Origin: a virus
Length of the DNA: 64,000 bases
Reading direction: 5' to 3' (one strand)
Virus record (IMG/VR): IMGVR_UViG_3300045988_106448
Part shown: piece after piece, positions 1 through 64,000 of the stretch
Position numbering within the stretch: position 1 is the first letter of the stretch
Layout: the number at the start of each line of letters is the position of its first letter
The notes under the pieces: model-generated
What the model saw: only the letters and a program-made list of their open reading frames with translations
Told to the model about the DNA's origin: nothing
The model's database searches: none
Position numbers and translations under genes: made by a program

Positions 1-2
1 GA

Positions 3-374
3 AATTGTGAAAAGTTTCCTCAAGAATTATTTGAAAATATAGGGGGTTGGATAGTTTTAAAAGATTGTTATGATGTTCACCATATAAATGAAGACAGAAC
101 TGACAATCGGTTAGAAAATCTTGAAATTTTAACTCGAGGTAAACATACTGCAATCCACAATTTAGAAAAGACAATTATAAGAGATGATACTACGGGTAGA
201 ATAATTGGTGTCTTTAAACGAGGTGAATTGCTGGGAAGTCCAGAGGTGGATAATCAGCAGCCAAGCATTAGTAGTAATACTTTTGAAGGTTCAACGACTA
301 ACAGCCGAATCCAAACAGATAATGCTGAGGATAGTAATGCTGACACGAGTGCCTCGCCCCTATTTATAGGGTGA
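3..374 (+). CDS. HNH homing endonuclease, 5'-truncated by the window edge
   Basis: Frame 3 translates to ...WIVLKDCYDVHHINEDRTDNRLENLEILTRGKHTAIHNLEKT..., the classic HNH motif (HH..N..NL..H..H); the ORF runs off the left edge. Confidence 0.7.
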   Translation, partial: NCEKFPQELFENIGGWIVLKDCYDVHHINEDRTDNRLENLEILTRGKHTAIHNLEKTIIRDDTTGRIIGVFKRGELLGSPEVDNQQPSISSNTFEGSTTNSRIQTDNAEDSNADTSASPLFIG

Positions 375-463
375 AGATATAGTCTGAACTTTGCAAATAA
401 CCTAAAAGTAAAGCAAAGAAATAATAGGATAAAGAGCCTATTAGTGTAACAACTCCACATAAA

Positions 464-661
464 TTGGATTACCGTGGAGACGTGGGTGTGCCTCTAATTA
501 ATTTGGGACAGGACGTTGAGAAAATTGAAGATGGCGACCGTGTGGCACAAATTGTTTTCGTGCCATTCGTGCAGGCGAATTTTCAGGTGGTAGCAACCGA
601 AGCTGATCTTGGAGAAACTGAACGTGGTCAAGGAGGATTTGGACATACCGGGAAGAATTGA
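464..661 (+). CDS. dut: dUTPase C-terminal fragment (motifs III-V only), a 3'-exon-like piece
   Basis: LDYRGDVGV (motif III), RVAQIVFVPF (motif IV), RGQGGFGHTG (motif V); TTG-initiated in the ORF track, in-frame stop at 425-427; N-terminal motifs absent from the window. Confidence 0.65.
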   Translation: MDYRGDVGVPLINLGQDVEKIEDGDRVAQIVFVPFVQANFQVVATEADLGETERGQGGFGHTGKN

Positions 662-705
662 TAAAGATTTTGTCCAAGATATTAAACTTTTAAGACAAAA
701 GTAAG

Positions 706-713
706 TATATTTG
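706..713 (+). promoter_or_regulatory. Bacteroidetes-type -7 promoter box TATATTTG
   Basis: Matches TAnnTTTG, 46 nt upstream of the ATG at 759. Confidence 0.45.
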
Positions 714-758
714 TATATCGAAACATGAATTACAGTTTTAAATAAATTAAAGAAGATT

Positions 759-1463
759 ATGGCAAACGCATTAGCAACTAGAGTAAAATTCCGTAAGTAT
801 TCGGCAGAGCAACTTCAGAACGTTATCAACAATGAGGAATCAAACGAAGTAGAAATTCAGGTAGCGACAGAGTTATTGGAAAAGATGGGTGGAGCACCCG
901 CACCCAAAGAAGCCCCGGTAGCCCCCGCAAAGAAAGAGGCTCCGAAGGTAAAGAAAGCCCCGGCTCCTAAAAAGGAAGAACCGAAAGCTGAGAAAGAAGA
1001 CAAGGCTGAAAAGGAGTTACCCGCTGACAAGTCACCGGAAGCGGCTGCAAAACGTCAGAACAAAAAGACAACGGAATACGTTTCGGATGAACAATTGACT
1101 CCGGCAGAACAAGCCCGCTTAGACAAGGCTGAAAAGGAGTTTGATGAACGCCAGAAAAACCGGAAAACCCCTTCCAAGTCTGACAAAACGATGAAGGAGA
1201 AGGCTCCTAAGACTGAAAGAGCAACCAAGCGTGAAAATCTTGAGGAATCAAACGAAGTACCGGGCTTGAAGGTTGGTAGCCAAGTAACCTTGAAAGAAGG
1301 TTCCGAGGTAGGTACGATTACCCGTGTATATCTATCTTCGGATGGTAAAGAGAAATGTATGGTGAAGTTTGGTGATGCCAAACCAATCAAGAAGCGTGTG
1401 ACGGCTGTGGAACTCGCAGAAGAAGCTAAACCGAAAGCCGCCCCGAAAAAAGCTAAGAAATAG
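759..1463 (+). CDS. Lys/Ala/Pro-rich (histone H1-like low-complexity) protein with a globular C-terminal domain
   Basis: APAPKEAPVAPAKKEAPKVKKAPAPKK repeats; C-terminal GSQVTLKEGSEVGTITRVYLSSDGKEKCMVKFGD looks KOW/SH3-like. Confidence 0.5.
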   Translation: MANALATRVKFRKYSAEQLQNVINNEESNEVEIQVATELLEKMGGAPAPKEAPVAPAKKEAPKVKKAPAPKKEEPKAEKEDKAEKELPADKSPEAAAKRQNKKTTEYVSDEQLTPAEQARLDKAEKEFDERQKNRKTPSKSDKTMKEKAPKTERATKRENLEESNEVPGLKVGSQVTLKEGSEVGTITRVYLSSDGKEKCMVKFGDAKPIKKRVTAVELAEEAKPKAAPKKAKK

Positions 1464-2194
1464 TGAGCCCCACTATATATCTAGTCAAAGGTATTTCAGG
1501 AAGTGGCAAATCAACAAGGGTTTACCTATTCTTGGAATACCTTGAATCATTAGGGCTAGAATTGACACCCTTTAAATTTAAAACACTTGACGGAAAAGAA
1601 AAGGAAGTAGGAGTTTATTGTGAGGATTTGGATTTGATTTTCGTTGGGAAGTGGTACGAAAATGGCGGTGTACGCCGTTGGCAGGGGCACGACAGTATGA
1701 CGGGGCGGTTATGTCATTCTGAAGGGCTTAGCTACTTCCTAAAGAGTGTTGCACAAAAGGGTCACAGTGTTGTTTTGGATGGTGCGGGTACGACGGCAAC
1801 ATGGCGGCTTAGACCCAAATTCCTATTTGAGGACAACGGGTTTAAGAGTATTGTTCATATACGGTATGATTACAAGCCGGAGCAGTTGCAAGAATATTAT
1901 GACCGGATCGAATACCGTTCTGGCGAGCCTCCCAAGGGGGATAGTATGTGGCGTAAAAGTAAAACCTTCCTACATGACTATCAAAAGGCTGTAGAAGAGG
2001 CTAAGATGGTTGTATCGGCAGGTTGCCACGTGTCTTTACATGATGAACCATACGATACCCCGGTTTACGATTTGGGTGTTAGAATTTTGGAGCACGTGGG
2101 TTTGGAAGACGTGCAAGATGAGTTCATCGCTTATTGTCAAAATTCAGATTATCTAATTAAAAACTCCTTTAATGAATTCCAGAAAATAAAATGA
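1463..2194 (+). CDS. P-loop kinase, PNK-like, possibly a nucleotide or DNA-base kinase
   Basis: Walker A IYLVKGISGSGKST at the N-terminus; resembles the T4 polynucleotide kinase N-terminus (GCPGSGKST). Confidence 0.5.
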   Translation: MSPTIYLVKGISGSGKSTRVYLFLEYLESLGLELTPFKFKTLDGKEKEVGVYCEDLDLIFVGKWYENGGVRRWQGHDSMTGRLCHSEGLSYFLKSVAQKGHSVVLDGAGTTATWRLRPKFLFEDNGFKSIVHIRYDYKPEQLQEYYDRIEYRSGEPPKGDSMWRKSKTFLHDYQKAVEEAKMVVSAGCHVSLHDEPYDTPVYDLGVRILEHVGLEDVQDEFIAYCQNSDYLIKNSFNEFQKIK

Positions 2195-2979
2195 AATTTC
2201 GAGGGCGTATATATTGTATAGAATGTACTGTAAATCATAAGTGGTATATTGGTCAAACTTCTAGAAGTTTACAAGTTCGGATGAATGGGCATATCAAGTT
2301 AGCTCTGAGGGGAGGGGAATTTGCTTTAAGTCGTGCTATACGAAAATACGGCGTTGAAAACTTTGTAATCGAGGAAATCATGTGGGTTGAGGCTCCTAAT
2401 AAACATTCTCTAAAACAGAAACTCGATTTTCTGGAACGCCATTTTATAGCCCGTTACGACACGAAACATACGGGCTATAATATGACGGAAGGAGGAGAAG
2501 GTGTATTAGGAATTCAATTTGATGAAGAGTCTAGAATAAAAATGTCTGAATCTGCTAAAAATAGATGCGATGAAAATTTTAGAAGAAGACAATCTATTGT
2601 TGCTAAACGTTTATGGCAAAAGGAATCTTTTCAAAAGTTAAGGTCAGAAGCCGCCCATTTGAATTTATTAAATAAAGAAGTTCAGAAAAAGATGGGTTTG
2701 GCTCGCCGAGGATTAAAGTTTACTGAAGAGCATAAGAAGAAAATAGGTTTAGCCGTAAGCGGGGAAAGGAATGGTATGTATGGGAAAAGCCACCCAAAAG
2801 AATTTATTGAAAAATTTACTAAGAAAGTTTATCAATATACTCCAGAGGGGGTTTTAGTGAAAGAATGGTTTTCTATTATTGATATTAAAAGAGAATTGAA
2901 AATAGGCAGAAAATGTTTAAAGAAAGCTATTGCAAATCAATTTATTTATCATGGTTATATTTGGAAATTTAAAAGATGA
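2191..2979 (+). CDS. GIY-YIG homing endonuclease with NUMOD-like DNA-binding repeats
   Basis: IYCIECTVNHKWYIGQTSRSLQVRMNGH...YNMTEGGEG (GIY-YIG, R, E); repeated ...KMSESAKNR... and ...KKKIGLAVSGERNGMYGKSH... modules. Confidence 0.8.
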   Translation: MKFRGRIYCIECTVNHKWYIGQTSRSLQVRMNGHIKLALRGGEFALSRAIRKYGVENFVIEEIMWVEAPNKHSLKQKLDFLERHFIARYDTKHTGYNMTEGGEGVLGIQFDEESRIKMSESAKNRCDENFRRRQSIVAKRLWQKESFQKLRSEAAHLNLLNKEVQKKMGLARRGLKFTEEHKKKIGLAVSGERNGMYGKSHPKEFIEKFTKKVYQYTPEGVLVKEWFSIIDIKRELKIGRKCLKKAIANQFIYHGYIWKFKR

Positions 2980-3974
2980 AAAAGAATAAAATTATTCCAG
3001 TCCCTAACGAAAATTTTCAATATTATTTGTATTGGATTACTAAAAGAATGGAAATTTTTTGGAACAAATACGAGGGTAAACCCGCCCCATGGACGGACGA
3101 TCCTATATTACAAAAATATAAATTTTGTAATACGTACAGGTGCCTCGACAGAGTTAGTCAGTACCTGTTGAGCCACGTGATTTACAACGGTAAGGATTAC
3201 GAACCGGAAGATATGTTTTACCGCATATTGTTGTTCAAACATTTTAACAAGATAGAAACATGGGAAGCGATTGAAAAAGAATTAGGGGATATTACCCTTA
3301 ATGTGGAATTAGAAGACATTGCCAAATGTCTTGATGATATGGTAAAACGAGGCATTACCATTTATGGAAGTGCTTATATTATTAATTGTTGTTTCTACCA
3401 ATTACCGGAGTATTCCTACATGAAGGGGATGTCTAAACACCGGGCACACTTTAGCGTGTTTCAACGTGAAATTTTTGACAACGGGCATATTTATGACTTC
3501 CTAGACGCACAGTCATTAGAGGAGTTGTTTTGGGTATTCCGTAAGATGAAAATATACGGGGACTTTACGGCACAACAATACGCCATTGACATGAATTACA
3601 GCCCTCTGTTTGACTTTAACGAAAATGATTTTGTTATAACCGGACCGGGTTCAATTCGAGGAATTGAGAGGACTTTTCAGAATGCCCGTGGGTGTGATTA
3701 CGTGGGTGTGATGAAATGGGTTCTTGCCCATTTTACGGAGTTGATGTATGAACAAGAAAAGGAGAAAGGTTTCACATTTCGTCCACTTCCTAATCGTATG
3801 CCCACGTTGATAGACTTGCAAAATTGCTTCTGTGAAACGGATAAATATTTGCGGGGTGCCGGGGTTGAAACAGAAGGATTAAAAGTGAAAGGCGAGCGGA
3901 TTAAACACACTTACGAGGCGAACCGTAATAAAATTAAATACACGTTGCCACCTAAGTGGAATGTGAAACTTTAA
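2976..3974 (+). CDS. Conserved hypothetical protein, candidate nucleotide/DNA-modification enzyme
   Basis: 332 aa, aromatic-rich (FWNKYEGKPAPWTDDPIL, KFCNTYRCLDR); no motif I can assign; sits between a kinase and a TS-family hydroxymethylase. Confidence 0.35.
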   Translation: MKKNKIIPVPNENFQYYLYWITKRMEIFWNKYEGKPAPWTDDPILQKYKFCNTYRCLDRVSQYLLSHVIYNGKDYEPEDMFYRILLFKHFNKIETWEAIEKELGDITLNVELEDIAKCLDDMVKRGITIYGSAYIINCCFYQLPEYSYMKGMSKHRAHFSVFQREIFDNGHIYDFLDAQSLEELFWVFRKMKIYGDFTAQQYAIDMNYSPLFDFNENDFVITGPGSIRGIERTFQNARGCDYVGVMKWVLAHFTELMYEQEKEKGFTFRPLPNRMPTLIDLQNCFCETDKYLRGAGVETEGLKVKGERIKHTYEANRNKIKYTLPPKWNVKL

Positions 3975-5041
3975 TTTCAAGAACCATGTTTTTACAAGCT
4001 GAAAATTTAAACGAGGCATTTATTTGCCTTTGTCAAGAACTATTTTATCACGGCGAAGACGTGACCCGGCGTGGCTTTAAATGCCGGGAAATTCCTCGAG
4101 CGGTGTTAGTGGAAATTACCAATCCAGTAGACCGTTATGTGCGTGTGCCAGAGCGCAAATGGAATAAGGTGTTGGGGTGGGTTGAATCCCTATGGATCGC
4201 TCGTGGGGATAATGCTTTAGAAATGCCTGCTGCCTATGTTAAGAACCTGAAGAATTTCAGTGATGACGGCATACACATGAGAGCCGGGTACGGTCCGAGA
4301 TTCAGACATTATGGGGATAACGGGGAATTTAAACCATTGTTTAATCTTCCTATTTCAACAGGATTTCCCGTTGACCAACTTAGATTTGTCATTGAAAAAT
4401 TTAAGGAGGACATTGACACACGGGAAGCGGTGGTTACTATTCATGACCCTGTAATGGACGATTTCGGTCCCGTAGATAACAGTGGGGTGGCTCCTGTTTT
4501 ACGAACAAAGGACACTCCATGCACCCGGTCAATTCATTTCATGATTGTGAACGGTGCGATGAATTGCTACGTTGACATTCGGAGTAATGATGTTGTATGG
4601 GGCTTTAGTGCCGTGAACGTGTTTAACTTTACGTTAATGCAGGAATACGTCGCCGCTCTGGTAGGCGTGCCCGTGGGTAAGTATTACCACAAGGCTGATA
4701 ACTTGCACGTGTATGAAAACTTCTTACCGTTGGTGGAGGAGATTGCCAAGAAGTACACGGGTAACGAATACCCTTCTGGAACCCGGTTCGCTTACAAACC
4801 CTCCTACAAAACTCTTCAAGAGTTTGATGCTTACATAGGTAAACTCAGCACCTTCGAAGAATTGTGTAGAGGGAAGAAAGTTCCGGCAGAAGAATTGGAA
4901 GTGATACTTAGAACCTTTACCGATGACTTATTTAACGATTGGGCTAAAGTGTTCTTCACCTACTGGACTAAACACCCGGTAGAGTTTACCAATCCGTTGT
5001 TAAACGAAATATTTTGTTTTGATGAATTACGAGAAAATTGA
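3956..5041 (+). CDS. Thymidylate-synthase-fold deoxypyrimidylate hydroxymethylase (dUMP/dCMP hydroxymethylase family)
   Basis: Catalytic-Cys context PCTRSIHFMIVNG; DIRSNDVVWGF matches T4 dCMP hydroxymethylase NMRSNDVVFGF rather than ThyA RSCDVFLGLPFN; GWVESLWIARGDN is the TS-fold helix. Confidence 0.7.
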   Translation: MECETLISRTMFLQAENLNEAFICLCQELFYHGEDVTRRGFKCREIPRAVLVEITNPVDRYVRVPERKWNKVLGWVESLWIARGDNALEMPAAYVKNLKNFSDDGIHMRAGYGPRFRHYGDNGEFKPLFNLPISTGFPVDQLRFVIEKFKEDIDTREAVVTIHDPVMDDFGPVDNSGVAPVLRTKDTPCTRSIHFMIVNGAMNCYVDIRSNDVVWGFSAVNVFNFTLMQEYVAALVGVPVGKYYHKADNLHVYENFLPLVEEIAKKYTGNEYPSGTRFAYKPSYKTLQEFDAYIGKLSTFEELCRGKKVPAEELEVILRTFTDDLFNDWAKVFFTYWTKHPVEFTNPLLNEIFCFDELREN

Positions 5042-5561
5042 CATCCTATTAGGGATGAAGGATATCCAAAGGCTACCAAATACCCCCCACCACCGGGGGT
5101 ATAACCTTTTGGAACATGGTTTGGTAGTTGGAATGTTATTCCGGTGGTTCGCTTCAGAAGAGAACGTGGCGTACGACATTAACGTGTTTGACAAGGTTCT
5201 CCTACATGATTTCGTTGAAAGCGTCACGGGGGATTTAAACGCTTGTGTTAAGAAGTTTAACGATAAGACAGCCAAGGCGTGGGACATTATTGAATTTGAA
5301 ATATGCCACGGCAACCCGGTACTCGCCCCCTATTCTGATCAGGAAATAAAGAAAGCCATGACGGATCAGCAATATCGTCTATTTAAAATGTGCGATTATC
5401 TTGATTTGTGGATTTTCTGCCGGAACGAAATGGCGTTGGGAAACCGAGCGCAAAAGTTGGTTAAATGTTTGTCTAACTGCGAAAAGCTATTGGCTCACTA
5501 TTCTCATGAATGGGCTGAGTTTAAAAGCATCGCTAAATTCATGAAACAATATGAAGGGTAA
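5019..5561 (+). CDS. HD-domain 5'-deoxynucleotidase (YfbR-like)
   Basis: NLLEHGLVVG ... VLLHDFVESVTGDL (H...HD...D motif of HD phosphohydrolases). Confidence 0.6.
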   Translation: MMNYEKIDILLGMKDIQRLPNTPHHRGYNLLEHGLVVGMLFRWFASEENVAYDINVFDKVLLHDFVESVTGDLNACVKKFNDKTAKAWDIIEFEICHGNPVLAPYSDQEIKKAMTDQQYRLFKMCDYLDLWIFCRNEMALGNRAQKLVKCLSNCEKLLAHYSHEWAEFKSIAKFMKQYEG

Positions 5562-6231
5562 AGTTATTGGGTTGGTAGGTGTAATTGGTAGTGGAAAAAG
5601 CTATACTTTAAAACGTCTTAAAGAGGAGGCTTCCAACACCTCCAGATTATTTATAGAAGGTGACTTTAGTGAAGGTATTCGTCAATTTATCATGAACATT
5701 TACGTGGGTAATGACGTGCCGATAGATGTGAATGGTGGAGCGTATGCCAAATGGAAGGCACATCCTAATGAAATTGCGTTACCCGTGTTTAGAGATGATG
5801 CCGGGAATTTATCATGCGGTACGATTACCGGGCGCAAACTACTTCAACGGGTTGGAGAGTACATGAAGGCGATGGCAGGTAATGACGTTTGGGCTAAGTG
5901 GACGAAGACAGACGTTATGCGGGCATATAACAAGGCTTGTCTGATTTACCCCACGGCTAAGATTGAAGAAATGACAATTACTTTCGGGTCGGTGCGTTTC
6001 TTATGTGAAGCCCAAGTGGTTTTTGACGTGGCAACCCTTACCGATAAAGAACCCGTGATTATCTTTTGCAACCACAAGTCAGATTCCTACGAGTTGAATG
6101 ATCACGTTAGTGAAGCATTTGCTCGGCACTTTGTTGATTTGGGTTACAAGGACGGTCAAGACATTACCGCCGAGGTACGTAGATTATTATTAAATTCAGA
6201 AAAGGATGAAAGATTTTCTAGCATATCTTGA
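5551..6231 (+). CDS. P-loop dNMP-kinase-like protein
   Basis: MKGKVIGLVGVIGSGKSYT Walker A at the extreme N-terminus, as in the T4 gp1 dNMP kinase. Confidence 0.5.
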   Translation: MKGKVIGLVGVIGSGKSYTLKRLKEEASNTSRLFIEGDFSEGIRQFIMNIYVGNDVPIDVNGGAYAKWKAHPNEIALPVFRDDAGNLSCGTITGRKLLQRVGEYMKAMAGNDVWAKWTKTDVMRAYNKACLIYPTAKIEEMTITFGSVRFLCEAQVVFDVATLTDKEPVIIFCNHKSDSYELNDHVSEAFARHFVDLGYKDGQDITAEVRRLLLNSEKDERFSSIS

Positions 6232-9200
6232 GAGAAATTTAATGGATTATACCCTGATATCAGATTACGTTGTTGATATCGGGGGTAAGACATTCGAGTT
6301 ATACAAGCCCGCTCATGATGGAGCGTTATTCGATGACGACTTTAATTTCGTGGGGATTCCCGCTAATCCTGACCGGGCTTCGGTAGAGGAATCGTCTACG
6401 GAAACTGAATGTGATTTTTACGCTTACCGTTTCGGTGGGGTGTGGTATATGCTACCACGAGGAAAAGAGAACGAGGTAAAATTGATTCGGTTAAAATACG
6501 TGGGTGCGGCACTTCAGGAAGTTCCTACACGGGTATTTCTGGGGGTGCATGGTCAGTACGAAATGATGTCCGGGTCAGGCACGTATAAAGAATGGTGCCA
6601 GAAGGCGAAGTTTTTAGGGGTTCACACGTTAGGTATCTGTGAGAAAAACAGTTTAGCCGGGGCGTTAAAATTCCAAACGGAATGTATCGCTGCCGGGTTA
6701 AAGAGCGTGATTGGAATGGAGTGCAGCGTGTATGATGAACCAAACGATTATGCTTTCACGGCTAAGGTGTACGCTCGCAATGAAAAGGGATGGAAGGACT
6801 TGTTGACAATAAACAAGTTTATAAATTGTGACAATCCTAAATATATAGGAGTTGCCGACTTTCGGAATATTACTCGTGGCAATAATGATCTTGTGGTATT
6901 TTTAGACCCCAAGGCGTTGGACTATGACAAGATTGGAATGTTGGGTATTGCGGGGATTACCAATTTATACCAATTAGACCCGGCTATATACACCGCCGAA
7001 AAGCGTGACGAGTGGTACTTGAAGAATCTTAAAAAGTTCTTTCATGACAAGTCGCTGACAGCCGTGGCGGCTATTGATGCGTGGTATTTGGATGAAGAAT
7101 ACAGTTGTATTCGACCTCGGTTACACAGCATGGGGAACACGATAGCCTATGCAAGTGAGAATCAGTATTTCAAATCAAACGATGAATACTTGTTAGAATT
7201 GTCAGAGTTATTCCCTAAAACTGATGAAGGGTTCGAAATGGCGTATAACAAATTCATGGATGCGATAGACGTGTTGGAAAACGTTGCCGAGGCGATTACC
7301 TTTACCATAGACGTCAAGAAACGCCACTTACCCCACTACAAAATGACAAAGGAGGAGGCGGCAGAGTTTGACAACAATGAGGATCTCTTTTGGTCTCTTA
7401 TAGACAAGGGGCTTGAGGCTCATCCTGACTTAATTGAGGATTGGGGTGAAGAGGTTATTATGGAGCGTATTGAGAGGGAAGTGGGGGTTATAAAGCTAGG
7501 TGAAGCGATTGATTACTTTTTAATCACGTGGGACATTATCAATTGGTGCCACCGTAACGGTATCATGACGGGGATTAGTCGTGGGAGTGCCGGAGGTTGT
7601 TTGGTATCATATCTGTTGGGTATTACCAAACTTGATCCCATGCGGTATGACTTACTGTTCGAGCGTTTCTTGAATGCGGGTCGTGTGAAGGTTTCCCTAC
7701 CTGATATTGACTGTGATTACCCCGGTGAAGACCGTCCTCGTGTAAAGAAGTACATGGAGGAACGTTACGGGTGGAAACAGGTGTGTTCGGTAGGAACGTA
7801 CAGTGCTCTACAATTACGTGCGGCTCTTAAAGCCTTGTCACGGGTGTACGGTTTGCAATTCAAGGACGTTAACGACATGATGAAGTTGTTTGACGTGAAA
7901 GACCGTAAGCCGGAAGACCTGTTTAAGATAGCGTGTGCCCACCCCGTTGTTAAACACTTTGTCAAGGAACACCCGGATTTGATTAACGAAGCGATGCTCG
8001 TGATGCCCGCACCGTTGGCGCAGTCTATTCATGCTTGCGCCATGATGGTATTCCCAGATGAAAACGATATGTTTAGATGGGTGCCTATTCGTAAACAGGG
8101 GGACGAGTACGTTACCGAATGGGAAGGTGGTGAGATGGATGCAGCCGGGTTCTTGAAAGAAGACGTGCTAGGGGTGAAACAGTTTGACAAGTTTCAGGAC
8201 ATGGTACGTTTGATTAAAGAACATGAAGGTGTAGACCTTGATATTTTTAGCGTGCCGTTGGATGACCCTGAAGTGTACGCCTATTTCCAAAATGGGTGGA
8301 ATGAAGATAACTTCCACTTCGGCAGTAACGGGCTAACCGGGTATTGCAAGCAAATGAAGCCTGAAAATATAGAGGACTTGATTGCGGCTATATCCCTGTA
8401 CCGCCCCGGTGCGATGGAGAACAACTTCCATAATGAATACGTGTTGCGTAAGGAGGGCACTAACAAGGTAGAGTATTTCGTTGGTACGAAAGATATTCTT
8501 AAGAATACGTATGGAGTGTTCGCTTATCAGGAACAGATCATGCAGTTATGCCGAGAGTTAGGAGGGTTGTCATTGGTGGAAGCAGATGACGTGCGTAAAG
8601 CGATGGTGAAGAAGAAGTACGAGGCGTTACAGCAATACAAGGAAAGATTTATTCCCTATTACCGGGATAACTACGGCGTTAGCCAAGAATACAGCGAGAA
8701 GGTGTGGGATGCCATTGACAAGGCTTCAACGTACTTGTTTAACCGTAGCCACGCCGCCGCCTATGCCATTACCGGATACATTTCCCAATGGATTAAGGTG
8801 CATTATCCGATAGAGTATTGGTCGGTAGCGTTTAAATACGCCCAAGACTTTGATTACCCCCGGTACATTGCGGAAATTAATAAGACGGGGGTCTGCACGG
8901 TGCGTCCTGTGGATATTAACTTGTCGGCGTTGGATGTTACCATTAACTTTAAAGAAAAGGCTCTGTATTGGTCTATAACCGGAATAAAACAAGTAGCGGA
9001 AAAAGCCGCAACCCAAATTTTAAAAGAGCGTGAAGAGAATGGTGATTACTATTCGTTGGATGATTTCGTGGTTCGGCATAAATGGAAGGGTTCGGCGGTT
9101 AATAGCCGTATCATACGAAACCTAATTTTAGCGGGGGCGTTTGACAAGTTGGAAAACGTGCAGGAACCTTCAGATCGTATTGATTTGTTGATTAATTTCT

Positions 9201-9691
9201 TAGGTTCTACTAATACCGAAATTAAAGATGATGACCCGGTACTTGAAGGGGCTGACAAGCACATGGGAGATGCGTGGTGGTGGGCACTCATGCAAAAGAA
9301 AGTGTCCGGGTTGGCATTCTTTGATTATCGTGGCATTTACGAACGATACGGTGGGGGACAATTCCCGCCCGAGTACGTGTATTCTGAAATAGAGGAGTGT
9401 CAAGGTGAAACCCTTCCTAACGGTAATCAGGTTATTGTAGCCGGGTTCGTTACGGAGTTTGAACTTAAGAAGACACGTAAGGGCGAAATGATGTGTAAAA
9501 TACTGTTGGAAAATAATTATGACTTCCTAGAAGTTATGGTATTCCAATCAGAGTTTGAAACATTAAGGGACTACCTGACCGGGCGTGGGGACATCATCAT
9601 GCTGAATGGCTCGATAGCGTATGATAAACGCAAGGAAGTAAACATTTTAAGGGCGAATTTCGAAACGAATATCGTCACTTTAACGTTATAA
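6206..9691 (+). CDS. dnaE: DNA polymerase III alpha subunit (DnaE-type, N-terminal PHP domain)
   Basis: PHP motif GVHGQYEMMSGSG...LGVHTLGICEKNSLAG; LIAAISLYRPGAME; about 1160 aa with a C-terminal OB-like region. Confidence 0.8.
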   Translation: MKDFLAYLERNLMDYTLISDYVVDIGGKTFELYKPAHDGALFDDDFNFVGIPANPDRASVEESSTETECDFYAYRFGGVWYMLPRGKENEVKLIRLKYVGAALQEVPTRVFLGVHGQYEMMSGSGTYKEWCQKAKFLGVHTLGICEKNSLAGALKFQTECIAAGLKSVIGMECSVYDEPNDYAFTAKVYARNEKGWKDLLTINKFINCDNPKYIGVADFRNITRGNNDLVVFLDPKALDYDKIGMLGIAGITNLYQLDPAIYTAEKRDEWYLKNLKKFFHDKSLTAVAAIDAWYLDEEYSCIRPRLHSMGNTIAYASENQYFKSNDEYLLELSELFPKTDEGFEMAYNKFMDAIDVLENVAEAITFTIDVKKRHLPHYKMTKEEAAEFDNNEDLFWSLIDKGLEAHPDLIEDWGEEVIMERIEREVGVIKLGEAIDYFLITWDIINWCHRNGIMTGISRGSAGGCLVSYLLGITKLDPMRYDLLFERFLNAGRVKVSLPDIDCDYPGEDRPRVKKYMEERYGWKQVCSVGTYSALQLRAALKALSRVYGLQFKDVNDMMKLFDVKDRKPEDLFKIACAHPVVKHFVKEHPDLINEAMLVMPAPLAQSIHACAMMVFPDENDMFRWVPIRKQGDEYVTEWEGGEMDAAGFLKEDVLGVKQFDKFQDMVRLIKEHEGVDLDIFSVPLDDPEVYAYFQNGWNEDNFHFGSNGLTGYCKQMKPENIEDLIAAISLYRPGAMENNFHNEYVLRKEGTNKVEYFVGTKDILKNTYGVFAYQEQIMQLCRELGGLSLVEADDVRKAMVKKKYEALQQYKERFIPYYRDNYGVSQEYSEKVWDAIDKASTYLFNRSHAAAYAITGYISQWIKVHYPIEYWSVAFKYAQDFDYPRYIAEINKTGVCTVRPVDINLSALDVTINFKEKALYWSITGIKQVAEKAATQILKEREENGDYYSLDDFVVRHKWKGSAVNSRIIRNLILAGAFDKLENVQEPSDRIDLLINFLGSTNTEIKDDDPVLEGADKHMGDAWWWALMQKKVSGLAFFDYRGIYERYGGGQFPPEYVYSEIEECQGETLPNGNQVIVAGFVTEFELKKTRKGEMMCKILLENNYDFLEVMVFQSEFETLRDYLTGRGDIIMLNGSIAYDKRKEVNILRANFETNIVTLTL

Positions 9692-9707
9692 ACGTAAATA
9701 AAAGATT

Positions 9708-10244
9708 ATGGAAATACTCGTGCATTTTAACGGAGTACCCGTTACGTTACAAACAAACGGTTTCGAAGACCGTATAGACATTGACCGTTTAACTTCAATT
9801 GATTATGGTAATCTTTACGGAGAAGCCGTGACAGTTAGTGCCCTCTTGAATAAAGTGGGTATGTTACGGGCAGAAGCCGAAAAGACCATGAACGAAAAGA
9901 AGTTGGAGAAGGAGATTTACGAAGCTGACTTGCGCCGTATGTGGCGGCGTGAAGCCAACCGTAACCAAGGGCGGTTTACGATAGAAGGGGAGGAAATTAA
10001 ATTGTCTGAGAAGGCGTTGGACGAAGCGGTAATCCTCGATGAGGAATATCAGAAGATAGCCCTAGAGCATATTGAAGCCCAAAAGAATTTTAATATGCTT
10101 GATGCGTTATTGTGGGCGGTTCAGGACAAGTCTAGAAAATTGAATAATGTTTTAAAACCTGTAACTCCTACGGAATTTCTTAACGAGTTAGTGGAGGGAG
10201 CCGTAAATAGTTTTACAATAACTAGGAAAGGTTTTAACCGTTAA
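9708..10244 (+). CDS. hypothetical protein (coiled-coil)
   Basis: ORF with the typical aaagattATGg start context. Confidence 0.4.
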   Translation: MEILVHFNGVPVTLQTNGFEDRIDIDRLTSIDYGNLYGEAVTVSALLNKVGMLRAEAEKTMNEKKLEKEIYEADLRRMWRREANRNQGRFTIEGEEIKLSEKALDEAVILDEEYQKIALEHIEAQKNFNMLDALLWAVQDKSRKLNNVLKPVTPTEFLNELVEGAVNSFTITRKGFNR

Positions 10245-10255
10245 CAAAAAGAATT

Positions 10256-10561
10256 ATGGCAACAGTACATGAAATTAATTTTGACGAATACATTCAGCTA
10301 GACGATGTCTATTTTGTGAAGCCTTGCGAAAATGCAAGAGAGAGATTTGATTTATTTGAATTGAAGGAGGCTTCTAATGCAAAGCGTTACCCGGATGGTA
10401 AGATGGATGATGTAGCCTACGGCTTGACATTAGAAGGTTGTATTGAGCGGGTATGTCACATAAGAGCACAGGAAGACAATACGGAATTGGAAGGTTATTT
10501 AAACAAGTTGCGAGAAGTAAATAAGGAAATTAGAGAAACATTGATTGATTATTGTAAATAG
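10256..10561 (+). CDS. hypothetical protein
   Basis: ORF with an aagaattATGg start. Confidence 0.4.
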   Translation: MATVHEINFDEYIQLDDVYFVKPCENARERFDLFELKEASNAKRYPDGKMDDVAYGLTLEGCIERVCHIRAQEDNTELEGYLNKLREVNKEIRETLIDYCK

Positions 10562-10568
10562 AAAAATT

Positions 10569-11993
10569 ATGGCATTTGACAGAAACCAATGGAAGGCAGC
10601 TTCACTTGATACGGTGAAGAAAACTGTAAAAGAAGGTAAACAACATGACACGTTCTTCGGGAACCGCAGTGGCAACCGTGCGAACTTTTACAAGAATGAA
10701 GATGGCGTGGTAGTGAAACGTGTACTCCCACCGCACAAACCGGGGGATTCCCCATACGTTCCCTCTATGACCGCTCAGTTGGAGTGTGAAGTGGAAAAGT
10801 ATGACAAGGAAGGTAAAGTTACCGGAAAGGAAGTCGCTAACAAGAAAATTTTCATCGCTACTCTTCATGGTGGTTACGAGAAAGACCCGATTGAAGAATA
10901 CATTCGCCGAGTGTACATGAAGGCAGATGAGAACTACCAAGACAAGGAGGAAAAGGCAAAATTCTTAGCCCCTGTTACCGGGTACAGAATTAAAAGTTCT
11001 GGGAAGTGGGTATGGGGTATTAAACCTCGGTTGGAGTACGTTTGTTATATGTACATCAACAAAGAGATATACCGGGATACTTTTGACCCGAAACTGATGG
11101 AAGCACTGAACCGTGAATCTGAGAAATTGTGCGCCCAAAACGAGGACGAAACGGCAATTGATATGTTCAGTGATCCGACCACGGGTTTCCCTATTCAATG
11201 GGATCAATTCAAGGATGACAAGGGTAAACGGCAGGTAGATATCAAACCGTTACCGTTGAAACGTAACGAAACGTGGGACGAGTATTTCGAGAAACATCAG
11301 GTGCCGGATGCAGTTCTTGATAAGTTGATGGAAATGAAGAGCCTGAAAGAATTGTACGTGAATTGCTACCGCAAACGTGACTTTGAATTGGCTTTGGACG
11401 GTTTGAAACGTTTTGACGACAAGAACGGGTACGGTATATTTGCAGACGATGAATTCCTTGATTTCATCGAGGACATGGCTGCACAGGTAGAGGCAAACGA
11501 AGGAACTCAACCTGAGGAGGGTGCTGCCGATGATCTACCGTTTGAGGAAGTGCCTGAAAAAGAGGAAAAGAAGAGTGCCCCGGTTGCTAAAGTCCCTGCA
11601 AAGAAAGCCCCGACGCCTGCCAAGAAGAAAGCAGAACCTACCGATGAGGAAAAGTTGGCTATCGTGAATGTGGAATTCGTGCGGCAGTACGGTGATGACT
11701 ACGCTGAATTAGAATTAGAGGGTGAAGAACTTGAGGAGGCGTATCAATTGGCTATCAAACACGAAGACCTCGGTTATGACATTGACCATGTACCGGGTTG
11801 GGATCAACCGGAGGAAGAGCCAGAACCTGAAGAGGAGCCCGCTCCAGAACCTCCTAAAAAGACACCGGGTAAGAAAACCACGGCAGCAGCCGCCCCGGTT
11901 ACACCCCCGGCAAACGCTAACAGTAGCGATGGCAAACGGGCAGCAGATAAGATACGTGAGATGCGTGAAAGACGTAAACAACAACAGCAGTAA
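10569..11993 (+). CDS. hypothetical protein with acidic and K/A/P-rich C-terminal tails, possibly ssDNA- or DNA-binding
   Basis: Start moved to the Met at 10569 to avoid overlap; C-terminus PEEEPEPEEEPAPEPPKKTPGKK, KKSAPVAKVPAKKAPTPAKKK. Confidence 0.4.
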   Translation: MAFDRNQWKAASLDTVKKTVKEGKQHDTFFGNRSGNRANFYKNEDGVVVKRVLPPHKPGDSPYVPSMTAQLECEVEKYDKEGKVTGKEVANKKIFIATLHGGYEKDPIEEYIRRVYMKADENYQDKEEKAKFLAPVTGYRIKSSGKWVWGIKPRLEYVCYMYINKEIYRDTFDPKLMEALNRESEKLCAQNEDETAIDMFSDPTTGFPIQWDQFKDDKGKRQVDIKPLPLKRNETWDEYFEKHQVPDAVLDKLMEMKSLKELYVNCYRKRDFELALDGLKRFDDKNGYGIFADDEFLDFIEDMAAQVEANEGTQPEEGAADDLPFEEVPEKEEKKSAPVAKVPAKKAPTPAKKKAEPTDEEKLAIVNVEFVRQYGDDYAELELEGEELEEAYQLAIKHEDLGYDIDHVPGWDQPEEEPEPEEEPAPEPPKKTPGKKTTAAAAPVTPPANANSSDGKRAADKIREMRERRKQQQQ

Positions 11994-12041
11994 GAACGCA
12001 GGGAGCCCGTCTAACAAACGGGCTTCTTTAACTTCCTTAAT

Positions 12042-13076
12042 ATGGGTAAACAAGCGATAGCGATAATAAGTACCGATAAACACCTGAACGAAAACAACGC
12101 ATTAGAACTTCTTGATCTTGCGGATCAGGAAATAAATCTGGCGCATGAATTAGGTGTTAATACGGTGATATGGCTAGGGGATATCTTTGATTCCCGTATT
12201 AGCCAACGACAAGAATTGCTCACGTGCCTTGACCAGATGTTGGATATGTATGCGGATGCTGATCTTTCATTGATTTGCATACCCGGCAACCATGACAAAA
12301 CGGATTACGAGGCGGATGAAAGTTTCCTAACTCCGTACCGTCACCACCCTAATTTTGATTTAATAGAAACCCCGCAGGCACGGGTAATTGAAGGTATTGA
12401 TTTTGATTTCGTGCCCTTTTACAGTCAGGACGTGTGGTTAAAGAAGTTTGCCACGTTGACACCCCCGGCGGGTAAGAAATCCGTACTGTGTAGTCACACG
12501 GCGGTTCAGGGTTCTATTAATAATGACGGGCGTGAAGTGAGTAGTAAGATTAAATTGAAACTCCTGACCAAGTACGGCAAAGTGTTTTTAGGGCATTACC
12601 ACAACGCACAACAACCGGGAGCCACGGTGTTTCACCTACCGAGTACTCGACAAAATAATTTCGGTGAAGATGACGAAAAGGGTTTTACCGTGCTGTACAG
12701 TGACCTCTCAACAACGTTGGTAAAGGGTCAATTTAAGCCGTACAAGACGATAGCGTTGGAAGCCTCTACCGTTACCCCCAAACAGTTAAAAGAACTGTCT
12801 GAGACCGATACAGAGGAGTGTAACGTGCGGGTAGTTTTAACGGGTACACGAGAGGATGTGAAATCTATCAACAAGAAAATGTTAGAGCAGAAAGGTATCG
12901 TTATAAAAACCAAGTATGATGACATAGAAGTTGTGGAAACCGAAGAGGTTGAAGTGCTGCAAGAACTTTCTGGAAGCGATTTAAAGGAGAAATTTAAAAC
13001 CTTTTGCGAAGAGAAAGGGTACGAGTATGAAGAAGGCTTTAAACTATTAAAAGAAGTAATGAAATGGCAGGAATAG
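12042..13076 (+). CDS. sbcD: SbcD/Mre11-family nuclease (calcineurin-like phosphoesterase)
   Basis: VIWLGDIFD ... ICIPGNHDK ... GHYH metallophosphoesterase motifs. Confidence 0.75.
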   Translation: MGKQAIAIISTDKHLNENNALELLDLADQEINLAHELGVNTVIWLGDIFDSRISQRQELLTCLDQMLDMYADADLSLICIPGNHDKTDYEADESFLTPYRHHPNFDLIETPQARVIEGIDFDFVPFYSQDVWLKKFATLTPPAGKKSVLCSHTAVQGSINNDGREVSSKIKLKLLTKYGKVFLGHYHNAQQPGATVFHLPSTRQNNFGEDDEKGFTVLYSDLSTTLVKGQFKPYKTIALEASTVTPKQLKELSETDTEECNVRVVLTGTREDVKSINKKMLEQKGIVIKTKYDDIEVVETEEVEVLQELSGSDLKEKFKTFCEEKGYEYEEGFKLLKEVMKWQE

Positions 13077-14023
13077 AAGATTTAGTAAATAATTTACAAA
13101 AGAAGTTCGGTAAAGAAACCGTGGTAACTGAACCCGCTGACGTGGACTTTTGTTCATCCGGTTCTATGGGATTGGATTTGGCGTTGGGCGGTGGCTACGC
13201 TTTCGGGCGTATTATAGAGTTACGTGGGTTTGAATCTTCCGGCAAAACTACTCTAGCGCTGCACGCCATACGAGAAGCACAAAAGGCAACCGGAAAGGCG
13301 GTTGTTTACGTTGACCGTGAGAACGCTTTGGATTTAAATTACGCTTCCTCTATCGGGGTAGACGTAGACCCGTCCAAATTCATCTTATGTCAACCCGACA
13401 CGGCTGAGGAATGTCTCGAGGTGGTGCGGGAAGTAATTAAATCGAAAGACATTTGTGCGGTCGTGGTGGATAGCGTGGCAGCCATGTTTCCTAAATGCTA
13501 TTTGGACGCTGACGTGGGTGACGCCAAGATGGGGGTTCTCGCTCGTTTGATGTCCGCATGGTTACCGGGTTTCGTTGGGGATATGAAATCCAATAATATA
13601 TTAGGGATATTCATTAACCAATACCGTGAGAAGATTGGCGTCTTTTACGGTGATCCTACCACCACCCCCGGCGGTAAATCTTTGGGTTATTACGCCTCTC
13701 AGATTATTACCATAGCCAAGTCTGGAACGGTGGGTGATAAGGGTGAGGAAACTGCCATACACGTGAAATTGAAGGTGGCTAAGAACAAGGTTGCTCCTCC
13801 CCTACGGACGACTGAATTTGATATTCGCTTTGGAGAGGGTATTGACAAGCTGTCGGAACTCATAACGTTGGGAACTGAAAAGGAAGTTATCACTCGTGCG
13901 GGGGCTTTCTACCGTTTTGGTAATACCACGTTGGGTCAAGGGGCTGAACGTGCCCGGCAGTATTTGAAAGAACACCCTGACACGGCAAAGAAAATAGAGG
14001 AAGCAATTCTTAAAACGATTTAG
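13064..14023 (+). CDS. recA: RecA/UvsX-family recombinase
   Basis: GRIIELRGFESSGKTTLALH..., LCQPDTAEECLEV..., VVVDSVAAM align to RecA core motifs. Confidence 0.85.
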   Translation: MAGIEDLVNNLQKKFGKETVVTEPADVDFCSSGSMGLDLALGGGYAFGRIIELRGFESSGKTTLALHAIREAQKATGKAVVYVDRENALDLNYASSIGVDVDPSKFILCQPDTAEECLEVVREVIKSKDICAVVVDSVAAMFPKCYLDADVGDAKMGVLARLMSAWLPGFVGDMKSNNILGIFINQYREKIGVFYGDPTTTPGGKSLGYYASQIITIAKSGTVGDKGEETAIHVKLKVAKNKVAPPLRTTEFDIRFGEGIDKLSELITLGTEKEVITRAGAFYRFGNTTLGQGAERARQYLKEHPDTAKKIEEAILKTI

Positions 14024-14024
14024 T

Positions 14025-16025
14025 ATGAATTTGGTTTATTTACGTTTAGAGAATTTCCTGTCATTTAAAGAACTGTACCATGAATTTATTTCTGGTGCGG
14101 TTCTGGTACAGGGTAAGAATCTCACCGAAATAGAAAGCAAGGAAACGAACGGGGCGGGTAAGAGTAGCATGGGCGCAGCCATAGCCAAAGCCGTTCTTGA
14201 TAACGCCTTGCGTAAACAAGTCGTCGATGCCGATCTCATAACGTGGGGCGAAGAGGAGGCGCACATTTGGCTCGCCATGTACTGCCCGATCCGTAAGCAG
14301 ACGTTAGAGATACATAGAACGCTCCGTGTCAAGGGTGGGGCATCGTTGGAGTTAAAAGTAAATGAAGCCCGTGTTCAGGTGGCGACCCTTAAAGACGGCA
14401 ACAATTACATTCTAAATTGGATAGGGATAACTTCTGAGGATTTACGGAATTATTACTTTATCAATAAGGAGAATTTCAAGTCATTTGTTTCTTCATCGAA
14501 CACCGATAAACTTTCCCTAATAAGTAGGTTTATCAAAGCAGATGCCCTTGACGAAGTTGATGATATCGTGAAAGCCAAGAACGCCCCCATTAATGAACAA
14601 ATAGAGGCGGCGTTGGTAGAGGTCAACACGGTACAGGGTGAATTAAACGCTTACACCACCCAATTAGAGAATGAGAAAGGGCGTGATCTCGAGGCAGAGC
14701 GTGACCAACAAATGCAGTCTTACATAGATAGAGTGGAAGATATCGCTACCGAGTTGGAACGCCACCAGAAGGACATTGAAAATTGTAACTTAGCGATAGA
14801 GGAATCTAACAAAACGATTGCCAAAGCCCAAGAAACTATTGACGTTACAAACAAGAAATTATCCAAGTTAGAATCTATTTCTTTTGAAGAGAAATACAGT
14901 GCCATTGATAAAGAACGTGCCACGGCAGATAAGGCTCTTGCGGAAGCCCGGCAGGAAATCAACGAGGTTAAGAATTTAGGGTTGGAATGTGAAGCGGAGA
15001 TTAAACAACTTGAAACCTTCCTAAAAGGTGCTATCACGTGTCCTAAATGCGGGCATCATTTCGTACCAGATTCGGACGTGGAACTTACGGTGGAAGAGGC
15101 ACAAGCTAAGATACGTGAAAACAGGGAAGCCCAAACCCTAGCCGAAGTTGACATGGAAGAACTCAACGATCAGTTCAAAAAGTTGGCTGATCGGGTGGCA
15201 GAATTTGATAAGAAGTTTGTCAAGGTGCGCTCCGAAGAGCAAGAGAATGTTTCGGCGATGCGTGAAGTTCAGAAGTTGATAAGCCAATTAAAAGGTGATG
15301 TTGACCGTAGCAACGCCCGCATAAAGATGTATCGTGCGCAAATTGCTGATAATGAAAAGAAGATTAGCAGGTGCGCCGAGGAGGCAGATTACATTGAAGC
15401 GCAGGCTAACAAGTTGGAAAGCCAACCCCTAATCAATCCTCGTGTTGATGAACTGGAAGAACAAATTGCGCTCGCCAACGTAAAACTAAAGAAGCGTGAG
15501 AAAACGGTGGACGCTTACCGTGAACTCGTGGCTAAGAACACGCAGTGGGGGCTAAGATTGAAAGAGTTTAAGATGTCTTTGGCTGTGGAACAGTTAAAGA
15601 TTATTCAGAACTTCGCGAATCGTTCCCTACAACAGCAAAAGTCTGAACTACGGGTGGCAATAGAGGGATTCAAGAAGGATTCAAAGGGGAAGGTTAAAAG
15701 TGAAATCACGGTGTACGTGATTAACGGGGACGGTGAATATAAATCTTTCTGGTCTTTTAGCGGTGGCGAGCGTGCCCGTATTGAGATATCGTTAATCATA
15801 GCGATGGCGGAAATGATAAACAGCACGAACAAATGGGGAGGGTTACACTTCTTGCAAATTGATGAAGTGTTAGAAGGTACTGACCCGTTAGGGCTTTCCC
15901 TATTGGTAGAATCTTTATCAGATTTCACGTACCCGATTTACATCATAAGCCATGTTATGAATATAAAAACAGGAGTGAAAACATTAACAATTGTAAAGGA
16001 GAAAGGATACAGTTATGTTGAGTAA
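14025..16025 (+). CDS. sbcC: SbcC/Rad50-family ATPase
   Basis: Walker A NGAGKSS, long coiled coil, CPKCGHHF zinc hook, signature SGGERARIEISL, Walker B LHFLQIDEVLEG. Confidence 0.8.
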   Translation: MNLVYLRLENFLSFKELYHEFISGAVLVQGKNLTEIESKETNGAGKSSMGAAIAKAVLDNALRKQVVDADLITWGEEEAHIWLAMYCPIRKQTLEIHRTLRVKGGASLELKVNEARVQVATLKDGNNYILNWIGITSEDLRNYYFINKENFKSFVSSSNTDKLSLISRFIKADALDEVDDIVKAKNAPINEQIEAALVEVNTVQGELNAYTTQLENEKGRDLEAERDQQMQSYIDRVEDIATELERHQKDIENCNLAIEESNKTIAKAQETIDVTNKKLSKLESISFEEKYSAIDKERATADKALAEARQEINEVKNLGLECEAEIKQLETFLKGAITCPKCGHHFVPDSDVELTVEEAQAKIRENREAQTLAEVDMEELNDQFKKLADRVAEFDKKFVKVRSEEQENVSAMREVQKLISQLKGDVDRSNARIKMYRAQIADNEKKISRCAEEADYIEAQANKLESQPLINPRVDELEEQIALANVKLKKREKTVDAYRELVAKNTQWGLRLKEFKMSLAVEQLKIIQNFANRSLQQQKSELRVAIEGFKKDSKGKVKSEITVYVINGDGEYKSFWSFSGGERARIEISLIIAMAEMINSTNKWGGLHFLQIDEVLEGTDPLGLSLLVESLSDFTYPIYIISHVMNIKTGVKTLTIVKEKGYSYVE

Positions 16026-16069
16026 TTACAATTATAAAGGATATGACGAACCCCTAACCAATTATAACT

Positions 16070-16576
16070 ATGAACCGCAATTCTGATAATTGGACTGTGA
16101 TAGGGGTTGATCCCGGTAAGGAAGGGTATTTCACCGTGATGAAGAAATCGGGTATAACTCAATACCCGATGCCGAAGGTGGGTAAAGAGATTGACCCCCA
16201 TGCTCTAGGCGAGTTAATTACCAATCTTTCATGCGAGTGTGACCCTAATAATAGCATCGTGGTTATAGAGGACGTACACGCCATACACGGGTCAGCGGCA
16301 CAAGCCACGTTCAATTTCGGATTCGTGTGTGGTATGATTCGTTTGGGGTTCATCATTTGTGGTATGCCGATCGTTATGGTAGCCCCCAAGAAATGGCAGA
16401 AGGAAATGTACGAGGGAATAAAAGCGAACCCCGACAAGAAGGTAATGTCCGTGCTTGCGGCTAAACGCCTGTTCCCTCAGCAGAATCTTTTGAGAACGCC
16501 CAACTGCAAGAAACCCGATGATAACCTTACGGATAGTTTGTTAATAGCTGAATACGGAAGGAGGCATTACCTATGA
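16070..16576 (+). CDS. RuvC-like Holliday junction resolvase
   Basis: IGVDPGKEGYFTV..., VVIEDVHAIHGSAAQ..., DDNLTDSLLIAEYG (RuvC/YqgF acidic residues). Confidence 0.6.
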   Translation: MNRNSDNWTVIGVDPGKEGYFTVMKKSGITQYPMPKVGKEIDPHALGELITNLSCECDPNNSIVVIEDVHAIHGSAAQATFNFGFVCGMIRLGFIICGMPIVMVAPKKWQKEMYEGIKANPDKKVMSVLAAKRLFPQQNLLRTPNCKKPDDNLTDSLLIAEYGRRHYL

Positions 16577-16917
16577 AGTACGTGTTAATGTGTAGAAATC
16601 AAATGTGTGCAGTATGTGACATTCCGGTGGAAACGCCACCGTACAAGATGAAGTACGACAAACGTAAGGGTAAAATGGTTCCCTACCTTGACACGCTTGA
16701 GGTATGTTCTATTTGCGGTGAGCCCTTGCGTTTTATGGAGGAGGAAACAACTATTCCGGAGTTTGGTGTAAATGGCTTTAAGAGCCTACCAGACGACAAA
16801 AAACGTGAGATATTACGTAAACGGTTTGACAAGGATATGCGGACGGGCGGTAGCGAAGAGAAAGAGATGCGTAAAAGAAGTGCAATGAATAAATTTTTAG
16901 GAAGAGATGGGAATTAA
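16573..16917 (+). CDS. hypothetical Zn-ribbon protein
   Basis: CAVCD...CSICGE cysteine pairs. Confidence 0.4.
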   Translation: MKYVLMCRNQMCAVCDIPVETPPYKMKYDKRKGKMVPYLDTLEVCSICGEPLRFMEEETTIPEFGVNGFKSLPDDKKREILRKRFDKDMRTGGSEEKEMRKRSAMNKFLGRDGN

Positions 16918-17626
16918 AGTTTTAAGCCTTTTTGATGGCATTTCATGTGGTATGCTCGCGCTTCAACGGGCAGGAATAGAAGTTGATACTTATTATGCTA
17001 GCGAAATAGATGAATATGCTTTAAAAATTAGCCAACATCATTTTCCAGAAATTATTCAATTGGGTAATGTTGAAGAGTGGCAGAATTGGAATATTCCATG
17101 GGGTGAAATAGATTTATTGTTAGGAGGAAGTCCATGTCAAGGGTTTTCTAAAGTGGGTTTAGAGTTAAATTTTAATGATCCTCGTAGTAAATTAGTATTT
17201 GAATTTGCTGATATATTGGATCATATTAAGCAGTACAATCCTCATGTTTTATTTTTATTAGAAAACGTTAAAATGAGGGAAGAATGGGCTGATATTATTT
17301 CCCAATTAGTTGGGGAAACTTATGAAGTTTACAATTCGGCTTTAGTATCTGCCCAAAACAGAGTAAGATATTATTGGTTTAATTGGGAATCTGCCACAGT
17401 ACAAGATAGAAAAATTTGCCTGAAAGATATAATTCCGGATGCAGCTAGAAATAAAGCCAGAACAGTTCGTGTGAAAGGGGATGGGGTGAAATGGGGTGAT
17501 AAACATGAATGGGATAGAGCCAACCCCGATAGAAAATACACGATGGAAGAATTAGAAATGTTGCAAACACTTCCTATTAAATACACCGATGTAGGAGGGG
17601 GCATGGTAAACGTCGTAAGGCAATAG
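16907..17626 (+). CDS. DNA (cytosine-5)-methyltransferase with a C-terminal frameshift; motif X is encoded out of frame at 17611-17676
   Basis: Motif I LFDGISCG, IV GGSPCQGFS, VI LLENV, VIII QNRVRYYW; the downstream frame encodes RKAIGNCWTVDMIVEIFKMI* (GN.W motif X); one extra G in the G5 run at 17597-17601 would join the two frames. Confidence 0.8.
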   Translation: MGIKVLSLFDGISCGMLALQRAGIEVDTYYASEIDEYALKISQHHFPEIIQLGNVEEWQNWNIPWGEIDLLLGGSPCQGFSKVGLELNFNDPRSKLVFEFADILDHIKQYNPHVLFLLENVKMREEWADIISQLVGETYEVYNSALVSAQNRVRYYWFNWESATVQDRKICLKDIIPDAARNKARTVRVKGDGVKWGDKHEWDRANPDRKYTMEELEMLQTLPIKYTDVGGGMVNVVRQ

Positions 17627-17677
17627 GCAATTGTTGGACGGTAGATATGATTGTTGAAATTTTTAAAATGATTTAAT

Positions 17678-17995
17678 ATGATAACTAAAGAAATTTTTGA
17701 TACCTGTAAAGGGGTCGTTAAGAATGCTGGCGTGAACCTGTTACTTCTCGACGTGTTTGGGGAAGTAAAGATTTACGTTGTGAATTTCGTGGTGTTAAAA
17801 ACCCGTGAGAATCGTTATCACGAAGTACGTGATGCACAGGATGTAACATCCATTATTCATACCATTGACAGGTTTGCCACCGGGTTGACAAACATGAAAT
17901 TCATGGATAAAATTCAGTCCATTCCAATGGAAAGTTTCAAATTCGGCACCGATAATTATATCTGGATGACAAAGGTAACTGAGAGTACACGGTAG
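17678..17995 (+). CDS. hypothetical protein
   Basis: ORF followed by a hairpin terminator. Confidence 0.35.
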   Translation: MITKEIFDTCKGVVKNAGVNLLLLDVFGEVKIYVVNFVVLKTRENRYHEVRDAQDVTSIIHTIDRFATGLTNMKFMDKIQSIPMESFKFGTDNYIWMTKVTESTR

Positions 17996-18022
17996 GGAGA
18001 TTTATCCCTACTTTCTTTGTTG
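17992..18022 (+). terminator. rho-independent-type terminator
   Basis: gtaggga-gatttat-tccctac followed by tttctttgttg. Confidence 0.5.
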
Positions 18023-18071
18023 TCTGGTAAATTTGTGGTAGCTTTACAGCGTTAAAACAAATAAGCAAAAG

Positions 18072-20048
18072 ATGAAAAAGTCAGAAATAAAAGAATTACG
18101 TGAAACTTTGATAGGGCTAAACGAAGCCTATCGGGAAGGCGAACCATTGGTATCAGATTTAGAATATGATGCGCTCGTGGAGCAGTTGCGTGACGCATCT
18201 CCTAACGATGAGTTTTTCACTAAAGGTATTGTCGAAGAGGCTACCGATCGCATGGAGAAGTTACCGTTACCCATGTACAGTCTTGAAAAGATAAAGACTA
18301 TTAAAGACCTGTGCAAGTGGTTACAAAAGATGAAGGCTGCTGGGAGCGAAATGGTTGTGTTGATGCCCAAGTTTGACGGGATCAGTTTATTATGTAATGA
18401 AACTGATTCTGGAATGTTTCAAGCATGGACACGTGGCGACGGGGTAGAAGGGCAACGTAGCGACGCTCATTTTTCGCACATGGATAATGGAATATTGGAG
18501 GTTGAACACACATCCATGCACACGTGGGGGGAAGCCATAATGCCCAAGATAACATTTTCGCATTTAAAAGAGAACGCTTCAGATTTTACTTATAAGAACG
18601 CCCGTAATATGGTAGCAGGAATGTTTAATTCTCCTACCGGATGGCAGAACAGTTATATCATGGATGTTGATTACGTTCGTTACGGGTGTGATTTACCAGA
18701 AGACAAGAATCAACAGCTTGTAAAGTTGCGTTCTGAATTTGATAACGTGTCAGATTCAATAGAGGTGGAAATTGACAAGCTGTTGTTAGCCGCCACGAAT
18801 AATTTATTAAGTGATTTCATTGATAACACGGCTTATCCTAGATTCAATAAGAAATACAAGATTGACGGTATCGTGTTTGAAGTGAACGAGTATGCCGTTA
18901 AGGAAAAGCTAGGACGCCTTCCTAACGGCAACCCGGCATACTCCATAGCTTTCAAGCGTGAAGAATGGTGTGACGTGTATCAAACACGTGTTGATCACAT
19001 AGAATACGGGGTTGGTAAAACGGGCGTCATTAACCCAGTTATCATCATAGAGCCGGTAGAGATGGACGGGGCAACCGTTAGCCGGGCAACCGCCTACAAC
19101 ATGAATCAGCTTATGGAGCGGCACATTTGCCGAGGGGCGTTAATTGAAATTATCCGGTCAGGCGACGTTATTCCTAAGCACTTGCAAACGTTAGAGTACA
19201 ACGATTGGCAGTACGAAAAGATGATGGATGAAATAACCGAGTGTCCGTCATGCGGTAAGTTGTTGCATTGGGATGAGAATCATGTACACATGGTTTGTAA
19301 GAACCCCTATTGCAAGGAAAGACGCATCAGTGAAATAGTGTACTTCTTCCGCACGTTAGGGTGTGAAGAGTTTGCAGAACCTACCGTTCGTAAGATGTTT
19401 GATGCCGGGTGGATTACCGAGTTATCAATTCTGGAAGCGTCTAAAGAACAGATGCAAGAACTTTTAGGAGATGCCACGGGGGCAACCGTGTTCGACCAAA
19501 TTGGAAAAGTGGTTAATGGAGGAATTCCATACGCCCGTGTGCTGACAGCCTCTAACGTGTTTGGAGGGGTAATCGCCGAAACGTTGTGTCAAAAAATCAT
19601 TGACGGGTTGCCAGAGGATTATCAACAGTGGTTAGAAACCGGGCTACCGTTAGAAGGGGTTAACGCTCGTCAGCAATTGATAGATGCCATTACTCAAATA
19701 AAGGGTATTGGAGAAGCGTATGCCACGGCATTTGTTCACGGATTACACAAGTTCCTATTGAAACCGTACCGAAGTTTGTTCTTGATTTCCTATTTCTCAA
19801 GCACGGGTGTCGTTCCGGTGGCTGAAAATCAGATGCACGTGTGCATGACCGGGTTTAGAGATAAACAATTGGAGGAAGCGTTGAAAGCCCAAGGACACGT
19901 CGTGTTGAACGGTGTAACCAAGGAATGCGACGTGTTGGTAGTGAAAGACCTGAATAGCACGTCATCCAAAATGACAACCGCTAAACAACGAGGAATCCGA
20001 ATCGTAACTAGGGAGGAGTTTGAACGTGAGATATTGGTACAAAAATAA
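18072..20048 (+). CDS. ligA: NAD+-dependent DNA ligase (LigA)
   Basis: N-terminal Ia domain SDLEYDAL, adenylation KFDGISL (KxDG), Cys4 Zn finger CPSCGK...CKNPYC, HhH region, C-terminal BRCT-like. Confidence 0.85.
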   Translation: MKKSEIKELRETLIGLNEAYREGEPLVSDLEYDALVEQLRDASPNDEFFTKGIVEEATDRMEKLPLPMYSLEKIKTIKDLCKWLQKMKAAGSEMVVLMPKFDGISLLCNETDSGMFQAWTRGDGVEGQRSDAHFSHMDNGILEVEHTSMHTWGEAIMPKITFSHLKENASDFTYKNARNMVAGMFNSPTGWQNSYIMDVDYVRYGCDLPEDKNQQLVKLRSEFDNVSDSIEVEIDKLLLAATNNLLSDFIDNTAYPRFNKKYKIDGIVFEVNEYAVKEKLGRLPNGNPAYSIAFKREEWCDVYQTRVDHIEYGVGKTGVINPVIIIEPVEMDGATVSRATAYNMNQLMERHICRGALIEIIRSGDVIPKHLQTLEYNDWQYEKMMDEITECPSCGKLLHWDENHVHMVCKNPYCKERRISEIVYFFRTLGCEEFAEPTVRKMFDAGWITELSILEASKEQMQELLGDATGATVFDQIGKVVNGGIPYARVLTASNVFGGVIAETLCQKIIDGLPEDYQQWLETGLPLEGVNARQQLIDAITQIKGIGEAYATAFVHGLHKFLLKPYRSLFLISYFSSTGVVPVAENQMHVCMTGFRDKQLEEALKAQGHVVLNGVTKECDVLVVKDLNSTSSKMTTAKQRGIRIVTREEFEREILVQK

Positions 20049-21687
20049 GAATTATTTTCACGTCGGTTTCGACTACGATGCCGCCCTCGTGCAACAGGTA
20101 AAAAAGTTCACGGGGGCGCAATACAATCCGGCGAATAGAGAATGGTCAGTTCCATTCTCTTTATCCGTTTTAGCCCCGTTTAAAAAATGGCTAGAGGAAA
20201 ACGGGTTTACCGAGGGCGTTGTTTACCGACCCTCACAGCGTGTTTTAGAGTACCAAGAGCCGGAGGCTGTAATTACCCCGGAGGATGTGTTGCAAGCCTG
20301 TAAAGAGATCGGTTTGACCCGTACACCACGGTATTACCAAGCCGAGGGCGTTGCCTACATGATTAATCACGGTAATTGTATTAACGGGGACGACTGTGGG
20401 TTGGGGAAGACGGCACAGCAAATAATCACCATTGAATTGTTGAACGCTTTTCCGGCTCTTATTATCGTTCCGGCTTCGGTGAAATACAACTGGAAGAAGG
20501 AATGGGCTAAGTGGAATCCAAATCGAACCGTGGGGGTAATAGATAGTAAGAAACGCAAGAACGCCCCCGATCCGTGGTCGAATGACGTGGTAGTTATCAA
20601 TTATGACATATTGGGAGAAAGGGGTTTGGACACTCCTAAAGCCAAGCACCCCCAACTTCTCAAGAAATATTGGGGTGCCTGCGCTTTTGATGAGATTCAC
20701 TTTCTAAAGTCAGAGAAGGCGTTGAGAACTAAAATGGCTAAGAAGATAGCCGCCAAGATAGAGAACGTGTGGGGGCTTACCGGAACTCTTACCCAGAAAC
20801 GCCCGGCTGATCTTATACAACCGTTTAAGATAATACGGCGGTTTAAAGATATATTCGGGGATTCCATGGAATTCAAATTCAGATATTGCAACGCCAAGAA
20901 AACCATATACGGGTTTGATATTAGCGGGTTCAGTAATCTTGAAGAACTCCACGAATTGTTACGCATGGGTGGGTATATACGGCGTAACAAACGAGATGTG
21001 CTTGACGAGTTACCACCGTTAGTCACGACAACGATAGATGCTCCTATTTCTAATTTGAAAGAATACAAGAAAGCCGAAGATGACCTCGTTGCTTATTTGG
21101 AGAAGATAGATATCAACAAGGCTAACAGTGCCATAAACGCCCCGCATCTGGTGATGATGCAAACGTTGAAACGGCTTAGTGTGGAAGGCAAAATGAAATT
21201 CGTGGAGGGGTACATTAAGGATTGGCTCGAAGCCAACGAGGATAGCCCGTTGCTCGTGTTCGGGGTGCATAGGGAACCATTGCAACGTTTGGCAGCCATG
21301 TTTAAAGCCCCGGTAATACAAGGGGGAGTAGACGGTAAGAAGAAGCAGCAAATAGTAGATGAATTCAGTCAAGGGAAACATCGAGTTCTATTTGCCAACA
21401 TCAAGTCGGCGGGCACGGGTACGGATGGTCTTCAGGAAAATTGTAGCAACCTCCTATATATAGAACTTCCAGATTCCTATTCAGATATAGAACAGGTTAA
21501 TTCCCGGTTGGAGCGTATGGGGCAAAAGGGCAGCATTAACGTTACCCGTCTTCTATGCCCGGACACCATAGACGTTCAGATGAATGAAATGATGACTGAT
21601 AAGAGTTTAGTTATGGGAGTTATAAACCGAGGGGAGAGTGAAAACGTATTGTTATTGCACAAGATATTAAAAAGCAAACAGAAATGA
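20020..21687 (+). CDS. SNF2-family DEAD/H helicase
   Basis: YQAEGVAYMI...GDDCGLGKTAQ (motif I), DEIHFLKS (motif II), C-terminal helicase motifs. Confidence 0.75.
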   Translation: MNVRYWYKNKNYFHVGFDYDAALVQQVKKFTGAQYNPANREWSVPFSLSVLAPFKKWLEENGFTEGVVYRPSQRVLEYQEPEAVITPEDVLQACKEIGLTRTPRYYQAEGVAYMINHGNCINGDDCGLGKTAQQIITIELLNAFPALIIVPASVKYNWKKEWAKWNPNRTVGVIDSKKRKNAPDPWSNDVVVINYDILGERGLDTPKAKHPQLLKKYWGACAFDEIHFLKSEKALRTKMAKKIAAKIENVWGLTGTLTQKRPADLIQPFKIIRRFKDIFGDSMEFKFRYCNAKKTIYGFDISGFSNLEELHELLRMGGYIRRNKRDVLDELPPLVTTTIDAPISNLKEYKKAEDDLVAYLEKIDINKANSAINAPHLVMMQTLKRLSVEGKMKFVEGYIKDWLEANEDSPLLVFGVHREPLQRLAAMFKAPVIQGGVDGKKKQQIVDEFSQGKHRVLFANIKSAGTGTDGLQENCSNLLYIELPDSYSDIEQVNSRLERMGQKGSINVTRLLCPDTIDVQMNEMMTDKSLVMGVINRGESENVLLLHKILKSKQK

Positions 21688-21712
21688 CACAACAAATAAA
21701 AACGATTTAGTT

Positions 21713-21922
21713 ATGGTGTACGAAAAAGGAGAACTAATAAAACTTGTCATAGATGGTCGATCTATGATGGTAGAACTTAAATCTTGCTTGGTAGCGGAAA
21801 TACACGCACAGCAAGTGCATCCTATTGAAGAAACTACGGAACAGAAACAACCGGAGGCGATTGACCCCAACGCCAACAATGCGGATTTCAATCAATTCCT
21901 AAAACGTAATGGACTCGCCTAG
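21713..21922 (+). CDS. hypothetical small protein
   Basis: ORF only. Confidence 0.3.
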   Translation: MVYEKGELIKLVIDGRSMMVELKSCLVAEIHAQQVHPIEETTEQKQPEAIDPNANNADFNQFLKRNGLA

Positions 21923-22610
21923 TCGGGTAACGATATGGACGGACGGTAGTTGTACCACCAAGGGGGATCGCCGTGGGGGCTACGGGGTTTATTGCGTTTA
22001 CGACGATACTGAAATTACCGTTCGACACGGGTTCTGGAATACCACCACTTCCCGTATGGAAATGATGGCGTTGTTAGAAGCGGTTAGTATGATCAATCCG
22101 ATCGTTCCTACTGATGTTACCGTGTACAGTGATAGCCAATTCGTGGTAAACGCTTTTAACGAGGGGTGGCTCAAGAAGTGGAAGTTGATTTGTTGGAGCG
22201 GGGTGAAGAATAGGGAATTGTGGCAGCAAATTGACGCCACTATAACGGCACGCCCCCACATGAAACTCACGATGGTATGGCTGCGGGGGCACGGTTCAAA
22301 TCTTGAGGATGATATCGTGTTCGGTAACAACGTGGCGGATGCTCTTGCTAATTATAAGGATCAGGAGAAGTGGGAACAGGATTTGGATTTGGTGGGGTAC
22401 AGTTGGTTTCATCATGCGAGTTCAGATTGCGTGTTCATAGAAAAGACCAACCGATACGAAGAGATGAACAAAATGGGGGATGTTGTTCCATTGGGCAAAT
22501 GCAAGCGGGCAACGTTTGAAGAATTGTTTGACGTGGTAAATGGAACCTTTCTATTCGAATCGTTTTACAATGGCACGTTAACGATTGATTACACCGTTAA
22601 AAATATTTAG
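21909..22610 (+). CDS. rnhA: Ribonuclease H (RNase HI family)
   Basis: IWTDGSC...GGYG, SRMEMMALLEA, VYSDSQFVVN, WLRGHGSNLEDDIVFGNNVADALA (D-E-D-D). Confidence 0.8.
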   Translation: MDSPSRVTIWTDGSCTTKGDRRGGYGVYCVYDDTEITVRHGFWNTTTSRMEMMALLEAVSMINPIVPTDVTVYSDSQFVVNAFNEGWLKKWKLICWSGVKNRELWQQIDATITARPHMKLTMVWLRGHGSNLEDDIVFGNNVADALANYKDQEKWEQDLDLVGYSWFHHASSDCVFIEKTNRYEEMNKMGDVVPLGKCKRATFEELFDVVNGTFLFESFYNGTLTIDYTVKNI

Positions 22611-24072
22611 TATGGCAGAATTAGACAAGTATAAACAGGCGATAGTGGATTGCTATCGAAATACTAACAAGAATATATTTGTTAGTGCGACGGCGGGGTC
22701 AGGAAAGACGTTTACCTTGTGTCAGTTAGCGAAGATAACCCCTCCTATCAAGTCATTGATATTTCTGGCGTTTAACAAGTCAATAGCGGAAGAATTGGCT
22801 CAACGTTTACCACGTACCGTGAAATCTTCCACGTTGCATTCATGCGCTCTGTCTTCATTGCGTTCAGCGTTTAAAATGGATTTCGTGTTGAGTGAAGCCA
22901 AGAATTATAACATGGCGATGGAACAAATACGGTTTCCCGGTATTCATCGTAAGCGTTTGCCGGGCGTTATAATGAAGGTATGCAAGTTGTATGATTTGAT
23001 GCGTTTCAACCTCTCTAGCGATCTCGTAGAGGATAATATTGCGTTAGGTGAACGTTACGGTTTAGACGTTGACGAACTGATCGCACAGAAGGCGGTAGAG
23101 CTCCGTAACCTTAATAATAGGATAGCCGATCAATACTTTGACGGTGGGTGCCGGGGTAAACTCGTGATTGATTTCACCGATATGCTTGATTTGGCTGTGC
23201 GTTACATAGATGATAAGGATTTCAAACAGTACAATATCGTAATGTGTGATGAGATTCAGGATATATCGCCGTTACAGTACGCACTGATAAGAAAGCTGAA
23301 AACACCACGGGGGCGTTTGATAGGAGTGGGAGACCCGAAGCAAAGTATTTATAGTTTCATGGGTAGTAATCTAGATTCACTTCATGCCATACGTACCGCT
23401 CCTAACACGGTGGAACTTCCGTTATCAATGACTTACCGTTGCGCTCGAGCCATTGTGGATGAAGCTAACAAGGTATTTCCAGACAGTATAGAGGCGGCAC
23501 CGGGGGCGAACAAGGGAGCTATTATGGAAGGGAAGGTATCAGATGCGTTGGAAGGGGATTTCGTGTTATGCCGCAATAACGCCCCGCTCGTAGACGCTTT
23601 TATAACGTTGCTTCGACAAGGTAAGAAATGCAGTATTTTAGGGAAGGAATACGGCGATGAATTGGTCTCCCTAATAGACAGTGTTGACGATATTCTAGAT
23701 TTTGAGGATATGCTGAATAACCTCGAAGCCAAGTTAGCACGTAAAGGTATAAAGAACCCTACACGTTGCGAAGTGTACGATAAGTTGGAAGATAAAGTAA
23801 ACGTGTTGATTAGCCTGTACGAATACTTTGGTAGTCTTGAAATAGTACGTAGGAAAATTTACGATATTTTCGTGGAAAACAATACTAGTAAAGGAATCAC
23901 TCTTTCAACTATTCATAAATCGAAAGGTTTGGAGGCTAAACGTGTATTCTTCCTGAGACCCGATTTGCTTCCTAGCCCCTATGCGGTAACGGAGTTGGAA
24001 CAATACGCTGAAAAATGTTTGCGTTTTGTAGCTGTAACGAGGGCAAAAGAGTCCCTCATTTATTGTGAATAA
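22585..24072 (+). CDS. UvrD/PcrA-like SF1 DNA helicase
   Basis: FVSATAGSGKTFTL (Walker A), IVMCDEIQD, YSFMGS, LSTIHKSKGLEAKRVF. Confidence 0.75.
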   Translation: MITPLKIFSMAELDKYKQAIVDCYRNTNKNIFVSATAGSGKTFTLCQLAKITPPIKSLIFLAFNKSIAEELAQRLPRTVKSSTLHSCALSSLRSAFKMDFVLSEAKNYNMAMEQIRFPGIHRKRLPGVIMKVCKLYDLMRFNLSSDLVEDNIALGERYGLDVDELIAQKAVELRNLNNRIADQYFDGGCRGKLVIDFTDMLDLAVRYIDDKDFKQYNIVMCDEIQDISPLQYALIRKLKTPRGRLIGVGDPKQSIYSFMGSNLDSLHAIRTAPNTVELPLSMTYRCARAIVDEANKVFPDSIEAAPGANKGAIMEGKVSDALEGDFVLCRNNAPLVDAFITLLRQGKKCSILGKEYGDELVSLIDSVDDILDFEDMLNNLEAKLARKGIKNPTRCEVYDKLEDKVNVLISLYEYFGSLEIVRRKIYDIFVENNTSKGITLSTIHKSKGLEAKRVFFLRPDLLPSPYAVTELEQYAEKCLRFVAVTRAKESLIYCE

Positions 24073-24097
24073 GTTATAAAAGTTAGATATAATAATT

Positions 24098-24523
24098 ATG
24101 GAAAAAGTAGAAAAGCAAACCCCGGCGGATTTATTCGTGATGATCCCAAGGGTGAAACAAATTACACGGGAGAAGAGTAAAACGACTTTCACACTGCTGA
24201 AATGTGCCAACATTCCACAATTCGAAGGTGTCCTTCCTACTAAGGAAATTTTACAAACCCATTTTGCAACCCAACGGGTGAAAATGGAGATTGCCAAAAG
24301 GGATAAAACAGAATACATACCTCAACCCTTGTATCTTGAAATAGAAAGTGGTATATTTGTAGAGTTAATGGAAGCCATTAACAAAAAACAACCACAATTT
24401 AAATCAGCAAGTGACGGGCATAGTATTTGTTTAACTTTAGGAAATAATATGCCGTGTTGCATAATGCTTCCCCAACAGGAAGCAAAAGAAGTTTGTAATG
24501 AACCTTTAAAAGAAGAAGAATGA
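24098..24523 (+). CDS. hypothetical protein
   Basis: ORF only. Confidence 0.35.
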   Translation: MEKVEKQTPADLFVMIPRVKQITREKSKTTFTLLKCANIPQFEGVLPTKEILQTHFATQRVKMEIAKRDKTEYIPQPLYLEIESGIFVELMEAINKKQPQFKSASDGHSICLTLGNNMPCCIMLPQQEAKEVCNEPLKEEE

Positions 24524-26865
24524 TTACAGTAGACAGTAGACCCACCGTGGGAGAGTATATCTTTTTAAGCAAGTATTCTCAGACCTTTGGTGGTAAAAAG
24601 GAAACATGGAACCAAGCGGTTAACCGGGTTATGAATATGCACGTCAAGCAATATCGTAACCGGATAAAGCCGCAAGATATGCCCGAATTTTTAAGCCTGT
24701 TCGAAAAGGCTTATAAACTGTACCACGATCAGCGCATTCTGGGGGCGCAACGTGCGTTGCAATACGGGGGTGAGTTAATGACCGAGAAGGTCGCTCGTTT
24801 TTACAATTGCACGATGTCCCATTGTAACCGGGTAGAATTCTTTGAGGAAGCCATGTATCTCCTATTATGCGGTTGCGGGGTTGGGTATAGCGTGCAGAAG
24901 AAACACACCGAACAGCTACCCGTGCCGAAAGGATTTAACCATACCGTTCCAAACGAAAAAGTTGTATGTCCTGACACCATAGAAGGATGGGCGATGTGCG
25001 TGGGCACGTTGATGAAGGCGTATTACTACGGTGATGCCGAACCTGACTTTGACCTTTCCCTAATTAGGAAGAAAGGGGCTTACATACGTGGGGGATTTCG
25101 TGCTCCAGGACCGGAACCTCTTCGTCAGGCTTTGGATAAAATGAAAAGTATCTTAGTGAAGATCAAGGGGCGCAAGCTAACACCGTTTGAACTCCACTAT
25201 TTGATTTGCATATTTGCCGATAGTGTTGTGACCGGGGGCGTGCGTCGTAGTGCGATGATAGCCTTGTTTGACGCCGATGATAACGAGATGGCTACGTGCA
25301 AGACGGGCAGTTGGATGAATGAAAAGAAAGAATTATGCCGTAGCAATAATTCGGCTGTGATTCTTCCTAACACGCCCAAAGAATTGTTTGATAAAATATT
25401 CAAATCCACCAAGGCATACGGGGAACCGGGCTTCGTGTTCTTGGATGATCCAGATTACGCCGTGAATCCCTGTGGGGAAGTTGCCACCCTACCCATGTTC
25501 TTCGATCAGGAAACCTGTGAATGGAAGTCCGGTTGGGGATTCTGTAACCTTGCGGAAATCAACGGGGGTAAAGTTAAAACGGTGAAAGACTTCCATGAAG
25601 CCTGTGAAGCCGCCGCCGTGATATGCACGTTGCAGGCAGGTTACACGAATTTCAAGGTATTGTCACGGTGGTCACAGAAGATTGCCGAGCGTGATGCCCT
25701 CATTGGAGTGGGAATCACGGGGTTATGTGAGAATCCAGACATTTTATTTGATCCGGACGTTCAGCGTGAAGGGGCTGAAATCGTGGTGGCGACTAACAAG
25801 AAAGTGGCAGAACTTATCGGCATTAACCCGGCGGCACGATGCACGGTAGTGAAGCCGTCCGGTAATAGTTCACAATTGTTAGGAACTCTATCTGGGATAA
25901 CACCGGGGCACGCACGTCATTACATTCGGCACGTGCAAGCCGCCGATACGGAACAGGCGTTGCAAGCGTGGGAAGAAACCAATCCAGAATGCGTTGAACC
26001 TAGCGCATGGGCACCCGACCGAGAGAAAGTATTGGCGTTCCCCGTTACCCTCCCTAAGAACGCTTTATTGAGAGAAAATCTTTCCGCCGTGGAGTTCTTG
26101 AAGTTGGTGTTATTAACCAAGAACAATTGGATAGAATACGGAACCAACTTCGATCACCCGCAAACTCAGTACAACCCCAAACTTAGAATGAACGTTTCCA
26201 ACACGTGTACCGTTAAGGAACACGAATGGGACGAGGTACGTGAATTCCTGTGGGCACATAAAAGTGAGTTCGGCGGGGTGAGTCTTCTTTCCTACTACGG
26301 TGATTTGGACTACCCGCAAGCCCCTTATACGGAAGTTCTTGATGAACATCAATTGGCTGAACGTTACGGTGCGGGTGCGATTCTTTCAAGTGGTTTAGTA
26401 GTGGATAGTAAAGACGTGTTCAAGGACGTGTGGGAAGCCTGTAACGCTGCGATGGGATTGGCTCCTAAATTGCTTGAACTGACAGACAAGGAGATTAGCG
26501 AGTTCATCGTTAAGCACATCAAGAACGGTAAGTTCCTAATGGAGATTGACGGCGTGTGCTTCTCTGATGTTAATTGCGTGGTGGATCACTTGCGTCACAA
26601 GGTGGAAGCACGTCTGGATTGGATTCGTAGGTTCAACAGTTTCGCAGAGAAATACATGGGTGGAGATCGGCAGTTAACCGCCTACTGTTTGAAACACGTG
26701 AACGCATACCACAAGTGGCAACACATTTGTCGTTTCCAGAAGGTGGACTATTCTAACATAGTTTGGGAGCAACCGTTGAAGGAAGCGGGCAGTGAGATTG
26801 CAGCGGCGTGCAGTGGCGGCGTCTGCGAATTTCTCGCCCCCCCCAGAAGTGAAATAAATTGGTAA
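24520..26865 (+). CDS. nrdJ: Class II (adenosylcobalamin-type) ribonucleotide reductase
   Basis: Active-site NPCGEVATLP...FCNLAEIN; C-terminal Cys pair CSGGVCEF; 781 aa. Confidence 0.7.
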   Translation: MITVDSRPTVGEYIFLSKYSQTFGGKKETWNQAVNRVMNMHVKQYRNRIKPQDMPEFLSLFEKAYKLYHDQRILGAQRALQYGGELMTEKVARFYNCTMSHCNRVEFFEEAMYLLLCGCGVGYSVQKKHTEQLPVPKGFNHTVPNEKVVCPDTIEGWAMCVGTLMKAYYYGDAEPDFDLSLIRKKGAYIRGGFRAPGPEPLRQALDKMKSILVKIKGRKLTPFELHYLICIFADSVVTGGVRRSAMIALFDADDNEMATCKTGSWMNEKKELCRSNNSAVILPNTPKELFDKIFKSTKAYGEPGFVFLDDPDYAVNPCGEVATLPMFFDQETCEWKSGWGFCNLAEINGGKVKTVKDFHEACEAAAVICTLQAGYTNFKVLSRWSQKIAERDALIGVGITGLCENPDILFDPDVQREGAEIVVATNKKVAELIGINPAARCTVVKPSGNSSQLLGTLSGITPGHARHYIRHVQAADTEQALQAWEETNPECVEPSAWAPDREKVLAFPVTLPKNALLRENLSAVEFLKLVLLTKNNWIEYGTNFDHPQTQYNPKLRMNVSNTCTVKEHEWDEVREFLWAHKSEFGGVSLLSYYGDLDYPQAPYTEVLDEHQLAERYGAGAILSSGLVVDSKDVFKDVWEACNAAMGLAPKLLELTDKEISEFIVKHIKNGKFLMEIDGVCFSDVNCVVDHLRHKVEARLDWIRRFNSFAEKYMGGDRQLTAYCLKHVNAYHKWQHICRFQKVDYSNIVWEQPLKEAGSEIAAACSGGVCEFLAPPRSEINW

Positions 26866-26869
26866 TACA

Positions 26870-26891
26870 GGGAACCGGATATCCGGTTCCC
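26870..26891 (+). terminator. perfect 22-bp palindrome hairpin after the reductase gene
   Basis: gggaaccggat|atccggttccc. Confidence 0.4.
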
Positions 26892-26933
26892 ACGTTATAA
26901 TAACACGCAAGACTAATTAAAACGATATAATAA

Positions 26934-28547
26934 ATGGACATTAAAGTATTATTTGACGATTCAGCCCGTGAAGGCTTGTATGAAGGGGTGAAACAAATTA
27001 CCCGTGCCGTGGCTTCTACACTCGGACCGAAAGGACACACGGTTATCATTGATAAAGGTTATGGCATTCCCCACGTGACCAAAGACGGGGTAACGGTGGC
27101 TCGTGCCTTTGATACGGATGACACCGTGGCTCGCATGGGTGCAACCCTCGTTAAGATGGCAGCCGCTAAAACGTGTGACGAAGCCGGAGACGGTACCACT
27201 ACCGCCACCATTCTTACGGAAGCTCTCATACGGTTAGGGATGGAAAAGATGCACCTCGTGAAAAATCCACAACAATTTAAACGAGGAATTGAACGTGCTT
27301 GTGAAGAGGCGGTAGCCTTCATTGACAATTTGAAATATGAAATCGATCCTACGGATTTTACCCGGTTAGAACAAATTGCTACCATTTCAGCGAATGGAGA
27401 CGTGGAGATAGGAAAGGTAATTACCGGGGCTATTCAACAAGTGGGCAACGATGGGATCATCACCGTGGAAGAAGGTGATAACTCTTCTGAGATAACGGTT
27501 GATATCACGACAGGATTCCAATGGTCAAAGGGGCTTGTCAATCCCTATTTCGTAACCGATCGAGAACGTATTGAATGCGTGTTAGACAATCCATACGTTC
27601 TAATACTAGGGCAGAAAGCCAATTACCCGCAAGAAATTCTTCCGGTGGTTCAAACCGTGTACACCGCTAAACGTAGTTTACTTATTGTCGCTCCAGACGC
27701 CTCTAACGACGTCATAAAGTTCCTCGTAACGAACATTGCCAAGGAAAACGGGTTAAAGGCTTGCTTCGTTAAAGCCCCCGGCTATGGACAGGTTCAGAAG
27801 GATATGTTGGAAGACCTAGCCGTGAAGATGGGCGGTAAGGTGGTTGGAGGGGAATCCGCTCAAACCATTGAACAACTAGGTACAGATTGGTTAGGTGAAT
27901 GTGATAGAGCGGTTGTCACCTCTACTCAAACCACCCTAGTTGGAGGGGCGGGTACCGAAGAGGAAATTCAAACCCGTGTCAAGGCTATCAAGAACCAGAT
28001 TGATGACACCTCTAACACCTTTGATAAAGAGAAGTACCGTGAACGCATTAGCAAGTTAACCGGGGGAGCCGCCGTGATACACGTTGGAGCCACTAGCGAG
28101 GTTGAGATGAAGGAACGCAAAGACCGAGTAGACGATGCCATAGCCGCCACACGTGCAGCCATTGACGAGGGCTACGTGCCGGGTGGAGGTATGATGCCAT
28201 ATCAGGCAGCACAATATCTAACGGGTTGGACAACCAATACCACGGAGGATGAACGTGTGGGAATTGAAGTGGTAATCGGGGCTTTACGTGCACCTTTCCG
28301 TCAATTGTGCATGAATGCCGGGGTAAACCCTGATAAATACGAAGCGGTAATAGAAACCAAAATCGGAAGTGAGTGGCGCAAGGGGATTGACTTTTCTTCC
28401 ATGTGCATCGTGAATTTGTTTGAGATTGGGGTAATTGACCCCGTTAAGGTTACACGCCTTGCGTTGCAGAACGCCGTGAGCGTTGCCATACAGTTCCTAA
28501 ATACTTCGTGTGTTATGGCTGAGCCGCCTAAAGACAAGAAGTCATGA
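26934..28547 (+). CDS. groEL: GroEL/Hsp60 chaperonin
   Basis: AREGLYEGVKQITRAVASTLGPKGHTVII..., GDGTTTATILTEAL; full-length 537 aa. Confidence 0.9.
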   Translation: MDIKVLFDDSAREGLYEGVKQITRAVASTLGPKGHTVIIDKGYGIPHVTKDGVTVARAFDTDDTVARMGATLVKMAAAKTCDEAGDGTTTATILTEALIRLGMEKMHLVKNPQQFKRGIERACEEAVAFIDNLKYEIDPTDFTRLEQIATISANGDVEIGKVITGAIQQVGNDGIITVEEGDNSSEITVDITTGFQWSKGLVNPYFVTDRERIECVLDNPYVLILGQKANYPQEILPVVQTVYTAKRSLLIVAPDASNDVIKFLVTNIAKENGLKACFVKAPGYGQVQKDMLEDLAVKMGGKVVGGESAQTIEQLGTDWLGECDRAVVTSTQTTLVGGAGTEEEIQTRVKAIKNQIDDTSNTFDKEKYRERISKLTGGAAVIHVGATSEVEMKERKDRVDDAIAATRAAIDEGYVPGGGMMPYQAAQYLTGWTTNTTEDERVGIEVVIGALRAPFRQLCMNAGVNPDKYEAVIETKIGSEWRKGIDFSSMCIVNLFEIGVIDPVKVTRLALQNAVSVAIQFLNTSCVMAEPPKDKKS

Positions 28548-28768
28548 GCCAAAAACAAATCGGACCGGGAGACATTTGTCGTATCCGCCACAATGAAAGC
28601 GGACACCACTTTCCTGAAAACACGTTAGTGGTAGTGAAAGAATGCTACCCACGGTTTTCAGAGTTTCCCACCCGGTTCAAGGTGGCAACTCGTAAAGAAT
28701 GGTGGTACGTGGTATTAGAAGATTTAACCCTATTTGCCAAAAACAAAGATGAAGATGGCGAATACTAA
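28544..28768 (+). CDS. hypothetical protein (not GroES-like)
   Basis: ORF only. Confidence 0.35.
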   Translation: MSQKQIGPGDICRIRHNESGHHFPENTLVVVKECYPRFSEFPTRFKVATRKEWWYVVLEDLTLFAKNKDEDGEY

Positions 28769-28779
28769 ACAAAAAGATT

Positions 28780-29262
28780 ATGCTAAATTTTGAAGTAAGG
28801 ACAAAAAGATTAATCGTTACTGAGAGTAACAGATACAAGACAATCAAGGAAACCCGTTTGTTTCAGGGGGAAAACTATTCGGAAGTAGAAATGAAAGCCC
28901 TCGCCCACATGGCTGAGCATTTTCCGGGTGAGGACATTAAAATAGTGAAGATTACCCAAAGTAAGATCACCGATATAAGTGTGGAAGGCACGGGTAACAT
29001 TTTGTACAAATCCAAGGTTACAACCATTGAAACCTCTGATAGTGGAAAAGACATCAAGACCTCCTATTACATTTTGGTGGATGCCAACACCATTGAAGAA
29101 GCTACGGAAAACGTTCAACATTACATTGATGGATGGGCGTTCGGTGCTGACATTAACAAGATAGAGGAAACCAAACTCGTTGAAGTAATCGTGAATCCGG
29201 GCACTGAGGAACCTGAAGAACAGCCAGAACCCACCCCTAAAAAGAAGGGTAAGAAGAAATAG
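28780..29262 (+). CDS. hypothetical protein with a KKKGKKK tail
   Basis: ORF with an aaagattATG start. Confidence 0.4.
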   Translation: MLNFEVRTKRLIVTESNRYKTIKETRLFQGENYSEVEMKALAHMAEHFPGEDIKIVKITQSKITDISVEGTGNILYKSKVTTIETSDSGKDIKTSYYILVDANTIEEATENVQHYIDGWAFGADINKIEETKLVEVIVNPGTEEPEEQPEPTPKKKGKKK

Positions 29263-29304
29263 TTTTCATTAGCCCCGTTCCGGCGGGGCACAATACAATA
29301 CGCC

Positions 29305-29775
29305 ATGAATAATTTAATGTACAATTTACTCGGATTCGGTCTGGTTGCACTTATCGGATATATAGTTATTTATTGTAAAAAGAATCGTAGACGGTGGCGG
29401 TGTAAACGTGTGAAACGGTATCTGTTAAGACACCCTTCTAACGGGGTTCCTTCAGAATTCTTCATCAACGCTTTGGAACGTAAATTAAAGGATATACGAA
29501 TAGACGAGTTCTCAGATAAAATACGGTTAATGAAATATTCGCAGTATTCTTTTAATATCTGGTGTCAAAATGGCGTGTTACACACGTCGTTGGTGTACCC
29601 TTTCGGTAATATGAAGTATAGGAATACTCAACCGTTCCTTCGAACACCCGAAAGGGAAATAATGGCGACCCGTGAGGTTGATAAAGAGATACGGATGTTA
29701 TATCAAATGGATGGGGAACCCGAATGGAAAGTGGTAACTCAATTAATGAATTGCGGAATATACTGTATGAAATAA
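29305..29775 (+). CDS. hypothetical membrane-anchored protein
   Basis: N-terminal TM segment LLGFGLVALIGYIVIY. Confidence 0.4.
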   Translation: MNNLMYNLLGFGLVALIGYIVIYCKKNRRRWRCKRVKRYLLRHPSNGVPSEFFINALERKLKDIRIDEFSDKIRLMKYSQYSFNIWCQNGVLHTSLVYPFGNMKYRNTQPFLRTPEREIMATREVDKEIRMLYQMDGEPEWKVVTQLMNCGIYCMK

Positions 29776-29776
29776 T

Positions 29777-31282
29777 ATGGCAGAAACAAAGGAAAAGAGG
29801 GTATGTACCCAAGAGGATAAAGACCGGATCATGCGGGATGCTCCAGATTACATTCTGGAGTCAACCGATATGATTAAAGACCTTTATTTGGCTAGCGAAT
29901 GGGCGAAAGAGAAACGTGATCTCAGTGAGGAGCGTTACTTTACCCTCCTAATCAATGAAGGTCTCGATGATGAACGTACCATTGAGATAGACTTCCAACA
30001 AACGGTAAACGTTAGTGCCTACGTGAAAACGCACGGTGGAGATTTGGAAGCGGTACGCAAGGCGAATGGAAAACGTTTGGCATACCTGCGGTTAGACCGG
30101 GCGTATCAAAACGCCGTCTTGGAATTAAACAAGGCGTTAGGAAAGAAAACCCACCGAGCACGTAACATCGTGGATTACACGGGTACGATTCTGGAATTGT
30201 TTGGTAAGTTCTACACGGTGAATGACGTTGCCAAAGTGATGGGTAAGGAGTACCGCATCAAGATTCCAGAAGAAGAACTTAAGAAGTTTTACGTTGACAA
30301 CCGTGATTTAATCAGTCGCCGTCGTGCTGAATACATCCTACAAAACAAAGATTTTCGTATAGCAACGGAAACCGGACGTTTGGAAGTGCTTAACAAGTTG
30401 CTAATAGATGCTGAATTGAAGAATAAGGCACAAGGGGGTGGAAACACCGAACTCGCTAACCTTATCATTCGTATCATCGAACAGGCACGTAAGGAAGTCA
30501 AGGGTAACGAAATCAAGATGACCGTTGACGGTCGAATAGACATCAATGCCACTCTACACGCCGAAGGTAACATTAACTCCGCTATGGCACAACTATCCGT
30601 TAACGCCCTTGTGATAGGATTAACAGCCGCAAAAGCCGGGCTTAACCCCGCCGTGCTTATAGGGCAGTTGGCTAACAGTTGGTACAAGCAATTTAACGGA
30701 TTCAACGGTAACGTCATGGATGGAACCACGGTTGAATTACCGAGTGCCCTTATACGCAGTTACGATTGGGGTAAGATAGAAACGGCTTCCCAAAAATTTA
30801 TAGATGAATTCACTCCTATTACTGACGTGACGGAGGAGAAGGAAGAAGCCAAAGCTATGACGGCTGAAGAACGCCGTAAACAGATGCTTCAACGGTTGAA
30901 AGCAATAAAGGAAGCCAAACGGGTGGAGGACGAACGTGCCAACCCGGTAACACCCGACGACACGGGTTTAAACGTGCTCACCGAGGGCGTGGTATTGCAA
31001 CCCACAGACCCAACCGTTGAGGAGCCGACAGGGGAGTTTCCTATCGACTACGACCTTAATAAAAAGTACCGCCAACAAAAAGGTATGTACATAAAAGGGG
31101 CGATAGGGGAGTCTATCGCTCGTCACAAGCAAGCAAAGGAAGAGGGTGAAGTAAACATACTGAAGGATGAAGCCCGTCGCAAAAAAGAGGCTGCACGACA
31201 GCGCAAAATGCGAAGGGAAAAGAAGAAGCGGGAACAGGAGGAAAAGAAGAAGGGTAAGAAACCAGAAGATAGCGAAGAATAA
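29777..31282 (+). CDS. hypothetical protein with a K/E-rich C-terminus
   Basis: ORF only. Confidence 0.4.
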   Translation: MAETKEKRVCTQEDKDRIMRDAPDYILESTDMIKDLYLASEWAKEKRDLSEERYFTLLINEGLDDERTIEIDFQQTVNVSAYVKTHGGDLEAVRKANGKRLAYLRLDRAYQNAVLELNKALGKKTHRARNIVDYTGTILELFGKFYTVNDVAKVMGKEYRIKIPEEELKKFYVDNRDLISRRRAEYILQNKDFRIATETGRLEVLNKLLIDAELKNKAQGGGNTELANLIIRIIEQARKEVKGNEIKMTVDGRIDINATLHAEGNINSAMAQLSVNALVIGLTAAKAGLNPAVLIGQLANSWYKQFNGFNGNVMDGTTVELPSALIRSYDWGKIETASQKFIDEFTPITDVTEEKEEAKAMTAEERRKQMLQRLKAIKEAKRVEDERANPVTPDDTGLNVLTEGVVLQPTDPTVEEPTGEFPIDYDLNKKYRQQKGMYIKGAIGESIARHKQAKEEGEVNILKDEARRKKEAARQRKMRREKKKREQEEKKKGKKPEDSEE

Positions 31283-31308
31283 AGGGGGCGAAAGCCCCCT
31301 CTTTTGTT
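31283..31308. terminator. bidirectional rho-independent terminator between convergent genes
   Basis: agggggc-gaaa-gccccct then cttttgtt. Confidence 0.7.
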
Positions 31309-31870
31309 AGTTGCCCGCCGGGGTAACGTTGTAGGAACGATTCATCCACGCTTCTTTTTCCATGGATTCTATCATGTCTTCCAGAAAATTCAGGGTAGCC
31401 AAATCATTTTCAGGAATCTGAGCGTGAATATCACGAATAACACGCACCATTCTGTCCCAGTCATCCCTAATGTGTTTCCACATATCAATTTCCTGTGGAA
31501 CGGCTTCCGTCATGGAAAATTCTGGAATATGGTTATGGCTTAACATGGCTTCCATACTTCCTAACGGGCGGTGACCCAAAGCCCGTACACGTTCAGCCAC
31601 GTCGTCAACTCGTTCGATTTCCGCCTCGTATAACTTTAACATGGCTTCATGATATGAACCAAATGATTCTCCTACCACGTTCCAATGGAACTGCCACGTC
31701 TTGAGCATCAAGGTAAAATGGTCAGCGAGTAAACCATTCAATAATTTAGCACTCCTTTCAAGTTCTTCAGGAGTTAATCCGGTATTAATACTCATAATTA
31801 AAATGATTAGATTGTTTATAAACAAATAATATACGGTAATGACAAAATAAAGTTTGTAACCTTGTAACAA
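31307..31870 (-). CDS. Dps/ferritin-like DNA-protection protein
   Basis: LNGLLADHFTLMLKTWQFHWNVVGESFGSYHEAMLKLYEAEIERVDDVAERVRALGHRP matches Dps ferroxidase-site helices. Confidence 0.7.
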   Translation of the reverse strand: MLQGYKLYFVITVYYLFINNLIILIMSINTGLTPEELERSAKLLNGLLADHFTLMLKTWQFHWNVVGESFGSYHEAMLKLYEAEIERVDDVAERVRALGHRPLGSMEAMLSHNHIPEFSMTEAVPQEIDMWKHIRDDWDRMVRVIRDIHAQIPENDLATLNFLEDMIESMEKEAWMNRSYNVTPAGN

Positions 31871-31937
31871 AATATTTTCACCCCACGTATTAGTATTGTG
31901 TTTATCACATAATAGTTTTAGGGTTTATTGTTTGTCA

Positions 31938-31967
31938 TGGATGAGCCAATCGGCTCATCCTCTTTTT
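31938..31967 (+). terminator. hairpin plus T-run terminator/insulator between the Dps gene and the next + gene
   Basis: ggatgagcc-aatc-ggctcatcc then tctttttg. Confidence 0.55.
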
Positions 31968-32014
31968 GAATAATAAAATATCCGCAATATCTTGCACACC
32001 TAAAATATTTACCC

Positions 32015-32022
32015 TATATTTG
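32015..32022 (+). promoter_or_regulatory. -7 box TATATTTG
   Basis: 28 nt upstream of the ATG at 32050. Confidence 0.45.
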
Positions 32023-32049
32023 CATTACAAACTAATAAACAATAAAACA

Positions 32050-32535
32050 ATGAAAACTCCAGAACAAATTATCGTAAATGTAACTGATAAAACACAGTGG
32101 ACGTTAACACGTATTAATTCCATTCCTACAATGGAATGCTCGATTAAGGTACCGTATAATAACACTGAATATACTATATTCAGTACAAGTGAACAAATTC
32201 ATGATTGCCAGATAGCCTATACGGGACGTTCTTTGATTGAGAGGGGTTGGGAAATTTCAGTCACCCTTTATCATCCCCATGCGGCGGGGCGTTACCGGGT
32301 TTTATTTATCGTACAGCGTCCAAACGGTAAAGAATGTTCTCAATATGGTTTACTTGTAGATTACGATGGGCGTTGTCCGCTTATACTCACGGGTGTAAAT
32401 TTGGTTACAGGGAAGAAAGTGGGCGGACCTCAAGCGGTGAACATGGCCATTACTATGGAAGCGTTATTTAGCGAATTATTTTGTAAACCTAGGAGAAACG
32501 GACTAACTATCCTCCCTAATCCACGTATGCTATAA
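32050..32535 (+). CDS. hypothetical protein
   Basis: Start placed at the internal Met downstream of the promoter box. Confidence 0.4.
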   Translation: MKTPEQIIVNVTDKTQWTLTRINSIPTMECSIKVPYNNTEYTIFSTSEQIHDCQIAYTGRSLIERGWEISVTLYHPHAAGRYRVLFIVQRPNGKECSQYGLLVDYDGRCPLILTGVNLVTGKKVGGPQAVNMAITMEALFSELFCKPRRNGLTILPNPRML

Positions 32536-32568
32536 CACAGTTAAACAATATATAAGAAATCCAGAATT

Positions 32569-32919
32569 ATGTTAGACTTAAAGATTTTTGCTCAAGAAGA
32601 GATTGAAGACCTAGTGAAAGGAGATATCGTTTGTTATCCGGAAGCGATGCAATTTATAATGACCCGGTTAGAGTGTACGGAAGAGGAGTTGAGGGTGGTT
32701 AAGCCTCAACACAAGCCCACCACGCCAACAGACATCGAAGCGTGGTTCCCTAACGAACCCGATGAACCCCTAATGATTTGGGAAGTACCCGGTTATGACG
32801 CTGAATTAATAGAGATACATTACCGGGGTGTGAGCCTGATTGGCTTGCGTGACGAGTGTCCCTACATGGTTTATATGAACGTAAAAGATTTGCAACATGA
32901 GAAACAAAATGTAGCGTGA
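32569..32919 (+). CDS. hypothetical protein
   Basis: ORF only. Confidence 0.4.
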   Translation: MLDLKIFAQEEIEDLVKGDIVCYPEAMQFIMTRLECTEEELRVVKPQHKPTTPTDIEAWFPNEPDEPLMIWEVPGYDAELIEIHYRGVSLIGLRDECPYMVYMNVKDLQHEKQNVA

Positions 32920-32955
32920 AGTTTGTAGTTTTCATATAGTTTATAGTTTAGTGAA

Positions 32956-32990
32956 GCGTGCCGGGTGAATAACATTCGGCACGCATTTTT
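32956..32990 (+). terminator. rho-independent terminator
   Basis: gcgtgccg-(13 nt)-cggcacgc then attttt. Confidence 0.6.
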
Positions 32991-33024
32991 ACGGATGTTT
33001 CCTTGTGGTTTTAAATATAATGCT

Positions 33025-33032
33025 TACATTTG
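33025..33032 (+). promoter_or_regulatory. -7 box TACATTTG
   Basis: 25 nt upstream of the ATG at 33057. Confidence 0.45.
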
Positions 33033-33056
33033 CATAAACAATAAAAACTAAACAAG

Positions 33057-33344
33057 ATGGAAACACAGAACGAACACTTACAAGAATTTAAATTTAGTAC
33101 CGGGGTAAAACCCTACATTCACACCCCGCAGGCTCCAATCTCCAATCCGTATGAATACGTGGATGGTAACGGCGTGAAAATAATTCTATTTTATTGTACT
33201 GACGTGCCGGAAGGCGCAACCTTCTTATTCGCTAGTAGCAACCCCAATTGTCCAGAAGGCGAAGCTAACAACGTTATTGTTAGAAGAATTATAAAGGGTG
33301 GATTGGCGAGTGAATACGCCTATTTCAGAATAAACAAACAATGA
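33057..33344 (+). CDS. hypothetical protein
   Basis: ORF only. Confidence 0.35.
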   Translation: METQNEHLQEFKFSTGVKPYIHTPQAPISNPYEYVDGNGVKIILFYCTDVPEGATFLFASSNPNCPEGEANNVIVRRIIKGGLASEYAYFRINKQ

Positions 33345-33350
33345 ATTCCT

Positions 33351-33953
33351 ATGGCAACACAAGATAAAGCTATCTTATTGAAGATAAAGAAAGTGAAAGC
33401 CCTAGCGGAACAGGGCGTGAGCGGTGAAAAGGAAGCCGCCCAACAACTTTTAGAGAGGTTATGCGCCCGGTACGGCATCACCCTAGAAGAGTTAAACGAA
33501 GGTGAAGCCCGTCGGGTATATCATTTCCACGTTCGTACTTCCGTTTACAAATTATTCTTACAAGTGTTCACTCACCTGTACGGGGTTGGTGACAGATTTC
33601 GTAACGAAGTAAAGGTGTACCAAGCAAAGAACGGTCGTGACATTCAGGTGTCGTTCACTCCTACCGAATACATAGAATTTAATATCTTCTTCGAATGGCA
33701 CAGGCAAAACTATCTGAAGGAACGCCGCCGAATGCGTGAAATATTTTACAGTGGGTATCTTGAAAAACATAAACTCTACCCGTGTAAAACTGATGAGGAT
33801 TTCGATAAAATGTGGGAAGAAAAGAAGAGTAAGAAAGATTTATGGGAAGAAATGATGGCGGTGAGTGCCATGACTAAAATGATGACGGATGCCACGTTCC
33901 ACAAGCAAATAGGAAGCGAAGAAAATTCTTACGGGGAAGATGACGAAGATTAA
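33351..33953 (+). CDS. hypothetical protein
   Basis: ORF only. Confidence 0.4.
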   Translation: MATQDKAILLKIKKVKALAEQGVSGEKEAAQQLLERLCARYGITLEELNEGEARRVYHFHVRTSVYKLFLQVFTHLYGVGDRFRNEVKVYQAKNGRDIQVSFTPTEYIEFNIFFEWHRQNYLKERRRMREIFYSGYLEKHKLYPCKTDEDFDKMWEEKKSKKDLWEEMMAVSAMTKMMTDATFHKQIGSEENSYGEDDED

Positions 33954-33987
33954 TCCCTATTTTCTTTGCCGTTTACAAAGTAAACAC

Positions 33988-33995
33988 TACATTTG
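33988..33995 (+). promoter_or_regulatory. -7 box TACATTTG
   Basis: Upstream of the ATG at 34028. Confidence 0.45.
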
Positions 33996-34027
33996 TAGCA
34001 GTAATAAACACTAAAACAGTAAACATT

Positions 34028-34282
34028 ATGACAACAATTCAAGATTTATTAAGTATTTGGGATGATAATTCTGAAGCCATAGAACAAATACAAGAATGTT
34101 TATGGGAAGCCGAAGACATTATTAATGAAAAATACGGTTCGGATGTGGAGGTTGAGGTTGAAGAAGTAGACGAAGGTGAATATGAAATCGTAATTGAGGG
34201 CTGTACAGCAGAAATCCAAGAAGAACTTCTTGAAGAAGCCACGAATTACGCTTCAGAAAATTATCCTGAATTATTCTTCTAA
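34028..34282 (+). CDS. small highly acidic protein (candidate sigma-factor partner)
   Basis: 84 aa rich in E/D (EEVDEGEYEIVIEGCTAEIQEELLEEAT); stop lies 2 nt before the sigma-factor ATG. Confidence 0.4.
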   Translation: MTTIQDLLSIWDDNSEAIEQIQECLWEAEDIINEKYGSDVEVEVEEVDEGEYEIVIEGCTAEIQEELLEEATNYASENYPELFF

Positions 34283-34284
34283 TT

Positions 34285-34890
34285 ATGGATGCTAAAGAGG
34301 TGGATGCTGCCCTAGTAAAAGAGGCACTCGATGGGAGCCAAAAGGCATACGAAAAACTATTCAATAAATACCGCTATTCCTTGCGGTATTCAATTTTACA
34401 AATTGTGAGGGATGAGGAAACCGCCAACGATTTACTCATGGAATCTTTTAGTAGAGCCTTTCTAAACCTGAAACGTTACACTACGGATTTCGCCTTTAGT
34501 ACATGGTTATTCCGCATAGGGGTAAACTGTGCGATAGATTATAAACGCAAGCACGGGCGGGTAGTGATGTGCCGTATAGAACAGGACGATCCCGATAGGG
34601 AAGACCGCCCGATGTTCGTTATTCCTGACCCTGACCGTACCCCGGCGGATGCTGCCATACAAAGACAACGTGTCGATTTAGTGCGAGGCGTTATCGCACA
34701 ATTGCCGGAACCTTTCTACACTATGGTTCACCTACGGTACATAGACGGGTTTGCCTATGATGAGATAGCCGATGAGTTAGACGTGCCGTTAGGCACCGTT
34801 AAAGCCTCGCTACACAGGGCGAAACAATTGTTGTGGGAACGCCTCGCTGAAGACAAAAGGTATAAGGAGATACTAACCGAGGAGATATAA
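34285..34890 (+). CDS. ECF-type sigma-70 family sigma factor
   Basis: Region 2 YRYSLRYSILQIVRDEETANDLLMESF...FSTWLFRIGVNCAIDYKR; region 4 HTH YDEIADELDVPLGTVKASLHRAKQLL. Confidence 0.75.
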   Translation: MDAKEVDAALVKEALDGSQKAYEKLFNKYRYSLRYSILQIVRDEETANDLLMESFSRAFLNLKRYTTDFAFSTWLFRIGVNCAIDYKRKHGRVVMCRIEQDDPDREDRPMFVIPDPDRTPADAAIQRQRVDLVRGVIAQLPEPFYTMVHLRYIDGFAYDEIADELDVPLGTVKASLHRAKQLLWERLAEDKRYKEILTEEI

Positions 34891-34938
34891 GTGCGTATAT
34901 ACATGGCATAGTAATTAACAATTAAATATAATAGAATT

Positions 34939-35364
34939 ATGACAGAAACAATTTTATTGACCATTTTAGGCACGTTGCTCGTGTTATGGGTAACGTTACA
35001 CGTGTACCAAAGGCGTAAACGTTTAAACTTTAGGAAACGTTTTCTTGAAGCCATTACTGACATGATGGCGTTCCCTACCAAGGAAATAGCCGTGTGCGGG
35101 CAGAAATACCTCGTGTCATTCGTGTGCCCGCCCAATCCGGATGCTTATAATGTGTTTACTGATTCTTCTTTAAAAGAATATCAAGAAGAGATAGATGAAG
35201 ATAAAAACGACTACACGTGGGGAGTGTTCTGCGGGGCTGACATGGCTGCAATAGAAACATTCATAAGTTACAATCCAGACGTTACCGTGTTAAACATACC
35301 GACGGAGCAAATGAAAGTGAATTTCCCCAAGAGAGCGATGTACAAGGTAGTGAAAATTAAATAA
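34939..35364 (+). CDS. N-terminally membrane-anchored protein (candidate anti-sigma or regulator)
   Basis: TM segment ILLTILGTLLVLWVTLHVY directly downstream of the sigma factor. Confidence 0.35.
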   Translation: MTETILLTILGTLLVLWVTLHVYQRRKRLNFRKRFLEAITDMMAFPTKEIAVCGQKYLVSFVCPPNPDAYNVFTDSSLKEYQEEIDEDKNDYTWGVFCGADMAAIETFISYNPDVTVLNIPTEQMKVNFPKRAMYKVVKIK

Positions 35365-35371
35365 CGAGGGG

Positions 35372-35695
35372 ATGAATACCGTGGCGAAAGAACAAACCAA
35401 ATTCGTGATGAGCAAAATGCAAATCCCAATACCTTCAGTGATAGAAGAATTAATTAGAAAACGTTACGCCGATTCCCCCGTGTTACACGTGGGTGTAACC
35501 ATACAACGGGACGCCATTAGCCGGGATGGCGTGCCCGCATTGTACACCGTTAGTGACGTTGACCCGCTCCTATTGTTGGAGGAAATAAGGGACATTATTA
35601 ACAATAAACGCCTCGATTTAGCCGACAAAATTATGGACGTGCACAAGGTATTACAGAAAATAGAAAAGACGCATGAAGCAAGTAAAGGTTATTAG
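35372..35695 (+). CDS. hypothetical protein
   Basis: ORF only. Confidence 0.35.
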   Translation: MNTVAKEQTKFVMSKMQIPIPSVIEELIRKRYADSPVLHVGVTIQRDAISRDGVPALYTVSDVDPLLLLEEIRDIINNKRLDLADKIMDVHKVLQKIEKTHEASKGY

Positions 35696-36047
35696 TATTG
35701 GTAGTTCTCCAAATTATGAACAGGTGAACCACATACAAGAGTTGCTAAACACGGGATGGGAAATACAGGCTTGTACTAGCACGTATATTTTACTCATCTT
35801 AGAATCCACAGATCGAGTTCAAGAACTAGAACCTACCACTTTCAAAGAACGGTTGCAGATAGAGGAACAGGAGCTAAACATCAAGCTAACAAAACTCACA
35901 CGGTTTCTAGACAAAACGTTCCTAACCGAGGACACGAAATTAGACCCTACACAGCTTGAATTAATGGTTGCTCAACAGCAACACATGGAACAATACCTAA
36001 CAATATTGCACGAAAGAATGAAACTATTGGGCATCCCCACCGTATAA
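35673..36047 (+). CDS. hypothetical protein
   Basis: ORF only. Confidence 0.35.
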   Translation: MKQVKVISIGSSPNYEQVNHIQELLNTGWEIQACTSTYILLILESTDRVQELEPTTFKERLQIEEQELNIKLTKLTRFLDKTFLTEDTKLDPTQLELMVAQQQHMEQYLTILHERMKLLGIPTV

Positions 36048-36089
36048 TTCCGTACTGTTTTCATATTTATTAGATAATTAATATTTCTT

Positions 36090-36117
36090 GCCGCTCCCAT
36101 GTCGGGGGCGGTTTTAT
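36090..36117 (+). terminator. hairpin plus T-run terminator
   Basis: ccgctccc-atgtc-gggggcgg then ttttatt. Confidence 0.45.
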
Positions 36118-36308
36118 TATGGTTGCCATTTTGGCGACCGGAAATAAGGCGTTTTAAGGGATTATTACGCCGTGGTAATACCCCAACATTACCACATATT
36201 ACAGTACCTTAAACGGGCTAACAATCGGTAAACAAAACGGGGATGTTATATTGGGGAAGGGAAATAGAGGTTGCGGCGGTTGCACCATACCACTACCAAC
36301 AACAAAAA

Positions 36309-36330
36309 CACCGGGGTATATACCCCGGTG
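36309..36330. terminator. perfect palindrome hairpin, likely the terminator for the minus-strand gene that ends at 36389
   Basis: caccggggtata|taccccggtg; on the minus strand it is followed by tttttgttgttgg. Confidence 0.5.
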
Positions 36331-36388
36331 CAAACACTATGTAAAACAAACCAAACAATAAATTCCTATTTTAGTGACCAGAAATAGA

Positions 36389-36691
36389 TTATTTAACCAC
36401 TTCCATTTCTTTATTAAATTCAAAATTACTGATTACTTGCCATTTTAGCAAATTGTTTGAATGCACTTCAACCATTAACCAATCACCCACGAATATATCG
36501 TATTCATCTTTATTTATATCCGTTAAAACTAAATCGGGGTTGGGAAAATGGGGGTCACAGTCTATTTCTACCGTGGTAAAGTTGGGTTCAAAATTCTTTA
36601 CCCATTCTTGCAGTTCTTCAAGGTTCTTTCCGTCGTACTGTATGGCGTACATTGTAACGGGGTTTTTCGGTTTTACTTGTAATAGTTTCAT
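36389..36691 (-). CDS. hypothetical protein
   Basis: ORF; a TACATTTG box lies on the minus strand at 36754-36761. Confidence 0.35.
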   Translation of the reverse strand: MKLLQVKPKNPVTMYAIQYDGKNLEELQEWVKNFEPNFTTVEIDCDPHFPNPDLVLTDINKDEYDIFVGDWLMVEVHSNNLLKWQVISNFEFNKEMEVVK

Positions 36692-36782
36692 GGTTTCGTA
36701 TTTTAGGGATGGGAAATTGTAACTTTTAGCCCGTGCACAACGTTACACGGGTACAAATGTAGTAACTAAACAAGGTAACAAT

Positions 36783-37022
36783 ATGTTATGTAGAGCAATT
36801 TTAAGCGTGCCTAACAGCCCCGCAAACCGGATTAGGCTAAGTATGTTACAAAACACGGGAACGATTGAACCCCCCGTTTTACACGCCGACGGGAACACTT
36901 ACACGGTAGTAACCACCACCGCCAACGTGCCGGACGGCGTGCGTGCCCGTGCCAAATGGTTACGGGAACTAAGCCTGTACGGGGCTAAAGTGGTAGACCA
37001 CATGAGCCCTAAACACGGGTAA
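36783..37022 (+). CDS. hypothetical small protein
   Basis: ORF only. Confidence 0.3.
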   Translation: MLCRAILSVPNSPANRIRLSMLQNTGTIEPPVLHADGNTYTVVTTTANVPDGVRARAKWLRELSLYGAKVVDHMSPKHG

Positions 37023-37075
37023 AGGGTGCGTTATACAGCGCACCCGGTTTGTATCATGGAGAACCGAAATAGGGG

Positions 37076-37363
37076 TTATAACAGGTTTGTTGCGGCGTAA
37101 TAATGTGGGTACCTTCCTAATTGCGTGTTGCAATTGTAGCTCGTGAATGCGTTCACCATGCTATCAAACGGCACGTTATCGCATTCCTTTGCATTCGTCG
37201 TGTACAATAAACCCCACGGAGTATTTATGTTCATTCGGCACGGTAACAAGTGTATTTCATGCCCGGCGTTGTACAACCGTTTTGCAACGGTTTTGTTCAC
37301 TTGCTTTACCTGTACTTTCTTGCCGTACACGGTAACGGTTAAGATTTGGTTCTTGTGTAACAT
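37076..37363 (-). CDS. hypothetical protein
   Basis: ORF only. Confidence 0.3.
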   Translation of the reverse strand: MLHKNQILTVTVYGKKVQVKQVNKTVAKRLYNAGHEIHLLPCRMNINTPWGLLYTTNAKECDNVPFDSMVNAFTSYNCNTQLGRYPHYYAATNLL

Positions 37364-37399
37364 GGCTTTTGTATTTTGGGTGTGGGAAATAGGGTTAAT

Positions 37400-37951
37400 T
37401 TACAGGTTACAACCGGGCACGTAGGTACGCAAACGGTAACTATATCGTTTTCTAAAGTTGCTTATTTCGGCTTGCAATTTGGCGGCGGCTTGCCGTACTT
37501 CGTCATATTGGCGCATATCCCGCCGCACTTCGTCAACCTTGTCTAATAGTTGTAATTGCGTGGTGGTAATGTTTTCCACGGTTGCGGGGGCGTTTACACG
37601 TTGCGTGTCCTTATCTATGGCTATAATGGCTTTTGCCGTGTCGTCAGTAACGTACCCCGTTGTGTAGTAACCGTTGCGGTCGGGGCTGCTAGCACGGTAG
37701 GCACGGTTTTCGCCGTCATAAACTGTAAGCGCAACGCCGTTATAATTACCCCAATCTAATCGTACTATTATATTTTGGGTGGGATGCACACGCTTTATCT
37801 CGCCATCTATGGCTTTCAGCAAACGTGCGTTTAATACCTTGCCGTTAAAACTTGCTTTTATTTCCTGTTTGGCAACGTTTAATATTTCAACTTGTGTTTC
37901 GTAAACCTTTATTTGTGCGGCGCACATTGCGCAAAATACCGTGTAATTCAT
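37400..37951 (-). CDS. hypothetical protein
   Basis: ORF only. Confidence 0.4.
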   Translation of the reverse strand: MNYTVFCAMCAAQIKVYETQVEILNVAKQEIKASFNGKVLNARLLKAIDGEIKRVHPTQNIIVRLDWGNYNGVALTVYDGENRAYRASSPDRNGYYTTGYVTDDTAKAIIAIDKDTQRVNAPATVENITTTQLQLLDKVDEVRRDMRQYDEVRQAAAKLQAEISNFRKRYSYRLRTYVPGCNL

Positions 37952-38000
37952 AATTGCTTGTTTTTAGAGGTTAAACATTGGATTTGCCGTGTGCAGGCGG

Positions 38001-38639
38001 TTAAGCCTGCACGGGTACTAAAGCGGTTGTTTCAACGGTTTCCGGGGCGGTTTCCGCAACCACAACGCCGGGGTTATACGTTTGTAGTGCCGGGTGCATT
38101 TCGGCAACGGGTACCAACCCCAAAGCCTTGTTAGCACGTGCAATTTTGCGGTTTAGGCTCGCAATGCGCTTGCGTATTGCTTTAGCTTCGGGCTTGCTTA
38201 ACGCCTTGTATTCCTCGGTTGCAACGAAAGCGGTTTTTTGTTCCAGTTCGGCGGTGTACATGGTCAGGCGGGTTTGTGCGTCGGGGCGTTTCGTGCCCGT
38301 GGCGGCTTTTTCCTTTTTGGCTTTCGGTGCCTTCTTTGGTTGCGGTTCTGCAACGCAACCGGGGTTGCTCTTAACAAATACCGTGTAGGCGGCGCACATT
38401 TCGGCGTACATGGTTCCTAATTTGGCTTTACCTAGTTTAACGTTAGGTTTATTCTTGGGTAGTGCCTCGGCGGTTGGGTTAATGGCGGTTAAGGTGTTGT
38501 ACACGGCTAACACTTCCTTTAGTAACAATTGCGCCGGGGTTTTCATTGGGTTTTCAAGTATTTCAGTGTTTACACTGTAAGCGTTTACAACTACGTTTTC
38601 AACTTGTTTTGCGGTGGTGTTTTCAACTTGTGTTTTCAT
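38001..38639 (-). CDS. hypothetical protein with a Lys/Ala/Pro-rich segment
   Basis: PQPKKAPKAKKEKAATGTKRP segment. Confidence 0.4.
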   Translation of the reverse strand: MKTQVENTTAKQVENVVVNAYSVNTEILENPMKTPAQLLLKEVLAVYNTLTAINPTAEALPKNKPNVKLGKAKLGTMYAEMCAAYTVFVKSNPGCVAEPQPKKAPKAKKEKAATGTKRPDAQTRLTMYTAELEQKTAFVATEEYKALSKPEAKAIRKRIASLNRKIARANKALGLVPVAEMHPALQTYNPGVVVAETAPETVETTALVPVQA

Positions 38640-38768
38640 AATGTTTAGTTTTTAATTGTTTATTGTTTGTTTTGGGTGGGGGCTTTGTGCCCCCTGTTTG
38701 TTATTACAAATGTACAACTTTTATTTGTATCTGCAATGAAATTTAAGATATTTTCTTAATAATTTCGG

Positions 38769-39356
38769 TTATTCAAGCGTTATCCTGTAATAGGTTTCCA
38801 ATACCCGTGCGAAAATGGCATTAATAGCGGGTGAAAACGCTTTTACAAGAGTATTCTCGAGCAAGTACGTTTCCTCAAAGTACTCCCGCAATAATTGTAC
38901 TCCCATGCGGAGATCGGCGGCATCCGTGCAACAAAAGTACGGGAAAATAAAGTTTACAATATAATTGGCAGCGGGCGAAAAATCACCATGCCCCGGGGCG
39001 AACACGGGGTTTGTACCTAATTGCGCTTGTAAAGCCGTTGTAATGGTGTTTACCGCTTGTTTGGTGGCGTACAAATCTACCCGCCTGTTAAGCAAATAAG
39101 GCGTTAAGCGTTTACGCACGTAATTAGCCGGGGTAACGGGGTACCCGAGCGGGCACAGTACCACGCTATTCGGAGTTACCCGTATTAGGGTGTACGGCAC
39201 GGGGCATTTACCGTGCACAAAATACACCGCCATACCGGGTTGAATTAAGGTTTGCAAAGCGTAGGCAAATGTAGGGAGTTCCCCCTTAACGGGTGCGGTT
39301 GCGTTGTTTATAACTTGTTGCGGGTTAAACGTGTTTAGGGTGTTGTATGTTGCCAT
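38769..39356 (-). CDS. hypothetical protein
   Basis: ORF only. Confidence 0.4.
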   Translation of the reverse strand: MATYNTLNTFNPQQVINNATAPVKGELPTFAYALQTLIQPGMAVYFVHGKCPVPYTLIRVTPNSVVLCPLGYPVTPANYVRKRLTPYLLNRRVDLYATKQAVNTITTALQAQLGTNPVFAPGHGDFSPAANYIVNFIFPYFCCTDAADLRMGVQLLREYFEETYLLENTLVKAFSPAINAIFARVLETYYRITLE

Positions 39357-39479
39357 TTTATTTAAGTTTTAAAGGTTATTACTGTTTGTTACCGGGGCTA
39401 GCCCCGTTGTGTTATTTGCATATACAAATATAATACAATTATTTGGTACTACAATAAGTTAGCACAATTAATTCAACTT

Positions 39480-40001
39480 TTAGGGCTTATTTATATCCAT
39501 TATAAACAATTCCAGCGGGTAGCGGCTATTGTATAACCGGGGGTTATTGGTTATGCGGATTAGGTATAACAAAAAGTTATTCTTAATATTATTGCAGCCG
39601 TTAAGGCTGCATATACAGGCGTGCCACCTATACGGGCACACGGGGGTCGTATAGCCCGGTAGGGGCGTTATTGGGGTGTAAAGGGTGTAACAGGTAGGCG
39701 GGGTATATTGGGACGTGCCGTGGATACCAAAACGAGCGGGAATTAATTTTGCTCCTAGCCAACCGGGGTAAAAATATTTTGGGGCATAACTTTTGGTTAT
39801 CGGGGTATAACTAAAAGTTATAGGAGTAAGGGGTAACGGACGTGGAGGGGGCGTGGTAACTACACGTACCCACAGGGGAATAGGGTGGGAACGAATGCGG
39901 GGTTGCCCCTGACAGGGGGTTATATTAGGGAATGGAATTGGTTTTGGGCGGTACCCGATAAAAACATTTTGGGCAACCCACAGCCCGATAGGGCTACGCA
40001 T
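39480..40001 (-). CDS. doubtful ORF (Pro/Thr/Tyr-rich) lying in hairpin-rich DNA
   Basis: YTPIT-type repeats; the DNA carries repeated ataacttttggttat / tataactaaaagttata inverted repeats. Confidence 0.2.
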   Translation of the reverse strand: MRSPIGLWVAQNVFIGYRPKPIPFPNITPCQGQPRIRSHPIPLWVRVVTTPPPRPLPLTPITFSYTPITKSYAPKYFYPGWLGAKLIPARFGIHGTSQYTPPTCYTLYTPITPLPGYTTPVCPYRWHACICSLNGCNNIKNNFLLYLIRITNNPRLYNSRYPLELFIMDINKP

Positions 40002-41388
40002 ACAGGGGCTAGTAATAGTATAGGGTAATAGGGTACACGGGTATCGAGGGGAGGTGTACGGGGTGTTTTGAGGGGTGCGGTTTAGGGTAGTTTGAGAGGT
40101 TGATAGGGTGTTACGGGCGGGGTTGATAGGGTAATTTGAGCGGTTTGGTTTAACCGCTAGGAACGTTTTTACGAGTGGTTATTTGGGGTATTTTGAGCGG
40201 TTTTGTTGCGGGCGTGTTTCCCAATACTAGCGCCAAAGCACGCAACACCCTCCCAATCCTTCCCCACTCAACCGCCCTGTAACCCCGCCAACAAGTCTCC
40301 ACAGTTTACCCCCGTCCATTACCCCTCTACCCTATGCCCGTGCCATGCCCCACGGTTATACTGATAACGTGCGGGCTTGTGTGTAGTTGGTGGGTGCGCT
40401 GCGTGTCCACGGCGCACCCGTGGAATGCGTGTGCCCGGTTTACAGACTGTAAGCAAAACCACCGCAAAAAGTTACAAATTGTAATCATTGCTAGGTATTA
40501 CAATATATAAGCAAAACGGGTCATTTTGATTACAAATTGTAAGTTTAGGGATAAAATACGGATGCGGTTTTACCCGCCAAACATAGCCCCTAACAGATCG
40601 GAGAGAGTGTCACGGAGGGGTACACCACCCCCTCCCCCGGAGATCATGAACGTCGTGTAAATCCGGAAGCTACAATAGACGGCGTAAAGGGCTCGTGGAG
40701 GCAAAGAAAGGAACCTCCCCGAATAAAACCCCCGAGAGCAACCTCCTAATCCTATACAGACATTATAGAGATCTCCAAGAAACCCCTGACTCCCATCCCT
40801 AATCCCATTGAAACACGTCAGTCATTTGCAGTAGAACCCCTGAGAATAATCCTCAACCTCCTCCCCCGAAAACCAACCCCAACAATATATCTGGAGAACC
40901 CCTTGTCGAAACCCTGATACCTACCCCTGCCTCTATTACCCCATGTAGCCCTATACCCCTACCCCATGTCATCAGTATCCAAAACACATTTTCTTTTTGT
41001 GATAACCTACTCCACCCCCGGATGATTACACGTGGAGAATCCTAGCGTCGATAAATCCTAAAACCGAATTTTCAAATTTTTAGAAATTCCGCCTGATCCG
41101 AAATTGTCATTTACCGATTTCACGGATGGTGTTGGAAGTCGGCTCGGTAGATGACACGCTTCTCCTACACACCCCTCTCCACGCCTCTTTTCGTCTAGAA
41201 AGAGAATAACACGGGTGTCGACACGTGGACATACTGTTTGTCCACGGTGAAATAACGGATTCACTCTGAAGTCACATCGGTAATTGGGAACGTGATAGGA
41301 ACCCTCCTATCGAATTCCTATACCCCTCCCCGCACCACTATCGTTCCCGTCAGAATATCATATCATCGACAGATTTTCCTATCCAAAA
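40002..41388. other. approximately 1.4 kb ORF-free control region: degenerate 21-23 bp direct repeats, palindromes, and a switch from G-rich to C-rich composition; candidate origin or divergent promoter region
   Basis: No ORF of 60 aa or more apart from one implausible minus-strand ORF; repeats of the form GGTnnTTTGAGnGGTTGATAG; the palindrome ttacaa-a-ttgtaa occurs twice. Confidence 0.55.
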
Positions 41389-41469
41389 TTGCAACTCTCC
41401 ACGTCGACACGGCGTATAGGGGTTGTATTTAATCGCCTGTTGGCACTAACACTTAAAACGAGAAAGATT

Positions 41470-42090
41470 ATGACAGACAATCAAGCACTCAATCTTGGCA
41501 TGGCAATGCACCTCCTATTCAACTCTCTAAGCTACGGTCGCGACATCGTAAACAAATCCATGGAATGCCACAGCCATGACCGTAACAACACGGTCACGAT
41601 CAACTACTCCTTCATCGGTGGACACCTCACTATCAATTGGGTCACCGTGGGTGATAACAGAGATGACGACATGACCATTGCTCTGCGACGGATGGTTGCC
41701 ACACTCGAGGATGGGGAGGACTCTACCACGCCCCTGTTCAACATCGATCGATGCAACGGTCTTTACAATAGTCCATTCCACACCCTAGCGGATGACGAGA
41801 AGGAATGGGCACGTGAAACCATAGCAAATCACAACACCACGTATCAGCAGTGTTCACTTTCTATCATCGGTCGTGGACTGCCTCCGAGCACGCCAAAACA
41901 TTCCCCCACGTTGACACCTTCCTATTTACAGCATCAACGCATGAAACTTGCCACGAAACTCTATTCCCAATTCCTCAGTGAGTACACGGGTTCGATCGCT
42001 GACGTGGAGGATGACAGCAAGAAATTGGCATCCGTAGCCGTGGCATCGGCTGATATACTTATCAACCAACTTAAATCTCAGGAATCATGA
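41470..42090 (+). CDS. hypothetical protein
   Basis: Start set at the Met with the aaagattATG context (ORF opens at 41389). Confidence 0.4.
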   Translation: MTDNQALNLGMAMHLLFNSLSYGRDIVNKSMECHSHDRNNTVTINYSFIGGHLTINWVTVGDNRDDDMTIALRRMVATLEDGEDSTTPLFNIDRCNGLYNSPFHTLADDEKEWARETIANHNTTYQQCSLSIIGRGLPPSTPKHSPTLTPSYLQHQRMKLATKLYSQFLSEYTGSIADVEDDSKKLASVAVASADILINQLKSQES

Positions 42091-42365
42091 CAAATCATCA
42101 AATTCAAGAAAATTTTACATTTCCTCAGGAAACATATCAGGCGATTGGCGTGACGTACTATCGCAAGATACCCCCACGGGGCACTATAACCGGACCGATA
42201 ATAGTATCAGCGTGGGTAACGGTGAAAACGAAGTACCAACTGAACTCCCTATTCATCACTGAACTCGCACGAGAACAGATTCCAGACTTCGATAGATTAT
42301 TTCATCCGGAAAGTTATAACACCCCGGCGGCAAACGAACGTTTAACTCGATTACATCTGTTGTGA
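42087..42365 (+). CDS. hypothetical protein
   Basis: ORF only. Confidence 0.35.
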   Translation: MTNHQIQENFTFPQETYQAIGVTYYRKIPPRGTITGPIIVSAWVTVKTKYQLNSLFITELAREQIPDFDRLFHPESYNTPAANERLTRLHLL

Positions 42366-42366
42366 T

Positions 42367-42504
42367 ATGGACGCTAAAAATTTTCGCAAGCAATTGATAG
42401 AAGTGGTTCAGTTCCTAATCCTTGGATTAATCCTAGTTCTAGGCGGCATGGTGATAGGCTTCGTTTTCGTGAAGGGCATGGACATTTTAATAGGTTTTAG
42501 ATAA
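42367..42504 (+). CDS. small membrane protein, 45 aa, first member of the tandem array
   Basis: MDAKNFRKQLIEVVQFLILGLILVLGGMVIGFVFVKGMDILIGFR; its stop TAA overlaps the next ATG (taATG). Confidence 0.4.
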   Translation: MDAKNFRKQLIEVVQFLILGLILVLGGMVIGFVFVKGMDILIGFR

Positions 42505-42755
42505 TGAGAAAGAGAAATAGACGCCTTACCCCTGATGACATTCAGCAAATCATCGTGTTTGGCTGCATGATAATCGGCATAATTGTCACTCACCTATTCT
42601 ACACGCCGTGGTCAGAAATATTTAACGAACACCCGTTCTTCACGGCGTGTTGGGGCATCATCGTGTACACGTTCGCTGGATTGATATTCGGTGAAGTGGT
42701 AGGCATCATCCTATGGTTGTTTTATGACTGCATAACTGATGATAGTATTGATTAA
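42504..42755 (+). CDS. small 2-TM membrane protein with an acidic C-tail (array member)
   Basis: ...TPWSEIF...; ends FYDCITDDSID. Confidence 0.55.
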   Translation: MRKRNRRLTPDDIQQIIVFGCMIIGIIVTHLFYTPWSEIFNEHPFFTACWGIIVYTFAGLIFGEVVGIILWLFYDCITDDSID

Positions 42756-42776
42756 TAACAAGAAAAAGGAAAAATA

Positions 42777-43016
42777 ATGGAAAATGGATACAAAGACCTC
42801 GGTATAAAAACGTTCGCATGGTGCTGGATCATCTGTGCCATTATCGGTAACATGATAATGTTACCGTGGAGCGAAATATTCGCCGGACAGCACTCCCTAC
42901 TCGACATCGTGTGGAATGTTTTCGTCATCAGCTTATGTAGCTTTTTCGTGGCGGTAGCCCTTGCGATATTTATCGACATACTGTGCGAAGATGATGATGG
43001 TACAAGCGGTTATTAA
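42777..43016 (+). CDS. small 2-TM membrane protein with an acidic C-tail (array member)
   Basis: ...LPWSEIF... shared with the previous member; ends LCEDDDGTSGY. Confidence 0.55.
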   Translation: MENGYKDLGIKTFAWCWIICAIIGNMIMLPWSEIFAGQHSLLDIVWNVFVISLCSFFVAVALAIFIDILCEDDDGTSGY

Positions 43017-43028
43017 TAAATAAAGATT

Positions 43029-43235
43029 ATGAAAATAGATTGGGTTTTCGTTAGATACATTACTATCGGCATCGTGGCTGGAATACTCGTGTTTAACGGC
43101 ATAGGAGAAAACGTATGGAGACTAGAAGAGCCTCCCTATTTATTTCTAACCGGGCTGTCAGCGTTGGGCGGCTTCTTCGGGTGGATGTTTGGATATATTG
43201 CTTATGATTCTAAAGATGATAATTATGACTACTGA
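43029..43235 (+). CDS. small 2-TM membrane protein with an acidic C-tail (array member)
   Basis: LGGFFGWMFGYIAYDSKDDNYDY. Confidence 0.55.
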   Translation: MKIDWVFVRYITIGIVAGILVFNGIGENVWRLEEPPYLFLTGLSALGGFFGWMFGYIAYDSKDDNYDY

Positions 43236-43452
43236 AAAGAAATTTATATTTGTAGGAGCCGTGGTGGGCTTCATTCTAGTACTGTTAATCATACTGATCC
43301 CTATGTGGTATTGCGCTGAGGATTTGCATGATAGTGAACAGCTAATTAAACTATGCACGGGAACGGCGGTTTTCGTGGTGTTGGGAGCGTTCTTTGGCGG
43401 ATTTGGAGGTTGGGGCTTGTACGATATGATGACCGATGATTCTTTAAACTGA
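43216..43452 (+). CDS. small 2-TM membrane protein with an acidic C-tail (array member)
   Basis: LGAFFGGFGGWGLYDMMTDDSLN; start taken at an internal Met, overlapping the stop of the previous gene. Confidence 0.5.
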   Translation: MIIMTTEKKFIFVGAVVGFILVLLIILIPMWYCAEDLHDSEQLIKLCTGTAVFVVLGAFFGGFGGWGLYDMMTDDSLN

Positions 43453-43458
43453 TGAATT

Positions 43459-43665
43459 ATGAAGAAGAAAAATTACTCGTTAGCGGGGCTAATTATAGGG
43501 CTCGTATTCATTAACGCTCTGTTTATTCCTATATGGTTTATCACGGACGATTGGCAATATGACACCAACAAATTATTCAAATTGATTTATGGCATGATTA
43601 TCATGAATCTAGGATTCGGAGCGTTAGGTTTGGTTGCCGGGTGGGGGTTGAGCCAGGATGATTAA
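43459..43665 (+). CDS. small 2-TM membrane protein with an acidic C-tail (array member)
   Basis: LGFGALGLVAGWGLSQDD. Confidence 0.55.
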   Translation: MKKKNYSLAGLIIGLVFINALFIPIWFITDDWQYDTNKLFKLIYGMIIMNLGFGALGLVAGWGLSQDD

Positions 43666-43723
43666 TTATTGAACCAGAATTTTAGGATGTTTCCTTGGGA
43701 TTCCTATTTTTACCGCTAACTTT

Positions 43724-44335
43724 GTGGCGTTAACTAATAAGACAAACATTATGAGAACAGTCAAAGACAATTTTTCAAAGGTACGTAGAATTTATCTATG
43801 CAGTAACTCACGGCTAAAGATGCCTTTTGAAAAGGCGATACAACAAATCAGAGCGGTTGATTCTGATGCTGAAATCATTAATATTTCGGATTATCAACGT
43901 AAGGAAATAAAATCGCTTGTTGCTAATTACGATGAAGTTGTGTTAATATCAGACAATTTAAAAAGCATGAACACGGCGGGTGTAACCTTCCTATTATTGG
44001 AACAGAATTACTCTACTGGGTATTTCTTTGACATGATAGATAAAATTATGTATCTTTCCGAGGATGATGCTGTTTTCTTCGAAAAGTACTATTATTTACA
44101 AAATTCTATCCAGATGGAAAAGAATCATGTAAACGATGGCATTAATTCATTTTATCTATCATCTGGAAGTTTCCACACGTTATATGCTTGCGTGTATGAC
44201 CTTGATAATATCAATGAAAACACGAAAAACAATTTATTCAGTTTTATTGAAGACCCTCGTGAAGTTTATCTGATACCCTGCCGTGACGTTTCAGATTTAA
44301 CAGTATTAGCAAATTTTGAAAATTACGATAAATAA
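43724..44335 (+). CDS. hypothetical protein
   Basis: ORF only. Confidence 0.4.
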   Translation: MALTNKTNIMRTVKDNFSKVRRIYLCSNSRLKMPFEKAIQQIRAVDSDAEIINISDYQRKEIKSLVANYDEVVLISDNLKSMNTAGVTFLLLEQNYSTGYFFDMIDKIMYLSEDDAVFFEKYYYLQNSIQMEKNHVNDGINSFYLSSGSFHTLYACVYDLDNINENTKNNLFSFIEDPREVYLIPCRDVSDLTVLANFENYDK

Positions 44336-44627
44336 AATTATGTCAGGAGTACACATTTTATATCAGAAGAGTTGCCGTTGCGTTGAAGCGATACAGTATG
44401 ACGGGAAAAACGGCAGGGACATTAACAAGTGGCTCAAGGAATCTACCAATGGAGCCGCCGTGGTGGCGTTCGACGAAGTCGACGTTGAGATTATCATTAA
44501 TGACGGAGAAGACCGCCTCCTCCATGCTATACCGGGCGATTGGGTGGTATATGAAGAATGTCCCATTGGTAGCACTCCAGAAGTATGGGTGATGCCTAAC
44601 GTGGATAGAGTAGAACATTTTAAATAA
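44316..44627 (+). CDS. hypothetical protein
   Basis: ORF only. Confidence 0.35.
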   Translation: MKITINKIMSGVHILYQKSCRCVEAIQYDGKNGRDINKWLKESTNGAAVVAFDEVDVEIIINDGEDRLLHAIPGDWVVYEECPIGSTPEVWVMPNVDRVEHFK

Positions 44628-44635
44628 CATGAATT

Positions 44636-45025
44636 ATGACAAAGCCTTATTACATGAGACCGAAACCCACGACAGTTCCTTCCAATATGAACGCATGGGT
44701 TGACCTGCAAAGTTTCTGTGTTCATCGTGTGTCACACACGGCAGAGAAGCAATCCCGTTTCCTATGTCGCCTCGGTACTGATGGCACCCCGTGTAAACAC
44801 GTGAATTGTCCTCTGAAAGACGTTCAGCTAGGCACGGACAACCTCGAGAAACTGTATCAAGAAATGCTAAGCATCGAGGAAGAGTTCGTGAGTTATGACC
44901 CCGCTACCGGAAAGCGTAATAACGCCAGACCGATAGCACTGAAACACATGACGCATGATCCTATCATCATGAAGCAATTGAAAGCCTACATTAAGATACG
45001 GAAGGAGGATGTCGATGAATCGTAA
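44636..45025 (+). CDS. hypothetical Cys/His-rich protein
   Basis: ORF only. Confidence 0.35.
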   Translation: MTKPYYMRPKPTTVPSNMNAWVDLQSFCVHRVSHTAEKQSRFLCRLGTDGTPCKHVNCPLKDVQLGTDNLEKLYQEMLSIEEEFVSYDPATGKRNNARPIALKHMTHDPIIMKQLKAYIKIRKEDVDES

Positions 45026-45566
45026 AGAACTCGTAGCCGCTCTTAAACAGTTGGTAATACAAAGACCAGATTATCGTATCGTTGCAACGCCCTTGGCGTC
45101 CACGTGGCTAAGCCCGGAAATGAATCCGGTGTTAACTTATCCCTATCGTGCTCCTAACTTTAAAGAAATTTCCAAGTACATCATAGAAATATGTAATAAA
45201 TTGGGTGTAGGATTTGGAACGTCCAAAATTCCTTCCGGTGGTGAATTGCTTGCCAGATGGGAGTTCGACATGACGCCTTTCGACGTAATTGATAAGAAAG
45301 ACTATATCGAAAACATGATACGTTGCCTCCTACCAGAATGTCGCATTAAAATGCACTATCAGTATAGTTCCACGTTCACGGGCATCGTAGTTGGGGTACG
45401 TGATGATTGTTTGCAGTTAAATGTCATTAAAGATAATGATCAGATGTTTTACGGTGAGGTTTCCATGAGGGATATTGAAGATATCGATTTGGAACATGGG
45501 AAGGTAGCGTTACTTCCAGATGCCATTATTAGTTTGACGGCACTTGAACGATTAAGATATATGTGA
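45009..45566 (+). CDS. hypothetical protein
   Basis: ORF only. Confidence 0.4.
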   Translation: MSMNRKELVAALKQLVIQRPDYRIVATPLASTWLSPEMNPVLTYPYRAPNFKEISKYIIEICNKLGVGFGTSKIPSGGELLARWEFDMTPFDVIDKKDYIENMIRCLLPECRIKMHYQYSSTFTGIVVGVRDDCLQLNVIKDNDQMFYGEVSMRDIEDIDLEHGKVALLPDAIISLTALERLRYM

Positions 45567-45606
45567 GATTTTACGGATAAATCCTTGCACTCCTAATTTA
45601 AGGTGT

Positions 45607-45614
45607 TACATTTG
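45607..45614 (+). promoter_or_regulatory. -7 box TACATTTG
   Basis: 22 nt upstream of the ATG at 45636. Confidence 0.45.
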
Positions 45615-45635
45615 TACTATAAACACTGAAAAACT

Positions 45636-46106
45636 ATGAAGAAATTCAAATTGCAGACGATAACCATAGAGGGGGTAGACGGTACAACCCACACCCTACA
45701 AATGACCTCTCTTAGATACTCTCAAAGCGGTGAAGTTACAATAGTGGGGCAGTTAACCGACCAATCCAGTATTGATTACATAAACGAGCCGTTGGACATT
45801 CCAAAGGGCAAACTTCGCCCGACCATGTGGTGCAGCGCACTAGTACGGTTTAATCTAGACGGCGTTCGTAGGACTGCCGCCATAACGCATACCACGTGCC
45901 GGGCGTGGCGTATCATCAATCTGGATTTAGGAGTGGCATGGGTTCCGGCGAACGCTTTCAGATGGTCAGAATCCTCTAAACAATTCATTCTTAACCCCGG
46001 TTACGAACCTGATTTCACTACGGATGTTGCCGAAGGTATGATGCAATACCCGTATCGTATGGAAGTTGAATCCGAGGAATTACGTTACGATTATAAAATA
46101 GATTAA
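45636..46106 (+). CDS. hypothetical protein
   Basis: ORF only. Confidence 0.4.
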   Translation: MKKFKLQTITIEGVDGTTHTLQMTSLRYSQSGEVTIVGQLTDQSSIDYINEPLDIPKGKLRPTMWCSALVRFNLDGVRRTAAITHTTCRAWRIINLDLGVAWVPANAFRWSESSKQFILNPGYEPDFTTDVAEGMMQYPYRMEVESEELRYDYKID

Positions 46107-46107
46107 T

Positions 46108-46674
46108 ATGGTTAAAGCAATACGTATTACAAGCCTGTACGGAGTTGACCCTCATGACCCTCCTATTACAGAAAGTAAATCTTTTGAAACCGCTTCTACA
46201 ATTGAAGAATTAGGACAGAAGTTGACAGGGATTTACGCATCAATGTATCGCCAACATTTTCAATGGGATTTGATTCTTAGAGATGACTATCGTATCATTC
46301 ATGTTATTGGTACAGAATCCACTTTTATTAACCCCACAAGCAAAACAGGTTCGGGTTGCCATTTAAAAATTTCTGATTACTTCTTAATTATAGGAGAAGA
46401 AGATATCTATTCAGATACGAATGCTTGTGCTGAAGAAATTGCTGAAAAAGAAGAAGAGGAATATACAAAAGCATATCAAAGAGAAGTAAAACGAATAGCA
46501 GAAGCCTGTAACGAAATTAACCAGAACGAAGAGGCTCGTAGTTGGGCTGAATGGTGGATTGATAAGCATACACCATGGATAGGTGAATTAATGCTAAAAG
46601 GAAGTTTTCACGACCTCCTAACAGAAGTTATTATGAACGTTTATAAAAGATTGAAAGATGTGGATCAAGATTAA
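46108..46674 (+). CDS. hypothetical protein
   Basis: ORF only. Confidence 0.4.
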   Translation: MVKAIRITSLYGVDPHDPPITESKSFETASTIEELGQKLTGIYASMYRQHFQWDLILRDDYRIIHVIGTESTFINPTSKTGSGCHLKISDYFLIIGEEDIYSDTNACAEEIAEKEEEEYTKAYQREVKRIAEACNEINQNEEARSWAEWWIDKHTPWIGELMLKGSFHDLLTEVIMNVYKRLKDVDQD

Positions 46675-47011
46675 TGGAACTCCGGTGCAAGCCATGGACA
46701 TTGAAGAAGTTTGTGTTTTTAATTGGTGGGACACAAAGCGTGTGTTAAACATGGATGCCTTTACACTGGAGGAATTTGAAACCAAATATCCAAACCACAT
46801 GACTTCTTATTTCGTGGTTGTTTACATGAAGCCACAATCTACTGGAGTTAATTCGTGGTCGAGAATGAAATATTTCTCAAAGCCTTTTCCAACACGTTGG
46901 GAAGCGGAACAAGTACGTGATGAACTCCTAACCAAACTGAATACGATAGAAGTTCAAATAGAAAACTTTAGTATTAACCCAAGACCAAAACAAAATGACA
47001 TCGAAAATTGA
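46658..47011 (+). CDS. hypothetical protein
   Basis: ORF only. Confidence 0.35.
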   Translation: MWIKINGTPVQAMDIEEVCVFNWWDTKRVLNMDAFTLEEFETKYPNHMTSYFVVVYMKPQSTGVNSWSRMKYFSKPFPTRWEAEQVRDELLTKLNTIEVQIENFSINPRPKQNDIEN

Positions 47012-47546
47012 ACCTATGAACTCAGCCCGGCTTAAACCCTTCAAAGCGTGGATGCTCACCTTTGAATGGCTCACGATAGTGGTCGTGGTTATTATTCTTA
47101 CGATGATCGCTCGATCGTGTGAGGAAGAACACATGGAATCATTATTTGCCGAATACGATGCCCCGGTAATAAATACTGATAGCCTGTCTTTGGCTGATAG
47201 CGTGTACACGTGTATTTTCTTGCTTAGGATAGAACACCCTGACATCGTGATGGCACAATGTATAGAAGAAAGCGGAGGATTTACTTCCCTACTGTTTAAA
47301 GAGGGAAACAACTGTACCGGAATGCGTGTACCCGCTCAACGCCCAACGTTAGCAACCGGAGCACTATACAATCATGCCCGTTTTGCCTCGTGGCGGGAAT
47401 GCCTAGCCGATTACGCTATTTGGCAAAGCATTTATGCCCGTGGGCTAACAAGGGAGGATTATCTGGCTTATTTAGACCGTGTTTACGCCGAGAAGAAAGG
47501 GTATAGCGAAAGACTGAAGAAAATTATTAACGATAAAAATTTGTGA
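46995..47546 (+). CDS. Endolysin: glucosaminidase (GH73/FlgJ-like) peptidoglycan hydrolase with an N-terminal signal-anchor
   Basis: TM WMLTFEWLTIVVVVIILTMIA; catalytic region QCIEESGGFTSLLFKEGNNCTGMRV (E-S-G...NN.fG pattern of the glucosaminidase family). Confidence 0.6.
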   Translation: MTSKIEPMNSARLKPFKAWMLTFEWLTIVVVVIILTMIARSCEEEHMESLFAEYDAPVINTDSLSLADSVYTCIFLLRIEHPDIVMAQCIEESGGFTSLLFKEGNNCTGMRVPAQRPTLATGALYNHARFASWRECLADYAIWQSIYARGLTREDYLAYLDRVYAEKKGYSERLKKIINDKNL

Positions 47547-47549
47547 ACC

Positions 47550-47738
47550 ATGTTTGAACAAAAATTAGTAAGAGTTGAGAATAATGATATGGAAGAATTG
47601 AATTCTCTATTAGAAGATGGATGGATTATTAAGAGTATGTCTGCCTGTGGTACCGGAGCGGATGGAGGAAGCCGTCCTAGATATGGAAGTAGCTATTGTT
47701 ACGTTTGGTTAGAAAGGAGGGCACATGAAGGCAATTAA
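47550..47738 (+). CDS. hypothetical small protein
   Basis: ORF only. Confidence 0.3.
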   Translation: MFEQKLVRVENNDMEELNSLLEDGWIIKSMSACGTGADGGSRPRYGSSYCYVWLERRAHEGN

Positions 47739-47970
47739 CATCACACGAATCATTCTTTTGATTGTTTGGCTTATTTCGTGTTCGGCTTGCGACCCCAATG
47801 CGGCAACCTGTAAACGTTCTAAACAAACAATGAAACGTTTTGATAGCACGAAGGATAAAGAGTTTAAAGCCGTGTACGTTCATAGGCAATATATAGTAGC
47901 TTACGTGATAGAATATGAAGGAAAGCAATACCTTCTGAGCACGGATGGCGGAATTATAGAAATTAAATAA
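47725..47970 (+). CDS. predicted lipoprotein (o-spanin-like candidate)
   Basis: Signal peptide followed by the lipobox LISC (MKAINITRIILLIVWLISCSAC). Confidence 0.45.
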   Translation: MKAINITRIILLIVWLISCSACDPNAATCKRSKQTMKRFDSTKDKEFKAVYVHRQYIVAYVIEYEGKQYLLSTDGGIIEIK

Positions 47971-47980
47971 ATCTTAAACC

Positions 47981-48454
47981 ATGAAAAGAATTTTGTTAAT
48001 AGCCGGGTTAATGATGCTGTGGGTTACGGCTCATTCCCAAATCGCCTACTATAAAACGGGGTGGAAACTTGCTGATCAAGAGAAGGTACACGTTTATAGC
48101 ACGAATAATGGCAGCGTCGAGTTCGAAATAGCTGATGGAGGTGAATACCGTATTCGGGGGTATAACATTGATCTTAAAACCGATTCTTTAGTATTAACCT
48201 TTAAAATTCATTGCGTGTTTATATCATACGATGAACAGATGGGTGGTTACGTGTACAAAGCCACCGTGTTTGATTTCCTAAACCTTAAATATACCAAGTC
48301 ATTTATCTTTTCTAAGAAGAAATTAAGCGAATTTCAATCTGGTCTTACTTTAAATGACGGTATGCTGATTTCAGCTTTTCGTGAAGGAAGCGATGGGAAA
48401 TGGTATCCACAACGTAGATTCGTATTAACCTTTCATAAACGTTTACCAAAATGA
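47981..48454 (+). CDS. secreted protein (signal peptide)
   Basis: MKRILLIAGLMMLWVTAHSQ. Confidence 0.4.
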   Translation: MKRILLIAGLMMLWVTAHSQIAYYKTGWKLADQEKVHVYSTNNGSVEFEIADGGEYRIRGYNIDLKTDSLVLTFKIHCVFISYDEQMGGYVYKATVFDFLNLKYTKSFIFSKKKLSEFQSGLTLNDGMLISAFREGSDGKWYPQRRFVLTFHKRLPK

Positions 48455-48675
48455 GCAACGAAGAACAATTTCAGGAATGGCTCTCAGAGCATAAAGAAGA
48501 ATTAGAAGATGCGGTACTTGATCAATTCTTGGGTTATCACCCCGGTAAAATGGAAAACCCGTGCACCGAAACTTCGGTAACCCAAACTACCCCTCTAACC
48601 ACGAAAATATTCTATGGAATTATAGTGGTGTGTTTCGTGTATCTAGTAATTTGTATTTTAACGCATTATTTGTAA
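48451..48675 (+). CDS. small protein with a C-terminal TM anchor
   Basis: ...IFYGIIVVCFVYLVICILTHYL. Confidence 0.35.
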   Translation: MSNEEQFQEWLSEHKEELEDAVLDQFLGYHPGKMENPCTETSVTQTTPLTTKIFYGIIVVCFVYLVICILTHYL

Positions 48676-48957
48676 GATTATGATTTATGGAGTTTATTTA
48701 GCTTATAACAAATGGGACGTTTTACCTGACTAAGAATGTAGAAACCCAGACATTCCTAATTACCCTCCAGAAATTGCTAGGGTTAGAATTTATAGAAGTA
48801 AATTAGAACAGATGGAAGCCTATGCTAACACGCATTGCCCCGCTTCTCAAACAATAGAAGCTACAACCGAGGCAGAATTCAATCAGAAAGTATAACAAAT
48901 GAAAAAGAATTTTCTTAATAAAGAATGGCTAGAAGAAAATATTAACCCTTACATATA

Positions 48958-49236
48958 ATGAAAGAAGAATTAGAACTTAGAATTAAAATGGATGTAAACT
49001 ACATCAAGGTAGCTTTACAGATACTTGCGCTAGGCGATGACAAAATAGAGGTCATCGTGAATAATTTACCCGAAGATGGGGAATTGGTTATCGATGTGAA
49101 TGGCTTTAGCAATCCCAAATTGGCTCAGATGATTTCTTCTGAAGAGATGTTACAGGTGAAACTCCTGTTATCCTCTCTTGTTGCGGCGCAAGTTGCCATG
49201 AATTTGGAAAAGAAAACGGATACCGTGAAACCTTAG
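48958..49236 (+). CDS. hypothetical protein
   Basis: ORF only. Confidence 0.3.
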   Translation: MKEELELRIKMDVNYIKVALQILALGDDKIEVIVNNLPEDGELVIDVNGFSNPKLAQMISSEEMLQVKLLLSSLVAAQVAMNLEKKTDTVKP

Positions 49237-49287
49237 TGTCGGTCTCCGCATATAAAGTTTGCATAGTTAAATAACTAAATTTAAAAT

Positions 49288-49599
49288 TTGAACAAGATGA
49301 AGAAAAGTGAATTTATTTCAGCAACTGCCAAAAAGGCAGAATTGACCCAAAAAGAAATGGAACGTGCTTTGGACGCCATGTGCGAAGTCATTACGGAAGA
49401 GTGTATTGAAAAGGGTGAGGAAGTTTCCTTCTCTATTGGTAAATTCAAACGTAAAGTGAACCCGGCAAGAACCGGAACCAACCCGTTGACCCAAAAACCG
49501 TTGGACGTTCCAGAAAGCCATACGATTGCTTTCAAACCTTCTAAAACTATCAAGAAGGTGATCGAAGCTGCCCCGGCTAAAAAGGGTAAAAAGAAATAA
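49288..49599 (+). CDS. hup: HU/IHF-family DNA-binding protein with a KKGKKK tail
   Basis: MNKMKKSEFISATAKKAELTQKEMERALDAM...GKFKRKVNPARTGTNPLTQKPLDVPESHTIAFKPSK. Confidence 0.8.
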   Translation: MNKMKKSEFISATAKKAELTQKEMERALDAMCEVITEECIEKGEEVSFSIGKFKRKVNPARTGTNPLTQKPLDVPESHTIAFKPSKTIKKVIEAAPAKKGKKK

Positions 49600-49626
49600 G
49601 ATAAATTTTGCCATTTATTACACAGA

Positions 49627-49668
49627 AAAGAGGGGTCGGGCGGAAACGTGTGGCTCCTCTTTTATTTT
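49627..49668 (+). terminator. rho-independent terminator
   Basis: aagaggggtc...gctcctctttt then attttaa. Confidence 0.5.
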
Positions 49669-49681
49669 AAAGTATTTCGTT

Positions 49682-50050
49682 ATGGATTCAAAGCCAACCC
49701 CGCTATTTGACCACCCTATTAGTATGTCAGAATGGGTGCTCGCAGACTTTAAAAGATTGATGTTTCCACCACGTGAACCAGACCCTAAAGCTATCGCACG
49801 AATGTTTTCGTGTTCCTTTAATAAGATTCGTATAGGGCGGTACATAACCAACTACGACCTATTAAACCAACCCCGCCCAAACCGTTACGTTATTATCTAT
49901 GGAGACCCAAAAGACGATCCATTTAGGGAGTTCATGGGTCAGCTTGTTTACACTTCTGAACACGGCAGAATATACCAATCCTCAGTGAAAATAGTTTTTG
50001 ACGAGTGGAATACCGAATTTGAGGAGGAAATCTTTGGCGTTCCTATTTAA
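49682..50050 (+). CDS. hypothetical protein
   Basis: ORF only. Confidence 0.35.
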   Translation: MDSKPTPLFDHPISMSEWVLADFKRLMFPPREPDPKAIARMFSCSFNKIRIGRYITNYDLLNQPRPNRYVIIYGDPKDDPFREFMGQLVYTSEHGRIYQSSVKIVFDEWNTEFEEEIFGVPI

Positions 50051-50087
50051 TTACTTACCTTTGGCGTATCACAAATAAATAAACATT

Positions 50088-50381
50088 ATGACACCAGAAG
50101 AATTTTACGATGACGAAATGAAAGCCCTTGAAACGGCAATCGAAGAGGAAAAACGGCGTATCGTATTGGAATATGCCAAAATGAAAAACAAGTTTCCGGC
50201 CGGCACCATTATAGAGGATCATATTGGAAAGGGTGAAGTAATTTCCTTTAAAGTAAGTTATTCGCTAACCGGATACCCTGATTTAGTGTACAAGTGCCGG
50301 GCTCTTACTAAAGAGGGTAAACCCACTAAGAAATTAGAATATCGAAGTATTTATTTAAGTAATGTCACAACAAATGATTAA
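50088..50381 (+). CDS. hypothetical protein
   Basis: ORF only. Confidence 0.35.
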   Translation: MTPEEFYDDEMKALETAIEEEKRRIVLEYAKMKNKFPAGTIIEDHIGKGEVISFKVSYSLTGYPDLVYKCRALTKEGKPTKKLEYRSIYLSNVTTND

Positions 50382-50838
50382 GAAAACTCCTCCTTCACGG
50401 AAAGTGACATCTGTGGTCACTATTGATGTAAAGAAACCTTGTAATATGTTTGAACACGTTGCATATATGCACCGTAATTTACCTACTTATATTGATGTAA
50501 AGAAAAGTAGGGCTCGACAAGGAATTGTAACGGTTCAAACGAATGCAGTTGACAACGAAATTCAATTTTTCAAATGCAGCCTTCAGAACTTGGCTAGAGT
50601 GTGGGCAAACAAAGGTGAAAAGATATTAGCCGTTTCTTACGTTTCCAATTCAGTATGGATTTTGAATTGGGACTGGATTATGGAATTCGACATAATAAAG
50701 AAAACTTTGAAACCAGACAAGTACCCCTCCTACACGGAAGTTTTGGATTACACCTGTATAGGCAAATACCTATTGGATGATTTAAAAGAGAAAGTAAAAA
50801 ACAAAGAAGTGAATTTATTAGGATTGAAATTGAAATGA
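50362..50838 (+). CDS. hypothetical protein
   Basis: ORF only. Confidence 0.35.
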   Translation: MSQQMIKKTPPSRKVTSVVTIDVKKPCNMFEHVAYMHRNLPTYIDVKKSRARQGIVTVQTNAVDNEIQFFKCSLQNLARVWANKGEKILAVSYVSNSVWILNWDWIMEFDIIKKTLKPDKYPSYTEVLDYTCIGKYLLDDLKEKVKNKEVNLLGLKLK

Positions 50839-51062
50839 GTGAATCTACTGCGTCTCAAAGTGCTTACGCCCGTATAAATATGCGTGATGCCGTGCAAGTG
50901 TACAAGGATAAATTCCTAACCGAACCTAACGCTTTAGTGAAGGTTTCTGACGTGTATTACGTCTTAAACAGGCTTGAAGTTATCATTAATAACTTGGCTA
51001 CTGCAAACGATGAATTAAAACGGGATGTGCAACGGTTGAAACAGAAAAACAAGATATTATGA
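50835..51062 (+). CDS. hypothetical coiled-coil protein
   Basis: ORF only. Confidence 0.3.
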   Translation: MSESTASQSAYARINMRDAVQVYKDKFLTEPNALVKVSDVYYVLNRLEVIINNLATANDELKRDVQRLKQKNKIL

Positions 51063-51280
51063 ATGAAGAAAACGATCTGCTGAAACAGATTAAGGCGAAT
51101 GTTGCTAATTTGCGAAATGCTTTAGGGTTCATCAGCCCTAATGAAAATCCAGCTATTATATCAAATAAAATGGTAAGGGCTATGCACCAAACACAATCAT
51201 GTCTATATGCAATTACGTCATATATAGAACAATTAGATACACGCCTTAAAACTTTAGAAAATGAATGCAAGAACGATTGA
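51059..51280 (+). CDS. hypothetical protein
   Basis: ORF only. Confidence 0.3.
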   Translation: MNEENDLLKQIKANVANLRNALGFISPNENPAIISNKMVRAMHQTQSCLYAITSYIEQLDTRLKTLENECKND

Positions 51281-52037
51281 ATTATTACAACAATACGCCG
51301 CACGATACGAAACCCCCGAATTCGTGCTTGATGACCCGGTACAATTTCCACGGCGTTTCACAAATGTTCGTGACATTGAAATAGCAGGATTCATCGCTCA
51401 GTGGTTGGCTTACGGTAGCCGCAAAGCCTTTATCAAAGTTGCTAATCAATTGTTTGAAACTATGGCTTCCTACACTACTTCTCCGTACACGTTTATTTCA
51501 GGGGGTTATTACTACCAAATGAGAAAAAATTACCCAGATACTCAGCGTTTATACCGCTTCTTCACTTACGGTAATTTTTACGACTTGTGCGAGGGGCTTG
51601 CTTGCGTGTACCGTATTTACAACACGTTAGAGGATGCGGTACTATATGAAGCCAATCGTGACAAATACAACGGTTGCAATATACGTTATCTGATAGGTTT
51701 GATAAACGTGTTCTTTTACCTACGTGGTAAGCCGATAAAAGGTATTCCAAAAGATTGGTCATCGGCGTGCAAGCGTTTAAATATGTTCTTGCGATGGATG
51801 GTGCGTAGGAATAGCCCGGTTGACCTTGGGGTGTGGCATTTTGATCCTAACGCCTTGTTAATACCGCTAGACACGCACGTTGCACGGGTGGCACGTGAAT
51901 TGGGTCTAATAACTAGTAAAAGCAACGATATGGCCACGGTGATACAACTTAGCGAGGTATTACGTAAAGTGTTTCCTAAAGACCCCGCACGAGGTGATTT
52001 TGCGTTATTTGGTTATGGAATAAACAATAAAAAGTAA
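51261..52037 (+). CDS. HhH-GPD-superfamily DNA-glycosylase-like protein (Bacteroidetes DUF2400/TIGR02757-like)
   Basis: LLIPLDTHVARVARELGLI resembles the endonuclease III hairpin follower VDTHVfRVanRLGL; no Fe-S Cys cluster. Confidence 0.45.
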   Translation: MNARTIELLQQYAARYETPEFVLDDPVQFPRRFTNVRDIEIAGFIAQWLAYGSRKAFIKVANQLFETMASYTTSPYTFISGGYYYQMRKNYPDTQRLYRFFTYGNFYDLCEGLACVYRIYNTLEDAVLYEANRDKYNGCNIRYLIGLINVFFYLRGKPIKGIPKDWSSACKRLNMFLRWMVRRNSPVDLGVWHFDPNALLIPLDTHVARVARELGLITSKSNDMATVIQLSEVLRKVFPKDPARGDFALFGYGINNKK

Positions 52038-52039
52038 AT

Positions 52040-52327
52040 ATGGCAAATTATCTTATTCATGAAGAAGCCGAAAGGTTCTTCCATAACAAGTTAAAAGAAT
52101 TGAACGTCCCACCTCATCATCAAGAAGTGGATAGTGATTACTACAATGCCGTCATCCAAGCGATAATAGGGTACGCTAAACAAAAGGTAGAAGATGATGA
52201 CAACGGGTATTGTTGTGAATGTGGTGCCAAGTTGCAGCCCGGAGAAGGTTACGAAACACAAATCGATGGCATAGTTTGCGATAATTGTCGTATGAATTAT
52301 ACCGATGACGGTTCATGGAAGTGGTAA
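52040..52327 (+). CDS. hypothetical Zn-ribbon protein
   Basis: CCECG...CDNC. Confidence 0.35.
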   Translation: MANYLIHEEAERFFHNKLKELNVPPHHQEVDSDYYNAVIQAIIGYAKQKVEDDDNGYCCECGAKLQPGEGYETQIDGIVCDNCRMNYTDDGSWKW

Positions 52328-52459
52328 TCTTCCCTATAAAGATACCGTACTAGGTAAAGGTATTCTATAATGTTTGAATTTATATTATTTAGGTTTGTTA
52401 TGTTATTTTGACAACGGGCGTGTAACTGTCGTGAGATAGATACACGCTATTTTATTTTG

Positions 52460-52505
52460 TTCAAATTAAAGTATATTTGTGACGATATATCAACTTTAAT
52501 TTGAA
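52460..52505 (+). promoter_or_regulatory. promoter box TATATTTG (52473-52480) embraced by a perfect 13-bp inverted repeat (operator-like)
   Basis: ttcaaattaaagt at 52460-52472 and actttaatttgaa at 52493-52505 are exact reverse complements. Confidence 0.5.
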
Positions 52506-52511
52506 ATAATT

Positions 52512-52733
52512 ATGGAAAAAGATTTCTTAACTATCACGCCCGAATCGGGTAGTGGTAATGGTTCATTGAACGTGGTGGCGGCAGCGAACACCGGAGCCGC
52601 TCGTAGTACAACCGTTAACATCGGTGGGAGTGGTATCAGTAAAACTGTAACAGTTAGTCAAGAAAAGGGTGCAGTTAATGTTCTTATTGCAGGCTGGTAT
52701 GGTACCCTTGCAAAGATAGAAATTCCTAGATAA
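52512..52733 (+). CDS. short BACON-like domain protein
   Basis: ITPESGSGNGSLNVVAAANTGAARSTTVNIGGSGISKTVTVSQ matches the C-terminal half of the Bacteroidetes BACON domain. Confidence 0.5.
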   Translation: MEKDFLTITPESGSGNGSLNVVAAANTGAARSTTVNIGGSGISKTVTVSQEKGAVNVLIAGWYGTLAKIEIPR

Positions 52734-52758
52734 ATGTATAATTATTAAAGTATATGTT

Positions 52759-53607
52759 ATGGCAACAGTAAAAAATACAAAATGGAGGCATTTTGCTTAT
52801 GGTAATGGAATGTATGTTGTAGGTGGAGAGAATGCTATAGATAGTAACATAGCATATTCAACGGATGGTATTAATTGGACTCCGGTGGATACTAGTGTAT
52901 ATAGGATAGATTCAATGGCTTATGGAAATGGTAAATTTATAGCTTGTGGTATGGGTAAACGAGGGGATGCTAGTAATACTGATGTTTCCATGGGTTATTC
53001 AAACGATGGGAAAAGTTGGTCGTTTACTACGCTAGGGTATTATACAGATTATAGAAAATTAGGTATAATATTTGCTGAAAATAGATTTGTTGCTGGTGGT
53101 AAAAATAGAGTTGTAGAGTATTCTACAGATGGTGTAACTTGGAATTCAGTTACCGTGGTTAATTATGATATTTCATATTCTCTAATTGCGTACGGTAACG
53201 GCATATATATTGCATTAGAAAATGCATCCCCTAGTCAAGCTAGATATTCTATTTCACGTAATGGTTTAACAGGTTCTTGGACTTCTGGAAACTTAGCATC
53301 GGAACAATCCATTAAAAATGTGGTCGATGTAATCTTTAATGTAGAGGAATTTGTAATTATTGCTGGAAAGACCATATATACTACACCGGATTTTATAACT
53401 TTTACACGAAAGTCTAGTGTAAGTGGTAGACTTTTAAAAGCAAGTTATAAAGATGGATTATACGTCATAGTTGGTAAGCAGGGTAGCAACGACAATGCTT
53501 ATTTAGCATATTCCACTGATTTAACAGAATGGACAGAAATAAACCCTATCATTGATGAAACAGGAAAGACTGTAACTGATGAGCTAGACGGAGTTCTAAT
53601 TATGTAG
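52759..53607 (+). CDS. BNR/Asp-box repeat beta-propeller protein (sialidase-like fold; candidate receptor-binding or glycan-binding)
   Basis: Repeated YSTDGINWT, YSNDGKSWS, YSTDGVTWN, YSTDLTEWT (S-x-D-x-G-x-T-W) alternating with AYGNG(M/K/I)Y. Confidence 0.6.
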   Translation: MATVKNTKWRHFAYGNGMYVVGGENAIDSNIAYSTDGINWTPVDTSVYRIDSMAYGNGKFIACGMGKRGDASNTDVSMGYSNDGKSWSFTTLGYYTDYRKLGIIFAENRFVAGGKNRVVEYSTDGVTWNSVTVVNYDISYSLIAYGNGIYIALENASPSQARYSISRNGLTGSWTSGNLASEQSIKNVVDVIFNVEEFVIIAGKTIYTTPDFITFTRKSSVSGRLLKASYKDGLYVIVGKQGSNDNAYLAYSTDLTEWTEINPIIDETGKTVTDELDGVLIM

Positions 53608-53693
53608 TAATGTATAAACGAATTAATTATGGACACCGTATAACGGGTGTTCTATTTTTGATTTTATAACTGACAATATTGGTTATTAATCTC

Positions 53694-53730
53694 TGCCCTG
53701 ACCGTCGTGATGATGGACAGGGGTTTTTCA
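53694..53730 (+). terminator. strong rho-independent terminator
   Basis: ccctgac-...-gacagggg then ttttt. Confidence 0.6.
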
Positions 53731-53867
53731 TTTACAAAACTTTTCACAAGGTGCTCCGTACAGTACCGTGCAATTAACATACGAAGCTGCTGAAAATATC
53801 ATTCGTATGCAAATTGTATTCTTCGGAATTAAAATGAATAATGGTTTGAACTATTTGAATTTCAGAG

Positions 53868-53914
53868 TTTCCGGATTTTTCTTTGCATATATCCAAAAGT
53901 ATATTATATTTGTA
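53868..53914 (+). repeat. 47-bp promoter-bearing element, copy 1 (contains TATATTTG at 53905-53912)
   Basis: tttccggatttttctttgcatatatccaaaagtAtattatatttgt; identical bar one base to 59098-59144. Confidence 0.7.
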
Positions 53915-53949
53915 TTGTTATTAAATGTCAAACATAAAACCAAAACACA

Positions 53950-54192
53950 ATGGAATTAAAGATTGAAAATCAAGTTGAAAACTTAACCGCTACTAAAGCA
54001 GTTTGTTTCGTGGAGGTTATCAATAGCGTGCTCAAGGCAGCCGACGAGCAAACGTTATGTTATTTAATGTCTCGTTTAGCTTCTACAACCCCTCTAACGG
54101 TTTACTTTGACTACGGTTTCGGTGCTCACCACTTTTGGATGGCAGACCTTGATTCTAAGACAAAATCACGTGTTTTATTTGCAGAGTTTTAA
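53950..54192 (+). CDS. hypothetical protein
   Basis: ORF downstream of repeat copy 1. Confidence 0.3.
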   Translation: MELKIENQVENLTATKAVCFVEVINSVLKAADEQTLCYLMSRLASTTPLTVYFDYGFGAHHFWMADLDSKTKSRVLFAEF

Positions 54193-54266
54193 CCACGGGG
54201 GCGCAAGCCCCCACAACCAGATATCGACATATAACGTATTAAGACTAATTTTAATAACTAAAAATT

Positions 54267-55040
54267 ATGGACATTTCAGCAAAGAAAATTATTTTGATTG
54301 ACATGGACGGAACGCTTATCAATACTCGTTCCGGTGCAACGTTTCCAAAAGGAACGTGGGATATGACCCTTAACATGGATGTATTCGAAAGACTTCGTGA
54401 CCTTCACCCTCTTGCAATTCTTATCAACACGAATCAAGGCGGTATTGAATTAGGAATCGTCAACCCCGTGTTTTTCGAATGTAAATTGAGGTTCGTGTTG
54501 GCTTCCCTACAAGAATTCGTGGGGCAATACACTCAGGTAGCCGCCCGGTACTGCCCGGCTAACGCTAAGGAAGACCCCATGCGCAAACCGAACCCCGGTA
54601 TGCTTAACACGTTGGTTTCCGAATTCGCTACCCAATTAGGAAGGGACATTGATAACAAGGAATGTATTATGATCGGTGACGCTTCTGGCTTGCCGGGCGA
54701 TCATAGCGATAGTGATTTGCAAGCCGCTCGGAATTTCGGTTGCGAGTATCTCGACGTTAACGAATTTATCAAAATGGAAATTCCTGAACCTAAATATCGT
54801 TTGGTATTTATGGAAAACGGTAAAGATTTCCCAGAATGTAATAACCCCGGCACCTTGTACACCAAAGAAGAAGTCGAAAAGGAAATCTCCAAACAAAAAG
54901 AAAAAGGTATAGAATTATGTGCCGTGCCTGAAAAGTGGGAACTTCCTAACATTGTTGAAGAACGTCGTAGTGCGGTAGCCGAGCAACAACCCCAGAAGGG
55001 CAAGAAAGTTATCATGAAACCGAAAACCCGTAAACGTTAA
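54267..55040 (+). CDS. HAD-superfamily phosphatase (subfamily IIIA; polynucleotide 3'-phosphatase/GmhB-like)
   Basis: ILIDMDGTL (DxDGT), RKPNPGM, IGDASG...D. Confidence 0.65.
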   Translation: MDISAKKIILIDMDGTLINTRSGATFPKGTWDMTLNMDVFERLRDLHPLAILINTNQGGIELGIVNPVFFECKLRFVLASLQEFVGQYTQVAARYCPANAKEDPMRKPNPGMLNTLVSEFATQLGRDIDNKECIMIGDASGLPGDHSDSDLQAARNFGCEYLDVNEFIKMEIPEPKYRLVFMENGKDFPECNNPGTLYTKEEVEKEISKQKEKGIELCAVPEKWELPNIVEERRSAVAEQQPQKGKKVIMKPKTRKR

Positions 55041-55044
55041 GACT

Positions 55045-55632
55045 ATGCCACTACTAGGAGAAAACATGGCTACGAAAATCGCTCGTCGTTTACGTGAACG
55101 TAATTTCGATGAGGATATTGATAAATTGGTAGATAAACTAACGGTAGCTTTGGAAAATGCCACTGTTAGATATACTCCCGATTGCATCAAGAATTTACCC
55201 CCTGACGTGCAAGAAAAGTTCTTGGATTACCACGATTATGTATATATTTCACCCACCAATAATCCTTGGTCTAAAACGTGGAACTTAAAAGAGAAGCCGT
55301 CTAGTTATTTACATATCAACGTCAGATTCCCAAATAAAACTATTAAATGGGAAGGGTGGGAGGAATGTGTGGCAATGGATGTCACGGTGCAATCTATCTT
55401 ACAAGAAATCTGGGAAAAGAAATTAGAAGCCCATTATTTCCTGAACAAAACCAAATGCGTTATCATGAATACCCTGAACAACCTTACTCTTCTAAAGAAG
55501 AACTTCCCGGAGGCGTACGAGGCTTACAAGGAAATTCATAAAGTTGACGCTGAGAAAATACAGCAACAACGTAGCCAACCCGTTTGTGACGACGTTGAAG
55601 AATTACGTGCGAAACTTAAAACGAATCAGTGA
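55045..55632 (+). CDS. hypothetical protein
   Basis: ORF only. Confidence 0.35.
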   Translation: MPLLGENMATKIARRLRERNFDEDIDKLVDKLTVALENATVRYTPDCIKNLPPDVQEKFLDYHDYVYISPTNNPWSKTWNLKEKPSSYLHINVRFPNKTIKWEGWEECVAMDVTVQSILQEIWEKKLEAHYFLNKTKCVIMNTLNNLTLLKKNFPEAYEAYKEIHKVDAEKIQQQRSQPVCDDVEELRAKLKTNQ

Positions 55633-55958
55633 TGTTAACGAAAGCCTTCAAATTAAGCATATTAAAGAAATGGTGGTTCCGTTATTGGGTACACCCGTTC
55701 GAATACAAGGCGGTAGGCAAAGACCTGTTCGACCGAACCATGCTCTGGAACGAATTCCTAAAACAGTTCTTTGACACCGAAATTGTTTGGAACGTGAACG
55801 CTATCACGAATGAAGCTGACCCTTTCATTAACGTGAAAGAAAGAAACGGTAATCGTATGGTCATGGCGAAGAAATATGTTGATACAGACATTTATCAATT
55901 ACCGGGTCAGTACCGTATTTACAGGCACGACAAGGGAATTATTTTTGAAATCAACTAA
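55629..55958 (+). CDS. hypothetical protein
   Basis: ORF only. Confidence 0.35.
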   Translation: MMLTKAFKLSILKKWWFRYWVHPFEYKAVGKDLFDRTMLWNEFLKQFFDTEIVWNVNAITNEADPFINVKERNGNRMVMAKKYVDTDIYQLPGQYRIYRHDKGIIFEIN

Positions 55959-55964
55959 CAATAT

Positions 55965-56309
55965 ATGAGAAAGTTTAGACCAAATATGAAATACGCCGAT
56001 GCACAAATTAGAGCGATTCTAAAGTTCAATGAATCTTTAAACGCCAATGAACACCGAATGCACCGTGTACCGCATAACCATACCAAATCTGAAGAACAAT
56101 TAGGAATTCCAATCGATATGGTAATAGTGGACGCTGAATTTTCGGATTGGTTTCATATTTCCTTTCCTCTATTTAGTATGAAAGATCATGTTGTGGTACT
56201 TAAAGACGAGTATTATCAACTCAAGATGCTTCTACATCAATGGGAAAGAAAATCTGAACTAGAACGTGCGAAATGGCTAAAAGCACATTGGTCTAACCCT
56301 TTCTTATAA
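55965..56309 (+). CDS. hypothetical protein
   Basis: ORF only. Confidence 0.35.
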   Translation: MRKFRPNMKYADAQIRAILKFNESLNANEHRMHRVPHNHTKSEEQLGIPIDMVIVDAEFSDWFHISFPLFSMKDHVVVLKDEYYQLKMLLHQWERKSELERAKWLKAHWSNPFL

Positions 56310-56321
56310 ACTAACATCGTT

Positions 56322-56663
56322 ATGGGAACAAAACGGCGTCAACCATATCAGTATAAGAGACCCTCTAATAACACTGAATTACGGGTTTCGGTGGGGCAGC
56401 TAATAAAGTGTAAAGGTAAAAAGTATATCGTTGCCCCAGAAGCCCGTGAGAACGGTCTACAAATGGGTTGTTGGGGTTGCGCCTTTAACATGGCTCCTAA
56501 ACGTGAGGAATTCACGATTCCGCCTTGTAAATGTTCCCTAAAAAACGACTTCACCCCGGTAGCGGTGTATATCACCAAAAGAAACCGTGAACTCGTGTAT
56601 ACCTGTCATGACTTGTTTCTGGCGTGTACGGGTAAACAATCAGTTATTTACATAAAGAAATAG
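56322..56663 (+). CDS. hypothetical Cys-rich protein
   Basis: ORF only. Confidence 0.35.
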   Translation: MGTKRRQPYQYKRPSNNTELRVSVGQLIKCKGKKYIVAPEARENGLQMGCWGCAFNMAPKREEFTIPPCKCSLKNDFTPVAVYITKRNRELVYTCHDLFLACTGKQSVIYIKK

Positions 56664-56666
56664 ATT

Positions 56667-57041
56667 ATGTTTGTATTTATAAAACCAACTAAAGATAACA
56701 CGCAATTCAAATCGTTTCCAATACTCCTTTCAGGGATTAACTTGACTGGAGTAATAAGTTTGGAGAAGGGATTTGGATTCAGTCTTCAGTATTCACTCGG
56801 TGAATCATACTATATCGTTTATTCCTCTCCTCATCCTAAAAAGGAAGATGCCGAAATGGCTTTGGTGAATTGCGTTAATTTGATAAATGCCATTAAGATG
56901 GCGTACGAAAGATACATTCATGGCGCATCCGTTAACGTTCAATTTTTCGAATTAAAAGTGAACGAAGAAGGGAAGCCGGAATACGTGTGGCACAAAATTT
57001 CTGAAGCAGATTTAACTCAACCAATTACAATTGAAATTTAA
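56667..57041 (+). CDS. hypothetical protein
   Basis: ORF only. Confidence 0.35.
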   Translation: MFVFIKPTKDNTQFKSFPILLSGINLTGVISLEKGFGFSLQYSLGESYYIVYSSPHPKKEDAEMALVNCVNLINAIKMAYERYIHGASVNVQFFELKVNEEGKPEYVWHKISEADLTQPITIEI

Positions 57042-57046
57042 CCAAT

Positions 57047-57757
57047 ATGAAAGAACCTAAAAAAATTTTGTTTAACGTTCACTACGTGTCCAACAAGGAT
57101 AATAAAGAATGCAAGTTTCCAATTTACTTTACATTGGATGACACTTTTGATGCCGAAAAGGTGTATAGCACCGTTACATCGTTCATGAACGCCAACGGAT
57201 TACAGGGGTATCCAACTCAAGCCGTTCCAGCCGTTGATTGGGTGGCAACGTTTACCTTTCCAAAACCGAAAGAGGCTCCTAAGGAAGAAAATGTTAAAGA
57301 ACAGATCAAGTTGTACGATCACGTGTACCGGGTAACTATTTACAAGAATATAGATGACGGGGTAAGCCGTAAATGTTCTACATTTGAAATGGCTATCACT
57401 GGAACCAGAGAACTACCTTCGGTGTATGAAATAGTACAACAAATTAACAAGGAAATGGTTAATCATGTTGAAATAGAGGACTTGGACGGTTGGAAAATTG
57501 AATATTTCACGCACATAGCTGATCATCCCATTATAATTCCCGTAGCCCCTTTCATTCCTAAATTGGTATGGGCTAGAGTAAACGGAGTTGTACCCGGAAA
57601 CCAAGACATACCCTATTGGATTCCAGCTTACACCCGTGAGGATGGCACGTTAGAAAGTGTGCTTGGTGAATTAAGCAGTCCAGACAGTGAAGATGACACA
57701 CGCCCGTTTACCAAATGTCCTTTCGAAGATTACGAAATAACGTACAGACCCAAATAA
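57047..57757 (+). CDS. hypothetical protein
   Basis: ORF only. Confidence 0.4.
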   Translation: MKEPKKILFNVHYVSNKDNKECKFPIYFTLDDTFDAEKVYSTVTSFMNANGLQGYPTQAVPAVDWVATFTFPKPKEAPKEENVKEQIKLYDHVYRVTIYKNIDDGVSRKCSTFEMAITGTRELPSVYEIVQQINKEMVNHVEIEDLDGWKIEYFTHIADHPIIIPVAPFIPKLVWARVNGVVPGNQDIPYWIPAYTREDGTLESVLGELSSPDSEDDTRPFTKCPFEDYEITYRPK

Positions 57758-57782
57758 CCAACGACAAATTTATGAAAATGAT

Positions 57783-57810
57783 GAGGAGGGAAATTCCCTC
57801 CTTTTTCTTT
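57783..57810 (+). terminator. rho-independent terminator
   Basis: gaggaggg-aaatt-ccctcct then ttttcttt. Confidence 0.65.
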
Positions 57811-57830
57811 GCCGTTACGTTTTATTAGGT

Positions 57831-57838
57831 TACATTTG
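57831..57838 (+). promoter_or_regulatory. -7 box TACATTTG
   Basis: 26 nt upstream of the ATG at 57864. Confidence 0.45.
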
Positions 57839-57863
57839 TAATATCAAAATAAAGTATAACATT

Positions 57864-58163
57864 ATGGAACCAACGTTAGAAGTTATTAAAACAACGATAA
57901 AAGAAGAGTATGGCAAAAGTGGCAAACCCTACGCCACCCTAGTAAGGTGCAAAACGGAAGTCGGGTTTATAGACTCCACGGGCGTTTATTTACGGTTGTA
58001 CAACCCCGGTACCCCTTACGGGGTGTTATGGCGTGTAGACAGCGTTAACGACCTGTCTTTTGCTAAATACGTGCAATTTGTTGTTAAACATTGGGACGCC
58101 ATTTGGGATAGATACGATTTCGCTATAAAGCACGGAAATGATACTAGAAGGATTACCTTTTAG
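57864..58163 (+). CDS. hypothetical protein
   Basis: ORF only. Confidence 0.35.
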   Translation: MEPTLEVIKTTIKEEYGKSGKPYATLVRCKTEVGFIDSTGVYLRLYNPGTPYGVLWRVDSVNDLSFAKYVQFVVKHWDAIWDRYDFAIKHGNDTRRITF

Positions 58164-58203
58164 ACATTAATCTGTTTTTCATTATGTTTTCATTTGTTTA
58201 GCT

Positions 58204-58250
58204 AAGGAGCCGGGTTTCACTAATTTTTCCGGCTCCTTTATTGTATCTTT
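58204..58250 (+). terminator. rho-independent terminator
   Basis: aaggagccgg-(15 nt)-ccggctcctt then tattgtatctttt. Confidence 0.55.
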
Positions 58251-58310
58251 TACCAATAATCCACGTAATATAACTATATTTGCAGCTAGTAACTAAAACA
58301 AAATAATGAA

Positions 58311-59022
58311 ATGAACAAGGATTTTATCTCCGTCACCCCCGATTCGGGGGGGTAACGGTTCATTAAGCGTCACGGCGCAAGCTAATACAACCCCAAACAC
58401 TCGTAATACTTCAGTAGTGATATCTGGAAGTGGTATCACTAAAACCATATCCGTTTCTCAACCGGGTAAACCATTTTCAGAAATTTTGAAATTCACGGGT
58501 AACGGTGGTCCCGTTATGGTTGGATTAAACAGTGATGTTTACAATAATCTAGCGGCTTTCGTGGAGGATGAAAATGGATTGAAAACCAATTTAGAACTTA
58601 CAAGCGGTAATATGGTCAGTGTTATTTGTAACTCTGATACAGAGTATTCCGTTTACTTGAATGAAATTGCTAATTCTTGCACTCACGTAACTGTTCAAGG
58701 AACTTCTGGTTTGGCAATGTTTGCCGTGACTGACATGGACATTTTGTGTAACGTTTTAGCTGATACAGGTGCAGTAGAAAACGTTCGCTTCGGTTTTTAT
58801 CAACCGAGTACTTTTCCAGCCTTATTTTGGCAATCAATTTACCAAAATTATCTCTCTATGTTAGAGCACATTGGGCAGTCTGCGGATAAATTACAAAAGA
58901 CTGTCAATTTGACCATACAACAGAATACTGATGGTTCATATTTAACCACTGATATGCAAAATGGTTTGCTAAACATAGTTTCTCAACACTCTTATTTAAC
59001 TTTGAAATTCATAGGAGCATAA
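58311..59022 (+). CDS. BACON-like domain protein, paralog of 52512..52733, interrupted by a frameshift in a G7 run (58346-58352)
   Basis: MNKDFISVTPDSGG* in frame 0, then GNGSLSVTAQANTTPNTRNTSVVISGSGITKTISVSQ... in the next frame; removing one G gives a continuous paralog. Confidence 0.5.
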
Positions 59023-59097
59023 CGATACCCCTGCCGTGATGGCAGTTATTTTTCGTTAAAGTTGATATATCATTAAATCCGGGATTTCTTTTTAGAT

Positions 59098-59144
59098 TTT
59101 CCGGATTTTTCTTTGCATATATCCAAAAGTGTATTATATTTGTG
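59098..59144 (+). repeat. 47-bp promoter-bearing element, copy 2 (TATATTTG at 59135-59142)
   Basis: tttccggatttttctttgcatatatccaaaagtGtattatatttgt. Confidence 0.7.
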
Positions 59145-59172
59145 GCAGGTTAAACAACAAATAAACACAGAT

Positions 59173-59571
59173 ATGACACCATTAATAATCACGGGAACTT
59201 GCAAGGAACTTTATAATTGTGAGAAACTCCTACGACGTTTCGGGTACATACCCGAAGACTGTAATTTAAAAACCGCTGATAATCATGAATCTGGATTCAT
59301 CGTTATAAATAGGGAAGGGGAATTCTCCTTTCATAAAGTTAATCCTCACCCGGATTACCCCCGGTTAATAACCGCCTGTGATTTCATGAAGAATTACGGG
59401 TTGCTTGGGATACGCACCATGTACACGTTTAGCAACATTTACACGGTAGTTACTATTTGCCTCTTTTTAACGAGTATAGAGGGAAGCACTTGGGCGGGTC
59501 GGTTGGTGTTGCTTGCGTTGCTTTTGGTTAATATACCGCTCCATTGGAAGTCTATTCGTAAACTTAATTAA
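59173..59571 (+). CDS. hypothetical protein with a C-terminal TM segment
   Basis: Start taken at an internal Met 30 nt after the promoter element. Confidence 0.3.
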   Translation: MTPLIITGTCKELYNCEKLLRRFGYIPEDCNLKTADNHESGFIVINREGEFSFHKVNPHPDYPRLITACDFMKNYGLLGIRTMYTFSNIYTVVTICLFLTSIEGSTWAGRLVLLALLLVNIPLHWKSIRKLN

Positions 59572-59578
59572 TACAGTT

Positions 59579-59728
59579 ATGGCAAAGAAACGTAAAGAGA
59601 AGGTGGTTTACATTCCTAATCAGCTAGCCTATCAGCAAACCTTTTACAATCGTGGAGAAAATGATTATCTCCACAACAAACATCTAAGTCAACAATATCA
59701 GTATAAACTTGCTAAAAAGAAGAAATAA
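59579..59728 (+). CDS. small basic protein
   Basis: MAKKRKEK... Confidence 0.25.
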   Translation: MAKKRKEKVVYIPNQLAYQQTFYNRGENDYLHNKHLSQQYQYKLAKKKK

Positions 59729-59729
59729 C

Positions 59730-60134
59730 ATGAAACCATTTGATATTGAACTAGCGAAACAGGGTAAGCCCGTGTGCACGAGAGACGGTAGACCCGTGAG
59801 AATATTGTGTTACGATTTTAAATCTTTAGAAAACACGCCAATAGTGGCGTTAATAAGATTAAACGAACATCAAGAAGGTGTTGTCCATTATTATATTGAT
59901 GGGAAACATTTTGAAAATGGAATAAATGATCTTGACCTGATGATGGTTTCCGGTCAAAAGGAGGGGTGGATAAATGTCTGCCGGGATAGAGAAGACAACA
60001 AACCATTTTGTCATCATGGCAAAATTTTCGAAACTAAAGAAGATGCAAGGGCGTATTTAAAGCAAATGGCAACAATGGCTCCTAAAACCTTTCCTAACGT
60101 AATAGAAACCGTTCAAATATATTGGGAGGAATAA
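59730..60134 (+). CDS. hypothetical protein
   Basis: ORF only. Confidence 0.35.
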   Translation: MKPFDIELAKQGKPVCTRDGRPVRILCYDFKSLENTPIVALIRLNEHQEGVVHYYIDGKHFENGINDLDLMMVSGQKEGWINVCRDREDNKPFCHHGKIFETKEDARAYLKQMATMAPKTFPNVIETVQIYWEE

Positions 60135-60255
60135 TGACAAGTGAATTAAAACAAATGTATCAAACGTATTGTTTCTGGACTTTAAATCAGGGTAAAACCC
60201 CCGTGCCTTACTCGAAATGGAAGAAAGCAATTATCAAACATAAAAATAAGAAATC

Positions 60256-60834
60256 ATGAAAGGATTAATTTTATTAGACAAGTGGGAAGTAAACGGTCAG
60301 AACCGTGTAGAAGAGGCAGAAGAACTCATCCTGCAACTTCCTAAAGACAACCCCGCTCGAAACGCATGGTTATTCAAGTACGGCATTAGTGAAGAAGCCG
60401 TGCAATTGCGGGCTACCAACAATCCCTACGTAAACTTTAACGAAATGTTTCGAAAGTGTGACACGGGTTCTCTAAATACCCCGTACCTTGATTCCAGGAT
60501 TATTACAGTTATCGCTGACTTGATAGAAGTTCAGACAGAACAAGAAGAACCTCTAAAAGATGAACTATGGTTTCCAACGCCAAAAGATTTTCGTTTTAGA
60601 AGTCCTATGGGTGGGTTTTACGCCATGCACTTCTTTCCTAACGGGTTAGGCGTGCAAGTTCGTAAGATAGGTGAGAACAAATATCTTACTTTTTCTTTGA
60701 AGTTATTGATTGGTACGCCTGAAGATTACAAGGAGTATATCAATTTAGAATTAAATCCCCAGAATTTAGGGTATGATGCCAACAAGTTACAGAAGCAACT
60801 TGAAAAGATTAGAACTTACAAATTAGACAAGTGA
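60256..60834 (+). CDS. hypothetical protein
   Basis: ORF only. Confidence 0.35.
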   Translation: MKGLILLDKWEVNGQNRVEEAEELILQLPKDNPARNAWLFKYGISEEAVQLRATNNPYVNFNEMFRKCDTGSLNTPYLDSRIITVIADLIEVQTEQEEPLKDELWFPTPKDFRFRSPMGGFYAMHFFPNGLGVQVRKIGENKYLTFSLKLLIGTPEDYKEYINLELNPQNLGYDANKLQKQLEKIRTYKLDK

Positions 60835-61280
60835 TGGAAGATCGTAAACTCGCTGAATTGTTGGTGATCTTTGAAACTGACTTCGAGGATTTAACACGGG
60901 GACAACTGCAATTTCTACGCATTCGCTATCGTGAGGAAACGGGCATTAAAGACACGCTAACCAAAGAACAGTTATTCGAAGCGTATCTTAATCTTAAAAG
61001 GAAGTATTTTAATGATTACGAAATGTTATTGTTTTGTCCTCGCACCCGCATGGTGGATTACGGGGCGTTTGGTGGGTGTAAGCTAGAAGTAAGTAAGATT
61101 ACAGTCCCCACGTATGCCTCTCTAACGGGGCACAGCGTGGGTCAATTTACCGTAACCGGACACACGTCCCTGCCCGTGTTAAACGTGTCTATAACGCCCG
61201 ATAAGACGGTTGTTTACTGTATCGCACCGGATGGGGAGTTTTGTAAAATAAGTAGTACCGATTTTGACTTTGAAATATGA
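60831..61280 (+). CDS. hypothetical protein
   Basis: ORF only. Confidence 0.35.
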   Translation: MMEDRKLAELLVIFETDFEDLTRGQLQFLRIRYREETGIKDTLTKEQLFEAYLNLKRKYFNDYEMLLFCPRTRMVDYGAFGGCKLEVSKITVPTYASLTGHSVGQFTVTGHTSLPVLNVSITPDKTVVYCIAPDGEFCKISSTDFDFEI

Positions 61281-61413
61281 ATTATTCTTTAGAAATGGTA
61301 CAAGATTTGTATCGTATAGGTACACGAAAATGGATTGATAAAATTACTAATGCCACTGATATAGAAAAATTGGCTTAAGATATTTTTAATATTACCACCC
61401 TTTATAAAATGGA

Positions 61414-61614
61414 TTGGAGAAAAACTCCAGATTCACAAGCGGAAATAAACTGGATAAAAATGCACGAAAAGAAGGTGTTTTAGGTATTGAAATATTGGCT
61501 CGTAATATTATCATTCATTATTTAGGATGCAGATACGCATCCACTAAAGAAATACATGATTGGTTGAATGAAGAATTACACCGGGTGAACGATTTAAGTT
61601 TTCGTTTACAATAG
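61414..61614 (+). CDS. hypothetical small protein
   Basis: ORF only. Confidence 0.25.
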   Translation: MEKNSRFTSGNKLDKNARKEGVLGIEILARNIIIHYLGCRYASTKEIHDWLNEELHRVNDLSFRLQ

Positions 61615-61617
61615 AAA

Positions 61618-61645
61618 ACGCCCGGCAAACACCGGGCGTAATTTC
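61618..61645. terminator. bidirectional terminator between convergent genes
   Basis: acgcccgg-caaac-accgggcgt then aatttc. Confidence 0.6.
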
Positions 61646-61688
61646 AAGACTAACCGAAATACATGAACCACGTTTCAGCGGTTCAAAA

Positions 61689-62264
61689 TTACAAAATTCT
61701 TTGCTTATACTTTTCAACCATTTCCTTGTATTCGTCAGTAGGAAAACGTTTTCCGAGACGATCAGCCCACGCTTCGGTGTAGAATTCATGGTACTCTTCA
61801 GGATCGTTACAGAAGGTGCATTTAACGGCACTCGGTATCCCTATAACGAAAAGATATAACCACCCTAGCATACGGCTCTGGCGGGTGTGACCCCACTCGT
61901 GGGCGCATAGAGCGGGCTTGTGCATGAAGCCGCTATGAGTAACGAAAACGAACTGTCCTAATGACACGCAACCAGTACCGTTCTTTGTGAAAAACATCAC
62001 CCCTCCGATAATACCTTGGTAGCCCCACCCCGTGAAACACGCTACAAGCAATCCCACGAAGTTCTGGGGGGCTTGCCATATAGCAAGTAATACGTTTACT
62101 AGGATAGCCCAAAAGGATCGCTTAGAAGGCTTGTTTGACTCCTCCGGTGGTGTTGGCACGGGGTCAGAACCCCCTGAAACGTAATAATCGGGGTCGTCCT
62201 TCCCCGAAAATCTTTCTGAATTTTTAGTGTGTAATTGTTCCATAATTAAAACTATTTTAGCCAC
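61689..62264 (-). CDS. putative membrane-associated HExxH zinc metallopeptidase
   Basis: ALCAHEWGHTRQ (HExxH) plus hydrophobic segments. Confidence 0.45.
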   Translation of the reverse strand: MAKIVLIMEQLHTKNSERFSGKDDPDYYVSGGSDPVPTPPEESNKPSKRSFWAILVNVLLAIWQAPQNFVGLLVACFTGWGYQGIIGGVMFFTKNGTGCVSLGQFVFVTHSGFMHKPALCAHEWGHTRQSRMLGWLYLFVIGIPSAVKCTFCNDPEEYHEFYTEAWADRLGKRFPTDEYKEMVEKYKQRIL

Positions 62265-62268
62265 TAAA

Positions 62269-62772
62269 TTACTCGTTTTCTAAACGTTGTGCAAGTGCTT
62301 CCTCCTCTTCGGGGGTAAGTGGACGTATCTTAAGAATGTTTAGAATCTTAAGTTCGGCTTTGCTAATTGGGAAATATAGTCGTGTGTTACCCGTTTCTGA
62401 ACGATAACATTTTTCACGATCATCCCTAAACAATAGCAAATCAGGCTCATCATCTTCGATGAATAACTCGTCAGTGTAGGCGTACATGAAATCTTCCCAT
62501 TCTTCTTCAAGCCCCGTGCCTTCCCCGGTGGCAAACGTGTTAGGAAGGGAAGGGTCAAGAAACTCCTCCAGAGTATCAGCCTTTATCTGCACGAGGCGTC
62601 CCTGCTGTTTGCTTTCTTTTCTAAAATAATCCAGTTCATCCTGCAACTGGGTTATCTCGCTAATAAGTTCATTTTCACGAAGAGTTCTGTCGTTAAGTTC
62701 TTCGTTAAGCCGTCGTATTTCACGATCCTGAAATAATATCTTTCTTTGAAGTTCTTCTACTTGACTACTCAT
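62269..62772 (-). CDS. coiled-coil protein
   Basis: Heptad-like EELQRKILFQDREIRRLNEELNDRTLRENELISEITQLQDEL. Confidence 0.35.
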   Translation of the reverse strand: MSSQVEELQRKILFQDREIRRLNEELNDRTLRENELISEITQLQDELDYFRKESKQQGRLVQIKADTLEEFLDPSLPNTFATGEGTGLEEEWEDFMYAYTDELFIEDDEPDLLLFRDDREKCYRSETGNTRLYFPISKAELKILNILKIRPLTPEEEEALAQRLENE

Positions 62773-63028
62773 TATTCACCAATTTTAAAATGAAATCATC
62801 ACTTATACACAAAATTCCGGTGCAATTCATTTTATCAAGACAGCAATCAGAACAAAACCCACCGTTGCAGTCTTTACGAACCGTGAAAGTTTTAGCACAC
62901 TTCTGAATAATCTTGGGTCTACTTTTGGTGATGTCTACCAAATCTAACGAAATAGAACACGTTTCTCCATGCTCTAAAGCGTTCACGGCATCCGCCGATT
63001 TATTTTGTATTTTAAATGTTTGAGCCAT
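62765..63028 (-). CDS. small Cys-rich protein
   Basis: CNGGFCSDCCLDKMNCTGILC. Confidence 0.3.
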   Translation of the reverse strand: MAQTFKIQNKSADAVNALEHGETCSISLDLVDITKSRPKIIQKCAKTFTVRKDCNGGFCSDCCLDKMNCTGILCISDDFILKLVNNE

Positions 63029-63032
63029 AGCT

Positions 63033-63851
63033 TTATTTCTTTTGTTTTATATACTCTTCCTCCCAATTATCGTTTACAAAATCATCGCATTCTTTTTGAT
63101 ATTTCTTATCATATATTTTAAACACCACGGTATCAAGTTTTTTACGACCTCTACGTTTGTATTCACCTCTGGAAACCAAACAATATTTAAACATTAATCT
63201 AGATTCAGAATTGTTTGCAAGTTCCTTTTTGGCGGGCAATAGTACTCTTTTTTCAAAGTCTTGAATTGTGTAATTAGGAGTTGTTAAACTGTACGCAAGT
63301 TCATCCACCGACACTTCCAAAATTCGTTTAGAATACTTTCCGCTTAATAATTGAAAAATACGTTTGGCATAAGTACCACTTAACGCTAATACAGAATTTT
63401 TATCATACAAAGTCCCTCCAACGCCTTTACCGTAATAGATGAGCCACCGTAAAGCCGCCACCGGAATTCCTAATTTTACTTTATCACCGTCATCACTCAA
63501 ATCCATAGTTTGAATTAAATGGCACGTTCTATGAAATACTTCTCCCTTTTCATCAGTATAAGTGTAATACACATTTTGATTGAAAAGTTTCTTAATTTCG
63601 TTAAGTACCGCGACCCCATGCCTATTTCTTTCAACATCATCGGGGTCAATTTCTATCTCTAAAGTTCCGTCTTTAGAGAGGTTTAAATGTTTACGAAATT
63701 CATCAAAATCGGCTGTTAACCAACTAACATCAGTTGTCATAGCGGGTTGCAATTGATCTACTATATTTACAAGACAATTTATTTGCCAACTTGAAAACTT
63801 ATAACGACCATAAGTCACTAAGTTTGATTGCATTATTGTTTCCTTTTTCAT
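63033..63851 (-). CDS. Rep_3/RepB-family theta-replication initiator-like protein
   Basis: Central LRWLIYYGKGVGG...LALSGTYAKRIFQLLSGKYSKRILEVSVDELAYSL...DFEKRVLLPAKKELA matches the winged-helix pattern of plasmid Rep_3 initiators; iterons lie just upstream. Confidence 0.55.
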   Translation of the reverse strand: MKKETIMQSNLVTYGRYKFSSWQINCLVNIVDQLQPAMTTDVSWLTADFDEFRKHLNLSKDGTLEIEIDPDDVERNRHGVAVLNEIKKLFNQNVYYTYTDEKGEVFHRTCHLIQTMDLSDDGDKVKLGIPVAALRWLIYYGKGVGGTLYDKNSVLALSGTYAKRIFQLLSGKYSKRILEVSVDELAYSLTTPNYTIQDFEKRVLLPAKKELANNSESRLMFKYCLVSRGEYKRRGRKKLDTVVFKIYDKKYQKECDDFVNDNWEEEYIKQKK

Positions 63852-63873
63852 ACTTTAAATTTTAATTTGCTGC

Positions 63874-63881
63874 AAATGTAC
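63874..63881 (-). promoter_or_regulatory. -7 box TACATTTG on the minus strand, for the rep-like gene
   Basis: caaatgta on the + strand, 23 nt upstream of the minus-strand ATG at 63851. Confidence 0.45.
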
Positions 63882-63945
63882 AACAATAAATTTACATGGC
63901 AAAGAAAAATTGTGCCTTTTAATTAAAGGGCGAAACATAGTTCCC

Positions 63946-64000
63946 CCTGTTTATTTGCGCACAGACGCCTGTTTATTTGCGCACAGACGCCTGTTTATTT
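63946..64000. repeat. iterons: 22-bp direct repeat cctgtttatttgcgcacagacg, at least 2.5 copies (truncated by the window edge)
   Basis: Exact tandem copies at 63946-63967 and 63968-63989, with a partial copy to 64000. Confidence 0.8.

Follow-up and report, generated by a model that had tools for sequence, protein, structure and literature searches.

The locus considered here lies in a stretch of 64,000 nucleotides (the window) from the IMG/VR virus record IMGVR_UViG_3300045988_106448 and raises the question of what a phage might do with a row of small look-alike membrane proteins, and whether these are copies of one another. The original prediction had described six tightly packed paralogues. 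Six consecutive small ORFs, all on the + strand (m1 to m6), are indeed present at 42367–43665, and they overlap or nearly abut each other in the manner of an operon (Table 1). A TAATG overlap joins the m1 stop to the m2 start at 42500–42504 as described, but the reported four-nucleotide ATGA overlap does not occur inside the array; it connects the two upstream genes up206 and up92 (42087–42090), and the overlap of m4 with m5 measures 11 nt (43225–43235). Sizes from 45 to 87 aa had been given, of which the lower value is correct. The upper one resulted from a TTG start of m5 at 43189; gene calls place the start at the ATG at 43225 and orthologues likewise open with MT(T)EKKF, so that m5 has 75 aa and the array proteins therefore span 45–83 aa. 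Nor does the array follow the control region immediately, as two genes (206 and 92 aa) intervene. We regard it as a set of gene cassettes that are presumably transcribed together and that lie at the 3' end of the phage's first rightward transcription unit.

Table 1. Features of the array and its surroundings in the window.
Feature	Coordinates	Strand	Description
up206	41470..42090	+	first gene of the rightward unit; conserved left flank
up92	42087..42365	+	conserved left flank directly before the array; ATGA overlap with up206
m1	42367..42504	+	45 aa; one TM segment; acidic tail absent
m2	42504..42755	+	83-aa hairpin; two TM segments; core family member
m3	42777..43016	+	79-aa hairpin; two TM segments; core family member
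m4	43029..43235	+	68-aa hairpin; two TM segments; core-like architecture, sequence groups with mA
m5	43225..43452	+	75-aa hairpin; ATG start; two TM segments; core family member
m6	43459..43665	+	68-aa hairpin; two TM segments; core family member
spacer	43666..43750	+	conserved 85 nt closing the array
ins203	43751..44335	+	variable low-GC non-membrane gene, 194–203 aa, between spacer and right flank
dn95	44340..44627	+	conserved right flank
glucosaminidase	46995..47546	+	N-terminal TM (signal-anchor-like) segment

The ORFs are short, hydrophobic and without a database family, as might be expected if they were frames open by chance, in DNA that is non-coding or codes in another way. This explanation is refuted by the orthologue sets, which were drawn from about 40 sister contigs and gave pN/pS values clearly below 1 for all six ORFs (m1 0.17; m2 0.26; m3 0.52; m4 0.03; m5 0.15; m6 0.15). 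Furthermore, the frames are intact over tens of contigs, the gene boundaries are tightly coupled and the opposite strand carries no comparable ORFs; the probability of chance frames is practically nil. The six ORFs are real genes under purifying selection (pN/pS 0.03–0.52). In a second phage lineage, m5 showed 84% amino-acid identity (pS 0.65–0.73 vs pN 0.09–0.11), comparable values were obtained for m6 between the lineages (pS 0.66–0.80 vs pN 0.08–0.13), and both proteins hold 84–85% identity there despite synonymous sites near saturation. The family had been called diversifying; in the sense of positive selection this does not apply, each orthologue set being under purifying selection. Diversification of the array occurs through gene content and paralogue chimeras, not through positive selection.

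Regarding the proteins themselves, hydropathy analysis yielded a single transmembrane (TM) segment for m1 and a pair for each of m2 to m6, in agreement with the one or two helices predicted originally. The motifs quoted for the members were also found, namely TPWSEIF (m2), LPWSEIF (m3), LGGFFGWMFG (m4), LGAFFGGFGGWGL (m5) and GLVAGWGL (m6). An acidic tail, which had been ascribed to every member, is present as quoted in m2 to m6, but m1 ends with ...DILIGFR. The protein m2 possesses a basic N-terminus, its TPWSEIF motif after TM1, a GxxxGxxxG pattern in TM2 and the tail YDCITDDSID, and m3, with its LPWSEIF motif, terminates in EDDDGTSGY. The tail of m4 is DSKDDNYDY. In m5, IPMW follows TM1, TM2 is rich in glycine and the tail reads YDMMTDDSLN, and m6 has IPIW after TM1 and the tail SQDD. 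The interface tryptophan is invariant among the hairpins, and TM1 is highly hydrophobic (Kyte-Doolittle values up to 3.4). The tails of m4, m5 and m6 are almost invariant among orthologues, with a single variable position, which is located in m5; the per-segment variability of m2 and m3 was set aside, as it was contaminated by chimeras and a divergent lineage.

An AlphaFold2 model of m5 is a helical hairpin (helices 2–32 and 37–70, pLDDT 70). The proteins m2 to m6 are predicted to be two-helix inner-membrane hairpins with acidic C-tails and N-in/C-in topology. According to this prediction, the chain starts with a basic N-terminus on the cytoplasmic side and crosses the membrane in TM1, which is very hydrophobic and ends at the outer interface with a conserved (P)W. 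A short periplasmic loop of acidic character then leads into TM2, which is rich in glycine, and the acidic tail lies in the cytoplasm again. Hydropathy, charge distribution and the AlphaFold2 hairpin thereby predict for them the two TM segments and the N-in/C-in topology of class II holins and pinholins.

An all-vs-all alignment had been proposed for the question of paralogy. Each pair was evaluated against 1000 shuffles preserving the layout of TM segments and loops, because simple residue shuffles overstate the likeness of TM proteins. For m2, m3, m5 and m6 similarity was confirmed: none of the 1000 layout-preserving shuffles reached the observed score (m2–m3 z 7.1; m2–m5 z 5.8; m5–m6 z 6.7), and the same held for mB, a gene of sister phages (m2–mB z 8.9; mB–m3 z 5.2). 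The claim of six paralogues stands for these four, is weak for m4 and is not supported for m1, the similarity of which to the family was not significant with either layout-preserving shuffles or the profile. Against the family profile m4 scored 7.8 bits, compared to about 3 bits for unrelated TM controls, hhalign of m4 and mA (a small gene of sister phages) against the core family gave a probability of 1.8%, and the grouping of m4 with mA is likewise weak. One lineage-restricted family includes m2, m3, m5 and m6 as ancient paralogues, m4 appears to represent a second look-alike type, and m1 is probably a separate one-helix protein. The term locally duplicated is misleading if a recent duplication is meant, as the paralogues share just 25–31% amino-acid identity and long DNA repeats are absent.

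The main new result is the hypervariability of the array. Copy-number variation in related phages had been suggested as a check, and the outcome was strongly positive: between the conserved flanks up92 and dn95, which are at least 91% identical in full-length matches, the array occurs in no fewer than 13 haplotypes, and the number of two-helix genes in them varies from one to seven. The exact m2 protein was indexed in 35 blocks of a public collection (23 contigs read), and arrays differed even among contigs with a 100% identical m2 protein. The haplotypes comprise m1-mA-m2-mB-m3-m4-m5-m6, m1-m2-m3-m4-m5-m6 with or without ins203 (the window carries it), m1-mB-m3-m4-m5-m6, m1-mA-m2-mB-m3, m1-m2-m3-m4, m1-m2-m3, m1-m2/5-chimera-m6, m1-m2/6-chimera, m2/6-chimera with ins203, m1-pseudo-mB-m5-m6-ins203, and mA-mB. 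In all haplotypes with a recovered left end m1 is the first gene, apart from locus L023, and two array states are pseudogenised. The locus is a hypervariable accessory cassette locus with conserved flanks and a gene content that varies among close relatives.

Each of m2 to m6 is missing from at least one long contig (112–116 kb or 91.8 kb), and from this natural absence we infer that each is individually dispensable, as accessory cassettes are. Every contig examined nevertheless retains at least one two-helix gene. In addition, two in-frame paralogue chimeras were detected, m2/m5 and m2/m6, with m2 as the 5' partner in both. The junction of the m2/6 chimera sits within a 15-nt identity between the paralogues, and this chimera was found in at least five samples, among others on a 91.8-kb contig. 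Its common form has 118 aa and three predicted TM segments, which should place the loop and tail derived from m6 on the other side of the membrane. A cassette m3'-m5'-m6' also sits in a different gene neighbourhood of the second phage lineage. The arrays evolve through the precise loss of cassettes and through paralogue recombination yielding in-frame chimeras.

Both flanks are conserved. All sister loci contain up206 with 80–100% amino-acid identity; it had no Pfam, PHROG or PADLOC match, and the homologues sought were confined to the same phage group and thus uninformative for dating or typing the operon. The N-terminal half of up92 occurs in alternative alleles (68–99% identity, pN/pS 0.61). 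On the right side, dn95 is 91–100% identical in full-length matches and gave weak PHROG matches to families of unknown function. The gene ins203 (GC 0.32–0.37) occurs in the window and in four further loci (L043, L046, L025 and L019), is missing from most others and had no family match in Pfam, PHROGs, PADLOC or NCBIfam. Downstream, small ORFs for lipoprotein-like and tail-anchored products come after the glucosaminidase gene. The tape-measure gene lies outside the window.

The spacer is near-identical in 15 loci, after whichever gene comes last (m3, m4, m6, mB or a chimera). It contains CTTG-N19-TAACTTTG, with the -7 box at 43717–43724, which matches the Bacteroidota promoter consensus. In a relaxed scan no other site on the + strand between 40000 and 45200 matched the promoter in full, and a strict search for TTTG-N17-23-TAnnTTTG found no site inside this range. 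Just upstream of the match lies a small hairpin and then a T-run, which was not significant compared to shuffles; the fold z-score of the spacer was 0.06, and a terminator is therefore not claimed. A scan for sigma-70 promoters and terminators was dropped, as its results were not above the shuffled expectation; the sigma-70 promoter model is unsuitable for Bacteroidota.

The statement that the proteins belong to no named family was borne out, without a match in Pfam, PHROG, NCBIfam, PADLOC, the PDB or GenBank phages. The family comprises 17 clusters among 5.8 billion proteins, and a profile search of 1.84 billion representative proteins yielded relatives only in this phage group. The sole outside match (P0018), a eukaryotic FN3-repeat phosphatase, was rejected, since it matched via repeated GAIIIGAVTVN stretches. 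Sub-threshold matches in Pfam, PHROGs, PADLOC and NCBIfam reflect TM composition (Colicin_V 18.6 bits vs a cut-off of 29.3), and the one match in the PDB profile search, NuoH (E 1.8), is noise. When the m5 model was compared with viral structures in Foldseek, generic helical hairpins were obtained (best E 0.68); the hairpin fold is too poor in information for fold searches. Neither a near-identity DNA search of GenBank phages with 41500–44500 nor tblastn of the same phages with m5 gave a match. With m6 and m3, no match was obtained in species-representative genomes and one contig only in IMG/VR. Apart from the T4 Imm preprint, no described arrays of small phage membrane proteins were found in the literature searched. 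The family appears to be a lineage-restricted orphan family.

The nearest phages infect Bacteroidota, and the contigs are labelled as human gut metagenome. Genes with a BACON domain are present in the second phage lineage (L012, L013 and L017), to which regions of the window are similar, and Bacteroidota promoter motifs are enriched (9 found vs 3.1 expected). The phage has a genome of about 113 kb and stems from the human gut, and its host probably belongs to the Bacteroidota.

The variable pattern of the array suggests a dispensable function in conflict, and superinfection exclusion or another role in conflict at the membrane is our best guess; a holin role is less likely. In the reading which we prefer, at a probability of roughly 40%, the array proteins would enter the host inner membrane early and act against other phages by blocking genome entry. 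The model for this is T4 Imm, a small inner-membrane protein that binds the tape-measure protein; HK97 gp15 was reported to act like Imm on tape-measure proteins (bioRxiv 10.64898/2026.03.06.709160). Insertion of the hairpins would take place early in infection, early being assumed from the gene position alone, and their targets, contacted in or at the membrane, would be the DNA-delivery proteins which superinfecting phages insert into it; the genome entry of these phages would thereby be blocked. If different paralogues covered different competitors, this would explain the variable array content. No likeness in sequence or fold to Imm, gp15 or other exclusion proteins was found in PHROG, Pfam, PDB, GenBank phages or viral structures. 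The predicted inversion of the m6 half in the m2/6 chimera is awkward for the periplasmic loop as the working surface. The retention of at least one two-helix gene in every contig examined could also point to a needed, redundant function, e.g. lysis.

It is possible, at a lower probability, that the hairpins serve host take-over or counter-defence, binding and inhibiting proteins of the host inner membrane, e.g. membrane-anchored effectors of abortive infection, sensors, proteases or transporters, and that the array content tracks the defences of local host strains. Cassette variation of small dispensable genes is a known pattern of phage anti-defence loci, and here small, individually dispensable genes under purifying selection vary as cassettes between conserved flanks; the glycine-rich, GxxxG-like TM2 would also suit helix-helix packing with a partner. 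Nevertheless, the proteins lack likeness to known anti-defence proteins, and there is no PADLOC-related partner nearby. The present data do not distinguish counter-defence from exclusion. A control of lysis is unlikely. In that case, one or more hairpins would be class II holins, pinholins or antiholins which time the release of the membrane-anchored glucosaminidase, and the paralogues would make this timing redundant or tunable. A size of 68–83 aa, a charged C-tail and two TM segments in the predicted N-in/C-in arrangement would fit, as would the small-residue motifs of TM2, which recall those of the pinholin lumen, the constant retention of a member and a glucosaminidase on the same strand with an N-terminal TM segment. 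This enzyme is the only muralytic candidate, but it is separated from the array by 3.3 kb, six genes and the promoter-like spacer instead of adjoining it in a lysis cassette, and no holin model in Pfam, PHROGs or NCBIfam was matched at E values up to 1. Moreover, the tails of the array are purely acidic, whereas basic residues usually abound in those of holins, the hydrophobicity of TM1 (up to 3.4) is unlike that of the releasable TM1 of pinholins, and the copy number ranges from 1 to 7 with an inconstant set of retained genes.

Membrane toxin/immunity modules, in which some hairpins would depolarise the membrane and their neighbours act as antidotes for addiction or abortive competition, are very unlikely. 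Tandem look-alike small membrane proteins with helices rich in small residues would be in line with such modules, and m5 never occurs without m6, whereas m6 occurs without intact m5 (L010 and L013–L015), a pattern of a toxin with an immunity protein that can be orphaned, although the sample is small. However, natural haplotypes break up most of the adjacent pairs, chimeras included: m3 is found without m2, m4 without m5 or m6, and mA without m2. The single architecture throughout gives no evident toxin or antidote class, and type I toxins, with their single TM segment, are proteins of another kind. Still less probable is that the acidic tails (DDSID, DDNYDY, DDDGTSGY) keep the replicating genome, or phage or host proteins of DNA metabolism, anchored at the membrane. 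Single-strand-binding proteins carry acidic C-terminal tips, and p1 and p16.7 of phi29 are small membrane tethers; the conserved tails of the array, some with an aromatic last residue and near-invariant in m4 to m6, and a genome rich in replication genes would agree with this. A structural role in replication does not predict one to seven copies or the loss of members, though, and no likeness to p1 or p16.7 was found in Pfam and PHROG scans.

Beside these functional considerations, the array resembles several known systems in part. Like T4 Imm and HK97 gp15, the hairpins are small phage-encoded helical inner-membrane proteins, predicted as such, which are encoded as accessory genes in non-structural regions. 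A tryptophan in the loop of Imm is important (bioRxiv 10.64898/2026.03.06.709160), and the invariant interface tryptophan of the hairpins might be comparable. In contrast to the predicted two-helix N-in hairpins, the model of Imm has four helices and places the N-terminus in the periplasm; Imm and gp15 are encoded by single genes instead of a paralogue array, and they share no sequence, profile or fold match with the hairpins. Class II holins and pinholins such as S68 of phage 21 are similar in that they too are about 70 aa long, cross the membrane twice and have small-residue motifs in TM2, a charged C-terminus and the N-in/C-in topology predicted for the hairpins. They differ by the basic tail, a less hydrophobic TM1, an adjacent muralytic enzyme and the absence of multiple, variable copies. 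Hyperplastic or accessory regions of large phages and anti-defence islands likewise show conserved flanks, variable dispensable small genes and cassette exchange between lineages, but the cassettes of the array mostly belong to one or two look-alike membrane-protein families, and new alleles arise via in-frame recombination of paralogues.

Orphan or poly-immunity arrays against pore-forming colicins or associated with contact-dependent and type VI systems also consist of tandem, divergent small proteins of variable number which recombine. These are often membrane proteins, presumably with one specificity per paralogue. A colicin-immunity analogy has been drawn for Imm (bioRxiv 10.64898/2026.03.06.709160). 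Such arrays are bacterial and located beside toxin loci, whereas the phage array lies in a lytic-type operon with no toxin gene evident and shares no homology with them. A bolder and rather doubtful proposal is that the array is a phage-borne poly-immunity system, in which each hairpin would neutralise the delivery protein of a different phage or a different membrane-acting host effector, and paralogue recombination and cassette exchange between lineages would create new specificities. To our knowledge, a modular, recombining exclusion repertoire has not been described before in a virulent-type gut Bacteroidota phage.

These results amend the claim of six paralogues and show that diversification takes place here by gene content rather than by sequence. 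As far as we know, gut Bacteroidota phages are abundant, but hardly any of their early and accessory genes have been characterised. The locus, with more than 12 haplotypes in near-identical backgrounds and natural chimeras, is a natural experiment. Should the proteins act in lysis, the phage group, for which no holin is known, would gain a holin type of its own. If exclusion or counter-defence is true, the haplotypes would suggest specificities and the chimeras would map their determinants, which may provide a handle on the competition between gut phages. It would also give insight into small membrane proteins that gate the entry of DNA, a process which has reportedly been worked out only recently, for T4 Imm.

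Comparison with sister phages showed that the array m1–m6, formed by six small genes of the window, is hypervariable. Reference proteins were mapped onto about 40 sister loci, and the haplotypes were read between the conserved flanks, up92 on the left and dn95 on the right. Contigs with a 100% identical m2 protein still differ in the array, at least one two-helix gene is kept in every haplotype, and each gene is individually dispensable in nature.

Haplotypes of the array (mA and mB, small genes found in sister phages; ins203, variable gene; L labels, individual sister-contig loci)
Gene order	Loci
m1 mA m2 mB m3 m4 m5 m6	L007
m1 m2 m3 m4 m5 m6 + ins203	window, L043
m1 m2 m3 m4 m5 m6, no ins203	L040
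m1 mB m3 m4 m5 m6	L011, L021, L022
m1 mA m2 mB m3	L001–L006
m1 m2 m3 m4	L042, L045
m1 m2 m3	L016, L018, L020, L038, L039, L041, L044
m1 m2/5-chimera m6	L010
m1 m2/6-chimera	L008, L009, L047–L049
m2/6-chimera + ins203	L025
m1 pseudo-mB m5 m6 + ins203	L046
mA mB	L023

Turnover occurs by loss and gain of cassettes and by recombination between paralogues. In the m2/6 chimera (118 aa) the junction lies inside a 15-nt identity (TACTCGTTAGCGGGG), and in the m2/5 chimera the tail of m5 was swapped in. An assembly artefact was ruled out for the former by its recurrence in at least five samples, including one contig of 91.8 kb. The widespread m2/6 protein (L008 1172–1528; L009; L047–L049) has three predicted transmembrane (TM) segments, so that the m6-derived loop and tail are predicted on the opposite membrane side compared to native m6. 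Either the m2-like half alone would be functional, or the activity would be intramembrane.

The occurrence of m3'-m5'-m6' in a different neighbourhood of a second lineage (L012, L017) implies that the cassette was rearranged or transferred between phage lineages. The L012 cassette shows 77% nucleotide identity over m5-m6. Few genes are common to this lineage (L012 2587–5201) and the window (52518–53607), among them a 282-aa protein with 64% identity. Natural decay was observed in L013 (4468–4955), L014 and L015, where m3' and m5' are disrupted or truncated and m6' is intact, and in L046 (2326–2558), where mB is frameshifted.

In the window, the six ORFs follow each other with hardly any gaps. 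The original prediction described this layout largely correctly, although sizes and overlaps needed correction. The TAATG overlap of m1 and m2 was confirmed. The start of m5, predicted at TTG 43189 (87 aa), is instead placed by gene calls and orthologues at ATG 43225 (MT(T)EKKF), and the m4/m5 overlap is therefore 11 nt. The sole ATGA overlap, thought to lie inside the array, belongs to the upstream 206-aa/92-aa gene pair (42087–42090).

Coordinates of features in the window
Feature	Position	Strand	Size	Remarks
iterons	40061–40207		22 nt	four, G-rich, GGGTAnTTTGAGCGGTTT-like
palindrome	40472, 40530			TTACAAATTGTAA, 58 nt apart
up206	41470–42090		206 aa	left flank
up92	42087–42365		92 aa	left flank
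array	42367–43665	+		six ORFs
m1	42367–42504	+	45 aa
m2	42504–42755	+	83 aa
m3	42777–43016	+	79 aa
m4	43029–43235	+	68 aa
m5	43225–43452	+	75 aa
m6	43459–43665	+	68 aa
spacer	43666–43750		85 nt	nearly invariant
ins203	43751–44335		194–203 aa	GC 0.32–0.37
dn95	44340–44627			right flank
possible lysis cassette	46995–48675
glucosaminidase	46995–47546			PF01832, 42 bits; N-terminal TM or signal-anchor segment
lipoprotein-like ORF	47725–47970		81 aa
signal-peptide protein	47981–48454
tail-anchored ORF	48451–48675		74 aa

The six ORFs are genes. Codon alignments of sister-contig orthologues gave pN/pS values of 0.17 (m1), 0.26 (m2), 0.52 (m3), 0.03 (m4), 0.15 (m5) and 0.15 (m6), and across the two phage lineages pN of m5 and m6 was just 0.08–0.13 compared to a pS of 0.65–0.80. 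This places every protein under purifying selection, and the family called diversifying diversifies in gene content, not in sequence.

Hydropathy indicated a single TM segment in m1 and two each in m2–m6. Since the N-terminus of m2–m6 is basic and the inter-helix loop and C-tail are acidic, an N-in/loop-out/C-in topology is predicted. AlphaFold2 modelled m5 from the family alignment as a helical hairpin (H2–32 and H37–70, mean pLDDT 70). The acidic tail ascribed to every member is missing in m1.

Residue shuffles gave high z-scores but flatter TM proteins, and the test was repeated with shuffles restricted to N-terminus, TM1, loop, TM2 and tail separately. None of 1000 shuffles matched m2-m3 (z 7.1), m2-m5 (z 5.8) or m5-m6 (z 6.7); m2-mB (z 8.9) and mB-m3 (z 5.2) also lay above all 1000. 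By these links m2, mB, m3, m5 and m6 form one family, characterized by (P)W after TM1, a TM2 with small-residue/glycine motifs and a tail of the form Y/I-D-x3-(D/E)-D. Thus, four of the six supposed paralogues stand (m2, m3, m5, m6). Borderline is m4: a profile from which it had been left out scored it at 7.8 bits (unrelated TM controls approximately 3 bits); its best partner is mA (3 of 1000 shuffles), and both together reached 1.8% probability against the core family (hhalign). No significant similarity to the family was found for m1. Judging by 25–31% amino acid identity between paralogues and the lack of long DNA repeats between them, the duplications are old. Dispersed copies were not found elsewhere in the window.

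Pfam, PHROGs, PADLOC and NCBIfam yielded sub-threshold matches only, of the kind produced by TM composition; PDB and GenBank phages gave no match, and the best Foldseek E value against viral models was 0.68. Among 5.8 billion proteins, a word-indexed search returned 17 clusters, all sister-contig orthologues; across 1.84 billion representatives, full HMMER profile searching recovered just this phage group and one eukaryotic repeat protein, which was rejected as spurious.

The spacer directly follows the last array gene, whichever this is, and precedes dn95 or ins203. It holds CTTG-N19-TAACTTTG; nowhere else on the plus strand of 40000–45200 is the Bacteroidota -33/-7 consensus fully matched. 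A small hairpin with U-run just 5' of this site was not significant against shuffles. We infer that the first rightward unit ends, on its 3' side, with the array and that the next begins in the spacer. ins203, a low-GC gene confined to some haplotypes (window, L043, L046, L025, L019), encodes no membrane segment, matched no family and has the look of a recent insertion. up92 and its orthologues show alternative N-terminal alleles (e.g. MTNHQIQENFTFPQETYQ... and MTAEFQPESSTLPSSEGK...; identity 68–99%, pN/pS 0.61) and a conserved C-terminal half. Between up206 and up92, some sister phages carry x62 (L001 5146–5334; also L002–L006, L023, L040), which encodes 62 aa with two TM segments, shows no sequence relationship with the array family and does not occur in the window.

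The two genes preceding the array begin after a non-coding stretch of approximately 1.4 kb (within 39600–41470), in which the GC skew changes sharply from +0.50 to -0.38. It contains the iterons and the palindrome (0.31 expected by chance) and has the appearance of an origin or operator that separates divergent gene blocks. Among the products encoded in the window, which comes from a large phage (sister contigs 112–116 kb), are a DnaE-type polymerase, SbcC, an NAD-dependent ligase, helicases, ribonucleotide reductase and GroEL. The nearest cultured phages (polymerase identity 30–39%) infect Tenacibaculum, Cellulophaga, Chryseobacterium and Bacteroides, several sister contigs are labelled human gut metagenome, and the second lineage (L012/L013/L017) has BACON-domain genes, to which short window regions are similar. 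The Bacteroidota promoter motif (TTTG-N-TAnnTTTG) is enriched in the window (9 found, 3.1 expected), and the host is likely a member of the Bacteroidota. Motif sites lie at 53882–53912 and 59112–59142, also at 33965, 57808 and 63873 (minus strand); two Bacteroidota-type promoter sites are almost identical 31-mers (TTTGCATATATCCAAAAGT(A/G)TATTATATTTG).

We are highly confident of the anatomy and evolution of the array as described. Regarding function, the predicted locus under conflict is plausible and was strengthened by the copy-number variation; the role itself is what we infer. A conflict role of some kind, which the proteins would exert at the inner membrane, is probable (roughly 0.6). Superinfection exclusion in particular is tentative, at somewhat below even odds, and is suggested by analogy: T4 Imm and HK97 gp15, small inner-membrane proteins, are reported to bind the incoming tape-measure protein and thereby cause exclusion (bioRxiv 10.64898/2026.03.06.709160), which is the best-documented precedent. 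Paralogues with different specificities would account for the varying array content. A rival reading, counter-defence or host take-over via host membrane partners, is not separated from exclusion by the present data.

Lysis control by the hairpins would agree with the class II-like topology, with the observation that no contig lacks all members and with the presence of a membrane-anchored glucosaminidase followed by lipoprotein-like and tail-anchored ORFs, but the tails are acidic, TM1 is very hydrophobic, no holin profile matched, the array does not adjoin the glucosaminidase gene and the copy number varies. Toxin/immunity pairs among the array genes are disfavoured because natural haplotypes separate the majority of neighbouring genes. 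More speculatively, the proteins might be membrane anchors with SSB-like acidic tips, which would not predict the variability. These small helical-hairpin membrane proteins constitute an orphan, lineage-restricted family laid out as a recombining cassette array, a variant of the known phage accessory membrane-protein or hyperplastic loci.

Follow-up and report, generated by a model that had tools for sequence, protein, structure and literature searches.

Plasmids F, pPS10 and R6K replicate from origins in which phased iterons are combined with an operator in which part of the iteron recurs, and with an AT-rich flank. Many origins of Rep_3 plasmids also carry a DnaA box, a feature that is common, not universal. 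Among phages, lambda O is an initiator that binds a direct-repeat array beside AT-rich DNA and recruits a DnaB-type helicase, and enterobacterial phage-plasmids, e.g., P1 and the SSU5-type elements, use iteron replicons. The canonical Rep_3 plasmid mechanism and origin layout are reviewed in PMC4980987, and PMC7969092 is in part the basis for comparing phage genomes that contain a plasmid-style initiator and iterons. In the gut, a phage-plasmid state has been suggested for the prototypic crAssphage (Carjivirus communis), which infects Bacteroidales and has RepL genes located by its predicted origins (PMC10983915, PMC7969092); no iteron array is described for it in the main text of PMC10983915.

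This study concerns a locus of the same general kind at the end of a 64,000-nucleotide stretch (here referred to as the window) of the virus record IMGVR_UViG_3300045988_106448. An earlier note, made from the window alone, had pointed to a plasmid-type initiator gene with adjacent tandem repeats that were cut by the window end. The module is best explained as an iteron-type (Rep_3) origin together with its initiator, descended from Bacteroidales plasmids and most likely serving as the phage's own origin, a reading that is given moderate confidence. To complete the array, use was made of L005, a metagenome contig that encodes a Rep 100% identical to that of the window and continues 10 kb beyond the array. 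The features referred to below are the following (window coordinates unless L005 is named):

6206–9691, DnaE
61618–61639, minus strand, intrinsic-terminator-like hairpin of 9 pairs (7 G-C) followed by TTTCTATT (terminator scan)
61689–62264, minus strand, open reading frame that ends the operon; its product of 191 aa is a predicted membrane protein containing HEWGH (a HExxH motif)
62269–62772, minus strand, open reading frame whose 167-aa product has a coiled coil at the N terminus and an acidic domain at the C terminus
62765–63028, minus strand, open reading frame whose 87-aa product contains 8 Cys; its slot in the operon is variable
63033–63851, minus strand, rep, encoding a 272-aa replication initiator of the Rep_3 family with the winged-helix domains WH1 and WH2
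63873–63903, minus strand, rep promoter, consisting of TTTG (63903–63900), a 19-nt spacer and TAcaTTTG (63880–63873)
63914–63931, no strand assigned, candidate operator, near-palindrome GCCCTTTAAT/TAAAAGGC, an inverted repeat when compared with the iteron
63946–64000, minus strand, the part of the iteron array that lies within the window (TRF: period 22, 2.5 copies, 100% matches)
63956–63946, minus strand, iteron half copy at the gene-proximal end of the array, reading AAATAAACAGG in the sense of rep
63978–63957 and 64000–63979, minus strand, two full iteron copies, with the unit AAATAAACAGGCGTCTGTGCGC in the sense of rep
L005 9425–10819, the full intergenic gap plus rep, ~1.4 kb

The minus-strand gene had been taken for a Rep_3-like winged-helix initiator, with a profile search named as the check, and the search bears this out for both domains. 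Against the curated gathering thresholds of Pfam, Rep3_N (PF01051) reaches 42 bits (cut-off 22.4, E=1.6e-10, residues 6-170, with the full profile covered) and Rep3_C (PF21205) reaches 26.7 bits (cut-off 21.1, E=6.8e-6, residues 181-246). The match in PHROGs is phrog_4402, a replication initiation protein, and a profile of the Rep family matches RepE of plasmid F (1REP) and pi of R6K (2NRA), including the Rep3_C region. The AlphaFold (AF2) model of Rep (pLDDT 84.1, pTM 0.82) leads to the same family: in a Foldseek search of the PDB, ranks 1-45 are all occupied by RepE (best E=2.8e-8, target-normalised TM up to 0.67), both in the monomer form bound to an iteron (1REP) and in the dimer form bound to the operator (2Z9O, the top match), and these are followed by the WH1 domains of MSBI1.176 and pPS10 RepA. 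RepE/ori2 of F, RepA of pPS10 and pi of R6K thus share the two-winged-helix initiator with the phage, yet the identity in structural alignments is only 13-17%. The assignment to Rep_3, with the repeats as its iterons, is sound.

At the sequence level, Rep comes closest to plasmid Reps of Bacteroides, Parabacteroides, Phocaeicola and Prevotella, at 27-30% identity and with E-values down to 2e-19. A tblastn search of 50,697 deposited phage genomes gave no homolog of the Rep of the window, of the Rep of L034 (a relative at 49% identity) or of the Rep of p5482, and blastn of window positions 61000-64000 against deposited phages gave no match. The closest plasmids, p5482 of B. thetaiotaomicron (NC_004703) and small Prevotella plasmids (e.g., NZ_CP072353), belong to the same host phylum, align over ~90% of the protein, and have three direct repeats just upstream of rep. 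Their repeats differ from those of the phage in being of unrelated sequence and spaced 32-34 bp or 33 bp rather than 22 bp, their Reps are longer (~330-350 aa), and their neighbours are mobilisation genes, not phage genes. By analogy, this plasmid-like layout of a rep gene with repeats upstream would count in favour of the module being the phage's own origin, and descent of the Rep module from Bacteroidales plasmids is the best reading of the sequence comparisons.

The repeats themselves are as had been described, namely exact tandem copies of 22 bp, at least 2.5 of them, interrupted by the window end. In the contigs that extend beyond this point, a third full copy follows directly, so that the complete array, counted by extending the sequence as the earlier note had proposed, has 3.5 copies in 76 nt (L005 9831-9906, also in L015 and L016). 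A 611-bp stretch over the intergenic region is identical in L005, L015 and L016, which are three independent assemblies, L015 and L016 having been obtained from samples other than that of L005. An artefact of de Bruijn assembly was suspected because the window stops after exactly 55 nt of the array and 76 equals 55 + 22 - 1; it was ruled out by the identical 76-nt array in L016, which was assembled with k=119. In the Logan assemblies (k=31), all contigs break at the array, and most related contigs end at this point for that reason. The 22-bp unit has no further match in the window at up to three mismatches (0 in 100 shuffles), and a search for a second, control-type iteron cluster found none. 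The array is also independent of the 40-41.4 kb region, as had been claimed. That region (40.0-41.4 kb) is a separate non-coding stretch of 1.4 kb whose degenerate repeats are unlike the 22-bp unit.

The array lies 95 bp upstream of the ATG of rep, in an intergenic gap of 576 bp that divides rep from a divergent gene block including the portal and a minor head protein. The repeats do not fall within a longer gene, as all six frames of the gap are closed within at most 76 codons and the gap is therefore non-coding; an Rfam search of it returned nothing meaningful, and two terminator-like hairpins lie inside it. The phasing of 22 bp corresponds to two helical turns, and in the replicons of F, pPS10 and R6K, rep is likewise directly preceded by direct repeats with a phasing of ~22 bp.

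Between the array and the rep promoter sits the candidate operator, in which the conserved half of the iteron, ATAAA(A/C)AGG(C/G), occurs as an inverted pair, and a degenerate third half-site overlaps the -33 TTTG of the promoter. In F, pPS10 and R6K, an inverted repeat containing part of the iteron is likewise found at the rep promoter. An inverted half-iteron pair in this position would be the classic self-repressing layout of Rep_3 replicons, and Rep presumably binds the palindrome at 63914-63931. The promoter ends ~22 nt before the ATG and is one of nine sites in the window of the form TTTG-N18-21-TAnnTTTG, compared with 2.1 expected (~4-fold; 0 of 100 shuffles reach nine). This motif, which we take to be the Bacteroides promoter consensus, is also present upstream of rep in the relatives L001-L004.

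On the far side of the iterons, as beyond the iterons of F, pPS10 and R6K, the DNA of the window's phage is A+T-rich (L005 9715-9830, 78-80% A+T, with ACCCTTCTATTAT occurring twice). Within this stretch, adjacent to the iterons, lies the 60-mer of lowest stability in the 11.8-kb locus. Taken together, the iterons phased at two turns, the operator sharing iteron sequence and the AT-rich flank would make up the textbook layout of a Rep_3 plasmid origin. Two observations count against the gap being the phage's own origin. Firstly, unlike origins of the F/pPS10/R6K type, it contains no DnaA box (TTATCCACA, up to one mismatch) within its 576 bp. Secondly, the AT-rich minimum does not clearly recur, since the stability minima of the relatives at 49% Rep identity do not consistently adjoin the iterons as they do in the window's phage. 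GC skew follows mainly gene orientation and is therefore uninformative on the origin.

Relatives of Rep were recovered at 79, 75, 74, 59, ~49, 44-45, 42 and 28% identity. Those in IMG/VR were found only by an alignment-based scan; scans of IMG/VR with a degenerate two-iteron DNA pattern and with a single Rep sequence gave nothing. Each relative has its own array of 21-22-bp direct repeats directly upstream of rep (L001, L002, L003, L006-L009, L018-L034), with copy numbers ranging from 3 to at least 7.5 across lineages, the latter in L008. In the IMG/VR relatives (L018-L034), the arrays consist of 3-6 imperfect copies spaced 21-23 bp, which argues that the arrays are not artefacts of slippage or assembly. 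The lineages share the 5' half of the iteron, ATAAA(A/C)AGG(C/G), and each has its own 3' half; the relative with 28% Rep identity has an unrelated 21-bp unit.

An equivalent palindrome was present in every relative read for it (L001, L002, L003, L006, L007 and L008). In the one pair of lineages that was compared, the half-site of the operator varies together with the iteron, the iteron core AAAAAGGGGTTTGAGCGC being paired with the operator TTTAAAGGGGTTG in L020, and the core AAAAGGTGGTTTGAGCGC with the operator TTTAAGGTGGTGG in L026. Such co-variation is expected if one protein reads both sites, and the way in which variants of Rep, iteron and operator go together within lineages may be regarded as indirect support for binding of Rep to the iterons. 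It was also considered whether WH2 is better conserved than WH1, mirroring the two iteron halves; the outcome was inconsistent between lineages, and therefore neither domain is assigned to an iteron half.

The sequence comparisons indicate that these relatives belong to the same phage clade as the window's phage. Their gene order is kept, with the module placed between an arm of accessory genes and the head genes, and the module is found at this position in at least six diverged lineages (Rep identity 28-100%). Rep changes faster than its neighbours: a comparison that gives 49% identity for Rep gives 78% for the portal, and one that gives 28% for Rep gives 53% for a PNK3P neighbour. The kept gene order and the faster change of Rep together imply that the module is an old resident and not a recent insertion. 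A more distant relative, MT835500.1, an unannotated contig from human faeces and the closest deposited sequence by portal (53%), showed no homolog of Rep_3 or of the coiled-coil protein by HMM search in the 39 kb retrieved, and the next closest deposited sequences are Chryseobacterium and Bacteroides phages at ~35%.

Downstream of rep, the operon contains the three further genes that had been noticed before, and these are conserved to different extents. The 167-aa protein accompanies rep without exception in the clade: it follows rep in every lineage at 40-96% identity, i.e., 96% in L001, 61% in L002, 48% in L003/L004, 44% in L007, 42% in L008, 44% in L009 and 40-46% in L034/L020/L025. Its description as a coiled-coil protein agrees with the AF2 model, in which a confident helix spans residues 2-57 and the remainder is of low confidence (overall pLDDT 62). 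Matches of this protein in Pfam, PHROG, NCBIfam and PADLOC are all below threshold, with no significant family, and a PADLOC match of an operon protein to LmuB was set aside as a trivial coiled-coil match. It is a candidate replication accessory protein, and a conserved coiled-coil partner gene downstream of rep distinguishes the phage from the F/pPS10/R6K replicons.

The 87-aa protein is Cys-rich, as had been stated, and has no Pfam, PHROG, NCBIfam or PADLOC match. It is found in L001 at 92% identity. In L002, different small proteins take its slot, and L003/L004 have a second Rep_3 paralog there. For the 191-aa protein, described earlier as a HExxH metallopeptidase, the reading frame and the HEWGH motif stand; the peptidase label depends on the motif, as Pfam, PHROG, NCBIfam and PADLOC contain no family match. 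This protein is kept in L001 (87%), L002 (74%) and L003/L004 (62%), and was not detected in L007, L009 and the IMG/VR relatives. Kinship with the SprT-like gene located beside rep on p5482 was considered, and the two proteins proved unrelated on comparison. The operon is closed by the hairpin at 61618-61639, which faces convergent plus-strand genes; the whole operon is a small minus-strand inversion in an otherwise plus-strand genome.

The carrier is a large phage. Contigs of 112,856, 112,535, 108,795, 107,823, 107,782 and 104,620 bp suggest genomes of ~105-113 kb for the clade and ~112 kb for the window's phage. In the same genome as Rep_3 are genes for structure and packaging (portal, minor head protein, large terminase, head fibre), and, in line with what the earlier note had reported, DnaE, which is part of a phage replisome that also includes a DnaB-like helicase, a primase and a proofreading exonuclease. 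Further genes serve recombination and repair (SbcCD, UvsX-like recombinase, RuvC-like resolvase, NAD ligase, RNase H, UvrD-like and SNF2 helicases) or nucleotide metabolism and DNA modification (RNR, 5-hmdU DNA kinases, ThyA-like enzyme), and GroEL, a sigma factor and an HU-like protein are encoded as well. BACON domains and the type of promoter point to a host among the Bacteroidota. With its own helicase, primase and DnaE, this ~112-kb carrier differs from the plasmids F, pPS10 and R6K, which borrow the replisome of their host. It differs from lambda as well, in that O belongs to another protein family and its iterons are located within the O gene, whereas the array described here is intergenic and the protein is a Rep_3. 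The initiator of crAssphage, in turn, is RepL (PF01719) and its group is the Crassvirales, compared with Rep_3 and a different phage group here; to our knowledge, Crassvirales do not encode DnaE.

Beside Rep, no other initiator was recognised in ~84 kb of the ~112-kb genome, in which most small ORFs are unannotated. The simplest reading of the ~84 kb covered is that the module is the only recognisable origin/initiator pair of the phage. If the module indeed is the phage's own origin, replication may proceed as follows: I) Rep monomers would bind the 3.5 iterons of 22 bp, phased at two helical turns; II) the bound array would help to open the adjoining AT-rich DNA; III) Rep would recruit the phage's own DnaB-like helicase, upon which the phage primase and DnaE would take over; and IV) Rep dimers on the inverted half-iteron palindrome by the rep promoter would repress the synthesis of Rep. 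Later rounds of replication would probably depend on the recombination genes of the phage (UvsX-like, SbcCD, RuvC-like). We infer DNA binding, origin firing, helicase recruitment and autorepression, as well as the stage of the life cycle that is served, by analogy with the Rep_3 plasmids.

The earlier note had left the role of the module open between a second origin, plasmid-like maintenance and a phage-plasmid lifestyle, and none of these gained positive support. The strongest competitor of an own origin is that the phage is a phage-plasmid, in which the module keeps the genome in the cell as an episome of low copy number (a carrier state or one resembling lysogeny) and lytic replication starts elsewhere or is driven by recombination. 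A classic property of iteron systems is that they restrict copy number (PMC4980987), and such a restriction suits maintenance better than it suits a lytic burst. Rep has its nearest kin among initiators of Bacteroidales plasmids, structural and packaging genes are combined with a plasmid-type replicase in one genome, and another Bacteroidales phage, crAssphage, has been proposed to be a phage-plasmid with RepL (PMC10983915, PMC7969092). The enterobacterial phage-plasmids P1 (RepA/oriR) and the SSU5-type elements (IncFIB-like RepA) are likewise phage genomes with a plasmid-style initiator and iterons. These elements, however, contain partition and lysogeny control/addiction modules and are found as plasmids in isolates, none of which was found here.

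For the phage described here, lifestyle genes were sought among ~100 ORFs, by own scan or by precomputed annotation, in ~84 kb of the ~112-kb genome, namely the ORFs scanned in the window, 8 ORFs beyond the origin, and the called genes of 10 kb upstream. No ParA/ParB partition family was found among them, nor any integrase, repressor, anti-repressor or toxin-antitoxin family, many small ORFs being unannotated. The lack of an integrase in these ~84 kb implies that any persistence would be episomal and in this respect favours a phage-plasmid, whereas the lack of partition, repressor, anti-repressor and toxin-antitoxin genes, and of a second, control-type iteron cluster, argues against one. An episomal state, which had been proposed as a point to check, left little trace in 185,579 GTDB species-representative genomes (few exact peptide patterns, one genome per species): relatives of Rep were absent, and relatives of the portal were limited to one 1.5-kb fragment in an unrelated MAG. 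The power of these negative results is limited by the ~84 kb covered, by the pattern-based scans and by the many unannotated ORFs. A gene content of the large virulent type, i.e., an own replisome, RNR, thymidine modification, a sigma factor and GroEL, also speaks against a phage-plasmid, which is considered unlikely overall.

A more far-reaching version would be that the whole clade (gut phages of Bacteroidota of ~105-113 kb, abundant, uncultured, with modified DNA and genes of the virulent type) persists as iteron-controlled episomes, using a Rep_3 replicon captured from plasmids of Bacteroidales and a new coiled-coil accessory protein, and without canonical partition. This is doubtful; if true, the clade would be a second, independent case of a gut phage-plasmid after the crAssphage proposal.

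It is improbable that the Rep_3-like protein acts without replication, either as a DNA-binding switch of divergent promoters or by excluding related phages through incompatibility. Such a role would fit the location of the array and palindrome in a control region from which the rep operon and the first gene on the head side diverge, and the two terminator-like hairpins in this gap. Moreover, Rep_3 dimers are bona fide plasmid repressors, and the RepE dimer on its operator (2Z9O) is the top fold match. Nevertheless, both domains and the full-length fold are kept, and phased direct repeats that range from 3 to at least 7.5 copies between lineages are the signature of origin iterons and not of an operator. 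In addition, no alternative initiator was found in the ~84 kb covered of this phage, which has its own helicase, primase and polymerase. Lastly, the view of the module as a plasmid fragment that was captured recently or is in decay, without a present role, is strongly disfavoured and very improbable, as the plasmid ancestry of Rep, the small minus-strand inversion and the lack of the module in the 39 kb examined of the distant relative MT835500.1 are outweighed by an intact rep, a module whose position is shared by at least six diverged lineages and whose lineage-specific iterons and operators match, a gap that is identical in three samples, and a coiled-coil partner that is conserved throughout the clade.

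The locus is a known kind of system in an unusual carrier, and no new principle is involved, as few replicons are understood as well as Rep_3/iteron origins. If the module works as proposed, it would link two pools of mobile DNA, plasmids and phages, in gut Bacteroidota, in that a large phage which otherwise brings its own replisome would have taken over its origin and initiator from a family of plasmid initiators. A functional fragment of ~1.4 kb containing rep and the gap could help to find the host of this uncultured clade and could provide a new replicon for Bacteroidales genetics. Such a fragment, if functional, would also bear on how common episomal persistence is among gut phages.

In the gap that separates the iterons from the head-side gene, as seen on L005 (a contig whose Rep is 100% identical and which runs past the array to the head genes), and at rep in a related lineage and on a plasmid, the following features were found:

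L005 9510-9529 (-) and 9703-9719 (+): two G+C-rich terminator-like hairpins, both within this gap
L005 9716-9748: repeated ACCCTTCTATTAT motif, adjoining the terminator-like hairpins
L003 1176-1949 and L004 1175-1945: second Rep_3 paralog
L037 3763-4449 (plasmid p5482): SprT-like (HExxH) gene, adjoining rep

The hairpins at 9510-9529 and 9703-9719 would stop transcripts leaving the 170-bp segment that they enclose. The TTCTATT core of the repeated ACCCTTCTATTAT motif is found again in the relatives with a Rep that is about 49% identical. In the lineage with a Rep that is 59% identical (L003 and L004), the second Rep_3 paralog is divergent (~29% identical to the first) and lies directly 3' of rep, and a full-length inverted iteron copy is located ~110 bp 5' of the ATG (L003 119-144). 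The closest Bacteroides plasmid, p5482, carries its SprT-like HExxH gene beside rep, recalling the HExxH gene of the phage rep operon; however, this likeness is probably coincidental, because the two proteins have no similarity (E=2.7).

Elsewhere in the window, several features were identified, namely:

167-408 (+): group I intron (Rfam RF00028, 58.7 bits)
1463-2194, 2976-3974 and 3956-5041: 5-hmdU DNA kinase genes (HMUD2, HMUDK_hel) adjoining a ThyA-like enzyme
2191-2979: GIY-YIG homing endonuclease, between HMUD2 and HMUDK
26934-28547 (+): GroEL-type chaperonin
31307-31870 (-): HU-like DNA-binding protein
34285-34890 (+): sigma-70 family factor
40001-41389: non-coding region of 1.4 kb between divergent gene blocks

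As a review of such replicons states, several Rep_3 origins use HU or IHF as a cofactor (PMC4980987). The 1.4-kb non-coding region has a raised G+C content (0.49) and a negative GC skew, and contains four degenerate G-rich, GGGTAATTTGAGCGGTTTGGTT-like repeats (40061-40207) as well as a 20-nt inverted repeat (40468-40487 and 40527-40546). Neither a tRNA nor an Rfam match was found in this region, and its repeats are not related to the rep iterons.

The 5-hmdU DNA kinase genes next to the ThyA-like enzyme suggest that the phage DNA contains hypermodified thymidine. Selfish elements are not alike from strain to strain (the window and L010-L013): in the window, as in L012, HMUD2 and HMUDK flank the GIY-YIG endonuclease, which is located differently or absent in other strains, the DnaE of L013 (14692-19164) contains an intein, and a Hint/intein-like insert lies within the large terminase. 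The group I intron, which carries an HNH-type endonuclease ORF, splits the dUTPase gene (flanking ORFs 1-370 and 464-661), and in related contigs the HNH gene is flanked on both sides by the two dUTPase exons.

The iteron array is the break point in all k=31 (Logan) assemblies of the clade (L001-L004, L014, L017, L035 and L036). Their ends lie 90-250 bp upstream of rep, and in the four contigs whose ends were read (L001-L004), ~1.5 repeat units (~30 nt) terminate the contig. This recurring k=31 break artefact could serve to find iteron origins.
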